In this document: piece after piece, positions 1-64,000 of the stretch
Numbering within the stretch: the stretch's first letter is position 1
Layout: the number at the start of each line of letters is the position of its first letter
IMG/VR virus record: IMGVR_UViG_3300045988_158256
Origin: a virus
Taxonomy: Duplodnaviria > Heunggongvirae > Uroviricota > Caudoviricetes
Reading direction: 5' to 3' (one strand)
DNA length: 64,000 bases
The notes under the pieces: model-generated
What the model was told of the DNA's origin: nothing
Databases searched by the model: none
The model's input: the letters and a program-made list of their open reading frames with translations, nothing else
Program-made: the position numbers and the translations under genes

Positions 1-21342: not shown

Positions 21343-21921
21343 ATGTTGCGCTTTACTGAGGAAGAGTTTCAGGCTTTTAGTGAGCGTCGAAATAAGGGGC
21401 GGTCCAGGCCAAAAACCAAAAAGGATCCATTCTTATCGCTTGCGCCGGTAAAAGAAGTTTCTCCACATGCGAAGGCACTTGCAGCACTTGCAAAGAACCC
21501 AGACCTGCGCGACGGAAATTGCGAGCACTTCGAGCAGGTTTTCATTTTTGATTACTTCGAACGCAAGCACCCTGACATCTATGAGCTGTTGCATGCAACG
21601 CCTAACGGAGGGAAACGTTCAAAAGCAACCGCCGGGAAAATGAAGGCTGAAGGGCAGAAAAAAGGTTATCCGGACATGAGTCTCGATAAAGCATGCGGTA
21701 TTTATCACGGCATGCGAATTGAGCTTAAAGAACCAAATGGTAAAGCCCCGACGAAAGAGCAGATCGCCTGGATGCGCAGGCTTAGAGAGGAAGGCTACTA
21801 CGTTGTTCTTGCGTATGGTGCAGAACAAGCGATTACCGCCATCCTGGAATACATAAGTCTTAAAAAGGGTGAGGCTATTGAGCATGTATTGAACGGCGAT
21901 AAGTGGTTGCATGCTGCTTAA
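21343..21921 (+). CDS. VRR-NUC domain nuclease
   Basis: 192 aa; HATPNGG ... KGYPDMSL ... GMRIELKEPNGKAPTKEQIAW ... GYYVVLAY matches VRR-NUC (PD-(D/E)xK) signature. Confidence 0.6.
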   Translation: MLRFTEEEFQAFSERRNKGRSRPKTKKDPFLSLAPVKEVSPHAKALAALAKNPDLRDGNCEHFEQVFIFDYFERKHPDIYELLHATPNGGKRSKATAGKMKAEGQKKGYPDMSLDKACGIYHGMRIELKEPNGKAPTKEQIAWMRRLREEGYYVVLAYGAEQAITAILEYISLKKGEAIEHVLNGDKWLHAA

Positions 21922-22084
21922 AATAATAAATTAATTAGTGCATGTATGCTCTTTGTGGTAGTGCACTTTAACATCGGGAGAATAATCGTGTCATCCAAGG
22001 TTAATTATGAGTCGCTGGCATCGGTCATGCCGCGTAATGAACAGGAAACAGATGCTGTAGTGGACCCTGTAATCGCTGAAATGA

Positions 22085-22747
22085 ATGCTCGCCTGGAGGC
22101 TGAATTTGCAGCTGAGAATGAACATACCACCCAGGGCGACTAGGACTGTTTTTTGTGTCGGTAGCGGTCCGTCACTCACTCGTGAGGACTGTGCTGCTAT
22201 AGAAAAAACTGGCTGTTCAATCATCGCGGTTAACAATTCCTGGCAGATGTTCGATGACATTTATGCCTTATACGCCGGTGATTTGTCATGGTGGAAGCAA
22301 TACGGATCCACCATACCGGGAGGGAGATTCCGCAAAGTGACAGCCAACATGGCGGCGGCGAAATCATTTTCGTTGGAGTACAGGCGATATTGTGGACCGG
22401 CGGAAGGGGTAAATAGCGGCGCGCAGGCTATCAGTCTGGCTGCTGAATCAGGGGCTGAAGTAGTGGTATTAGTCGGCTATGACTGTTCTCTGCAAAACGG
22501 CCTTCATTGGCATGGCGCGCACCCTCAAGCACTACGGAATCCAACGCAGGTGTCTATTTCAAAATGGCAACAGCAGTTCCTGGATACCCGCAAAAAACAC
22601 GCAGATTTACATATTTTGAATGCAAGTAGGAGCAGTGCAATTCAATGTTTCCCAAGAATAAATTTAGAGGCAGTGATCGCGTTATTATCGTCGGCAGTGG
22701 CCCAAGCGCCGCAAACTTTGTTGCGCCGCGCGGAGTGCCGATTATAG
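22085..22747 (+). CDS. hypothetical protein, paralogue 1 (Gly-rich loop VGSGPS ... IIAVNN)
   Basis: ORF track; start uncertain (22085 or 22118); 3-prime end overlaps paralogue 2 by 103 nt in another frame. Confidence 0.4.
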   Translation: MLAWRLNLQLRMNIPPRATRTVFCVGSGPSLTREDCAAIEKTGCSIIAVNNSWQMFDDIYALYAGDLSWWKQYGSTIPGGRFRKVTANMAAAKSFSLEYRRYCGPAEGVNSGAQAISLAAESGAEVVVLVGYDCSLQNGLHWHGAHPQALRNPTQVSISKWQQQFLDTRKKHADLHILNASRSSAIQCFPRINLEAVIALLSSAVAQAPQTLLRRAECRL

Positions 22748-23271
22748 CGGTCAATGGGGCCATCGACTGGCTTAACCGCGCTTCTTATTTTTTCACCCTT
22801 GATCCATCCCCAGACAATATGCGGCGCGTTGGTCGTGGCCGCCGTCGCCGTGGTGTTTGTTATTGCATGGCACTACCCGATGTTAAAGAACGTGAAGTCA
22901 GAGATGGCGTTCTGTGCTTCCGTCGTGTGGCTGAACGCGGCATGGAGCCAAAAAATACGAATTCTCCCGAGTGGTGGGCGTGGCGCTGGTCCGCACATTT
23001 CGGCCTTTGCGAAGATGAGAATGAAATTGCCAGCGGCAATAGTGCATATGGTGCTCTGAACCTGGCTTTCCATATCGGATTCAAACATGTAGCTCTGGTG
23101 GGCGTTGACGCTACGCAAGAACTACGCGTTCACTCCGGCGGCACGCCAAAAAATCTAAGTCACCTGCCTTTGTTATTCCAGTCTGCGCGTGAACAGATTG
23201 ACGTTGTTTCATGCGGGAAAATGGGAGGTATTCCGCAGATGACTCTTAAAGAATGGCTGAAGAATACATGA
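22645..23271 (+). CDS. hypothetical protein, paralogue 2 (IIVGSGPS ... IIAVNG)
   Basis: 208 aa; N-terminal motif paralogous to preceding ORF. Confidence 0.45.
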
Positions 23272-23945
23272 TGGCACCCACAATTTATCACCGTATCGAC
23301 GGTACCAAATACAGGAATGTCTGGGTTGTTGGTGATCTGCATGGTTGCTACACCAGACTGATGTCCGAACTCCATCGTGTGGATTTTGACCCGGCGCAGG
23401 ATTTACTGATATCGGTCGGCGACCTTATCGATCGCGGTACTGAAAATGTCGAATGTCTGGAACTATTGCAGATGCCCTGGTTCAGGGCAGTGATGGGGAA
23501 CCATGAGCGGCTGATGATTGATGCGTTAAGTCCAGATGGCAACGTGAATAACTGGCTAATGAATGGCGGACAATGGTTCTTCATGCTGGACACTGATCAG
23601 GAAATATTAGCCTGGGCGCTGGTGGAGCTGGTAAAGCGTCTGCCCTATATCATTGAGTTGAACACGGGGCAAGAAACTATCGTTATAGCCCATGCCGACT
23701 ATCCGGATAATGAATACCAATTCGGTAAGGAGGTGCCGCTTTTCAACGTTGTCTGGGCGCGCGAGCGTATCAGTGATTCGATGGATGATATTGGTGGCGA
23801 AATTTCGGGCGCAGATCGTTTTATCTTTGGTCACACTCCGGTGAAAAGCCCGAAGACATTCTGGAATCAGCAGTATATCGACACTGGTGCCGTATTTTGC
23901 GGAAACCTGACATTGATGAAAGTGAAAGGTGATGGTGCAGCATGA
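23253..23945 (+). CDS. ppp: Ser/Thr protein phosphatase (lambda-PPase family)
   Basis: GDLHG, GDLIDRG, GNHE metallophosphatase motifs. Confidence 0.8.
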
Positions 23946-24643
23946 AGATTGCTTTAGTTTTTCGCTCTGGTGGTGACTATAACGCTTCCGATGTGCAGTG
24001 GCTGGTTAATCAACTGCCAAAAGGCTATGAAATTATTTGCCTGACAGACCTGAAGCGTTTACATGTACCTGGCGTCAAAGTTGTCCCATTGATCAACCAG
24101 TGGCAAAAGTGCCGTGGCTGGTGGGCGAAAATCGAGTTGTTCCGACCGGATATAACCGATGATCTGTTCTATCTGGATTTGGACACGGTTATTGCCGGTG
24201 ATATACGCCCAATCCTAGAGCATCCACCAACCAGCTTCACCATGCTTAGGGATTTTTACCATCCACAATATCGTGGCAGCGGTGCCCTGTGGATACCAAA
24301 TAGTGTTAAAGCGCATATCTGGAGTTCATTCTGGCAAGATCCGGAAGGTTGGATTTCTCGTTGTGTCACTACTGAGTGCTGGGGTGACCAGGGGTTCTTA
24401 CGAAAGGTTATGGGCGATGATACACCAGCATTTCAGGATCTGTATCCAGGATGGTTTGTAAGTTACAAGGCCGATGTTGTGGAACCTGGTTCAAAATATG
24501 CGAGCGCGCGTTACTCCAGGGGGAATGGGGCATTACCAAAAGACTGCCGAATAATCTTTTTCCACGGCAAACCGCGACCTCGCGAAGTGTCAGAGGATTG
24601 GCTTCCCCTTATCAGCTCATTTTTTGAGCGAGAATCAGAATAA
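23942..24643 (+). CDS. hypothetical protein with DxD-type motif
   Basis: 233 aa; [10 protein letters not shown]; overlaps ppp stop (ATGA). Confidence 0.4.
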
Positions 24644-24644
24644 T

Positions 24645-24661
24645 ATTGCTCTAATAATTCC
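24645..24661 (+). promoter_or_regulatory. C1 operator-like site
   Basis: ATTGCTCTAATAATTCC, 14/17. Confidence 0.5.
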
Positions 24662-24670
24662 ATATTTTTA

Positions 24671-24700
24671 AAACGTGATGTACACTCATCACGTTTTTTA
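24671..24700 (+). terminator. rho-independent terminator
   Basis: AAACGTGATG-tacact-CATCACGTTT hairpin followed by T-run. Confidence 0.65.
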
Positions 24701-24710
24701 TTAGAGCAAT
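24694..24710 (-). promoter_or_regulatory. C1 operator-like site (inverted)
   Basis: Reverse complement ATTGCTCTAATAAAAAA, 14/17. Confidence 0.45.
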
Positions 24711-24724
24711 CTACAAGGTGCACT

Positions 24725-24943
24725 ATGTGGCCATTCCGACGGAAATATCACTACTGGCTGATCGCCTTTGTTACGCCGACCGGCGGTATCAGGCATGTCA
24801 TCACCAGGTATCGCAACAAGAGACTCACCTTAGCCAGAATTTTACAGGCTGCCATAGGTGAGGGACTGGATACAAATTGCGTAGTCCTTCCTCCTTCATA
24901 CTTAGGAAAAATGACCGAAGCACAAGCTAATACGGAACTTTGA
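24725..24943 (+). CDS. hypothetical small protein
   Basis: 72 aa, AAGGTG SD, stop overlaps next start. Confidence 0.3.
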   Translation: MWPFRRKYHYWLIAFVTPTGGIRHVITRYRNKRLTLARILQAAIGEGLDTNCVVLPPSYLGKMTEAQANTEL

Positions 24944-24944
24944 A

Positions 24945-26207
24945 ATGAGCACTTCAGCACAAAACCAATCAATCGAAAATGTATCTATCCCTGACGTCCT
25001 GAATGCCGGTATCCCGGCCATTATCCAGAACATCCGGGCCGCGCAACGCCGCGTTAGTTGTGATGACCTCACAGCGCGTTTTTTTGATAATGCGGTTCAG
25101 TCAGCGGAGATGCTTCACGCACAGCTTATTGATGTTTATAACGCAGAAGCTGATAGCCATAACTCCCTGGTAGATGCAGCTGAAAATATGCAGTTGGATC
25201 TCGGTCTGAAGGGTAAAGAAATTGAAGAGCTTCAGCTACAAATTGAACATTTGAAACGCCAGCAACAGGACGCGATCGACGATGCGACGCATGACGCCAA
25301 CCAGCGTGCTGATAATGCCGAACGTATAAGCATTGAGCTGGAAACAAAACTCAATGAAATGACCGCGATGGTTGAACTGCGGAACTCACAGATTTCAACG
25401 CTAAAATCTCAATATAAAGAGATCATGAAACTTGATCCTTTTAACCTTGAGAAACGCTATAACAAAGCTAAAAGCGAGCGACAGGAACTGCGTAAGCAGG
25501 TCGCCGACCTTAACCAACAGCTCAAAAAAACTATTAAAGATGCAAGCGAAGCGCGCGTGGCATTTGCTAATAAAAAAGCAGAGGTTACCGCGCTGGTTAA
25601 TGAGAATGCCAAATTTGCGACGCTCAAGAAGGAAATGTATGGCATTACTGAGCGCCGTTTCCCTGCAAGCAAACTTCATCCGACGTTAGGGCAAATCTCC
25701 TTCTTCCCGCGCCTCCTGGCTTATGGGATCTCATCGCCTAAAGAGTTCAATAACGAGCGTCCTTATATCGTTTCTAAGCTGGACTTTGCTTATCAGTTCT
25801 GCTGCGACATGGGCTATGCCATTGATATCCGAATCAACGAATGGTTGATGCCAAACTTCCAGCCGCTGGCCATTTTCCGCGAGTTCCAGCCGGAAGGTTG
25901 GGTAGAGTTCTTCCATGAATTGATCTGTAAAGAGATGGAAAGCCGCCGCCCGGAACTGGTCCGTCGAGTTGAGTGGGCGCAAGAGGTTATGTTGGCAGAG
26001 GCAGAGCTGCCGTTCGAACCGGAATTTATTGATGATCTGGCAGCTAAAGGGCTGCATACCCTGTTTGATGTGGTTACCCGCCGTCATGAGCAGTTGGTTG
26101 TCGAATTGGGTTTAGAGGAAACAGCGGCAAGAAGACTTCTCGATGTTTGCTATGCACGTAGCGATGCATGGGAAAAAGAGAACGGCGGCACTATTTACGT
26201 TCGCTGA
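24945..26207 (+). CDS. hypothetical coiled-coil protein
   Basis: 420-aa ORF with central heptad-rich segment. Confidence 0.5.
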   Translation: MSTSAQNQSIENVSIPDVLNAGIPAIIQNIRAAQRRVSCDDLTARFFDNAVQSAEMLHAQLIDVYNAEADSHNSLVDAAENMQLDLGLKGKEIEELQLQIEHLKRQQQDAIDDATHDANQRADNAERISIELETKLNEMTAMVELRNSQISTLKSQYKEIMKLDPFNLEKRYNKAKSERQELRKQVADLNQQLKKTIKDASEARVAFANKKAEVTALVNENAKFATLKKEMYGITERRFPASKLHPTLGQISFFPRLLAYGISSPKEFNNERPYIVSKLDFAYQFCCDMGYAIDIRINEWLMPNFQPLAIFREFQPEGWVEFFHELICKEMESRRPELVRRVEWAQEVMLAEAELPFEPEFIDDLAAKGLHTLFDVVTRRHEQLVVELGLEETAARRLLDVCYARSDAWEKENGGTIYVR

Positions 26208-26229
26208 CAGTTACAGTGTCACTTTTAAT

Positions 26230-26260
26230 GCTGGTGGAGTGCGCCCACCAGCATTTTTTT
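26230..26260 (+). terminator. rho-independent terminator
   Basis: GCTGGTGG-agtgcgc-CCACCAGC followed by T7. Confidence 0.7.
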
Positions 26261-26279
26261 CGTCCAATGAGGAGGGCAT

Positions 26280-26786
26280 TTGAGTATTTTCAATAAACAC
26301 GCACACCAGGAATGTCCGTATATCGTCATAGTTGATATTGATGGAACAATATCAGAGGCAACTGAAGACAGACTGCATTTGCTTCCGCCACCAGGTAAAG
26401 GTGCATTAACAAAGGACTGGAACGAGTTTAATCTCGCCTGTGACACTGATACTCCCATAACTCCAGTTATTGATATTGTGCGCCAGTTATTTAACGTTTA
26501 CACGGTCTGGTTTGTAACCGGGCGCTGTGAGATCGCAAGGGATAAAACACGAGCCTGGCTGCGGAAGTACGTAACAAACGGGGCTGAGCCTTTGCTATCT
26601 ATGCGTCCTGCCACCGATGACAGAAATGACGGCCCAGCAAAGATTGATCTCCTTAAGAAAATTGGTCTAAGTAAAATCGCGTTCGCGCTGGAAGATAAGA
26701 TTGAAGTGGCGCGTGTTTTCAGGAGGCACGGCGTGCTTACGTTAATGGTCAGGGAGTATGAAAACGCGCTTTTCCATCAACAATAA
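26280..26786 (+). CDS. HAD-superfamily phosphatase-like protein
   Basis: 168 aa; motif I IVIVDIDGT. Confidence 0.45.
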   Translation: MSIFNKHAHQECPYIVIVDIDGTISEATEDRLHLLPPPGKGALTKDWNEFNLACDTDTPITPVIDIVRQLFNVYTVWFVTGRCEIARDKTRAWLRKYVTNGAEPLLSMRPATDDRNDGPAKIDLLKKIGLSKIAFALEDKIEVARVFRRHGVLTLMVREYENALFHQQ

Positions 26787-26802
26787 TTGCTATAATAAAT
26801 AT
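26786..26802 (+). promoter_or_regulatory. C1 operator-like site
   Basis: ATTGCTATAATAAATAT, 15/17, contains TATAAT. Confidence 0.5.
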
Positions 26803-26884
26803 TGATTTTTAAAACAGAGAAAGTGAAAATAAAAACATGCCGCAAGGCGCGGCATGTATCCAATCAATCACAGGAGCTGAAAAT

Positions 26885-26971
26885 ATGAACACGGCATTCA
26901 AAATCATTATGGCCGCGATCTATTTCTGGCTGTTCTCTATCACTTTTGGCGGCATCGTCGCACATGGGTAA
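26885..26971 (+). CDS. 28-aa hydrophobic peptide
   Basis: MNTAFKIIMAAIYFWLFSITFGGIVAHG with AGGAG SD; not in ORF track. Confidence 0.3.
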   Translation: MNTAFKIIMAAIYFWLFSITFGGIVAHG

Positions 26972-26980
26972 GGGGGATGC

Positions 26981-27562
26981 ATGAAAGGCGAAGTGAAAGA
27001 GCGCGGCATGATTTTTAACGATGAGATGGTCCGGGCAATTCTTGGCGGGAATAAAACACAGACTCGCAGGATTGTTGAAGAAAAATTCTATGGACGGGCA
27101 GTGGCCGCAGAGTTGCTTGCCAAGCATTGTCCATATGGTCAACCGGGCGATCGTATTTGGGTTCGCGAAACCTACCGGGTACATGGCAAAGCGACGGACG
27201 TCGCAACGCTGGTTTATCGCGCAAGCGTGCGTAACTCCTGGACAGAACAAACGCACCGGGTTCCGGTCGAGGTTTGTAATAAACCAGTATCAGAAAAGTG
27301 GACGCCATCAATTCACATGCCGCGCTGGGCATCGCGCATTCTTCTGGAAATTACCAACGTGCGCGTTGAGCGGTTGAACGATATCAGCGAATGCGATGCA
27401 AGGGCTGAGGGCGCACCAACAGAATCGACCCTCATTGGCGATAAGCATTACCCAGGTTTCCGTAGCCTATGGAAATCAATTTATGGCGAAGATAGTTGGA
27501 ACGCTAATCCTTGGGTGTGGGTAATAGAGTTTGAGCGTATTCAGGGGGCAACCAGTGAGTGA
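26981..27562 (+). CDS. ASCH/PUA-like domain protein
   Basis: 193 aa; AILGGNKTQTRR and GDRIWVRETY motifs. Confidence 0.45.
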   Translation: MKGEVKERGMIFNDEMVRAILGGNKTQTRRIVEEKFYGRAVAAELLAKHCPYGQPGDRIWVRETYRVHGKATDVATLVYRASVRNSWTEQTHRVPVEVCNKPVSEKWTPSIHMPRWASRILLEITNVRVERLNDISECDARAEGAPTESTLIGDKHYPGFRSLWKSIYGEDSWNANPWVWVIEFERIQGATSE

Positions 27563-27807
27563 GTCAAAATGCCAAATTAATGGCAACAAGATAGAACCGT
27601 GCGCGGCGTTGGCACAATCCCTGGAGCATGACGCTGAATACACGACGCGAAAAGGTCTGCTGAAATACAAAATCTATAACCATGAATTAATTCATTCACA
27701 AGACCTGATCATGCTGCGGTCTGGTGAATTTTCTAAATCGCCTATTCGAGTTTCATTTTGCCCGTTCTGTGGTGAAAGTCTGAAAACGTGGGAAGCGGAG
27801 GCAACCA

Positions 27808-28452
27808 GTGAATAACCGCTTTTACATGATGTGCTTGCGTGAAACTGTGGGTAATAACGCCTCATTCCATTGCCATAACGGCAATGGTTACAGTTCTGAT
27901 ATCGATCGCGCTCATGTTTACACGCTGGAAGAAGCCCAAAAAGCCTGGAATTGTGGACGAGATATCGATCAGCCTGTTTGCGCTGATAGCGTGGATGCAA
28001 TGGCTGTGTGGCACGTTGATTGCCAGTACATTCCCACAGAAAGCCTGATTGAGTCAGATTGCACTGCGTATGTGGCCTACAAAAAAGGTAGCTGGAACGG
28101 CAACGATGTTTACTGGCTTCAACACGGTGGATTGCCAACAGATGACTTCAGTAAAGCGACCATCTTTAGCGTCGCCAACAAAAACGAACCAGGAATAGTT
28201 TGGTTGCCATTTTCCATTGCTGATGCAGCAAAGCGTCGGACGTTCAATATCAATAACTTTAACCGCAGAACAATGGTTCAGGGCGCAGGTTTGGTCATGC
28301 CTGACTGGTTGAAAGAGCAGAACAGAAGAAAGAAGTCGCGAAGCGGGAAGGTGCGTTGGAATTGTCCGCATTGCGGAAAAATAACCTGGCAGTACAGCCC
28401 ATATGATTTTGAAGGCTGTAGTGATTACAACTGTGAAGGATGGCGAGAATGA
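27808..28452 (+). CDS. hypothetical Cys-rich protein
   Basis: 214-aa ORF with CPHCG ... C-terminal Cys pairs. Confidence 0.4.
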   Translation: MNNRFYMMCLRETVGNNASFHCHNGNGYSSDIDRAHVYTLEEAQKAWNCGRDIDQPVCADSVDAMAVWHVDCQYIPTESLIESDCTAYVAYKKGSWNGNDVYWLQHGGLPTDDFSKATIFSVANKNEPGIVWLPFSIADAAKRRTFNINNFNRRTMVQGAGLVMPDWLKEQNRRKKSRSGKVRWNCPHCGKITWQYSPYDFEGCSDYNCEGWRE

Positions 28453-29198
28453 CAATTGACTATCAGGCACTGCGTGAGGCGGCAGAGCGTGCAATTCCGG
28501 CAATGGAACGCCTGTTAATGTTGCCAGTTGATGATGATTTGTTAACTGAACAGGAACTTAAGGATTACGGTGTGGATATTGATGCGCTCAACGCCTTCAA
28601 ATTTCTGACCGGACCAGAAACCGTGCTAGCACTACTGGATGAACGGGAAAGAAACCAGCAATACATAAAACGCCGCGACCAGGAGAACGAGGATATTGCG
28701 CTAACGGTAGGGAAGCTGAGAGTTGAGCTTGAGGAAGTAAAACAACACGCTGAAGAATTATCCGAAACCAAGGCTGTTCGTAACCAATGGCGGCCAGATC
28801 TTTGCCCAATAACCGGACGTGCATTTTTCATGTGGATTGAGCATCCAACATTGGGAAATGTGCCGACATATGGTGGCCCATTAGATAGTTACACCATTCC
28901 AACAAAGGACGGTGACGGTGAGTTTTCATGTGAGCGTTACGATCATGATTTTGGCGGTTGGGTAGAAAGCGAATGTCTTGGGTTATATCTGATTGATGAT
29001 AGAGAACAATGCAGGGTCTACGAACTGGAGGAACGCGTTAAGGAACTGGATGCTCGGGAAATATCGCTCCCGGAACGTAGCAGCATGCTTCATCGAACAG
29101 ATTTTCACGATGATTACCAAACGGTAATGGCATACAAAGTTTCTGAAGTCATCGATGCAATCCGCGCCGCAGGCATTCGCATCAAAGGAGGTGAGTAA
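28440..29198 (+). CDS. hypothetical protein
   Basis: 252-aa ORF. Confidence 0.4.
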   Translation: MARMTIDYQALREAAERAIPAMERLLMLPVDDDLLTEQELKDYGVDIDALNAFKFLTGPETVLALLDERERNQQYIKRRDQENEDIALTVGKLRVELEEVKQHAEELSETKAVRNQWRPDLCPITGRAFFMWIEHPTLGNVPTYGGPLDSYTIPTKDGDGEFSCERYDHDFGGWVESECLGLYLIDDREQCRVYELEERVKELDAREISLPERSSMLHRTDFHDDYQTVMAYKVSEVIDAIRAAGIRIKGGE

Positions 29199-29560
29199 TG
29201 CGTGTGGCATGTATCGGCTTGTTACCGTACCCGACTCGTTTTTGGGCTTCTGCGCTAATTGCAAAGCCGTATGTCCTGATGGCTGACAACATCATCCCGG
29301 CACCAAAGCGCCGCCATACCGGTATTGCAGCGGCACGACGAGCAGCAAAGAGACGCAGGAGAGCAAAGCGATGAAAAACCGTAAAGCAAAGATTCTGTTA
29401 GTTCGTAGAAACGCTCCTGGCGTCTGGCAGTGGGTGAGACTCAGCAACCGACGGATGGGGTTAATGAAACATTACGGGATGATGGATTGTGGTTTTTGCA
29501 AAAAGCCCAGCGCGGCGCAAAACCGCTGGAAAAACCACTTGCGCACTAAAGGAGAGTGAT

Positions 29561-29770
29561 ATGGCTATCGCTGCAAGTTACACCATGCATCTCTATTGTG
29601 ATTGCCTCCAGTGTACAGATGGCAAATATAAGTCGCCAGACTTCGGTGAGTATATAGGTACGTCATGGGCTGGCTGTGCAAAAGAGGCGCGCAAGGATGG
29701 CTGGCGAATAAGCAAAGACAAAACGCGTGCTTTTGCGCCCGGGCATAAAGTTTTGAGGATTAACAAATGA
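29561..29770 (+). CDS. small Cys-rich protein
   Basis: 69 aa from internal Met with AAGGAG SD; LYCDCLQC motif. Confidence 0.3.
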   Translation: MAIAASYTMHLYCDCLQCTDGKYKSPDFGEYIGTSWAGCAKEARKDGWRISKDKTRAFAPGHKVLRINK

Positions 29771-30963
29771 CCACTATAACCAAAGAGCGACTGCTGACAA
29801 TCAAGCAGTGGCGCGAAACATACGGACCGGGTAGCAACGTTGTACTGCCAGCAGAAGAAGCGGAAGAACTGGCACGGATTGCTCTGGCATCGCTGGAAGC
29901 AAAACCAATAGGTGCATTCCACATTGCAGAACAGCAAGTTGACGGCACAAGTGACTACCTCAAGGATGGAGAATGGCCTATTGATAATGGAATTATTGAG
30001 GTCTACGCCGCTCCCCCCGTTCCAGTAGTACCGGAAGAAAAACCAATGCCTAATCCTCTTAGCATGTACGCGGTTGATGCTGTTGCCGCTATTGCAGAGG
30101 TGAGAGGCTGGAACGCCTGCCGCGCCGCCATGCTTCAGTCCGGAAACTTTCGGGAAAATAAGAATTCGTCAACCAATAATTTTCGGGAAATCGCGGAAAC
30201 GTCAACCAACTATCCGGTAATTCCTAGTGAAGTGTTGTCCGCAATCCTGAAGGTTGCCAAGATTCGTGCCGATTTCGATGATTTTGACGGTGACAGGCGA
30301 GGTATCGGTGATTGTCTGGATGAGGCTGAGCAAGAGCTTATCGTTACCATTAACAAATATGCCAGTCAGTTGGCAGCAGAACCGATAGCGACTAATGACG
30401 TTCGAGAGCAAACAGCCGTTCCGCCAGTTCCTGTAATACAGGCTGATGTCGCGCAGGCAATTGAAAAACTCAAACGGAAATTAGTGGAATGCAATCGCTA
30501 TAACTACTGCGCAGATGCAGTTAAGGGCGTTGAGTATGCCTGCCACGCTGCCATGCTTCAGGGTAGCCAACCTGTAAGCCAAACTTACAAGTTTCCAGTT
30601 AATACACCTTGCCAGGATGCGCCAGCCCATATCTGGCTGCAAACAGCTGGAGTATGGCCAGAAGATGGCGAGTTAAGCGAATTAACGTGGTGCAGCCACA
30701 ATCAGCACCATGATGACACGCTATATGTTCGAGCTGACTTGGTAAATGGCAATTCTCAGGTAACTCCGGATGGTTGGATAAGCTGTAGTGAGCGAATGCC
30801 CGCTCAAGATGATTGGATTTTAATTTATTCAAAGCACGGTGAGTATATGGCAGGACAGGTGCAAGGGGAATACGTGGAGTTGAGCGACGGCACTTTATCC
30901 TGGTTAGGGAACGCCTTGTTCTGGATGCTGCTACCAGAACCTCCCCAGGAGGCAGGTCAATGA
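29767..30963 (+). CDS. hypothetical protein with DUF551-like C-terminus
   Basis: 398 aa; C-terminal WISCSERMP ... WMLLPEPP typical of DUF551. Confidence 0.45.
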   Translation: MTTITKERLLTIKQWRETYGPGSNVVLPAEEAEELARIALASLEAKPIGAFHIAEQQVDGTSDYLKDGEWPIDNGIIEVYAAPPVPVVPEEKPMPNPLSMYAVDAVAAIAEVRGWNACRAAMLQSGNFRENKNSSTNNFREIAETSTNYPVIPSEVLSAILKVAKIRADFDDFDGDRRGIGDCLDEAEQELIVTINKYASQLAAEPIATNDVREQTAVPPVPVIQADVAQAIEKLKRKLVECNRYNYCADAVKGVEYACHAAMLQGSQPVSQTYKFPVNTPCQDAPAHIWLQTAGVWPEDGELSELTWCSHNQHHDDTLYVRADLVNGNSQVTPDGWISCSERMPAQDDWILIYSKHGEYMAGQVQGEYVELSDGTLSWLGNALFWMLLPEPPQEAGQ

Positions 30964-31043
30964 GCTGGCCTGAAGCATTCGCAACGGTAGGAATTGTGAT
31001 GGCGGCAGCACTGGGTTTGTATTCAATTTGTCGCTGGTGGTAA
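30960..31043 (+). CDS. 27-aa hydrophobic peptide
   Basis: MSWPEAFATVGIVMAAALGLYSICRWW; strong AGGAGG SD; ATGA overlap with upstream stop. Confidence 0.3.
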   Translation: MSWPEAFATVGIVMAAALGLYSICRWW

Positions 31044-31045
31044 CG

Positions 31046-31279
31046 ATGGGGAAATTAACTTTTGTAGTCGAATTTGAGGATGGTAAAGAGCCACCTGTTA
31101 GCGCCAATCTTGATGTTGCTGGTGGAAGGCTTGTTTCGGTTCTATTTGGTGACTACCGAGATGACTTCTTCCAACCAGAAGAAGTTGATGTAGTGCGAGA
31201 GGCATTAAACGAGTTAAGTGTTGACAACGATGATGCTCATGCGGAAATCATCCAAAAAATGGAACTGCTAACTCACTAA
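31046..31279 (+). CDS. hypothetical acidic small protein
   Basis: 77 aa from ATG at 31046. Confidence 0.35.
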   Translation: MGKLTFVVEFEDGKEPPVSANLDVAGGRLVSVLFGDYRDDFFQPEEVDVVREALNELSVDNDDAHAEIIQKMELLTH

Positions 31280-31327
31280 ATTATCAATTATGGTGCTATA
31301 ACCTACGACACCGAGAGAAAATTTATA

Positions 31328-31450
31328 ATGTCAAAAGTAAATGTTTTGATTTTTTCAGCAATTGTTGGCTTTGGTTTTACTGCCGGAGTGCAGATTTATA
31401 TTACGTGGGAAAAAATCATCAACTACGCATGGAGTTGTTTTATTAAGTGA
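31328..31450 (+). CDS. 40-aa hydrophobic peptide
   Basis: MSKVNVLIFSAIVGFGFTAGVQIYITWEKIINYAWSCFIK; not in ORF track. Confidence 0.25.
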   Translation: MSKVNVLIFSAIVGFGFTAGVQIYITWEKIINYAWSCFIK

Positions 31451-31457
31451 GGTAAGT

Positions 31458-31751
31458 ATGTGGAGAGGTAATAGTCATGGCAAAAGCCAGATGATACTTA
31501 CCGAATATCAGTTTGACCATAAAACCAATAAATCACGTTCAGTATATTTGCTTCGGCACAATAGCCGCGTAAGGAATACCGTGCTGGAGCAAAATCTGAC
31601 TGTTGAAATAGATAATTACGGGGGCTTCAAGCCAACAATTTCGCTTGATGATTTTCCTCGTGGTTTAAGCGAAAGAGAAGCAATGCTGAAATTAGCAGAA
31701 TGGCTACAAAGATTAAGCATTGCTATTGAAGATAACTGGTCTGAACCTTAA
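31458..31751 (+). CDS. hypothetical protein
   Basis: 97 aa from ATG with GAGG SD. Confidence 0.35.
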   Translation: MWRGNSHGKSQMILTEYQFDHKTNKSRSVYLLRHNSRVRNTVLEQNLTVEIDNYGGFKPTISLDDFPRGLSEREAMLKLAEWLQRLSIAIEDNWSEP

Positions 31752-31757
31752 ATTTAT

Positions 31758-32132
31758 ATGATGACACTAAAACATTTTCTTGACCGCCCATTATGGGCGG
31801 CAGCCGCAGGCTATGACTTTAATTATATGGATTGCATGTCTTATACCGCCAATGCATACGACTATTCCTTCAGTCTGCTGCTTAATTCTTTAAGAATATT
31901 GCCGCAAACAGAAGTTGGAGAGCTTCATTTATGGCTATTGGGCTTTATCGCGGCTGGAGTTGGTATTGCTGTATGGCCTTTTATTTTCTGGCTGGTGGCT
32001 GTTGTAGTGTGGTTTAAGTGCAAGACGTACCGGAGAAAGTATTTCTTAGGTGATGGAATGACTGATATTGCCAAAATGAACATTGAAAAATGGACTAAGG
32101 AATGTGAAAAGAAATGGCGCAAAAAGAAATGA
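31758..32132 (+). CDS. hypothetical membrane protein
   Basis: 124 aa; hydrophobic segment LWLLGFIAAGVGIAVWPFIFWLVAVVVWF. Confidence 0.4.
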   Translation: MMTLKHFLDRPLWAAAAGYDFNYMDCMSYTANAYDYSFSLLLNSLRILPQTEVGELHLWLLGFIAAGVGIAVWPFIFWLVAVVVWFKCKTYRRKYFLGDGMTDIAKMNIEKWTKECEKKWRKKK

Positions 32133-33046
32133 CCAGAATCACTGAAGAGCGTATATCAGAGATTATTTCCCGTATCGAAATGTATGGTCACGGTGCTGGA
32201 TATACGGCAGATGAAGTATTGGCACTTGCCCAAATGGCTTTGGCGGCTTGCAAAGATGATAAAAAAATGAAGCTTATCGACTTGTTAGTGAAGGAGCTGC
32301 CTAAGTGTGGCGGGTGGCCTGATGGAATGAGTTATTGTTACCTACCCAGTGTCAATTTAATGGCACCATGCGCGACTTTTGCTTTTGGCTCAGACCACAA
32401 AAAAGACACTTTCTTTGGGCGCAATTTTTGTTGTGAGATTGAGCTTCCAATTGGTGACCTTGATAGCGATGAATACCAGTCAGTTGTCACTCGCGAACAA
32501 TACGAATCAGCTCTCATAGCGTCGCAGAAAGTCGAGTTCAATGGTGATGAACTTGAAAGTAAGACTTACAGGTTGGATTTTGGGCAATGGCTGGAACAGC
32601 AACGCGGGAAAATCGATGTGGACTGTGGTTGTGTGTCCACTGAAACATTCATGCACTGGCTGCGGGTAGCTTACGAGGCTGGCAACTATCCGGATATTCC
32701 GGATAGTTCGGTGCCAGCGCCAGGAAAGGGCGTCACCGGTGAACGTATCCGCATTAAGCCGCATGTTTATCGCGAACTGGTTAACCGTCTCCACGATACA
32801 GCGATCAAGTGTGCTGGCACCCAGCAATTACGAGAAAGAATTAGCCGTGTTTTGGGCGACGTTATTACGCCATATCATCATAAACAAGCCGAGAAAAGCG
32901 GTCTGGAAAGGTGTCATCTTGAGGCAGCATTAAACATTAAGCCGGGGCATACGCTTGGCATTATTGATGCACTGTTGGTTCATAAGATGGCCAGGGCTTT
33001 ATTGTCGTTGGTGGACGCTGGTGATACAAGCGAGGGTGAAGTATGA
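32114..33046 (+). CDS. hypothetical protein
   Basis: 310-aa ORF. Confidence 0.4.
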   Translation: MAQKEMTRITEERISEIISRIEMYGHGAGYTADEVLALAQMALAACKDDKKMKLIDLLVKELPKCGGWPDGMSYCYLPSVNLMAPCATFAFGSDHKKDTFFGRNFCCEIELPIGDLDSDEYQSVVTREQYESALIASQKVEFNGDELESKTYRLDFGQWLEQQRGKIDVDCGCVSTETFMHWLRVAYEAGNYPDIPDSSVPAPGKGVTGERIRIKPHVYRELVNRLHDTAIKCAGTQQLRERISRVLGDVITPYHHKQAEKSGLERCHLEAALNIKPGHTLGIIDALLVHKMARALLSLVDAGDTSEGEV

Positions 33047-33405
33047 GAGTTGCAGATCACATCAAACACCTTGAAAGAATTATCGAAAACGGTGAACTCT
33101 TAAGAGATCAGATGAGACGCACGGCAGAAGCCAGGGAGGCGATAATCCGCAGTCAGGCTGGTAAATTAAAGCAATTATCAGAGATTAACGCGCTATACAA
33201 GAACAGACGTAACCGGGCGGCGCTGCGGCTTCAGAAAGCACGTAATGAAATTAAATTGGTGGAGGCAAAACTGAAAAAACAGATTCAGCGTTACGATCAG
33301 CAAGATGCTTTTTATGCCGCCATCAAGGCGGCTGCTAATGAAATAGGCATCTGGAAGTTGCTGGTGGAGAAAGCAAAGACGAAGTTAAATGCCAACGAAA
33401 GCTGA
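33043..33405 (+). CDS. hypothetical coiled-coil protein
   Basis: 120-aa ORF overlapping upstream stop. Confidence 0.4.
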   Translation: MRVADHIKHLERIIENGELLRDQMRRTAEAREAIIRSQAGKLKQLSEINALYKNRRNRAALRLQKARNEIKLVEAKLKKQIQRYDQQDAFYAAIKAAANEIGIWKLLVEKAKTKLNANES

Positions 33406-33479
33406 ACTACAGGTACCCACCAGCACATACAGAAAATGATTGTTTCCACATCAAGGAGATTTTAATGTTTCACTGAACA

Positions 33480-33617
33480 TTAAGTAAGCCAGTGCATAAT
33501 TCCATTTTTTACTGACCTTAAAAGCAAAATCAAAACGATGATGAGGATGATCGCCAGAATCTGGCTAATAACAGGCGCATCTAAAAATGCACTCAGGAAC
33601 TGAAAAAAAGCAGTCAT
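33480..33617 (-). CDS. 45-aa hydrophobic single-TM peptide
   Basis: MTAFFQFLSAFLDAPVISQILAIILIIVLILLLRSVKNGIMHWLT; not in ORF track. Confidence 0.3.
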   Translation of the reverse strand: MTAFFQFLSAFLDAPVISQILAIILIIVLILLLRSVKNGIMHWLT

Positions 33618-34066
33618 TAAGGTGGTTCCTTGTCAAATGTAAAGGAGCACTTGCTCACGTTGACGTAGAAACCCAACCCCTATATAGTTGGATTCGGTGA
33701 AAGAAAGTCGTTAACGTGAGCTTACGGCACATGTTTTCGGAACAACATCAGGGAACGGCTAATTCCTTGATGCGGATGGGGTCTGTAATGCAGACCCTAT
33801 CTATTAACGTCATGATTGCATCTCAAATTTTCTCCTTATCTTCATTAATCAAAATTCATTTCATTTGTGAAACATCACAATATTTAGAAAATGGCCCTCT
33901 TGCAAGTGCATAACTTTGTGGATAAATCAGGAAGAAAAAAGTTGATTCTGCGCACGGCAAGGCAGATAAGCTGTGCACAAAAATCAATGGGAAAAGAAAA
34001 AAAATTAAAAGTTACTTTGCTGGTTAAATAATAGTCGTTACGCAATTGTTCTGGATGGGATTTGAT

Positions 34067-34318
34067 ATGCACGATTGGAATATTGCAGCTAAAAGTCAGG
34101 AAGAACGGGATAAGGTTAACGTTGATCTGGCTGCCAGCGGTGTGGCGTACAAAGAGCGATTGAACATACCTGTCATAGCTGAACAGGTAGCCCGCGAGCA
34201 ACCAGAGAATCTGCGCACCTATTTCATGGAACGGTTACGGCACTATCGGCAGTTAAGCCTCCAGTTGCCAAAAGGGAGCGATCCGGTGTATCAGAACGAG
34301 GATGCACCAAAAAAATAA
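34067..34318 (+). CDS. hot: homologue of DNA polymerase III theta subunit (HolE)
   Basis: [36 protein letters not shown] aligns with E. coli HolE. Confidence 0.7.
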
Positions 34319-34403
34319 CGGCAAGATGGGGGAGAAATGTGATTAGCCCCCAGCGTGGCGCGCCTACAAACCCCGCTTTCACAAACTATGCCTTTTCAAT
34401 GTA

Positions 34404-34423
34404 TACTGTATGAATAAACAGTA
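34404..34423 (+). promoter_or_regulatory. LexA box (SOS operator)
   Basis: TACTGTATGAATAAACAGTA fits CTGT-N8-ACAG consensus, 19 nt upstream of humD. Confidence 0.8.
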
Positions 34424-34441
34424 TCATTGAGGTAAAACGCT

Positions 34442-34831
34442 ATGGGCTTCCCTTCTCCTGCGGCGGATTATGTTGAAAGCCGAATTTCTCTTGATCAGCA
34501 GATAATTAGACATCCTTCAGCGACCTACTTCATGCGGGCAGCTGATAGCCATCACCGTGAGGGAATATTGCAGGGTGCTTTGCTGGTGGTTGATTCCTCG
34601 CTTACTCCGGTTGATGGTTCTCTGCTTGTGTGCGCTATGGAGGGTGAATATCGCATAAAGAGATACAGGAAGTATCCGCGCCAGCACCTGGAGGATTTAA
34701 GCACCGGGAAGAAAGAGGCGTTACCAGTAGATGACGATGGATACACGGGCAGTAATGCTGTTTTTGGTGTGATCACTCATGTCATCAATGATGCCCGAAG
34801 TGGGGAATTTGATGATTGTCCGGTTATTTAA
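34442..34831 (+). CDS. humD: UmuD-prime-like S24 peptidase-fold protein
   Basis: 129-aa LexA/UmuD C-terminal-domain-like ORF preceded by LexA box. Confidence 0.75.
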   Translation: MGFPSPAADYVESRISLDQQIIRHPSATYFMRAADSHHREGILQGALLVVDSSLTPVDGSLLVCAMEGEYRIKRYRKYPRQHLEDLSTGKKEALPVDDDGYTGSNAVFGVITHVINDARSGEFDDCPVI

Positions 34832-34872
34832 GCTGCAAAGTGCTGGTGCTTTATGCCTGTGAAGTTTATAAT

Positions 34873-34895
34873 TGTGTACACATAACGAGTACACG
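34873..34895 (+). promoter_or_regulatory. phd-doc operator palindromes
   Basis: TGTGTACACA perfect palindrome plus adjacent GAGTACAC half-mismatched copy between -10 region and phd SD. Confidence 0.55.
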
Positions 34896-34903
34896 AGGTG
34901 TTT

Positions 34904-35125
34904 ATGCAATCCATTAACTTCCGTACCGCGCGTGGCAACCTTTCTGAAGTGCTCAACAATGTTGAAGCCGGGGAAGAGGTTGAAATCACCCGCAGAGGCC
35001 GTGAGCCAGCAGTAATTGTCAGCAAGGCTACTTTCGAAGCCTACAAAAAAGCGGCGCTGGATGCTGAATTTGCATCCCTGTTTGACACCCTGGACTCCAC
35101 CAACAAGGAACTGGTTAACCGATAA
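34904..35125 (+). CDS. phd: antitoxin Phd
   Basis: 73 aa [41 protein letters not shown]; recognised as P1 Phd. Confidence 0.95.
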
Positions 35126-35505
35126 TGAGGCATATATCACCGGAAGAACTTATTGCGCTTCATGATGCGAATATAAGCCGCTACGGCGGCCTGCCGGGAA
35201 TGTCAGATCCGGGTAGGGCAGAGGCCATTATCGGGAGAGTTCAGGCCAGAGTTGCCTACGAAGAGATCACCGACCTTTTCGAAGTCTCCGCCACCTACCT
35301 GGTGGCTACGGCGAGAGGGCATATATTCAATGATGCCAATAAGCGTACCGCGCTAAACAGTGCGCTGCTATTTCTACGCCGTAACGGGGTGCAGGTATTT
35401 GATTCACCTGAACTGGCAGACCTTACTGTAGGCGCTGCGACTGGCGAGATATCTGTATCTTCTGTCGCCGACACGTTACGTAGATTGTATGGTTCTGCGG
35501 AGTAG
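35125..35505 (+). CDS. doc: toxin Doc (Fic-fold kinase)
   Basis: 126 aa, overlaps phd stop; recognised as P1 Doc. Confidence 0.95.
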
Positions 35506-35509
35506 ATTA

Positions 35510-35689
35510 ATGGCACGCAAATACAACAAATTGTCCCGTGAAGCGTTAAAGATGCTTCTTGATGGCGTGAGTCGCCGCAAGGTAAAGCAATACCTGGTTG
35601 GTAAGCAAATTGGAGTCAGGACCGCTATTGCTGTGTTATGCCGTCAGGAAATGGTTGTGCTTAAACAGAGAATGCCGGGCAGCAGATAA
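35510..35689 (+). CDS. pdcA: small basic protein downstream of doc
   Basis: 59 aa from ATG 5 nt after doc stop. Confidence 0.45.
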   Translation: MARKYNKLSREALKMLLDGVSRRKVKQYLVGKQIGVRTAIAVLCRQEMVVLKQRMPGSR

Positions 35690-35716
35690 AGCCCAATCAG
35701 TGATTAAAGGTGTGAT

Positions 35717-36760
35717 GTGAAAGCCGTAATTACTCCCTTTGTACAGAAAGAGCTTGGCCTCGCCACGTTCAAAGTGGATCAGGAGGTCAGAAAGCTGGTG
35801 GAGGCTGGCCGTAAATTTATTATGGAGCCGGTGCCGCGTGAGTTAATCGAGCACATGGAAGACGGCCTCGTTGTTACCGAGCAAACCATGGCAACAAATG
35901 AGGCGTTGCAGCCGTTTTTTAACAGCGATGAACTGTTTCGCCGTATTGGTGGAATTGACGCGCTGGTGGCGTGGTTGCGTAGGAAAGAGGGTCAATGCCA
36001 GGCCGCAGATCGTAGTTGGTGTGACAACCATATTGTCCACGCTGAACGAGACAATAGCGCGGTGTTGTTGTGCTGGCATCACGATAACCATTACCGGATG
36101 CGTGGTTTTAATGAGCTGAAAGAAACGCTGCACAATAATCGCGTTAACTGGATACTGGATGTCGCCCGTCAGGAAATGGGCCTTTCAAATAGCCATGATT
36201 TAAGTATTCAGGAGCTGTGCTGGTGGGCTTTCATGCGCAACATGATGCACCTGATGCCGGAAGAAGTCTGCCGCATATCAATAAATAAGATGAAGGCTAC
36301 TCCGCAGGATAGCGGACCTCTGAAAGAGGCGGATATTCGCCCGTATGACGATCGCGCTACAGCATATGTTCAGATGATGGAAGAACGCGCCGCGCCGATG
36401 CGTGCAAAAGTATGCCCTGTGGATGTTGACTCCGACCCAGGTATGGCGCATTTCAAGATACCAAAACTTCAATCGCTAAAATTGCCCGAGTACATGGACT
36501 TTGTGGCTTCCCGTCCATGCTGTGGCTGTGGAGCTGCGGGAGCTGGCGCTCACATTACGCCTTATATCGTTCGTCATAGTCGATTATGCGCGCATGACAT
36601 TTATGCTATTCCTCTGTGCCAGTCATGCCAGCGTGATATTGAGCGTGACCGCGATAATTGGGAGAAGACGCACGGTAGGCTGGCGATGCATCAACGATTG
36701 TTCTTTGATTACGCGCTTGGAGTCGGCGCTATCACAAGTCATTCGTCGAGCGTTAGATAA
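35717..36760 (+). CDS. pdcB: Cys/His-rich protein downstream of doc
   Basis: 347 aa; CWHHDNH and [12 protein letters not shown] ... CAHD ... CQSCQRD metal-binding-like clusters. Confidence 0.5.
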
Positions 36761-36761
36761 A

Positions 36762-36778
36762 ATTGCTCTAATGTATTG
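36762..36778 (+). promoter_or_regulatory. C1 operator-like site upstream of lpa
   Basis: ATTGCTCTAATGTATTG, 14/17, with overlapping second partial copy. Confidence 0.5.
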
Positions 36779-36848
36779 CTATTTATTTAATCGAGGGTAT
36801 TATATTCGACGTTGATTAGTTGACATGGGCTAATCAGTAGGTGACAGG

Positions 36849-37301
36849 ATGTTACTTAACTGGCAGGGACGCCACTTCATGGAAATAAATCACTCACGAA
36901 TAACATCGTACGAGATTGCGGATTACATGATCCGCACTAAATCTCTTCTATCAGCGAAAGAACTCGCAGCAATTCTTGAAAAGGAATACCCGCATCTGGA
37001 TGTCGATAAGCGCGATGTTTATCTGCGCTTAAAGGCTATCGCTGTGTCTAAGTATTCGTCTGTTTTGATTGATGACAGTACACGCCCACGTAGATTTCAG
37101 ATCCACTCTCTGAATCCTGAATTCTTTCGCCGCAGCCGCGCTCCGCGCCGGTTTGATGAAAAACTCCAGAACGAACTCTATATGACGCAGGACGAAAAGG
37201 AACGCCGGGAGCACCAGCCTTGGGTGGTGGCGCGTCAACTTTTCAATAAGGTGGTCCGTCAGCACCGTCATTACGGTAATGCCACATCCGCACGTATCTG
37301 A
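36849..37301 (+). CDS. lpa: late promoter activator Lpa
   Basis: 150-aa ORF under C1 operator, immediately upstream of pacA. Confidence 0.55.
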   Translation: MLLNWQGRHFMEINHSRITSYEIADYMIRTKSLLSAKELAAILEKEYPHLDVDKRDVYLRLKAIAVSKYSSVLIDDSTRPRRFQIHSLNPEFFRRSRAPRRFDEKLQNELYMTQDEKERREHQPWVVARQLFNKVVRQHRHYGNATSARI

Positions 37302-37328
37302 TTGATTGCTTGCCCGTTCCGGGCCTTT

Positions 37329-37339
37329 TGACATGTGAC
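37329..37339 (+). promoter_or_regulatory. late-promoter-like box GACATGTGACT
   Basis: ACAWGTGACT-type motif about 50 nt upstream of pacA start. Confidence 0.4.
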
Positions 37340-37387
37340 TTTCGTTACCCTCGCGTCAAAAAGAGTTTTATACGAAAGGAAGCATAA

Positions 37388-38581
37388 GTGACCTGGGACG
37401 ATCACAAGAAGAATTTTGCTCGCCTGGCGCGAGATGGTGGTTACACCATCGCACAATATGCCGCCGAGTTTAATCTCAACCCAAACACCGCACGTCGTTA
37501 TCTCCGTGCATTCAAAGAAGACACCGGAACAGCGGACAGCCGTAAGCCAAATAAGCCTGTCAGAAAACCACTAAAAAGCATGATCATTGATCACGCTAAT
37601 GATCAACGTGCAGGTGATCACGTTGTGGCTGAAATGGCTGAAAAACAAAGAGTTAATGCTGTTGTCAGTGCCGCAGTCGAGAACGCGAAGCGCCAGAATA
37701 AGCGCATAAATGATCGTTCTGATGATCATGACGTGATCACCCGCGCCCACCGGACCTTACGTGATCGCCTGGAACGCGACACCCTGGATGATGATGGTGA
37801 ACGCTTTGAATTCGAAGCTGGCGATTACCTGATAGATAACGTTGAAGCGCGGAAGGCCGCGCGCGCTATGTTGCGTCGGTCCGGGGCTGATGTTCTGGAA
37901 ACCACTCTTCTGGAAAAGTCTCTCTCTCATCTCCTTATGCTGGAGAACGCCAGGGATACGTGTATTCGCCTGGTGCAGGAAATGCGCGATCAGCAAAAAG
38001 ACGATGATGAAGGTACTCCGCCTGAATACCGTATCGCGAGCATGCTAAACAGCTGTTCCGCGCAGATAAGCAGCCTGATCAACACCATTTACAGCATCCG
38101 GAATAACTATCGAAAAGAAAGCCGGGAGGCGGAAAAGCACGCTTTGTCTATGGGGCAAGCTGGCATTGTTAAGCTGGCATACGAACGAAAGCGTGAAAAT
38201 AACTGGTCAGTGCTGGAAGCAGCTGAATTCATTGAGGCGCATGGCGGGAAAGTGCCGCCCCTGATGCTGGAGCAAATCAAAGCCGATCTGCGTGCTCCTA
38301 AGACCAATACCGATGATGAGGAAAGGCAAACAGCCGTCGGTGGCCCTTCTCTTGAAGATCTGGACAAAGTTGCGCGAGAACGGGCCGCCAACCGCCGCGC
38401 CGATGCCGCATTGTGGATTGAGCAGCGTAGGGAAGAAATCGCCGATATCGTTGATACAGGCGGTTATGGAGATGTTGATACTGAAGGTGTATCAAACGAC
38501 CCATGGCTGGAACAAGACCTGGACGAAGACGAGGAGGAAGACGAAGAAGTTACCCGCAAGCTATACGGGGATGATGATTAA
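37388..38581 (+). CDS. pacA: terminase small subunit PacA
   Basis: 397 aa, GTG start with AAGGAAG SD; contains the pac site; acidic C-terminus. Confidence 0.85.
37581..37739. other. pac: pac packaging initiation site
   Basis: Four TGATCA hexamers at 37581-37620 and three TGATC(A/G) at 37711-37739 inside pacA, the classic 4+3 Dam-site hexamer arrangement. Confidence 0.85.
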
Positions 38582-40065
38582 TGGCCAGAAGTTGCGTAAC
38601 GGATCCACGTTGGCGCGAGCTGGTGGCGCTATATCGTTATGACTGGATTGCTGCCGCTGATGTTTTGTTCGGCAAAACACCTACCTGGCAGCAGGATCTG
38701 ATTATTGAGTCTGTGCAGGAACAGGGTAGCAAGACATCTGTTTCGTCTGGTCACGGTACCGGGAAATCAGACATGACTTCTATCATGATCATGTTGTTCA
38801 TAATCATGTATCCCGGTGCCCGCGCCATTATCGTTGCGAACAAAATTCAGCAGGTAATGACCGGTATATTCAAGTACATCAAGATAAACTGGGCTACTGC
38901 CACCAGCCGTTTTCCATGGCTTGCTGATTATTTTGTTCTGACAGAAACCGCTTTCTATGAGGTTACTGGTAAAGGTGTATGGACTGTAGTACCGAAGGGC
39001 TTTCGTCTGGGAAGTGAAGAAGCTCTCGCCGGTGAACACGCAGATCATCTTCTGTATATTATCGATGAAGCCTCCGGTGTCAGTGATAGAGCTTTCGGTA
39101 TCATCACCGGTGCTCTTACCGGACAGGATAACCGCATCTTATTGCTGTCACAGCCTACACGCCCAAGCGGCTATTTCTACGATACACACCATAAACTGGC
39201 CAAGCGTCCTGGTAACCCTGATGGCGTTTATACGGCGATCACGCTTAACAGTGAGGAATCACCGTTGGTAACGCCAGCATTTATCAAAATGAAGCTGGCG
39301 GAGTACGGCGGGCGTGATAACCCTATGTACATGATTAAGGTACGCGGCCTATTCCCTAAATCACAGGATGGCTTCCTTCTTGGACGTGATGAGGTTGAAC
39401 GTGCAACGCGGCGGAAAGTCAAGATTGCCAAAGGATGGGGCTGGCTTGCATGTGTGGACGTTGCTGGTGGTACGGGACGGGATAAGTCCGTTATCAATAT
39501 CATGATGGTGTCCGGCCAGCGAAATAAACGCCGTGTAATCAACTATCGAATGCTGGAATACACAGACGTTACAGAAACGCAGCTTGCCGCCAAAATTTTC
39601 GCAGAATGTAATCCTGAGCGATTCCCAAATATCACCATAGCGATAGACGGCGATGGCCTGGGTAAAGCAACGGCGGATCTGATGTACGAGTATTATGGTA
39701 TTACCGTACAGCGTATACGCTGGGGTAAAAAGATGCATAGCCGTGAAGATAAGAGCCTGTACTTTGATAAACGTGCTTATGCCAACGTTCAAGCCGCAGA
39801 GGCCGTAAAATCTGGTCGTATGAGACTGGATAAGGGTAATGAAACTATTGAGGAAGCGTCGAAAATCCCTGTAGGGATTAACTCCGCAGGTCAATGGAAG
39901 GTGATGAGTAAGGAGGATATGAAGAAAAAACTCAACCTGCACTCACCAGACCATTGGGATACATATTGTTTCGCTATGCTGGCGGATTATGTTCCCCAGG
40001 ATGAAGTGCTTAGCGTCGAAGACGAAGCGCAGGTTGATGAAGCTCTGGCATGGCTTAATGAATGA
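38581..40065 (+). CDS. pacB: terminase large subunit PacB
   Basis: 494 aa; start overlaps pacA stop (TAATG). Confidence 0.85.
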
Positions 40066-40068
40066 ATA

Positions 40069-40085
40069 TTTGCTCTAATAAATTG
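40069..40085 (+). promoter_or_regulatory. C1 operator-like site
   Basis: TTTGCTCTAATAAATTG, 15/17. Confidence 0.55.
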
Positions 40086-40149
40086 TGTTTTTTAACTACC
40101 GATGTTACATTGAGCCTGACCTCTTGCGCCTTGAGGCATTTTCGGTTTA

Positions 40150-40239
40150 TGCTTATCAGGCACCTCATTAAAACGGGTGCCGGGATTGGCCTCCCGCTTA
40201 AGTCTAAGGCGATACAGACGCCGCTCGCGTCTTTTTTTT
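40150..40239 (+). ncRNA. candidate c4-like antisense RNA
   Basis: Non-coding stretch between operator and icd-like gene ending in an intrinsic terminator; contains GGCCTCC partly complementary to the icd SD region; boundaries approximate. Confidence 0.3.
40217..40239 (+). terminator. rho-independent terminator
   Basis: GACGC-cgctc-GCGTC hairpin followed by T8. Confidence 0.65.
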
Positions 40240-40404
40240 GTATCGGCGTACACGCACACCTCTACAATGGTGGGCTGTATGGGGCTACCTTCGGGTAGGC
40301 TGGTTACCTTGGACGCCAGTAAGGCCAACTCCGTACAGTCCACCGCCAGCAAGATTGGTCTCTTCTGCGGTGGTTACATACCAACGTCTAAGGAGGCTGC
40401 CAAT

Positions 40405-40626
40405 ATGGCTACTATCCCTACCCCAACTCATCCTGAATTTATCTGGCGCTTTTACTCCTGCCAAAAACGTCACTATCACTTCGTTATTGCACCGACAGAA
40501 GATGAGGCCCGCTCTCAGCTTCCTGACGCCCCATGTATTTTCTCTGCCCGTTTTTCCACTGATTCACGCAATTCTCTCAGTTACTGGTGCCTCCCTGTTA
40601 ACGCTTCTGCTCAGGAGGGACTATGA
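40405..40626 (+). CDS. small protein preceding antirepressor (Icd-like)
   Basis: 73 aa with AAGGAGG SD; stop overlaps ant start (ATGA). Confidence 0.45.
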   Translation: MATIPTPTHPEFIWRFYSCQKRHYHFVIAPTEDEARSQLPDAPCIFSARFSTDSRNSLSYWCLPVNASAQEGL

Positions 40627-41741
40627 GAACGTCATTAGTCACCCGTGAAGAGATGATCGAGGCAATTGAACAGCACACTGCCTGTATCAGTACCAGGGAT
40701 ATACCAGGCGTTATTGCCAACTACTTCATGATCACCAAACAACTTTACCGGAGAAAGGACAAGAACGCGGTTCACCGTATCCTGTTGTCTGATATCCGCG
40801 AATACCTGCTCGAACAGGGTCATCTGAATTACGCAACCGCCGCAGCCGAAGCACGCAAGGAGGCACACAGAATGAAAGCAACTAACGTTAAATCAGAAAA
40901 AATTCATGCACCTTCAGTTCAAGAATCGGAGCTGGTGGTTGTTCAGAATCAGTCTGATGAAATTCCCGTTCTGGAATGGCAGGGAGTGCGTGTAGTGACA
41001 ACCGAGACTCTTGCTAGAGGGTATGGGACAGAAACAATCCGTATTCGCCAAAATCATCATGAGAACAAAGTACGCTTTGTTGAAGGGAAGCACTTTTTCA
41101 AAGTTGAAGGAGAATCATTGCGCGAGTTGAAGCACAGAGTAGCTTTAAACTACTCTGTAAAAATTGCTCGCAATGTTCGCTCACTCACCCTCTGGACAGA
41201 ACGCGGCGCAGCCCGCCACGCTAAAATGCTCGAAACCGATCAGGCATGGGCATTCTTTGAAAAACTGGAAGACAGCTACTTCCGACAAAAAGAACAGCAA
41301 CCGATCGCAATCCCCCAGACGCTTCCTGAAGCCCTACGCCTGGCTGCCGAACTGGCTGAACAAAAGCAACTTCTGGAACAGAAAGCCCACCAGCTAAATC
41401 AGCAGCTGGTGGCCGCCGCTCCTAAAGTCGATTTTGCCGACCGGGTATCAGTAGCTAAAGGGATCCTGATTGGGAATTTTGCAAAGGTTGTTGGACTTAA
41501 ACAAAACGCGCTGTTTGTCTGGTTACGGGAGAACGGCATCCTGATAGCGTCCGGTGGACGTAAAAATGTGCCGTTCCAGCAGTACATCAACGCGGGGTAT
41601 TTCACGGTGAAAGAAGTGGTGCTGGATGATGAAGATGGCTACCAGATACGGTTGACGCCTCAATTAACGGGTAAAGGCCAGCAGTGGTTGACGCGTAAAC
41701 TGCTCGATGCTGGCTTGTTAAAACCGGTGGCGGCTGAATAA
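40623..41741 (+). CDS. antirepressor-like protein (Bro-N/KilA-C type)
   Basis: 372 aa with AGGAGG SD; central VLEWQGVRVVTTETLARGYG Bro-N-like segment. Confidence 0.55.
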   Translation: MRTSLVTREEMIEAIEQHTACISTRDIPGVIANYFMITKQLYRRKDKNAVHRILLSDIREYLLEQGHLNYATAAAEARKEAHRMKATNVKSEKIHAPSVQESELVVVQNQSDEIPVLEWQGVRVVTTETLARGYGTETIRIRQNHHENKVRFVEGKHFFKVEGESLRELKHRVALNYSVKIARNVRSLTLWTERGAARHAKMLETDQAWAFFEKLEDSYFRQKEQQPIAIPQTLPEALRLAAELAEQKQLLEQKAHQLNQQLVAAAPKVDFADRVSVAKGILIGNFAKVVGLKQNALFVWLRENGILIASGGRKNVPFQQYINAGYFTVKEVVLDDEDGYQIRLTPQLTGKGQQWLTRKLLDAGLLKPVAAE

Positions 41742-41749
41742 TAGAAGAA

Positions 41750-41771
41750 TGCCCGGTTGATGCCGGGCATA
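41750..41771. terminator. bidirectional terminator between ant-like gene and c1
   Basis: ATGCCCGG-ttgatg-CCGGGCAT hairpin. Confidence 0.6.
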
Positions 41772-41773
41772 AT

Positions 41774-42625
41774 TTATTGCGCGCTTTCGGGGTTGTCGTT
41801 TACTGGCTGCCCCTTCTTGGTTTTACGGCTGCGCGTAACTGATGCGGCTGACTTAACCTTTTTCTCTTCGCGAGTGATGGCAATTTGTTTTTTTACATTT
41901 TCAATATCTGCCAGGCGATATATTTTTGCTTGCGGCCAGCGGTCGCAGATGATCGGTTCTATGGAGTCATAAAGGCTAAATTTTGCTTTTTCGAATTCAC
42001 CGTTGATGATAATTCCATCACGGAGAGTTTCATCGCAGATAAACACGCCACACAGTGGCACATGGTAACTAACTGATTTACCATCATTGTAGTTAGGGCT
42101 ACTGGAAATGTAGTGGACGCGCAGCATTGTTTCGCTAAAGCCGTGTACGCGCATACGGAATTTTTCATCCTCCGGGTACTGCTTCATTAGCTCTTTTGTT
42201 GCTTCCAGGTTCTCTATGTATTTCGCACTGTGCTCATTGATCCCCGCGCTTTTTTGGATGCGAATGTCCTTATCAATCAGATGAATAATGCGGCCAGCGG
42301 TCATGTTGACGCTGTTCACAGCTTCTGTCTGATAAGTTGTAACCTTACGCACACCGCGAAGGATGTTAGGCACTGGATATAAAATAGTCTTTGGGATATT
42401 GAGGTCTGGATACTGTTCCAGTTCCCGCGCCATTAAAGTCCATTTATCAATTTCAGCCTGAATGCTGTCCGTTTCTTTGAACGGCAGAACGACAACCGGG
42501 CGAACAGGACGACCGTCGCTGGCGGCATCAACGTGTTGGGCGCGTGCAACAGCTTTTTTTAGAAAGAGATCCCTGAAGCTGACGAACTCCTGGTACAGTT
42601 GTTCGCCGTAGACATAATTTATCAT
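41774..42625 (-). CDS. c1: C1 repressor of lysis
   Basis: 283 aa beginning MINYVYGEQLYQEFVSFRDLFLKKAVARAQ; recognised as P1 C1. Confidence 0.92.
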   Translation of the reverse strand: MINYVYGEQLYQEFVSFRDLFLKKAVARAQHVDAASDGRPVRPVVVLPFKETDSIQAEIDKWTLMARELEQYPDLNIPKTILYPVPNILRGVRKVTTYQTEAVNSVNMTAGRIIHLIDKDIRIQKSAGINEHSAKYIENLEATKELMKQYPEDEKFRMRVHGFSETMLRVHYISSSPNYNDGKSVSYHVPLCGVFICDETLRDGIIINGEFEKAKFSLYDSIEPIICDRWPQAKIYRLADIENVKKQIAITREEKKVKSAASVTRSRKTKKGQPVNDNPESAQ

Positions 42626-42719
42626 TGATCCTCCTCCAGAATTGACATGGCCAACAACTCACAGCGGATTACACTGGGAGTTGTTGGCCACCATTATAGA
42701 AGGATCCAACGAAAATAAT

Positions 42720-42736
42720 AGATTTATTAGTGCATT
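42720..42736 (-). promoter_or_regulatory. C1 operator-like site in c1-coi region
   Basis: Reverse complement AATGCACTAATAAATCT, 14/17. Confidence 0.45.
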
Positions 42737-42945
42737 TATTGTGAGTCTGGCTGGTTAGTGGCCATGAGATATTCGATTGTGTCAGTGAGATCATCCAGGT
42801 CGTCTTGGGTGATGCGGTACTCCTGATTGGATATCTTTGAGTAGTGTTCAGCAATGGCGCGGGCAGCGTCGGTTTCGGCGGGGTCTACAGATAAAGCGTT
42901 AGAGCAATGTCTAACGTCGTCGATGGTTGGTGGAATGAAAGCCAT
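42736..42945 (-). CDS. coi: C1 inactivator Coi
   Basis: 69-aa ORF immediately upstream of c1 on same strand. Confidence 0.7.
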   Translation of the reverse strand: MAFIPPTIDDVRHCSNALSVDPAETDAARAIAEHYSKISNQEYRITQDDLDDLTDTIEYLMATNQPDSQ

Positions 42946-43183
42946 AATTATGCCTCACTGTATTGACAACACAGAGCCTGAAGCTCTGACCTACTGTTTC
43001 ACCCATGATCCATGCTGGGGTAATCTAACAACATTGCGCTGTGTGTAAGATGAGCAATGCATAGCTGTAATGCCGTTGTATAAGGTTTCCCTGTTTGCTC
43101 ATTTCCTTCTGAGCCGCTCTACAACGCTGAAGACACATTAAATAGTGAATCCAAAGTCGTATTACGAAACGGCGGCAAAACTA

Positions 43184-43200
43184 TAATTTATTAGAGCAAT
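43184..43200 (-). promoter_or_regulatory. C1 operator
   Basis: Reverse complement ATTGCTCTAATAAATTA, 16/17. Confidence 0.65.
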
Positions 43201-43266
43201 TGTCAAACAACTATGAAAAACAATCCAGTTTTTGGCTGGTGGAGTGGGATTTTTCTCTCAAAATTT

Positions 43267-43283
43267 ATTGCTCTAATAATTCT
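43267..43283 (+). promoter_or_regulatory. C1 operator
   Basis: ATTGCTCTAATAATTCT, 15/17; with previous site brackets the coi-c1 promoter region. Confidence 0.6.
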
Positions 43284-43326
43284 TGATTTTTATGCGCAGC
43301 TGGACGTAAACTCCTCTTCGGACCTA

Positions 43327-43360
43327 ATAACTTCGTATAGCATACATTATACGAAGTTAT
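43327..43360. other. loxP: loxP recombination site
   Basis: Exact 34-bp ATAACTTCGTATA-GCATACAT-TATACGAAGTTAT. Confidence 0.99.
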
Positions 43361-43432
43361 CTTAAGGGTTATTGAACATGATCAATTTACCTGTAAATCC
43401 ATACAGTTCAATACCTTATCAGGTTAAATAGT

Positions 43433-43452
43433 GATCACTTGATCATTTGATC
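43433..43452. promoter_or_regulatory. TGATCA triplet (three Dam sites) in cre upstream region
   Basis: GTGATCACTTGATCATTTGATCAAGG; three GATC within 20 bp. Confidence 0.5.
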
Positions 43453-43549
43453 AAGGTTGCGCTACGTAAAATCTGCGAAATGTTGGCAGTGTTAGTGCTC
43501 CAGATTTCGCGTAGCGCACTTAGCACCACCAATCAATCAGAGGTGAAAA

Positions 43550-43771
43550 ATGGGATATTCAGCTGCTAAAGTGTCCACTCATCTTGAGCTTGAGAAAAAC
43601 CGTGGTTACTGGCGGGCAAAAGGGTTTGATCGTGATAGTTGCCAACTGTCATTATCGCGCGGTGAAGAGAAAATAGAACGCACGCGCGGTCGCTGGCGTT
43701 TCTATGACGAGAACCATAAACAGGTAAAGGCAGAGCCGATCCTGTACACTTTACTTAAAACCATTATCTGA
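43550..43771 (+). CDS. hypothetical small protein upstream of cre
   Basis: 73 aa with AGAGGTG SD, ends 8 nt before cre. Confidence 0.3.
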   Translation: MGYSAAKVSTHLELEKNRGYWRAKGFDRDSCQLSLSRGEEKIERTRGRWRFYDENHKQVKAEPILYTLLKTII

Positions 43772-43778
43772 GTGTTAA

Positions 43779-44810
43779 ATGTCCAATTTACTGACCGTAC
43801 ACCAAAATTTGCCTGCATTACCGGTCGATGCAATGAGTGATGAGGTTCGCAAGAACCTGATGGACATGTTCAGGGATCGCCAGGCGTTTTCTGAGCATAC
43901 CTGGAAAATGCTTCTGTCCGTTTGCCGGTCGTGGGCGGCATGGTGCAAGTTGAATAACCGGAAATGGTTTCCCGCAGAACCTGAAGATGTTCGCGATTAT
44001 CTTCTATATCTTCAGGCGCGCGGTCTGGCAGTAAAAACTATCCAGCAACATTTGGGCCAGCTAAACATGCTTCATCGTCGGTCCGGGCTGCCACGACCAA
44101 GTGACAGTAATGCTGTTTCACTGGTCATGCGGCGGATTCGAAAAGAAAACGTTGATGCCGGTGAACGTGCAAAACAGGCATTGGCGTTCGAACGCACTGA
44201 TTTCGACCAGGTTCGTTCACTCATGGAAAATAGCGATCGCTGCCAGGATATACGGAATCTGGCGTTTCTGGGGATTGCTTATAACACCCTGTTACGTATA
44301 GCCGAAATTGCCAGGATCAGGGTTAAAGATATCTCACGTACTGACGGTGGGAGAATGTTAATCCATATTGGCAGAACGAAAACACTGGTTAGCACCGCAG
44401 GTGTAGAGAAGGCACTTAGCCTGGGGGTAACTAAACTGGTCGAGCGATGGATTTCTGTCTCTGGTGTGGCTGATGATCCGAATAACTACCTGTTTTGCCG
44501 TGTCAGAAAAAATGGTGTTGCCGCGCCATCTGCCACCAGCCAGCTATCAACTCGCGCTCTGGAAGGGATTTTTGAAGCAACTCATCGATTGATTTACGGC
44601 GCTAAGGATGACTCTGGGCAGAGATACCTGGCCTGGTCTGGACACAGTGCCCGTGTCGGAGCCGCGCGAGATATGGCCCGCGCCGGAGTTTCAATACCGG
44701 AGATCATGCAAGCTGGTGGCTGGACCAACGTAAATATTGTCATGAACTACATTCGTAACCTGGATAGTGAAACGGGGGCAATGGTGCGCCTGCTGGAAGA
44801 TGGCGATTAG
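43779..44810 (+). CDS. cre: Cre tyrosine recombinase
   Basis: 343 aa beginning MSNLLTVHQNLPALPVDA; adjacent loxP. Confidence 0.98.
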   Translation: MSNLLTVHQNLPALPVDAMSDEVRKNLMDMFRDRQAFSEHTWKMLLSVCRSWAAWCKLNNRKWFPAEPEDVRDYLLYLQARGLAVKTIQQHLGQLNMLHRRSGLPRPSDSNAVSLVMRRIRKENVDAGERAKQALAFERTDFDQVRSLMENSDRCQDIRNLAFLGIAYNTLLRIAEIARIRVKDISRTDGGRMLIHIGRTKTLVSTAGVEKALSLGVTKLVERWISVSGVADDPNNYLFCRVRKNGVAAPSATSQLSTRALEGIFEATHRLIYGAKDDSGQRYLAWSGHSARVGAARDMARAGVSIPEIMQAGGWTNVNIVMNYIRNLDSETGAMVRLLEDGD

Positions 44811-44827
44811 CCGTTTATTTGCAACTG

Positions 44828-44844
44828 ATTGCTCTAATTATTTG
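44828..44844 (+). promoter_or_regulatory. C1 operator-like site
   Basis: ATTGCTCTAATTATTTG, 15/17. Confidence 0.5.
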
Positions 44845-44860
44845 ATATTTATGGTGACAC

Positions 44861-45172
44861 ATGCGGAAGGATTTCAAAATAGACGGAAAATATGTGGTGC
44901 TGTCTGTAAGCTCTCAAATTCAGTCACCATCTGTCATTGTCACCGTAAAGTTGAGCGATAGGATGCCTGATATCGACTCGATATCTGTTGCGTTCCCCGT
45001 TAAAAGCATGCGGAGTGCTGAACATTTTGTGATGAATGCAACGGAGGAGGAAGCGCGGCGCGGGCTTACTAGAGTGATGGTGGAATTTGGCGAACTCCTG
45101 GGTAAGGTAAACAATGCCCTTTCAATCAGTTCAGCAAGATCCAAAGCGTTAACAGCTTCCATGATGAAATAA
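44861..45172 (+). CDS. cra: cre-associated small protein
   Basis: 103-aa ORF downstream of cre, followed by terminator. Confidence 0.4.
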   Translation: MRKDFKIDGKYVVLSVSSQIQSPSVIVTVKLSDRMPDIDSISVAFPVKSMRSAEHFVMNATEEEARRGLTRVMVEFGELLGKVNNALSISSARSKALTASMMK

Positions 45173-45173
45173 A

Positions 45174-45200
45174 AAAAGCCTGGCAAGGAGCCAGGCTGCA
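45174..45200 (+). terminator. rho-independent terminator
   Basis: A-run, GCCTGGC-aagga-GCCAGGC hairpin. Confidence 0.6.
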
Positions 45201-45303
45201 CAAAAGAGCGGGTTTGTATTCCGCATCCAATCAATCAAGAAGGAGTATAGCACACAGGTACTGAAGTGAAAAAATGTGATTCGCGATTAACAAAATATCC
45301 ACC

Positions 45304-45320
45304 ATTGCTCTAATTGATCG
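45304..45320 (+). promoter_or_regulatory. C1 operator-like site upstream of ref
   Basis: ATTGCTCTAATTGATCG, 13/17, next to TATAAT. Confidence 0.45.
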
Positions 45321-45386
45321 CTATAATTAAGCCGCAGTTTTTGTCAACTACGAAGACGTTGCCATTACTTAACTCCTTGACATCAT

Positions 45387-45415
45387 TGGCGGCCATTAGG
45401 CCGCCTTTTTTTTGC
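45387..45415 (+). terminator. hairpin plus T8 in ref leader
   Basis: GGCGGCC-atta-GGCCGCC followed by TTTTTTTT ending 4 nt before ref ATG. Confidence 0.55.
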
Positions 45416-45418
45416 CAT

Positions 45419-45979
45419 ATGAAAACAATCGAACAAAAACTTGAACAGCGCCGCGAGTGGCAGAAGGCAGCCAGAGAACGAGCGATCGCTCGGCAACGGG
45501 AAAAGTTGGCTGACCCCGCTTGGCGAGAATCGCAATATCAGAAAATGCGGGATTCTATCGACCGCCGTATCGCTAAACAGAAAGAGCGCCCACCAGCCAG
45601 CAAAACGCGGAAAAGCGCGGTAAAAATAAAATCTCGTGGCTTGAAGGGGAGAACACTAATGGCGGAGGAACGGCGCATCGCCAATGCTCTTGGCGCTCTC
45701 CCCTGCATTGCCTGCTACATGCATGGAGTAATATCTGGAGAGGTATCTCTGCACCATATCTCCGGTCGTACCGCGCCGGGTTGTCACAAAAAGCAATTGC
45801 CCCTTTGTAGATGGCACCACCAGCATGCAGCACCGGCTGAAGTAAGAGAAAAATACCCCTGGCTGGTCCCTGTTCATGCCGATGGTGTGGTTGGAGGCAA
45901 GAAAGAATTCACCTTGCTGAACAAGTCAGAGATGGAGTTGCTGGCTGACGCCTATGAGATGGCAAACATCATGCACTAA
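45419..45979 (+). CDS. ref: recombination enhancement function Ref (HNH endonuclease)
   Basis: 186 aa from MKTIEQKLEQRREW; HNH-like Cys/His motifs. Confidence 0.85.
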   Translation: MKTIEQKLEQRREWQKAARERAIARQREKLADPAWRESQYQKMRDSIDRRIAKQKERPPASKTRKSAVKIKSRGLKGRTLMAEERRIANALGALPCIACYMHGVISGEVSLHHISGRTAPGCHKKQLPLCRWHHQHAAPAEVREKYPWLVPVHADGVVGGKKEFTLLNKSEMELLADAYEMANIMH

Positions 45980-46016
45980 TAAATATATTATTTTTAATCT
46001 GAAATAATTGACAACT

Positions 46017-46027
46017 GACAAGTGACT
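46017..46027 (+). promoter_or_regulatory. late-promoter-like box GACAAGTGACT
   Basis: ACAWGTGACT-type motif upstream of mat. Confidence 0.4.
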
Positions 46028-46167
46028 TCAGTCAGAATCATCACATGCCCGGTACGGATGGATCCCTTTTCAAATATTCCATGGACGGCACAGTCTGAGT
46101 ACCGGGCGCTACCTTCAGTTGTATTGCTAAGCCGCCGCTGGTGGCTTTTCTTTTTTGTAGGGGCGCT

Positions 46168-46809
46168 ATGGATAAGAAAATATGCGTTGTTTCGATGAGC
46201 GTCGGCAAACCGGCGTCAATGACTGCCGCATGGATCAACAATGAGCTAATAATGGCTGAGCGGACCAGCTACCCTGAACGCCGCCGCGATATGGAACTCC
46301 AGCTGCTGCGCGAATTGCGAGAAAAAGAGGAAAAGGGTTTTATCGTGCTGGTGGAAGAGGAAAACAGCTTTATTACTGGTCGAGTTGGCCAGCGTGTAAG
46401 GTTGCGCGATCCCTTCATGAACGGCAGGCCGGTACTGATTGAAGCAATGCAGATTTACAAGGAGCTGGAACGCCAGAAAGCGATCAAGTTACCGCGCAAG
46501 GAATCCGGCAAATACATCCTCCACCAAAGCATCTTCGATTCCGAACACGATAAAAAAGGCGATGAATTTTTCAACATCAACTGGAGCGAAATAACGACAG
46601 AGCACGTTCTGACGTTGTTATGCTGCTTCGCAACGGAATACAACAACGTTGCAAGCTCCGACTACATCAGGGCAATGGCTGGAGAAGTTGAGGCACGCCA
46701 GGAACCATCGTTACTAAGCCCTCTGATTAACATAATTCGCGGAACCCAAACACTGGCGCAAAAACAAGTACCACAAGGGGAATTGACAGGTAAAGGTAAT
46801 TATCTCTGA
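46168..46809 (+). CDS. mat: maturation control protein
   Basis: 213 aa from MDKKICVV; position between ref and lxc. Confidence 0.55.
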   Translation: MDKKICVVSMSVGKPASMTAAWINNELIMAERTSYPERRRDMELQLLRELREKEEKGFIVLVEEENSFITGRVGQRVRLRDPFMNGRPVLIEAMQIYKELERQKAIKLPRKESGKYILHQSIFDSEHDKKGDEFFNINWSEITTEHVLTLLCCFATEYNNVASSDYIRAMAGEVEARQEPSLLSPLINIIRGTQTLAQKQVPQGELTGKGNYL

Positions 46810-46848
46810 AAGATGCCCGGCGATAGACCGGGCAAAAGGGCGGAAAGT

Positions 46849-47097
46849 TTAATCAGCATTCAGGAGCAATGCGTTATCTATGATGATCTGCTCCCATTCT
46901 TCGAATGCCCGATCGCGGACGCCCTGGGGAACACTGTTAGTTTTGAAATCGACGACCGTACGCCATTTCCCGTCCGGACGGTACATGCGCAGAGCTTTAC
47001 TTCCCCCTTTCCTGCGCACCTCAACGTTATGCTTGTCAGCAAACTCTTGTAATGCTCGTAGCGTCCCATGCTTTACTGTGTAGTATCGCTTTTTCAA
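46849..47097 (-). CDS. lxc: Lxc/Bof co-repressor-like protein
   Basis: 82-aa basic ORF, last gene of ulx-darB operon. Confidence 0.55.
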   Translation of the reverse strand: MKKRYYTVKHGTLRALQEFADKHNVEVRRKGGSKALRMYRPDGKWRTVVDFKTNSVPQGVRDRAFEEWEQIIIDNALLLNAD

Positions 47098-47534
47098 GTT
47101 TTCTCTCCAGCCTGTGCCAAGGCTTCAACTTCCAAATCGTAAGACTCAAACTCATAGTCCTGGTCGTCAACTTCTTCAGGCACTGGCAGTAAATGCCAGG
47201 CTGAGTATATCTGACCATTATCAAAACGCTCCTGGCTGTAGAGCGTCGCGGCTATGAGTGTTAGCGCCGGGCGGTCATAACGGTAAATTTTGCGAACGTC
47301 ACGGTCAACGAGACGACCGAAATTACCATAACCGCGCTCCAGTAATAATTTTTTAATTTCCGGCCAGTATGGACCATAGCTGCGGTACAGGCGGGGATTT
47401 TTCAGTAATCGCCCGCGTAGCCCTGACAGGAAGAAATCAACGTATTCGTCTTCTGTCTTTCCTAACAACGCTGTACGGAGTACCGCCTCAAGATATGTTT
47501 TATTCGGTTTTATTGTATCAGATAGTGTGGCCAT
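47094..47534 (-). CDS. ulx: Ulx
   Basis: 146-aa ORF between darB and lxc. Confidence 0.55.
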   Translation of the reverse strand: MATLSDTIKPNKTYLEAVLRTALLGKTEDEYVDFFLSGLRGRLLKNPRLYRSYGPYWPEIKKLLLERGYGNFGRLVDRDVRKIYRYDRPALTLIAATLYSQERFDNGQIYSAWHLLPVPEEVDDQDYEFESYDLEVEALAQAGEKT

Positions 47535-47567
47535 ATTATGCGACGCCCGGCGAACCGGGCGCTCCTG

Positions 47568-50500
47568 TTATGCGTATTGTTGGATGACGGCCAGAACGTC
47601 CGCCACGTTGTGTTTTGTCTCGATAATCCACCAGTTACCCGGGAAATCGCTGTTCTTCGCCTTCGCTGGCAGCCAGCGAGCGCCGAATTTCGCCTTGATT
47701 GCGTCTTTCGCACGGAAAAGAACGCCTTTCATGCCTGAGGCTTCCTGAAGCCCAAATACCTCGCCAGCGGCGAATTTTGGTGCGTACATCATCTTCAGGT
47801 CGGCGGTGGATACGCGATAATTCAGACCAAGAGACTGAGCTATGCTGGTGGCATCACCCTGTATTGATGATAACTCTTCTTGTTTCTCGTTTCTGGCGGC
47901 AATCTCTTCCTCCGTGATGTTGCCAAGGGCCAGGTTTATCCGATCAGCGTCGGCCTGTTTCTCTTCATCGGTGCGCCCGGCAAGAACCGTGTTAATTCTC
48001 TGCAATATCTCCACATGATTCTTGCGCATGCTGAGCAATTCCGGCGTAACCTCGTTAAGATCCACCAGCCCAAGGATGGCAAGGTCGGAAAACATTGATA
48101 CCAGGTTGTAGGTCATGCGATAGCTGAGTTGACCATAGGCTGATGGCAACTTCACCGCATCCATTTGATAGGCATCCATAAATTTAGAGCCGTCGTTTAC
48201 GACATCCGCTATTGCAGGTGTGATTTTCCCTGTGGTGGCGGCCTCCCTGATTGCTGTTACCCACGATTGAGTCAGCGCGGCGACTGCATGATTCAGATTG
48301 GCTTCCCGTTCTGCTGCGATGCGCGCGCTTGCTGCGTCCATTGCCTGCTTGATCTCGGCTTTATTGCTGTAAATGCCAATGGTGCCAAACTGTGCTGTGG
48401 TGATCTCATAATCTGACGCCCGGAACTCATTGGTACCGAAAATGGCATTGGTGACTTCAAGTTCAGAATCCCCGTTACGAGTAGCCCCCTGGCTTGTTTT
48501 TTCCGGCATTCTGGCGATCGCATCCGCTATTTTCTCCTGAATTGCTTCAGGGGATAGCGCATCTCCGTATGACGCGATTACATCGCCATAATTGGAGCCA
48601 AACAATTCAACCAGGAATGTTTCTGCCGAACGGATCTGGCGGTTATTCCCTTCCGACATCATACCAAGCACCCATTTTGCAATTGACGACTTCAGCGCGC
48701 CGTCACGGCGATCCGGGTAAACCGCATGCTTCAGTGGGTCCGTATAGGTACCAACAAAATCAATGCTATAGCCTGACTCTGTAGTCTGAACGCCGTACGA
48801 GTCAGTTATTTTGATCATGCCGCGCTGCTGGAAACGGTAGAAATCGTCACAGGAAATGATGTCGTTAATCCCGGCGATGGAGACGCCACCACTGATTTTC
48901 TGCATAACAGCATCTTCATCGGGAGTTACATCCACCTGTTTATCCAGCGTCTTCACATCCCAGTTACCCGATTTGGTGCCTTTGAAGGTAAAGATGATCT
49001 CCACGTCTGCGCGCTGGCTGTCGAAGTCCAGCGACTTAATGCGAACGATATCACCGGCACAATCGTAGTATTGGCCTACACGCCATGAGCGATCGCCGAT
49101 AACAAGGAACTCACTCGCATGGTTAACCAGGTCAGGATCAACATCCAGAATGCCTTTATTTATTGCATCCTCCACCAGCGGGCGCAGGCGTTTGATATCC
49201 GTCGCGGCCTTCTGAGTACGGTTCAATAATTTCTCATAGCGGGAGATGGCTTGAGAGATATTAGCCTTGCGCTGAATGGCGTTTTTCAACGACGCGCGAT
49301 ACTGTGCTAACAACATACGGTCTGTGTGATGGACGCTCCCCCAGCGGGCCTTCCAGTCTGCGTTATCAGCTGCTTTGGCCATTACCGCCTGTTTGAATTT
49401 AGCTACCTCGGCGGTGGTCTTTTCAAGTTCCGCTTTGCTTCGCTCTAATTCAGCGGTAAGTACCTCCACATCCTCGCCAGCTGCGTGCTGCGCCTTGATG
49501 TAGTTCTGAAGGTCGATAGTAGCCTGTTCTTTCTGGCGAGCGCGTTGCGCGGCTTTCGCCTTATCCATTTGAACCTGCATCATTGCCAGACGTTCGCCAT
49601 CATCCTTAGCGGTATACATCTGCATTTCGATCATATCGTTGGCGTCGGCGTTCTCCATTTCAGACTTATCTGAGCGGAGGATATCGGAGATCCAGCCTGC
49701 TTTACGCTTCAGCGTCTTCAGTCGGTATTCATCGAAAGAACCCTTGCCGCAGTAGTAGTGAACGCGAACGCTTGCACGGTTGGAACCAACTCGGGCACCG
49801 CGACCGTTACGCTGTGCGATACTGGCTGGTGTCCATGGCAACGTCAGATGATGGATGTCAGTCGTTCCTCGATGCAGGTTGATACCCACCTCTGCCTTTT
49901 TGTTGCAGATGATGATCGGAGTCCGGCCCTCCTGGAAGTCGGCAGCAATCTTTTCCAGCCCGCCCAGCGACATTTCATTTTGCTGCGCGATATAGGCGTC
50001 ATACAGAGCCATTTGCTCGTTGTATTTCGCTATCTGTGCATCTGTTGGTTCATCCGGTAGCTCTTTCGGCGGTTTAACCGCTTTCAGTTTCTTACCGGTT
50101 TTACCTGCCTCGGCAACCGTCTGAGCATTCAGGATCCCCACCTTTGAAGGTTCAAGGTTAAGAGCATTGCAGATAATGCGCTTGAGCTTCTGGTGTTGCG
50201 TTTTTTCATCGGTGAAGATGATTTGCTTACCTTCCGGGAAAAACTCCTTCAGCGTGGCAATCAGCTTCGCGTATTTGGGCGTAACGGGGTGAGTTACGGT
50301 CTGTTCGTCAATGCCAAACTTGGCCAGGCGCTTATTCACTTCCTGCTCAAATGCTTCCGGTACCTGCAACTGAATAAACTCGCCCTTATCTATCAGGGAG
50401 TATTGCGATTGCTGCGTGATCGAATCATCACTGTCGTCGTCTTCGCTGGTGGCTTGTTTAGGCAAACTGTCCGCCAGCTGCTGCACCGCATCGGCGTACT

Positions 50501-53500
50501 CCGGCAGGAAACGATAGGTGATCCTGCGATAGTACAGGTCCATGTCAGTACATACGCGGTCCATATCCCTGATTATTGAGAAGATCGGACGGGCTTTCTC
50601 GTGCTCAATCACGCCGTCTTCATTGACCGAGGTCGTTACGCCATTGTTGGCTTTGGCCGCCGCTTCCGCCTGCTGACGCAATTCTTCATACGCCGCCAGT
50701 TGTTCTTCAGTAAGTGGTGCATCCTGCTGGTGTTCGTCCAGCTCCGGGATCTCCACGGTATCCTTAACGTCTTCCGCCGTTTTAAGCGTTACCCAGCGAT
50801 GGAATATACCGCGCAGCGCATCAAGGTTTTCAAAGCCCACCAGCGCCATTTTTTCTTCAACTTCACCGCTAATTTTCTGTACCGTTTCCAGCCTGGTCTT
50901 GCCGAAGAATTTAACGAAGTCATCAGGACCGTAGATCCCCATGTTCTGCCAGTATTCCTTCGGCAGAACATGAGAAAGCATGTTGTATGCATCGATCGGG
51001 GTGTTAACGACTGGCGTTGCAGTCAGGAGAACCGGCCCGCGCCCGCCATTCTTTTTCATCAGGTACGCGTTTTTAATTGCCATATCTCGCGCCGATTGCG
51101 CCACCGCGCTGGTGGGCAGATAGGCCAGTTGTGACGCTTCGCGACCATTTTTATAGCTATTGCGGTAGTTGTGACCTTCGTCAGCGATCACACTATCGAA
51201 GCCCATATCCTCAAAGTACGGATACTTCTCTGCTTTTTCGGTGCCGGTATCTGAATACTCCGACAATACCCGGCGACGCGCAGCCTCTTTGCGGTGGGAG
51301 TCGGAGTCCATTGCGCTGGCTACGCGCCCGGCGGCAACGAAGTCATAAAGCATATCCTGTGCATGCTCATCTACGGTGTCATCACGTAGCGGAATGCGGG
51401 CGTATTGTTCTTTGGTAAACACGACTGCACGGTAATTTGAGTGCGGGATCGCGTTCATCCGCGCCGTGATAGTGGCTTCATCTGCCAGCTTAAGAGCATC
51501 GCGCATAACTGGAGTGCCATCAGTACCAAGAACAGGTTTACCGTTCTCATCGAGCACCGGCACCTGGCGAATCTGATCGCCATCCATCAGCACATCAAGA
51601 CCGACGAACAGGTAGTTACTGAATGCCTCTTCACTCAGGAATTCTTTTGCTTCGTAATACCAGTTTTCCAGCACTGATTTAGGCACTACATACGCAGTAC
51701 GGGTGGAGCGACCGTTCTCATAGTTGAACGCCTCAAGCGCCAGCGCGGTCGTGGTTTTACCCAGCCCAGTGCCGAAGCCCAGGATACCGCGCCCATCTTC
51801 GGACAGTCGGCGCACCTCGCTATTCTGGTAATCAAATGGCTGGCGCTTACCGCTTAATCCCTTCAACCCAAGCGGATCGCCAGAGTGTTCATACGGGATA
51901 TTGCTATTGAACACATCGTTGTATTTGGCAACCAGCTCATCGTAGCGATCGTGCGTCTTGATCCACGTATTGAACTGGTCCTCAAGCAGTGCCATCTGCT
52001 CGCGGTAGCCGTTCGCCGTCGCGCTATCTTTGCCACCGATACGCGCACCATTGAGATACTTTTCCAGCTGTGCCGGGAACCCGGTCGCGTTTTCACCTGA
52101 TTTACGGTCCCACTCGTAGCGGATCTCGCCTGTTTCTTTATCCTTGCGCTGGACGACACCGTATCGGTGCCCGACGAACAGACCATCACCACCGTGATAG
52201 GTGTCAGAAACCATTTCGTCGCCTTCCAGCTGCACTGACTGCACATAGCGAAGATCCGGATAGCCGTTTTCCTGCAAAAATTCCAGAATGACGGAACGGT
52301 CGAACCAACGGCTATTGAGCTTAAAGCGGATATTCTCTGCTGGCGTCTTGATGCGCTTCTCTTCGATCGCTGCCAGCTGATTAAGGACGTTGTTCTTTAC
52401 TGGACCGTCGGGGAGTGTGGCAAGGAATTCCTGTTTTGGTACCACTATCTCGTTAATGTCGCCGCTGGTGGCGCGGGCGAACGGAACAATCCCGCCATAC
52501 GGTGAAACCGCAATGCCAGGGGTGCTGGCCAATAAATTAAGCAACTCGTCATCACTGGCTGGCAGTTCGCCGGTAAACGCAAGGCGGAAATCATCGAGCT
52601 GGATTGGATCGCGAGTGAGATCACTGTAGAGATAACGCAGGGTGTCCTGATAGCTGGTGGAGTCATAACTGGCGCTGGAATCATGCGTAACCAGTTTTCC
52701 TGTCAGCTCGTCAGAAATAGTGCCATCCAGCTTAATTGCACCACGGAAAGCAAACCAGGCGCGCGCACCGCTCCCCGATAATTTCGCTATCGGACCGCGA
52801 CCGGGGTTACCAAAACGGTCAATCTCTGCCTGCAAACGGGATACCAGAGAAAGGCGCTGCTGTTCGATTTGTTCAGCACTATGCCCGGCGGCCTTCATGT
52901 CCTGATATTCAATTAACATCCGGCCAATCATCGCCCCGCGATACAAGCGTTCACGGTATTTTTCAGGCTGGCTGTTAATCCAGTCCACCAGCTGCACCAT
53001 ATCGTCGCTGATTGATGTGGTGTACTTATCGCGGACATTTGCCATCTGGGTAAATGTCATACCGAGACGGCCTTCTGTTGTAGTCAGGTTACGCTGAAGA
53101 GCCTCCCAGCTGTCCGCGCCATAACTGGCAACATCAATCTTCAGCTCCTTCCCTGCATCAGCTTCAATCCAGCGACCACCAGCATATTTTTGCCATACGC
53201 CATTAATCAGGCGCATTTCCCCTTCATCAACAACGTCTGCGGTCGGTGACGGTTCAGCCATATTGAGCAAAGACCAGTCGATACGACTTTCGAAACGATG
53301 AATCAGCTTCGCTTTAAGAGCCTGGTTATCAATCTGCCCGTCGGCACGAACCTCAATACGCCCCTGGAATCCCTTCTCCTGAGTGCCATGAACAAACCGG
53401 CGGCCGTCCTTTTCAAACCACTTGCCAGAAATAAACGTTGGCCAAAGCACATTTGCCGATTCAAGAGTGCTTTCATCCACCAGGGGGATTTTCTCAGCCA

Positions 53501-54335
53501 TCTCTGCCGGATGTTTGCGCATCAGCACCACATCAACGACTGTACTGGTCCCGTTTGCGTCAAAAGTACCGGTAGGCAAGCGGTGAGCACCAAGAAATTC
53601 AGCTTTCCGTGATAGGCGCAGGCGTAACCGCTTCATGTTTGAACCTGAAACAATGGACGGCGGCACAATCACGCACATGAATCCGCCTGGCTTTATCTTG
53701 TCCAGCATGCGGAGCATGAAGTAAGAACCCATGTCCGTTTCTTCTGCGTAAGGCTTATCGATGTTGCGTGTGTTATCACGACCACCGAACGGAACGTTAC
53801 CCACAACATGGTCGAATGAATCGTTAGGCGTGCTTACAGCCAGCTGTTCGAACGGGGAAATCTGTACGCTGTCTTCCGGGTGTAACAGCTGGTTTATACG
53901 ACCGGAAACACTGCTGATCTCAGTCGCAGTCATCACCGTACCAACCGGTTTTGTCTCATTAAAAACGCCGGTGCCCGCCGATGGTTCCAGAGTGTTACCT
54001 ACGTCCGCGCCGTAGAGCTTCATGATCTCCCAGACACCTTCAGCGATCGGCTTTGGTGTGTAATATTCGGAGACGGACCCGCCAATGCCGCCTTCACCGG
54101 TGTACCCAGCCAGGATCTGGCGCTGTTCATCTGTCAGTGTCGCGCCGTCCACCAGCGAATTAAGCAAATCTATCGCCTTCTGATTCGCCTCCCGGCGCAG
54201 TCGGTCATAGCTTTTGCCTTCCACCTTTTCCACGCCGTATTTAATCGGCGCTCGGTGAGATGTTATTGCCCTAATGTATTTCAATATTTCGCTGACACTT
54301 GAACAGCGAAACACCCCCATAGATAGCTTGTTCAT
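47568..54335 (-). CDS. darB: DarB antirestriction protein (methyltransferase plus helicase domains)
   Basis: 2255-aa ORF, exactly the size of P1 DarB; N-terminal SAM-dependent MTase-like region, central SF2 helicase motifs (GTGLGKTT, DEGH). Confidence 0.9.
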   Translation of the reverse strand: MNKLSMGVFRCSSVSEILKYIRAITSHRAPIKYGVEKVEGKSYDRLRREANQKAIDLLNSLVDGATLTDEQRQILAGYTGEGGIGGSVSEYYTPKPIAEGVWEIMKLYGADVGNTLEPSAGTGVFNETKPVGTVMTATEISSVSGRINQLLHPEDSVQISPFEQLAVSTPNDSFDHVVGNVPFGGRDNTRNIDKPYAEETDMGSYFMLRMLDKIKPGGFMCVIVPPSIVSGSNMKRLRLRLSRKAEFLGAHRLPTGTFDANGTSTVVDVVLMRKHPAEMAEKIPLVDESTLESANVLWPTFISGKWFEKDGRRFVHGTQEKGFQGRIEVRADGQIDNQALKAKLIHRFESRIDWSLLNMAEPSPTADVVDEGEMRLINGVWQKYAGGRWIEADAGKELKIDVASYGADSWEALQRNLTTTEGRLGMTFTQMANVRDKYTTSISDDMVQLVDWINSQPEKYRERLYRGAMIGRMLIEYQDMKAAGHSAEQIEQQRLSLVSRLQAEIDRFGNPGRGPIAKLSGSGARAWFAFRGAIKLDGTISDELTGKLVTHDSSASYDSTSYQDTLRYLYSDLTRDPIQLDDFRLAFTGELPASDDELLNLLASTPGIAVSPYGGIVPFARATSGDINEIVVPKQEFLATLPDGPVKNNVLNQLAAIEEKRIKTPAENIRFKLNSRWFDRSVILEFLQENGYPDLRYVQSVQLEGDEMVSDTYHGGDGLFVGHRYGVVQRKDKETGEIRYEWDRKSGENATGFPAQLEKYLNGARIGGKDSATANGYREQMALLEDQFNTWIKTHDRYDELVAKYNDVFNSNIPYEHSGDPLGLKGLSGKRQPFDYQNSEVRRLSEDGRGILGFGTGLGKTTTALALEAFNYENGRSTRTAYVVPKSVLENWYYEAKEFLSEEAFSNYLFVGLDVLMDGDQIRQVPVLDENGKPVLGTDGTPVMRDALKLADEATITARMNAIPHSNYRAVVFTKEQYARIPLRDDTVDEHAQDMLYDFVAAGRVASAMDSDSHRKEAARRRVLSEYSDTGTEKAEKYPYFEDMGFDSVIADEGHNYRNSYKNGREASQLAYLPTSAVAQSARDMAIKNAYLMKKNGGRGPVLLTATPVVNTPIDAYNMLSHVLPKEYWQNMGIYGPDDFVKFFGKTRLETVQKISGEVEEKMALVGFENLDALRGIFHRWVTLKTAEDVKDTVEIPELDEHQQDAPLTEEQLAAYEELRQQAEAAAKANNGVTTSVNEDGVIEHEKARPIFSIIRDMDRVCTDMDLYYRRITYRFLPEYADAVQQLADSLPKQATSEDDDSDDSITQQSQYSLIDKGEFIQLQVPEAFEQEVNKRLAKFGIDEQTVTHPVTPKYAKLIATLKEFFPEGKQIIFTDEKTQHQKLKRIICNALNLEPSKVGILNAQTVAEAGKTGKKLKAVKPPKELPDEPTDAQIAKYNEQMALYDAYIAQQNEMSLGGLEKIAADFQEGRTPIIICNKKAEVGINLHRGTTDIHHLTLPWTPASIAQRNGRGARVGSNRASVRVHYYCGKGSFDEYRLKTLKRKAGWISDILRSDKSEMENADANDMIEMQMYTAKDDGERLAMMQVQMDKAKAAQRARQKEQATIDLQNYIKAQHAAGEDVEVLTAELERSKAELEKTTAEVAKFKQAVMAKAADNADWKARWGSVHHTDRMLLAQYRASLKNAIQRKANISQAISRYEKLLNRTQKAATDIKRLRPLVEDAINKGILDVDPDLVNHASEFLVIGDRSWRVGQYYDCAGDIVRIKSLDFDSQRADVEIIFTFKGTKSGNWDVKTLDKQVDVTPDEDAVMQKISGGVSIAGINDIISCDDFYRFQQRGMIKITDSYGVQTTESGYSIDFVGTYTDPLKHAVYPDRRDGALKSSIAKWVLGMMSEGNNRQIRSAETFLVELFGSNYGDVIASYGDALSPEAIQEKIADAIARMPEKTSQGATRNGDSELEVTNAIFGTNEFRASDYEITTAQFGTIGIYSNKAEIKQAMDAASARIAAEREANLNHAVAALTQSWVTAIREAATTGKITPAIADVVNDGSKFMDAYQMDAVKLPSAYGQLSYRMTYNLVSMFSDLAILGLVDLNEVTPELLSMRKNHVEILQRINTVLAGRTDEEKQADADRINLALGNITEEEIAARNEKQEELSSIQGDATSIAQSLGLNYRVSTADLKMMYAPKFAAGEVFGLQEASGMKGVLFRAKDAIKAKFGARWLPAKAKNSDFPGNWWIIETKHNVADVLAVIQQYA

Positions 54336-54346
54336 TGGTAATCCTT

Positions 54347-54357
54347 AACAAGTGACT
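54347..54357 (+). promoter_or_regulatory. late-promoter-like box AACAAGTGACT in darB/prt divergent region
   Basis: Followed by GTTAAAT about 10 nt downstream; 54 nt upstream of prt. Confidence 0.45.
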
Positions 54358-54401
54358 AGTGTTAAATTCCGTTCAAACACGATGTGAATTATTCTAATTA
54401 A

Positions 54402-57132
<2,731 letters not shown>

Positions 57133-57145
57133 CCATCAAAAATAA

Positions 57146-57170
57146 CCCCGGCGGCTGCCGGGGTTCTCGT
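57146..57170. terminator. terminator hairpin after pro
   Basis: CCCCGGC-ggct-GCCGGGG hairpin followed by T-rich tract. Confidence 0.55.
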
Positions 57171-57176
57171 TAACTA

Positions 57177-57431
57177 TTATCGCCTTCGTCTGCGTGCCAT
57201 ATATTTTCGCACCGCGCGACGTGGGCAATCTGAAGCGGTTTCTTTCTGCTGCATCAATCTTGCAGCCATGCTCAAAAATGTCAGGCACAGCCGAAGCCCG
57301 GCATATAATAGCGGTTCCAGTGGCCACGTCTCATTGAGCACATATACCGCCATGAAAATCGAGTCGAAAACTATCGCCGCCAGCGATAACTTCATTGTCG
57401 AAAGTCGGCGGAGCTGCCGGAGTTTATTCAT
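57177..57431 (-). CDS. small membrane protein downstream of lysozyme
   Basis: 84-aa ORF with hydrophobic segments and basic C-terminus. Confidence 0.35.
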   Translation of the reverse strand: MNKLRQLRRLSTMKLSLAAIVFDSIFMAVYVLNETWPLEPLLYAGLRLCLTFLSMAARLMQQKETASDCPRRAVRKYMARRRRR

Positions 57432-57981
57432 TGACCAGTCCCGTCAGGCAAAGCTGGCGTTCTTTTTCACGGCGAATCTTTAAACCTCGCAGGGGCACGC
57501 CGTTACTGTTCACGAAATCAGGGAGATGGTTACACATATTCACCCATTCTCCTTTCTGCGCCCACTTGTGGATGGACGTTTCTACTCGCATGCCTCGCGC
57601 TTTGCTGTAGTAGGTCCGTAAGCTATTGCATCCCATATTGAATGCCGCGCTTGTCATTGCACTGAAGGCATTATCGGGCATGTCTTTGCCCCGGAAGTGC
57701 TGATTAATACAGCGTTCAGCGATCAGGATATTCTTTTCCCAATCAGCGGCGATTTGCTGGTCTGTTTTTCGCACACCCGGCGTTACCCCGTGTGTATTAC
57801 CGATCCCGTCAGTCCATACCCCTGCCGGGCACATGTATGGATCACGTCGGCAACCTTCAGCGTTACCAATCAGCTCAAGCCCCGCCTGGTTGGTTCGCAC
57901 ATTGCCATTACCCATCACGATGGTAATCATCACCGCGATAGCGCAAATTGCACCGCCTCCTGCGGCTGTTTTTCCCTTCAT
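57424..57981 (-). CDS. lyz: T4-type lysozyme (endolysin)
   Basis: 185 aa from MKGK; Glu/Asp/Thr catalytic-type motif LELIGNAEGCRRDPYMCPAGVWTDGIGNT. Confidence 0.8.
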   Translation of the reverse strand: MKGKTAAGGGAICAIAVMITIVMGNGNVRTNQAGLELIGNAEGCRRDPYMCPAGVWTDGIGNTHGVTPGVRKTDQQIAADWEKNILIAERCINQHFRGKDMPDNAFSAMTSAAFNMGCNSLRTYYSKARGMRVETSIHKWAQKGEWVNMCNHLPDFVNSNGVPLRGLKIRREKERQLCLTGLVNE

Positions 57982-58080
57982 AAAGACCTCATAAGCGAAT
58001 TTTTTACGCTCCAGGACAAACACCCATTCACAGCCAATACCGACTGACTCGATCCCTTTAGAAGGCACAGGATAATGCAA

Positions 58081-58094
58081 ATCACTTGTTAGCT
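58081..58094 (-). promoter_or_regulatory. late-promoter-like box (minus strand AGCTAACAAGTGAT)
   Basis: ACAAGTGA motif upstream of lyz. Confidence 0.4.
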
Positions 58095-58114
58095 ACGTTT
58101 CAAAGATATACATT

Positions 58115-58131
58115 ATTGCTCTAATTATTTT
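58115..58131 (+). promoter_or_regulatory. C1 operator upstream of ssb
   Basis: ATTGCTCTAATTATTTT, 16/17. Confidence 0.6.
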
Positions 58132-58150
58132 ATTTTATTAGGTAAGAAAA

Positions 58151-58639
58151 GTGGCACAACGCGGTGTAAACAAAGTCATCCTGATTGGTACCCTGGGGCA
58201 AGACCCGGAGATCAGGTATATACCAAATGGCGGCGCGATCGGAAGACTCAGCATCGCAACGAATGAATCATGGCGCGACAAGCAAACGGGCCAACAGAAA
58301 GAGCAAACAGAATGGCATAAAGTCGTTTTGTTCGGAAAACTTGCTGAAATTGCGAGTGAGTATTTACGAAAAGGTTCTCAGGTCTACATCGAAGGGAAAC
58401 TTAAAACCCGTAAGTGGACAGATGACGCCGGTGTAGAACGTTACACGACGGAAATTATCGTCAGCCAGGGCGGCACCATGCAAATGATCGGCGCTCGCCG
58501 TGACGATTCACAGTCCTCAAATGGCTGGGGGCAATCAAACCAACCTCAAAACCACCAGCAATACAGTGGTGGCGGTAAACCTCAGAGCAACGCCAATAAC
58601 GAACCTCCAATGGACTTTGACGACGATATTCCGTTTTGA
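58151..58639 (+). CDS. ssb: single-stranded DNA-binding protein
   Basis: 162 aa; OB-fold N-terminus, Gly/Gln-rich linker, acidic tail DFDDDIPF. Confidence 0.95.
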
Positions 58640-58836
58640 ATGTGTAAAAAACGACTGAAAGAAAAGCGGTGGTCCAGACGCCGACAAAAGCACGAACTCG
58701 CAAACAAACGCCAAAGTTGGCAATGGCACGCGCTCTTCACGAAAAGAACACCCCGAGATATTGCGTTCGCTGGTGGGAAAACATTCCTGACCCACCTGAA
58801 GGCGCAATACATCAGGTTTTAAGCAGAGGAAAGACT

Positions 58837-59514
58837 ATGAATAACATGACAACGAAAGAGCTTTTGACGGCACTTCCAAAATACAAAAGCCATAAAACAG
58901 TTCGCGCCTCAAAAATCAAAGATATCGAAATTATCGCCCTAATGGATGTGGTCCTTTTTTGCAACATCGAAGTCGTTGAGCCAGAAGGGGTAAAAGTCCA
59001 TGTTGATAAAATATTTTTGCAAAAACACCGACCAGAAATTGGCGGATATCTGGTCGCTTATGAGGACGGATCTCTGTCCTATTCACCAGAAAAAACATTT
59101 GAAGAAGGCTTTAGTCGGACTAACGACTTCTTCGAAAATGGGGTATCGCTCAGCATTGAAGGTCACAATGGGGTGACATTCATTACAGCCAGGGACGTAA
59201 CTATTTCTGCTGGCGGTATCGCTACTCTACAAGAAGAAATCGACCTTGAAGCAGCCGACTTTTCTGACGCGCTGATGTGGCTGAAGGATGGCAAGAAAGT
59301 TGCCCGACGCGGGTGGAACGGCGAAAACCAATTCTGCTGGCTGGTTCCTGAAGGACAGTACCCGGCACGAATGGAAGCCATTAAGGGATATTTCCCCGGC
59401 GACCTCGTTCCGTATGGTGCTTATTTCGCCTTAAAAAATGCACAAGGTGTAGTTGTTCCGTGGGTTCCTTCTGTAGGCGACTTACTGGCATGTGACTGGT
59501 TTGTAGTGGAGTGA
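58837..59514 (+). CDS. two-domain protein with DUF2829 (Tad2-like) C-terminal domain
   Basis: 225 aa from MNNMTTKELL (GAGGAAAG SD); C-terminal ALMWLKDGKKVARRGWNGENQF ... YGAYFALKNAQGVVVPWVPSVGDLLACDWFVV fits DUF2829 pattern. Confidence 0.5.
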   Translation: MNNMTTKELLTALPKYKSHKTVRASKIKDIEIIALMDVVLFCNIEVVEPEGVKVHVDKIFLQKHRPEIGGYLVAYEDGSLSYSPEKTFEEGFSRTNDFFENGVSLSIEGHNGVTFITARDVTISAGGIATLQEEIDLEAADFSDALMWLKDGKKVARRGWNGENQFCWLVPEGQYPARMEAIKGYFPGDLVPYGAYFALKNAQGVVVPWVPSVGDLLACDWFVVE

Positions 59515-59520
59515 TTTAAC

Positions 59521-60303
59521 GTGGAAAATACTAAAGCAATTCAATACCGCCTGCGTAATGGTCAGAGTGTCGAAGTGACCATCAATCATGATGGTGTGCC
59601 TGGCGAAAAGGTTTCGATCTCTGCTCTGGCTATCGAAAAAACCATCATGTGCCACCTTGGCTTTACTGAAGAAGTGAGCAAAAAGCATGGTGTAGCAATC
59701 TGGAGCGCAATGGATACTGGTATGCGCAGATTCATTACTGCTCGTACCCCAGGGATGACCATGATGGACCTCATGCAGATTGCGCCGCTGTTTGAATGTG
59801 AGCCTTTAGATGTATTCAGCAATCCAGCTATCTGCCAGCAGCTATATGGTGAGATGAAACTCGCGGTTACCCCCATTGTGCTGCATGAAGGATCGCTTGC
59901 TGGCGTGTGGAAAGTGGAGCGTATTTCAAGCTACATGCCTTTCCATGTCAACGGCGTAATCACTGGTGAAAATCAACCTGTTTCCGTTATAAAGTCAGAC
60001 CTCAAGCGCGCAATTCTTGAAGCAAGTTGTCGAGTTGTCGGCCTGGGCAAACAGTCTTATGTTTCCTTCCCGGCTGGCCCTGAAGGCCCGGCAGAAATTC
60101 TGATTATGGATGCCGATCTGCTCTGGCAAATACAGTTTCTGATTGGCAAAAGCATCATCCGCGCTGAAGAACTCGATCAGTACATTACCTGCACGATGAC
60201 GGATGAAGTCAAAAGTGTGGCTATAGCCAATGCCCGGAACCTATGTCGTGCTGCATTAACAGAACTGCAAGAAAACACCACGGAAGAAGTGGAAAGCGAT
60301 TAA
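59521..60303 (+). CDS. hypothetical protein
   Basis: 260-aa ORF, GTG start, followed by bidirectional terminator. Confidence 0.45.
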   Translation: MENTKAIQYRLRNGQSVEVTINHDGVPGEKVSISALAIEKTIMCHLGFTEEVSKKHGVAIWSAMDTGMRRFITARTPGMTMMDLMQIAPLFECEPLDVFSNPAICQQLYGEMKLAVTPIVLHEGSLAGVWKVERISSYMPFHVNGVITGENQPVSVIKSDLKRAILEASCRVVGLGKQSYVSFPAGPEGPAEILIMDADLLWQIQFLIGKSIIRAEELDQYITCTMTDEVKSVAIANARNLCRAALTELQENTTEEVESD

Positions 60304-60335
60304 AAAAAATCCCGCCGACTGGCGGGATTTCTTCA
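60304..60335. terminator. bidirectional terminator
   Basis: A8, TCCCGCC-gact-GGCGGGA hairpin, T-run. Confidence 0.7.
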
Positions 60336-60644
60336 ATATACGATCTGGTCTACATGATCACCAAAATCATCGTCGTCGTCGTCCTCATCGCCACCATCTA
60401 CTGCTGGCCAATCAACAAACCAGCCAGCGTAAAGATGCAGCGTTCGGAGAACATCACTTGCGGGAGCATCAAGGGTGTTAACGAATCCCATATAGCTATT
60501 GGGATTTGCCCCAGCTATGGCTTCAGCGATCATGTCCTCGGTAATGTCACCGGAGATAATGCTTAAACGCCCGGAAACTTCTTCATTATCATCAAATTCG
60601 ATAATGGCATCTCCACCTAATGGCGCTGCGATTTTAATCTGCAT
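60333..60644 (-). CDS. small acidic protein downstream of ddrB-like gene
   Basis: 103-aa ORF with poly-Asp stretch; overlaps upstream gene end. Confidence 0.4.
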   Translation of the reverse strand: MQIKIAAPLGGDAIIEFDDNEEVSGRLSIISGDITEDMIAEAIAGANPNSYMGFVNTLDAPASDVLRTLHLYAGWFVDWPAVDGGDEDDDDDDFGDHVDQIVY

Positions 60645-63621
60645 TATTTAGCTCCTTTGCCACACCTAATAACAGTTCCAGCAATCCGTCACCATTCATC
60701 AGTGATGCGGCAGCGGCCTCTTTGTCATGATACAACTGAAGAGCCATAGAGAATACTTCCGTTGCTGACGTTTTGGAAATAGTCGGTGATTTCTGCCGAA
60801 TTTTCCCGGTGTTACTTACTGAGGCTGGCGGGTATACCTTCGCCATATAAATATTACTCAATCGAGATCTGAAGCACCATTCAGGCTTGCCACGCCCACC
60901 GATATTGACGAAAGATGGCTTATCCCCTTCAACATTGGCCTTCAGGAATGACCGGGCTTTCTCTAACAAACCAGGGTTACTGTACTCAAGATGATGACCC
61001 AGCTCGTGCCACAGTGCACTTGCATTTTCATCGTTCAAATTGACAGCAACAACACCATTAAGATTTGCATATGCCCTTCCCTGGTGGTGAACTACCTTTG
61101 ATAAGGTCGATATTTTCCCGCCGGTCAGGCGATAAATATCAGCAAGTTCCTTGCGCAGGTCTATCCCACCATTCTGTCCAGCGCGGACTTCTTCCACTTC
61201 TTCTGTGATAAAAGAGTCGGCCCACTCAAGAGCTTTTTCTTCAGATACGGATGAGTTTGCGATCGCACTGTTCATGGCAGATAACACTTTCTCGTGGACC
61301 GAACCCATACTTCGCTGATTCATTTGCCAGCGTATCTGCGGGTTATATGAGAATCGCTTAAGTAGTTGGTCAAGCTGCTCAAGTTCTTCTTCACTGACAT
61401 ACTTTTTAGCCTCACCAATAATGCCAGGGAGAATATTGCCGTTAGGATTAAACGCTCGCGAAAGGAAGAGTTTCAGCGCCCCCATGCCCTCCGATGCTTC
61501 AATATCACCAATAACCCGGTTAACAATGGCCGCACTCTTCGGATTAGCATCCGCCAACGCTCTGGCTACGATTTGCAGGGACGATACGACCTCACGCTGC
61601 ATATCAGTCCTGATCTCATCAATAAACTCTGGCGTTATGCCGTGCTCTTTAAGAATATCCCGGCCTTCCGCCGTTACCCCATCGATATCACCGACATGTT
61701 TATTAACACGACTTTGCAATGCCTTAAATGCCTTCAGAATTCCACGGGCATCATCCGCTTTACTAACGGCCTTCCTGAATGCTGGCAAGAAGTCTGAGTT
61801 AACCTCATTTTGTTGATCGGCCCACTGAATGGAGGCTTCTTTCATCTCGTCCAGAGTCAGATCACCCAACGCGGTATGGTCTGTGAATATGAGCGACAAC
61901 CTCTGAACCATTTCTGCCAATGGTGATGCCGAATGCGCCGCGCTAAGGAATGCTTTCACCCTGGTTGGGCGAATGGAAAACCAGTCAATAGCTGGTGGCA
62001 TATCTCCGTTTTTTATCGCCTGCGCTATCTCGTCAAAGCCATCGCGCCCAAGGGAGGATGCGTGATTTAACAAGCCGCGAAGTAACGAATTGCTGATACC
62101 GAATAATCGGCACCATTTTTTCACGTCGGCAACAGGCATTCGAACAAAATGCGCAAGCACTTGTACAAGCTGTTCATCCTGGGGATCTGTGCGGGAAAGC
62201 AGCCTGATCAGATGAATAATGTCTTTGATGCCGGATGCCCGATGTAATAGCAAACTGGTATACGGAGCAACACCGTTGTAACTACCGCCGGAAACGGACT
62301 CGAAAAGACCGCCGGATATCCCTTGCATGCCTTCGTTTTCCAGTTCCTGAGACACCTGGCGAAGGATATCCTGTAACGACACATCACCACCGCCAAACAT
62401 ATCCCCCAGCGCCTGGCCCTGGTGCTGTAACTCATCATTGATACGTTGAGCCATCAATTTAAAGGCGGTGGCCATACGCTTCGCGCTACGGTTATTCGCG
62501 ACGATGAACAACGCGAGTGCTTTCACTTCCGGGGCCGTTTCGCTGAACATATCCCCCTGAGCAATAACATCGGTAATATGCTGGCCTGACTCCTTCGATT
62601 GCCTTACCAGGTCTACCGCATCTTTCAATGCCGCCAGCGCCTTTTTATCGAGGCTATCCGCTGTCTCAATGCCATCAACAATAGTTGTCACAGCCTGCTT
62701 GTGCGCTTCTCCTGATAAAGCCTGCATCTGGACAAAATCATTGGCTGCCGCATTAAGCGCCGTCAGAACATTACGCATATCCGGATCAGGTTCTTCTGCA
62801 ACCATCCTTACCAGGCGCGCATCCTTATATGCCTTGGCAAAGATCGCGTTTTGTATACGGTCTACAAGTTGCCGTGTTGGTCGCCCATCTTCAGTTACAA
62901 GGCCAGCCGCCTGTGTGGCACCAACTTGCGTCATAAATCCGCGAATAAACGCGTCATTACTGCGGCTAAGCAGATCTCCACTTTCTGACGGGTTAAACAA
63001 CGCCATCATCGCCGGTGTTATGCTGTCGGCATCAACAAAAGCCTTTTCACTGGCTGCCATTTCCTGGAGATCAGAAATATTTGAGTCCTTGGCAAACTGA
63101 ACACGGTCAACCTTAGTTAACCGGCGGCGCACCAGTACCGGAGCCGTCATTGATTCAACCTTTTCAGGAGGTATGCCGAATTCGGTCGCATGTTCAATCA
63201 GGTACTCACGATACCGATCCGCATTGCCGTCCTGATAGGCTTTGATGATCCCCATGGTCCGTCCATTACCTGACTCAACGGCATTGTCCTCACCAATTAT
63301 CGGCGCGCCATGGCTGGATAAACCGGAATCAGTAAGCTGAGCAGGCCGCAAATCTTTGGATATCTGGTTAACCTGAAGAAGGCTGGATGCGCGGGTCCGG
63401 TCGCGCGGTTGAAGTTCCTGGGGATAGTCAGGATTAATTTTCCCATCCAGAGTATTGGATACCAAAAGAGCTGAGGCATCGACGATATCAAACGCTGTTT
63501 TTACCTCGTCTCCCTTCGCTGTCACCACATACGAAACCCGCCCATAATCGGGCAGGTTCTTTAGCAGCTCGATCAGCGTTTCTATGCTGGTGGCCATTAC
63601 CACCTGATCGCTTAAGCTCAT
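60634..63621 (-). CDS. ddrB: large Dar-operon protein (DdrB-like)
   Basis: 995-aa ORF on darA-operon strand; name assigned by size and position only. Confidence 0.5.
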   Translation of the reverse strand: MSLSDQVVMATSIETLIELLKNLPDYGRVSYVVTAKGDEVKTAFDIVDASALLVSNTLDGKINPDYPQELQPRDRTRASSLLQVNQISKDLRPAQLTDSGLSSHGAPIIGEDNAVESGNGRTMGIIKAYQDGNADRYREYLIEHATEFGIPPEKVESMTAPVLVRRRLTKVDRVQFAKDSNISDLQEMAASEKAFVDADSITPAMMALFNPSESGDLLSRSNDAFIRGFMTQVGATQAAGLVTEDGRPTRQLVDRIQNAIFAKAYKDARLVRMVAEEPDPDMRNVLTALNAAANDFVQMQALSGEAHKQAVTTIVDGIETADSLDKKALAALKDAVDLVRQSKESGQHITDVIAQGDMFSETAPEVKALALFIVANNRSAKRMATAFKLMAQRINDELQHQGQALGDMFGGGDVSLQDILRQVSQELENEGMQGISGGLFESVSGGSYNGVAPYTSLLLHRASGIKDIIHLIRLLSRTDPQDEQLVQVLAHFVRMPVADVKKWCRLFGISNSLLRGLLNHASSLGRDGFDEIAQAIKNGDMPPAIDWFSIRPTRVKAFLSAAHSASPLAEMVQRLSLIFTDHTALGDLTLDEMKEASIQWADQQNEVNSDFLPAFRKAVSKADDARGILKAFKALQSRVNKHVGDIDGVTAEGRDILKEHGITPEFIDEIRTDMQREVVSSLQIVARALADANPKSAAIVNRVIGDIEASEGMGALKLFLSRAFNPNGNILPGIIGEAKKYVSEEELEQLDQLLKRFSYNPQIRWQMNQRSMGSVHEKVLSAMNSAIANSSVSEEKALEWADSFITEEVEEVRAGQNGGIDLRKELADIYRLTGGKISTLSKVVHHQGRAYANLNGVVAVNLNDENASALWHELGHHLEYSNPGLLEKARSFLKANVEGDKPSFVNIGGRGKPEWCFRSRLSNIYMAKVYPPASVSNTGKIRQKSPTISKTSATEVFSMALQLYHDKEAAAASLMNGDGLLELLLGVAKELNNAD

Positions 63622-63630
63622 CCCTGTTAC

Positions 63631-64000
63631 GCCTTATCCAATGTGCCGCCCCCTACGCTCCTCATAGTGGGGATATAAGGCACAGTTTTCCTCCCGGCTA
63701 TTTTTGCTTAAAATAGTGACATGAAACAACAGGTGTCATTCAAATTCCGGTTAAAACCAGATGGTCAACAGGAGCGTCAAATGAGGCGCTTTGCCGGAGC
63801 TTGTCGTTTCGTTTTCAACCGTGCTCTGGCGCTTCAGAATGAGAATCATGAGGCCGGTAAAAAATACATCCCTTACACGAAAATGGCTTCCTGGTTGGTT
63901 GAGTGGAAAAAAGACACTGAAACCGAATGGCTTAAAGATTCTCCCTCACAGCCATTGCAACAGTCACTGAAAGACCTTGAGCGGGCTTACAAAAACTTCT
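63631..64000 (+). mobile_element. IS200/IS605-family element, left end and 5-prime part (truncated by window)
   Basis: Starts just 3-prime of TTAC (63627-63630); imperfect subterminal hairpin CCCCTACGCTCCTCATAGTGGGG; TnpB ORF from 63721. Confidence 0.65.
63721..64000 (+). CDS. tnpB: TnpB (RNA-guided nuclease, IS200/IS605 accessory protein), N-terminal fragment
   Basis: MKQQVSFKFRLKPDGQQERQMRRFAGACRFVFNRALAL ... LQQSLKDLERAYKNF aligns with TnpB/OrfB N-terminus; open to window end. Confidence 0.75.
   Translation, partial: MKQQVSFKFRLKPDGQQERQMRRFAGACRFVFNRALALQNENHEAGKKYIPYTKMASWLVEWKKDTETEWLKDSPSQPLQQSLKDLERAYKNF

Follow-up and report, generated by a model that had tools for sequence, protein, structure and literature searches.

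A probable second immI-type module between pacB and c1 of a P1-like phage-plasmid

The stretch of phage DNA analysed here (64,000 nt, referred to as the window) carries between pacB and c1 what we read as a complete second immI-type module of a P1-like phage-plasmid, present besides the canonical c4-icd-ant-kilA-repL locus. We assign this reading a probability of roughly three in four. It is carried by the anatomy of the locus, its homology to P1, the three-way covariation of short RNA sites, purifying selection and the co-residence of a canonical immI in related plasmids. P1 immunity is the textbook three-part system, known from P1 and P7, each of which has a single immI. The parts described below are all of known kinds, and earlier descriptions of the insertion left out the RNAs and their target sites, the homology to Icd and the allele types. 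Venturini et al. 2019 (PMC6906374) mentioned an insertion between pacB and c1 without RNA analysis, and 'ant' is annotated at this site in the RCS47 record.

Organisation of the pacB–c1 interval and its gene products

The module occupies positions 40066-41773 (1.7 kb). In a synteny comparison, pacB and c1 were separated by just 24-25 bp in P1, P7, SJ46 and a fourth P1 record, which agrees with the statement in the preliminary description that immI of P1 is located far from c1. The module start given there was right as well. When empty and filled sites were compared, ATGCCGG was the sole motif that the 24-25 bp of P1, P7 and SJ46 had in common with the terminator region; insertion of the module and its deletion from P1 both fit this comparison. 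Flanks of the window module are pacB and c1, in place of the canonical flanks sim and kilA-repL; neither kilA nor repL was found 3' of ant in the window, where c1 follows directly, as reported before. Its parts run colinear to those annotated in P1 immI (Oc4, a1, b1, c4, a2, b2, icd, ant1/ant2). The likeness to P1 immI noticed at first sight was borne out by each sequence-level feature tested.

The operator that had been placed at the beginning of the module corresponds to TTTGCTCTAATAAATTG (40069-40085, plus strand), a putative C1 operator that departs from the 17-bp consensus ATTGCTCTAATAAATTT in only two letters (15 of 17 identical). It aligns column by column with the annotated P1 Oc4, would be the equivalent of Oc4/Op51, and overlaps the -35 hexamer of a first candidate promoter (40083-40111, plus strand). 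This promoter comprises TTGTGT (40083-40088), a 17-nt spacer and an extended -10 element, TGnTACATT (40103-40111); its hexamers align with those annotated for P1 P2c4, and it may be the C1-controlled promoter (P51a/P2c4-like). For a second, possibly constitutive promoter (P51b/P1c4-like; 40124-40159, plus strand) two options are available, TTGCGC-18 nt-TATGCT (40124-40153) and TTGAGG-17 nt-TATCAG (40131-40159), and either leads to a predicted transcription start near 40160-40166. Its position matches that of P1 P1c4, the -10 element of which is located 7 nt 5' of the first leader hairpin. A strict sigma-70 consensus scan returned no promoter in 40066-40160, so the promoters are proposed only from the way the sequence aligns with those annotated in P1.

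Icd of P1 is an FtsZ-directed division inhibitor, and P1 Ant1/Ant2 inactivate C1. An in-frame Pfam search of the 73-aa reading frame of the module (40405-40626, plus strand) gave no matching model. The frame is recognised by the NCBIfam model NF033153 (phage_ICD_like, E = 2.6e-13), and 54 of its 73 residues (74%) are identical to P1 Icd, including 35 of 40 within the active core 12-51 as defined in PMC11897509. Its TGA overlaps the ATG of the following ant1-like gene (372 aa, 40623-41741, plus strand) as ATGA, so that the stop-start overlap described earlier is found again. The product of this gene is 55.5% identical to P1 Ant1 along its whole length (BLASTP, E = 1.7e-129); both reading frames thus have the similarity to Icd and Ant that had been suspected. 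The antirepressor had been taken for a Bro-N/KilA-C protein, of which the second half holds: a KilAC/ANT domain is present at aa 260-361 (ANT, 4e-31). The N-terminal domain, of a DNA-binding type, is ORF6N (PF10543, aa 116-202, 2e-19), Bro-N was not found, and the first 85 aa are of the Ant1 type. Met84 is the predicted in-frame start of an ant2-like product of 289 aa (40872-41741, plus strand), with AAGGAGG upstream at 40857-40863; the annotated ant2 start of P1 is codon 84, too.

Purifying selection is evident for icd (dN/dS 0.02-0.08) as well as for ant (dN/dS 0.16-0.36), and intact copies prevail: icd is full-length (73 aa) in 30 of 31 loci, and 18 of 23 complete loci have an intact ant. 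Since both frames are under purifying selection and both RNA matches presented in the next section exceed the curated Rfam thresholds, the features of the module are beyond chance. Downstream of ant, the terminator said to be shared with c1 was scored on both strands (41749-41770; 8-9 pairs, 6 of them G-C), 3 bp from the c1 stop. The c1 gene itself (41774-42625, minus strand) is context to the module and encodes the presumed target of Ant; 282 of 283 residues are identical to P1 C1.

With ORF6N in place of the middle region of P1 Ant1, the partner of Ant could differ. Instead of the C1 of its own phage, the protein might target a different repressor, such as one from co-resident prophages, or a factor of the host, and the module would then be a device for cross-induction or competition. 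ORF6N-KilAC proteins are indeed common in unrelated prophages, the ORF6N part has chromosomal matches, and annotators named the Ant homologue Roi-like. However, the protein has its N-terminal 85 aa and its KilAC C-terminus in common with P1 Ant1, with 86% DNA identity in the C-terminal part, and the Ant2 start is conserved. Furthermore, the module adjoins c1 and has a C1 operator-like sequence in front, and ORF6N also occurs in the canonical Ant of the plasmid NZ_LR130557.1. A target other than C1 is therefore considered improbable.

Leader RNA, C4 RNA and proposed regulation

A non-coding segment of about 150 nt upstream of icd had been put forward as candidate for c4. This segment does end in an intrinsic terminator (stem 40216-40232 followed by T8, the element reaching to 40239), but it turned out to be a leader RNA with sites a1 and b1 (40160-40239, plus strand), and c4 is located after the terminator. 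The leader matches the Rfam family isrK (RF01394) at 40160-40237 with 60.8 bits versus a gathering score of 50, compared to 35.1 bits for the P1 leader. Site a1 (TTGGCC, 40186-40191) is located in a hairpin loop of the leader, b1 is GTCTAAGG at 40202-40209, and both are complementary to C4. The fold of the leader is no better than that of shuffled sequences (z = -0.96).

The C4 antisense RNA gene (40263-40350, plus strand) was identified by Rfam C4 (RF01695) with 75.9 bits versus a gathering score of 45 (E = 3e-14), and the equivalent of the mature RNA is predicted at about 40269-40344, corresponding to ~77 nt. In the predicted fold (MFE -40.1 kcal/mol, z = -3.76) both recognition sequences are unpaired, b' (CCTTGGAC, 40307-40314) within a 10-nt hairpin loop and a' (GGCCAA, 40323-40328) in a single-stranded bulge. 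Complementarity of a non-coding RNA to the icd leader, suggested as a point to check, was found for this RNA, 3' of the terminator. The target sites (40355-40396, plus strand) are a2 (TTGGTC, 40355-40360), complementary to a', and b2 (GTCTAAGG, 40386-40393), complementary to b', with one G-U pair each. The Shine-Dalgarno sequence of icd, AAGGAGG (40390-40396), lies 9 nt before the ATG and is overlapped by b2. Order and spacing of a2 and b2 are the same as in the annotated P1 sites.

For P1 it was reported that Ant1/Ant2 are the antirepressor and that their synthesis is repressed by c4 RNA (PMC8546580). By analogy to P1 immI, a single transcript would begin 5' of the leader, and part of it would end at the leader terminator. 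Transcripts reading through would be processed to the C4 RNA of ~77 nt, whose loop b' and bulge a' could pair with b2 and a2 on like transcripts and so occlude the ribosome-binding site of icd. Translation of ant is probably coupled to that of icd through the ATGA overlap, and we propose that because of this coupling neither Icd nor Ant1/Ant2 would be made in the lysogen. C1 bound to the operator may in addition silence the outer promoter, and Ant, once made, would be expected to bind C1. RNase P processing and Rho-dependent polarity belong to the picture of P1 immI and are mentioned as background, not as evidence for the present module. Finally, a1 and b1 of the leader could pair with C4, and the terminated leader may titrate C4, like IsrK at the Gifsy-1 locus.

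An alternative reading of the leader is an activating switch of the IsrK/AnrP type. The terminated leader of ~80 nt would act in trans on transcripts that read through, or sponge C4, and so turn on translation of icd-ant in certain conditions; the module would then mainly serve to trigger induction and not to lock immunity. The score above the isrK threshold and above that of the P1 leader, the clean terminator and the complementarity of a1/b1 to C4 are all in line with such a switch. At Gifsy-1, read-through, translational coupling and pairing with a downstream RNA were described; the short form of IsrK switches on translation of the uORF and antirepressor that follow it, and the processed downstream RNA is complementary to IsrK (PMC4825925). 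On the other hand, P1 has the same a1/b1 sites, which makes a leader of this kind compatible with repression by C4, and the Gifsy-1 output runs through AntQ, which is absent here. We consider the activating switch possible, though on balance not likely.

Distribution, co-resident immI loci and recognition types

The module is present in ~290 of the 569 P1-like plasmids in PLSDB, that is in about half of them, and the arrangement is thus not rare; it was also found in 279 of 5,426 complete E. coli genomes. In NZ_LR130557.1 the module is 100% identical to that of the window, and the start of the window is 99.75% identical. Here the canonical c4-icd-ant-kilA-repL locus maps about 6.5-11 kb beyond the window start. 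Likewise, 673R5, RCS47 and JL22 each carry the pacB–c1 module together with the canonical locus. Presence and type of the canonical immI in the genome of the window itself are taken from the near-identical plasmid NZ_LR130557.1.

These relatives bear on the view, suggested by the title of the preliminary description, of an immI module displaced to the vicinity of c1. C4 and icd/ant indeed occur just once each within the 64-kb window, which would suit a sole immI that moved beside c1 while the canonical locus was lost. But the relatives examined that have the module all keep the canonical locus elsewhere, and the module is therefore an additional immI, as far as its sequence relatives can tell, and not a relocated one. 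We regard the loss of the canonical locus as very improbable.

In a minority of the copies an IS element or a frameshift breaks up the module; IS-interrupted or truncated copies were found in NC_013370.1, CP060066 and the loci L021, L042 and L044. Such copies could suggest a decaying leftover of recombination that has no current function. This is contradicted by the dN/dS values far below 1 and the intact reading frames reported above, by the presence of the module in about half of the P1-like plasmids and by the six short RNA sites, whose three-way covariation over four alleles is perfect. A mere leftover is extremely improbable. In the IMG/VR locus L026 the module seems to be duplicated in tandem, but the copies are joined via 'N', and the duplication was rejected as most likely a scaffolding artefact.

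Four recognition types (A-D) occur at the pacB–c1 site, where the module of the window represents type A, that of RCS47 type B and that of JL22 type C. Together with the canonical modules of P1, P7 and JL22, seven site combinations were tabulated. A change in a1 is matched in a' and a2 in all seven, the same holds for b1, b' and b2, and pairing is kept with only G-U exceptions. Duplex energies were calculated for short oligonucleotides, ignoring intramolecular structure. On this basis, cognate duplexes reach -24 to -28.6 kcal/mol. The C4 of the window gives -14.6 kcal/mol on the canonical-module target of the nearest relative and the reverse combination -12.7 kcal/mol, which is poorer pairing than in the cross duplexes between P1 and P7 (-17.2 and -19.5 kcal/mol). 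P1 and P7 are reported to be heteroimmune through c4 (PMC12197685).

Since C4 of the pacB–c1 module has a recognition code other than that of the canonical C4, the two modules are predicted from their sequences to be mutually blind, which would amount to two independent locks and two antirepressors with one conserved C1. If they were orthogonal in vivo, superinfection immunity and heteroimmunity would be set by pairs of RNA codes and not by one. P1-like plasmids often carry resistance genes, and dual codes would affect their co-existence, displacement and induction. The alleles also constitute a natural set of at least four short co-varying antisense/target pairs that is usable for specificity testing.

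A further-reaching idea, which we offer tentatively and consider rather doubtful, is that mutually blind C4/Ant modules are stacked in P1-like phage-plasmids as a combinatorial key-ring. The pacB–c1 slot would be a recombination hotspot with at least four alleles (A-D) that are exchanged with the canonical slot, too. A resident with two C4 types would silence incoming antirepressors of either type, an incomer with two Ant modules would escape residents missing a matching C4, and a second module may bring a selective advantage. As the module is convergent with c1, derepressed ant transcription could moreover enter c1 as antisense.

Comparison with known systems

The closest counterpart is immI of P1 and P7. 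A C1 operator, putative in the window, lies over the outer promoter, and the parts have the same order and spacing. C4 folds alike with its recognition sequences in loop and bulge, and the targets are duplicated, with one set upstream and the other at the ribosome-binding site of icd. Also shared are the 73-aa Icd with its ATGA overlap to ant, the Ant2 start at codon 84 and the KilAC C-terminus with 86% DNA identity. In contrast to P1 immI, which is situated between sim and kilA-repL, the module of the window occupies the pacB–c1 interval and is oriented convergently to c1, with no sim upstream and no kilA-repL downstream. Its a/b recognition sequences differ, its leader terminator is stronger and IsrK-grade, and the middle of its Ant is ORF6N instead of the P1-specific segment. 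Modules of this type, furthermore, co-exist with a canonical immI.

The isrK-orf45-anrP locus of Salmonella prophage Gifsy-1 (Hershko-Shalev et al. 2016, PMC4825925) likewise has a leader sRNA from the isrK family of Rfam with a terminator, at Gifsy-1 with partial read-through, and a downstream RNA complementary to the leader, which at Gifsy-1 is processed and stable. In both cases a short upstream ORF precedes the antirepressor gene, to which it is coupled at Gifsy-1 and, by analogy, probably in the window. However, this ORF is the conserved 73-aa Icd in the window and a 45-codon ORF of variable sequence in Gifsy-1. The window element belongs to a P1-type plasmid prophage, is presumably under control of a C1 operator-like site and has no AntQ output.

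The CI RNA of satellite phage P4 (seqA/seqC) is a member of the same Rfam clan (CL00128), and this processed antisense RNA pairs with repeated sites up- and downstream on its own transcript (PMC4825925). Unlike the proposed action of C4, CI prematurely terminates transcription of replication genes, and there is no icd-ant pair. Finally, RCS47, pTZ20_1P and other P1-like plasmids have the identical insertion site and gene content.

An immI-type block between pacB and c1

The window belongs to a P1-like (Punavirus) phage-plasmid, in which pacA (37388-38581) and pacB (38581-40065) are directly followed by the block under study (40066-41773) and then by c1 (41774-42625, minus strand), coi and cre (43779-44810). 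The C1 protein is identical to that of P1 at 282 of 283 residues. In P1, P7, SJ46 and a further P1 record, a gap of just 24-25 bp lies between pacB and c1, which makes the 1,708-bp block an indel relative to these reference phages. The preliminary description had proposed an icd/ant-like immunity module abutting c1, without counterpart at this place in P1 and without kilA and repL after ant; the short gap in P1 and the gene order pacB-block-c1 agree with this. Synteny among P1-like genomes shows the block absent from P1, P7 and SJ46 and present in 673R5, RCS47 and JL22. The three tRNA genes of the window (11468-11540, 11546-11618 and 13426-13498, plus strand) are probably ordinary for a P1-like genome, as P1 carries three tRNA genes.

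Within the window there is only one C4 and one icd/ant pair, and the window start corresponds to about P1 coordinate 55 kb, beyond the canonical immI (the c4-icd-ant-kilA-repL locus). Movement of a sole immI locus to c1 is very unlikely, because the canonical locus is co-resident in NZ_LR130557.1, 673R5, RCS47 and JL22. The first of these matches the module at 100% and the window start at 99.75% identity, and its canonical locus (C4-icd-ant-kilA-repL-rlfA) lies 6.5-11 kb past that start. Both loci are likewise present in vB_EcoM-673R5 (99.7% over a 2-kb query, 39900-41900, spanning the module) and in the phages RCS47 (93%) and JL22 (89%). Judged from these sequences, the block is a second immI-type module and not a relocated one.

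At least 80% of the module was found in 290 PLSDB plasmids, versus 569 with the adjacent pacB end, and the module occurs in 279 of 5,426 RefSeq complete E. coli genomes, almost always on plasmids. The exact pacB-operator junction is present in 32 IMG/VR contigs. In one IMG/VR locus (IMGVR_UViG_2698536372_000019, reverse strand 7728-10540), two such junctions lie 1,566 bp apart in tandem-looking arrangement, probably a scaffolding artefact because the join contains 'N'. All components of the insertion come from known families, and this frequent insertion is already on record: Venturini et al. 2019 (PMC6906374) reported 'two short hypothetical orfs and ... ant ... between pacB and c1, as in ... 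RCS47'. None of the papers covered by our literature search describes the module's RNAs or specificity. What is added here, modestly, is that the insertion forms an entire C4/Icd/Ant unit that exists in several alleles and is predicted to be orthogonal to the canonical one.

Icd and Ant reading frames

As described beforehand, the stop codon of a 73-aa ORF (40405-40626) overlaps the start of a 372-aa gene (40623-41741) as ATGA. The shorter ORF matches NCBIfam phage_ICD_like (E = 2.6e-13) and is identical to P1 Icd at 54 of 73 residues (74%), including 35 of 40 in residues 12-51, which are reported to be sufficient for FtsZ-directed division inhibition (PMC11897509). The larger protein had been called a Bro-N/KilA-C-type antirepressor; its KilAC/ANT domain (aa 260-361) is confirmed, but instead of Bro-N it carries ORF6N (aa 116-202). 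It has 55.5% identity to P1 Ant1 over the full length, the common parts being the N-terminal 85 aa and the KilAC end (86% DNA identity), and a candidate internal start, Met84 with AAGGAGG, falls exactly at the P1 ant2 start position. A hairpin at 41749-41770 abuts the c1 stop and is recognized as a terminator in either direction, which bears out the proposed bidirectional terminator shared with c1.

The dN/dS values lie at 0.02-0.08 in icd and at 0.16-0.36 in ant. Of 31 loci, 30 have an intact icd, and 18 of the 23 complete loci encode a full-length ant. Modules with inserted IS elements (IS1203, ISSen4) or truncated ant or icd were seen in NC_013370.1 (a pO111-type plasmid), NZ_CP060066.1 and the loci L042, L021 and L044, so that plasmids can evidently be maintained without a working module.

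RNA elements and recognition alleles

The operator noted upstream was recovered as a C1 operator-like site (TTTGCTCTAATAAATTG, 40069-40085) matching the consensus at 15 of 17 positions. It overlaps a candidate -35 element (TTGTGT, 40083-40088), located 17 nt from a candidate extended -10 element (TGnTACATT, 40103-40111); this candidate promoter is the apparent homologue of P51a, which is under C1 control. Immediately before the first leader hairpin, where P51b likewise sits in P1 immI, there is a second, weaker candidate with its end at 40153 or 40159. A strict scan of the leader region of the module found no promoter. With at most three mismatches, 15 further operator matches are listed in the window; a perfect match (10782-10798) overlaps its inverted partner (10793-10809), and others flank c1/coi (42720-42736, 43184-43200, 43267-43283).

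The non-coding segment taken for a c4-like candidate does end in a terminator (40216-40232, followed by eight T), but its match is to the isrK family (Rfam, 40160-40237; 60.8 bits versus a gathering score of 50), overlapped by a weak c4-a1b1 match. The C4 antisense RNA lies past this terminator at 40263-40350 (75.9 bits versus 45) and folds with -40.1 kcal/mol (z = -3.76). The leader contains the target sites a1 (TTGGCC, in a hairpin loop) and b1 (GTCTAAGG), and C4 contains the recognition sequences b' (CCTTGGAC, within a 10-nt loop) and a' (GGCCAA, within an 8-nt bulge). These pair with a2 (TTGGTC) and b2 (GTCTAAGG), which follow C4 in this order, b2 overlapping the icd Shine-Dalgarno sequence; the suggested complementarity to the icd leader is thus present. 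In RefSeq, an 'ash family protein' CDS of about 39 aa is annotated directly upstream of icd (NZ_LR130557.1, 15286-15405, and many further matches). It overlies the Rfam C4 match (11287-11406 versus 11323-11410 in the numbering of L004, the locus from this record) and is likely an RNA gene miscalled as a protein. E. coli chromosomal loci (H114-H119), annotated as 'ash family protein' or Icd-like, match the leader/C4 part with 84-87% identity (query 78-381), so that close relatives of the RNA cassette also exist in chromosomal prophages or satellites.

Four recognition alleles were distinguished in a set made up of the window, the IMG/VR loci and three reference phages: type A, that of the window (a TTGGCC/TTGGTC, b GTCTAAGG; 20 loci), type B, that of RCS47 (a TTGAGAC, b GTCAAAGG; 5 loci), type C, that of JL22 (a TTGAGAC, b GCAAAAGG; 7 loci), and type D (a TTGGAAC, b GCAAAAGG; 2 loci). 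Across these types and the P1, P7 and JL22 canonical modules, a1/a'/a2 shift jointly and so do b1/b'/b2, with Watson-Crick pairing kept and G-U in type A. Six short sites changing in concert would be hard to explain without an RNA-RNA interaction.

Calculated for short oligos, the duplex energies range from -24 to -28.6 kcal/mol in cognate pairs, against -14.6 for C4-A on D targets, -12.7 for C4-D on A targets, and -17.2 and -19.5 kcal/mol for the cross pairs of P1 and P7, whose heteroimmunity c4 is reported to underlie (PMC12197685). In NZ_LR130557.1 the canonical module belongs to type D, and the types differ in all four genomes in which both modules were read. From the weak cross-pair duplexes and the differing types, the two modules are therefore predicted to be free of cross-regulation.

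The canonical immI of NZ_LR130557.1, the nearest relative of the window (9641-11546 in the numbering of L004, minus strand), has an IsrK-grade, not P1-like leader and a 469-aa Ant with P1-type N-terminus and middle and an inserted ORF6N domain. Since its type D also occurs at the pacB-c1 site of the IMG/VR loci L030 and L039, module lineages appear to have been exchanged between the two genomic slots. The JL22 canonical immI (locus L013, ~1280-1666) combines P1 a sites (TTGACAG) with P7 b sites (GATTGTG), a hybrid code which points to recombination within the determinants of C4 specificity. In that of 673R5 (locus L011, 1690-2100), the a sites are of the P7 type and the b sites of yet another type (b' CATTCGT, b2 ACGAATG, b1 copy ACGGGAATG), with icd annotated as fused to Ant1; as several genes of this record are split (c1, pacA), it may contain sequencing errors.

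Proposed control and comparison with P1 and Gifsy-1

As far as sequence can tell, the module is a genuine, well-preserved second immI-type unit with its own RNA code, and it is probably functional. In P1, Ant1/Ant2 form an antirepressor whose synthesis is blocked by the trans-acting c4 RNA (PMC8546580). By homology, the module's own C4 would mask the ribosome-binding site of icd, which would leave ant silent through the ATGA coupling, and C1 at the operator-like site may add transcriptional control.

P1 immI is annotated in the order Oc4, P2c4, P1c4, a1, b1, c4, a2, b2, icd, ant1/ant2, and the module leader, aligned to P1, P7 and relatives, has the order and spacing of P1 immI. The IsrK match of the module leader reaches 60.8 bits, versus 35.1 bits for the P1 leader. 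The short, terminated form of IsrK in Gifsy-1 base-pairs with read-through RNA and activates a coupled uORF-antirepressor pair (PMC4825925). Given the IsrK-grade leader and this precedent, a titrating or activating role of the terminated leader may be seen as a serious complement to simple repression.

Follow-up and report, generated by a model that had tools for sequence, protein, structure and literature searches.

The closing segment of the window (the whole stretch of viral DNA analysed here, 64,000 nucleotides) raises the question of what kind of DNA lies immediately upstream of a ddrB-like gene, where exactly it begins, and whether it silences that gene. A first-pass annotation, made from the letters of the window, had read it as an IS200/IS605-type TnpB element. 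We find that the insertion upstream of ddrB is real, since related genomes have the corresponding empty site, but that its lineage is IS609 and its flank is TTAT. It is very probable, in our judgement, that the window ends within the left part of a 1,335-bp, non-autonomous, tnpA-less IS200/IS605 element of the IS609 lineage, which entered a P1-like ancestor in one insertion 3' of TTAT, is probably immobile, and is predicted to cut vacant copies of its own insertion site.

The last 601 bases of the window are 100% identical to Escherichia phage RCS47 (FO818745.1) and 97-99% identical to phages vB_EcoM-813R1 and SJ46; the window end is also 100% identical to many P1-like plasmids. The closest record found in the E. 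coli and plasmid collections was E. coli plasmid CP088415.1, with 99.6% identity over window positions 56000-64000 and complete identity over 63638-64000; in its element, a single one of the 1,335 bases is different from RCS47. About 972 bp of the element lie past the window end: the remaining 929 bp of tnpB, the omega-RNA region and a right end of 43 bp. Hence, the right end and the omega-RNA region, being outside the window, were taken from relatives that are identical to it over 63638-64000.

Comparison with uninterrupted P1-like genomes revealed an insert of 1,335 bp between ddrB and ddrA of a P1-like phage-plasmid. In P1, P7 and other P1-like genomes that lack the insert, the match to the window ends at 63637. 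Alignment of occupied and empty sites therefore sets the junction at 63637/63638, with 63638 as the first base of the insert. The features of the region are as follows, with a slash marking the junction in the two site sequences.

60634..63621, minus strand: ddrB, 995 aa, start codon at 63619-63621, Pfam ddrB-ParB (E = 1.9e-39)
63622..63637: native P1 stretch between ddrB and the insert, identical to P1-like empty sites
63627..63630, plus strand: TTAC, a family-type motif 7 bp off the true junction
63634..63637, plus strand: TTAT, the target or transposon-adjacent motif at the left end, placed by junction mapping
63638..63720, plus strand: left end of the element, 83 bp
63721..64000, plus strand: tnpB (insQ), codons 1-93 of 402, cut by the window end
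Empty site: ...GCTCAT CCCTGTTACGCCTTAT/GCTGCCTCTTTAATG...
Occupied site: ...CCTTAT/CCAATGTGCC...(1,335 bp)...GGAGGATGTCAC/GCTGCCTC...

The left end of the insert thus adjoins TTAT, and the insert starts 16 bp upstream of the ddrB start codon. The first-pass annotation had instead placed the insertion 3' of TTAC (63627-63630), with a boundary at 63631, 9 bp upstream of the ddrB start, and had begun the element region at 63622. The TTAC motif is present, but the proposed boundary is 7 bp off, and positions 63622-63637 are 16 bp of native P1 sequence; this stretch includes the orphaned old stop codon of ddrA (TTA at 63634-63636, TAA on the minus strand). The proposed rule was nevertheless close to that of the family, since the left-end flank among family members is usually TTAT (14/21) and sometimes TTAC (4/21). 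P1, P7 and the three other P1-like replicons taken into the empty-site comparison all read TTAT/GCTGCC, as compared with TTAT/(1,335 bp)/GCTGCC in the occupied state; hence, there is no target-site duplication. With more of the flanks, the occupied junctions read CCTTAT/CCAATG...GATGTCAC/GCTGCC and the empty one CCTTAT/GCTGCC.

Differences from RCS47 show that the window derives from another P1-like replicon. The two ddrB genes differ at 44 of 2,988 bases, and an ISSod13-family transposase insertion between isaA and hxr in RCS47 is absent from the window (59521-60644, as compared with L001, the RCS47 locus, 915-3245).

The complete element, read from RCS47 (L001 6239-7573), consists of the 83-bp left end, tnpB and a 43-bp right end. 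In these relatives, full-length tnpB is 1,209 bp and encodes 402 aa. The first-pass annotation had the TnpB N-terminus at 63721, and an ATG does open the TnpB frame at that position. The full protein has three Pfam domains, HTH_OrfB_IS605, OrfB_IS605 and Cas12f1-like_TNB (E = 1.6e-16, 1.5e-34 and 2.4e-24, respectively), and matches ISDra2 TnpB (8EXA/8BF8) with E = 9e-52; both tests were run on the full protein, of which residues 1-93 fall inside the window. D183, E267 and D363 align with acidic residues of ISDra2 TnpB, such that the RuvC residues are intact, and C334, C337, C353 and C356 align with its cysteines, leaving the zinc-finger residues intact as well. By its sequence, TnpB looks catalytically competent. 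A comparison of tnpB between RCS47 and SJ46 gave a dS of 0.098, a dN of 0.019 and a dN/dS of 0.19; the gene is under purifying selection. The first-pass annotation had also seen no tnpA between the left end and tnpB, and we detected none there or anywhere else in the complete 1,335-bp element; it is this Y1 HUH transposase that an autonomous member would need.

The gene itself is already in public records, as "insQ, transposase IS605" in RCS47 and as "IS200/IS605 family transposase IS609" in 813R1; the insertion is not discussed in the SJ46 paper or in the P1 Dar papers. The closest known element is IS609 of E. coli, whose tnpB is the chromosomal insQ (ydcM). Over element positions 100-1334 the tnpB DNA is ~95% identical, and the TnpB protein is ~92% identical to that of chromosomal insQ. 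The two share the type of right end (GGAGGATGTCA), the head of the left end, the GGGGATATAAGG motif and the TTAT flank. They differ in that, in chromosomal IS609 of the K-12 type, the left end is separated from insQ by a tnpA that is divergent and, in that copy, defective, whereas the P1-borne element lacks the divergent tnpA; in addition, the P1-borne element has GCCCCCTACGCTCCTCATAGT in place of GTAAAACCCCGTCCTTCAGGGC, C rather than A as its last base, and one known site. An IS609 TnpB has been purified in one 2026 study, from whose text we obtained no TAM.

To place the ends of the element within the family, we scanned one genome per species and recovered 80 loci, in Escherichia, Citrobacter, Serratia, Morganella, Photorhabdus, Xenorhabdus, Klebsiella and more distant groups. 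In 50 other loci of distinct sequence, from many genera, the right end is GGAGGATGTCAA, followed by unrelated DNA. By contrast, the P1-borne copies all end in ...GTCAC, giving the terminus TCAC where the family has TCAA; the right-end motif GGAGGATGTCA is conserved, and the right-end hairpin, CCACGCCC-TTCG-GGGCGTGG, is perfect and stable (z = -4.4). The family left end starts with C(C/A)NNTG(C/T)GCCG. Its head, CCAATGTGCCG, is conserved in the P1-borne copy, as is the motif GGGGATATAAGG, at 63669-63680. The canonical left-end segment GTAAAACCCCGTCCTTCAGGGC, which is conserved from E. coli to Serratia, is swapped in the P1-borne copy for GCCCCCTACGCTCCTCATAGT (GCTCCCCACGCGCCTCATAGT in SJ46), with both flanking sequences kept. 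In the family, the left-end hairpin serves as the TnpA binding site and resembles that of the right end. The canonical left hairpin, CCCCGTCC-TTCA-GGGCGGGG, is exchanged for a different, weaker one. In the DNA fold, this substitute has 6 pairs (63650-63656 with 63667-63672), a bulged T at 63654 and a 10-nt loop, and an outer stem (63642-63647 with 63679-63684) encloses the inner hairpin, 63650-63672. The imperfect subterminal hairpin with a bulged T that the first-pass annotation had described was therefore recovered in the fold, but its energy in the window is indistinguishable from that of shuffled sequences (z = -1.24), as compared with z = -3.26 for the SJ46 version.

In IS608, each hairpin is preceded on its 5' side by short guide bases through which the cleavage sites are recognised. 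By analogy, which we offer as a lead only, the A-run that is missing from the P1-borne left end may have been such a guide. The P1-borne copy is probably no longer mobile, because it encodes no transposase, its left hairpin and the adjacent A-rich segment have been replaced, and its terminus has changed from TCAA to TCAC. The changed left end might nevertheless still be usable by a TnpA.

The mechanistic models, IS608 of Helicobacter pylori and ISDra2 of Deinococcus radiodurans, resemble the P1-borne element in inserting 3' of a tetra- or pentanucleotide, in the absence of a target duplication, in their subterminal hairpins and in the TnpB fold family. IS608 has TTAC as its left flank and TCAA as its terminus; TCAA is also the terminus of the IS609-type family. 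The differences are that the P1-borne target is TTAT and tnpA is absent, that the tnpA of IS609 is divergent rather than co-directional, and that the proteins are only distantly related. Another parallel is provided by tnpB-only IS605-family elements (the IS1341-type organisation). One of these, on E. coli plasmid NZ_CP063156.1, has the same order of left end, short leader, tnpB and right end, with a homologous leader upstream of the ATG, but differs in having the canonical left-end hairpin, a TCAA terminus and an unrelated plasmid site. Overall, the TnpB domains, target motif, lack of duplication and omega-RNA region of the P1-borne element are those of IS200/IS605, and it deviates from the family (IS609) in its left hairpin, its terminal base, its lack of tnpA and its single-site distribution.

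That distribution was determined in several collections. A search of one genome from each of 185,579 species yielded no exact match to a 25-mer of the P1-type left end. In PLSDB, 75 records have the P1-type left end at ≥80% coverage; those listed are ~94-146 kb in size, and those examined have it at the same ddrB/ddrA site. We found the element at this site in every copy examined, namely RCS47, SJ46, 813R1, CP088415, a Salmonella plasmid and an E. albertii plasmid, and the ddrB-side flank was identical in 12/12 matches from IMG/VR and 5/5 from metagenomes. No second site for the P1-type left end was detected in 5,426 E. coli genomes, 72,556 plasmids, the 185,579 species genomes, IMG/VR or the metagenome collection; the wider family, unlike the P1-type left end, is multi-copy. 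In complete E. coli genomes, the ddrA/ddrB junction is present in 464 records, with 390 uninterrupted and ~74 split. Carriers cannot be told from non-carriers by their flank polymorphisms, which are mosaic, a pattern compatible alike with vertical descent plus recombination and with homing. In MH422554, a P1-like genome with an empty site, the sequence of the left flank is exactly that of the RCS47 type. The sequences point to one insertion event as the likely origin, followed by inheritance and recombination among P1-like replicons.

These data bear on two other readings of the element. According to the first, the element is still mobile in trans: an IS609 TnpA encoded by the host chromosome would excise and re-insert it, and TnpB would serve only to restore it after excision. 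Most tnpB elements of the IS605 family are non-autonomous and mobilised in trans, the absence of tnpA being normal among them (bioRxiv 10.1101/2023.03.14.532601), and tnpA-less relatives with canonical ends occupy varied plasmid and chromosomal sites. The empty MH422554, with its RCS47-type left flank, is also what a scarless excision product would look like, as would a pre-insertion relative. We nonetheless consider trans-mobilisation unlikely, given that the P1-type left end has no second site in any of the five collections searched, and that its left-hairpin segment and terminal base depart from a strongly conserved consensus. According to the second, tnpB is not part of an IS but belongs to the phage, either as a native or as a domesticated gene, such as one for a nuclease-dead TldR-like regulator. 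The occurrence of all copies with the P1-type left end at one site, the purifying selection on tnpB at that site and the apparent immobility of the element would all fit. However, the element has IS609-type ends on both sides, and the site is cleanly empty in most P1-like replicons. Nuclease-dead TldR-like proteins have lost RuvC catalytic residues or part of the C-terminus, and their guide is set on a host promoter. By contrast, the P1-borne TnpB keeps the RuvC D/E/D residues, the zinc-finger cysteines and its full length of 402 aa, and remains ~92% identical to chromosomal insQ; its predicted guide is mere flanking DNA from the insertion, as in any IS605-family element. The IS ends, empty sites and intact catalytic residues led us to reject a native gene or TldR-like derivative, which we regard as highly improbable.

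Two records depart from the common pattern. Metagenome contig SKEB01000180.1 (L107, reverse strand 1-2600) has the same ddrB-side junction and the P1-type left end, and a canonical right end, ...GTCAA, which continues into E. coli chromosomal sequence (ytfB / TetR-family regulator), where chromosomal insQ copies are found. Either the P1-borne copy recombined with an IS609-family copy on the chromosome, or the assembly of this contig is chimeric across the repeat. In vB_EcoM-813R1 (L008 1236-5528), the annotation gives ddrB as two coding sequences and tnpB and darA as shortened, and the C-run of the left end is 1 nt shorter; these differences more probably reflect homopolymer sequencing errors than real decay.

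The gene adjoining the insertion, which the first-pass annotation had described as ddrB-like, is annotated as DdrB in RCS47 and P1, and its ddrB-ParB domain agrees with this. It is the first gene downstream of the insertion in the direction of the operon. The insertion does separate ddrB from its upstream operon partners, as had been proposed: 1,335 bp stand between ddrB and ddrA in the occupied arrangement relative to the empty one. For ddrA, the junction falls between the second and third base of the last codon, changing GC/A TAA to GC-G TGA, with G-TGA contributed by the right end (...GTCAC). Because the right end rebuilds GCG-TGA, the terminal alanine and stop are restored and DdrA is unchanged, its C-terminus reading ...NIKEAA* with and without the insert. 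For ddrB, 16 nt of upstream sequence are retained, including AAGG, a sequence resembling a ribosome-binding site. The distance from the ddrA stop to the ddrB start is 12 nt in vacant genomes and ~1.35 kb with the insert, such that the close spacing is lost, and 1.3 kb of antisense tnpB lie in between. On the operon strand, the element has stop codons in 3/3 frames and a longest open stretch of 93 codons.

A polar effect on ddrB is therefore possible. Its strongest form would be an active, IS608-like insertion 3' of TTAC, at 63630/63631, that switches off ddrB and the downstream anti-restriction operon. In favour of this reading, the insert parts ddrB from ddrA and the operon promoter, the translational proximity of the two genes is lost, and the stops in all operon-strand frames make Rho-dependent polarity conceivable. 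On the other hand, the true junction is beside TTAT, the insert persists in ~74 of the 464 E. coli records with the junction, and terminator signal does not exceed chance, scans for promoters and terminators across the element having given counts at shuffle expectation. Moreover, wherever the sequence of a carrier is reliable, ddrB has its full length, and its dN/dS among carriers (the window, RCS47 and SJ46) is 0.05-0.19, similar to that in comparisons of carriers with non-carriers. The intact ddrB and low dN/dS in carriers thus argue against silencing, although recombination with non-carriers weakens this point somewhat. We consider polar inactivation distinctly unlikely. With low dN/dS in both genes and ddrB at full length, tnpB and ddrB look functional in carriers, and expression of ddrB presumably continues. 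A recent P1 paper reports that sensitivity to EcoB and EcoK is affected by DdrB, Ulx and DarB, and that the Dar proteins are packaged in order; an altered dosage of ddrB could bring a phenotype.

One sigma-70-like match (ATGACA, 18 nt, TATTTT) lies on the minus strand at window positions 63710-63739 (L001 6340-6311), at the 5' end of tnpB and directed outward toward ddrB. It is only a candidate for an element-borne promoter, since the total number of such matches equals shuffle expectation. With counts at chance, neither this site nor a weak minus-strand stem (L001 6956-6941) was taken as evidence.

If the element is an IS609-lineage insertion with a competent TnpB, an omega RNA would be expected at its 3' end. 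We used RNAalifold on the last 170 nt of 28 family members, including the P1-borne element, and obtained 41 pairs, of which 13 have compensatory changes, although the covariation is harder to read because part of the covarying region is coding sequence. The covarying parts include the terminal hairpin, a stem that is CAGGC/GCCTG in some members and CAGAC/GTCTG in others, and a long-range pairing of ACATTT with GGATGT. In Rfam, HgcC (22.6 bits), sot0042 and RAGATH-18 matched at the same place, all below their gathering scores. The predicted structure fits an omega RNA that overlaps the 3' end of tnpB and the right end. The predicted guide, GCTGCCTCTTTAATGTTG, is taken from the flank immediately beyond the right end. 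Its predicted target, TTAT-GCTGCCTCTTTAATGT, corresponds to the vacant junction, which is perfectly conserved in P1, P7 and the other empty sites examined; the match is perfect for at least 18 nt next to TTAT at five vacant sites (MH422554, P7, P1 and two E. coli plasmids). The arrangement of TTAT plus guide exists only at vacant sites, and we found no such match with up to 3 mismatches within the 64-kb window. The occupied locus is predicted to be protected from TnpB, because GTCAC, not TTAT, precedes the guide match there.

Taken together with the anatomy and with what is known of the family, these observations suggest the following course for the IS609-lineage insertion. The element would have entered a single time, into an ancestor from which one sublineage of P1-like phage-plasmids descends; an IS609 TnpA supplied in trans would have integrated it 3' of TTAT by single-strand peel-and-paste. 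The cassette would now be fixed, non-autonomous and inherited with the phage-plasmid. Its omega RNA, with guide GCTGCCTCTTTAATGTTG, would lead TnpB to cut vacant TTAT/GCTGCC... sites, as inferred from the work of Meers et al. (bioRxiv 10.1101/2023.03.14.532601), and cutting would allow the insert to be restored or spread by homologous recombination, as for other IS605-family elements in experiments. Predicted vacant-site cutting would therefore restore the insert after excision, and could act on co-resident or incoming relatives of P1.

Homing by TnpB and omega RNA has been shown for IS605-family elements of Geobacillus stearothermophilus (Meers et al., bioRxiv 10.1101/2023.03.14.532601). The vacant site of the P1-like replicons, TTAT plus the right-end flank, has exactly the donor-joint architecture that TnpB targets in that system; the difference is that the carrier is a low-copy phage-plasmid, with vacant sites located mostly on other P1-like replicons and not on sister chromosomes. 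A bolder proposal is that the immobilised TnpB/omega-RNA cassette persists in P1-like phage-plasmids as a nuclease for homing, gene drive or exclusion, cutting the vacant ddrA/ddrB junction (TTAT plus GCTGCCTCTTTAATGTTG). If so, co-resident or superinfecting relatives would be converted to carriers by recombination, or eliminated. We put this forward tentatively, as an unlikely possibility.

As biology, the insertion is a routine one for the IS605 family. For annotation, the comparison gives exact ends to an element listed publicly only as a gene, with ddrA undamaged and ddrB displaced but conserved. Its wider reach is that an RNA-guided nuclease, apparently competent, is carried by a phage-plasmid and is predicted to target the vacant allele of that phage-plasmid's relatives. 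Thus, the locus offers a simple test case for TnpB homing between phage-plasmids.

A minor difference among the P1-borne copies concerns the tip of the right-end hairpin, which is inverted in L001 (7545-7564) relative to L007, L005 and L006; the corresponding window positions, by extrapolation, would be ~64944-64963, beyond the window end. The RCS47 type reads CCAC-G-CCCTTCGGGG-C-GTGG, and the version common to SJ46, pTB502 and E. albertii reads CCAC-A-CCCCGAAGGG-C-GTGG. The inversion looks like a quasi-palindrome template-switch change inside the predicted 3' stem of the omega RNA.
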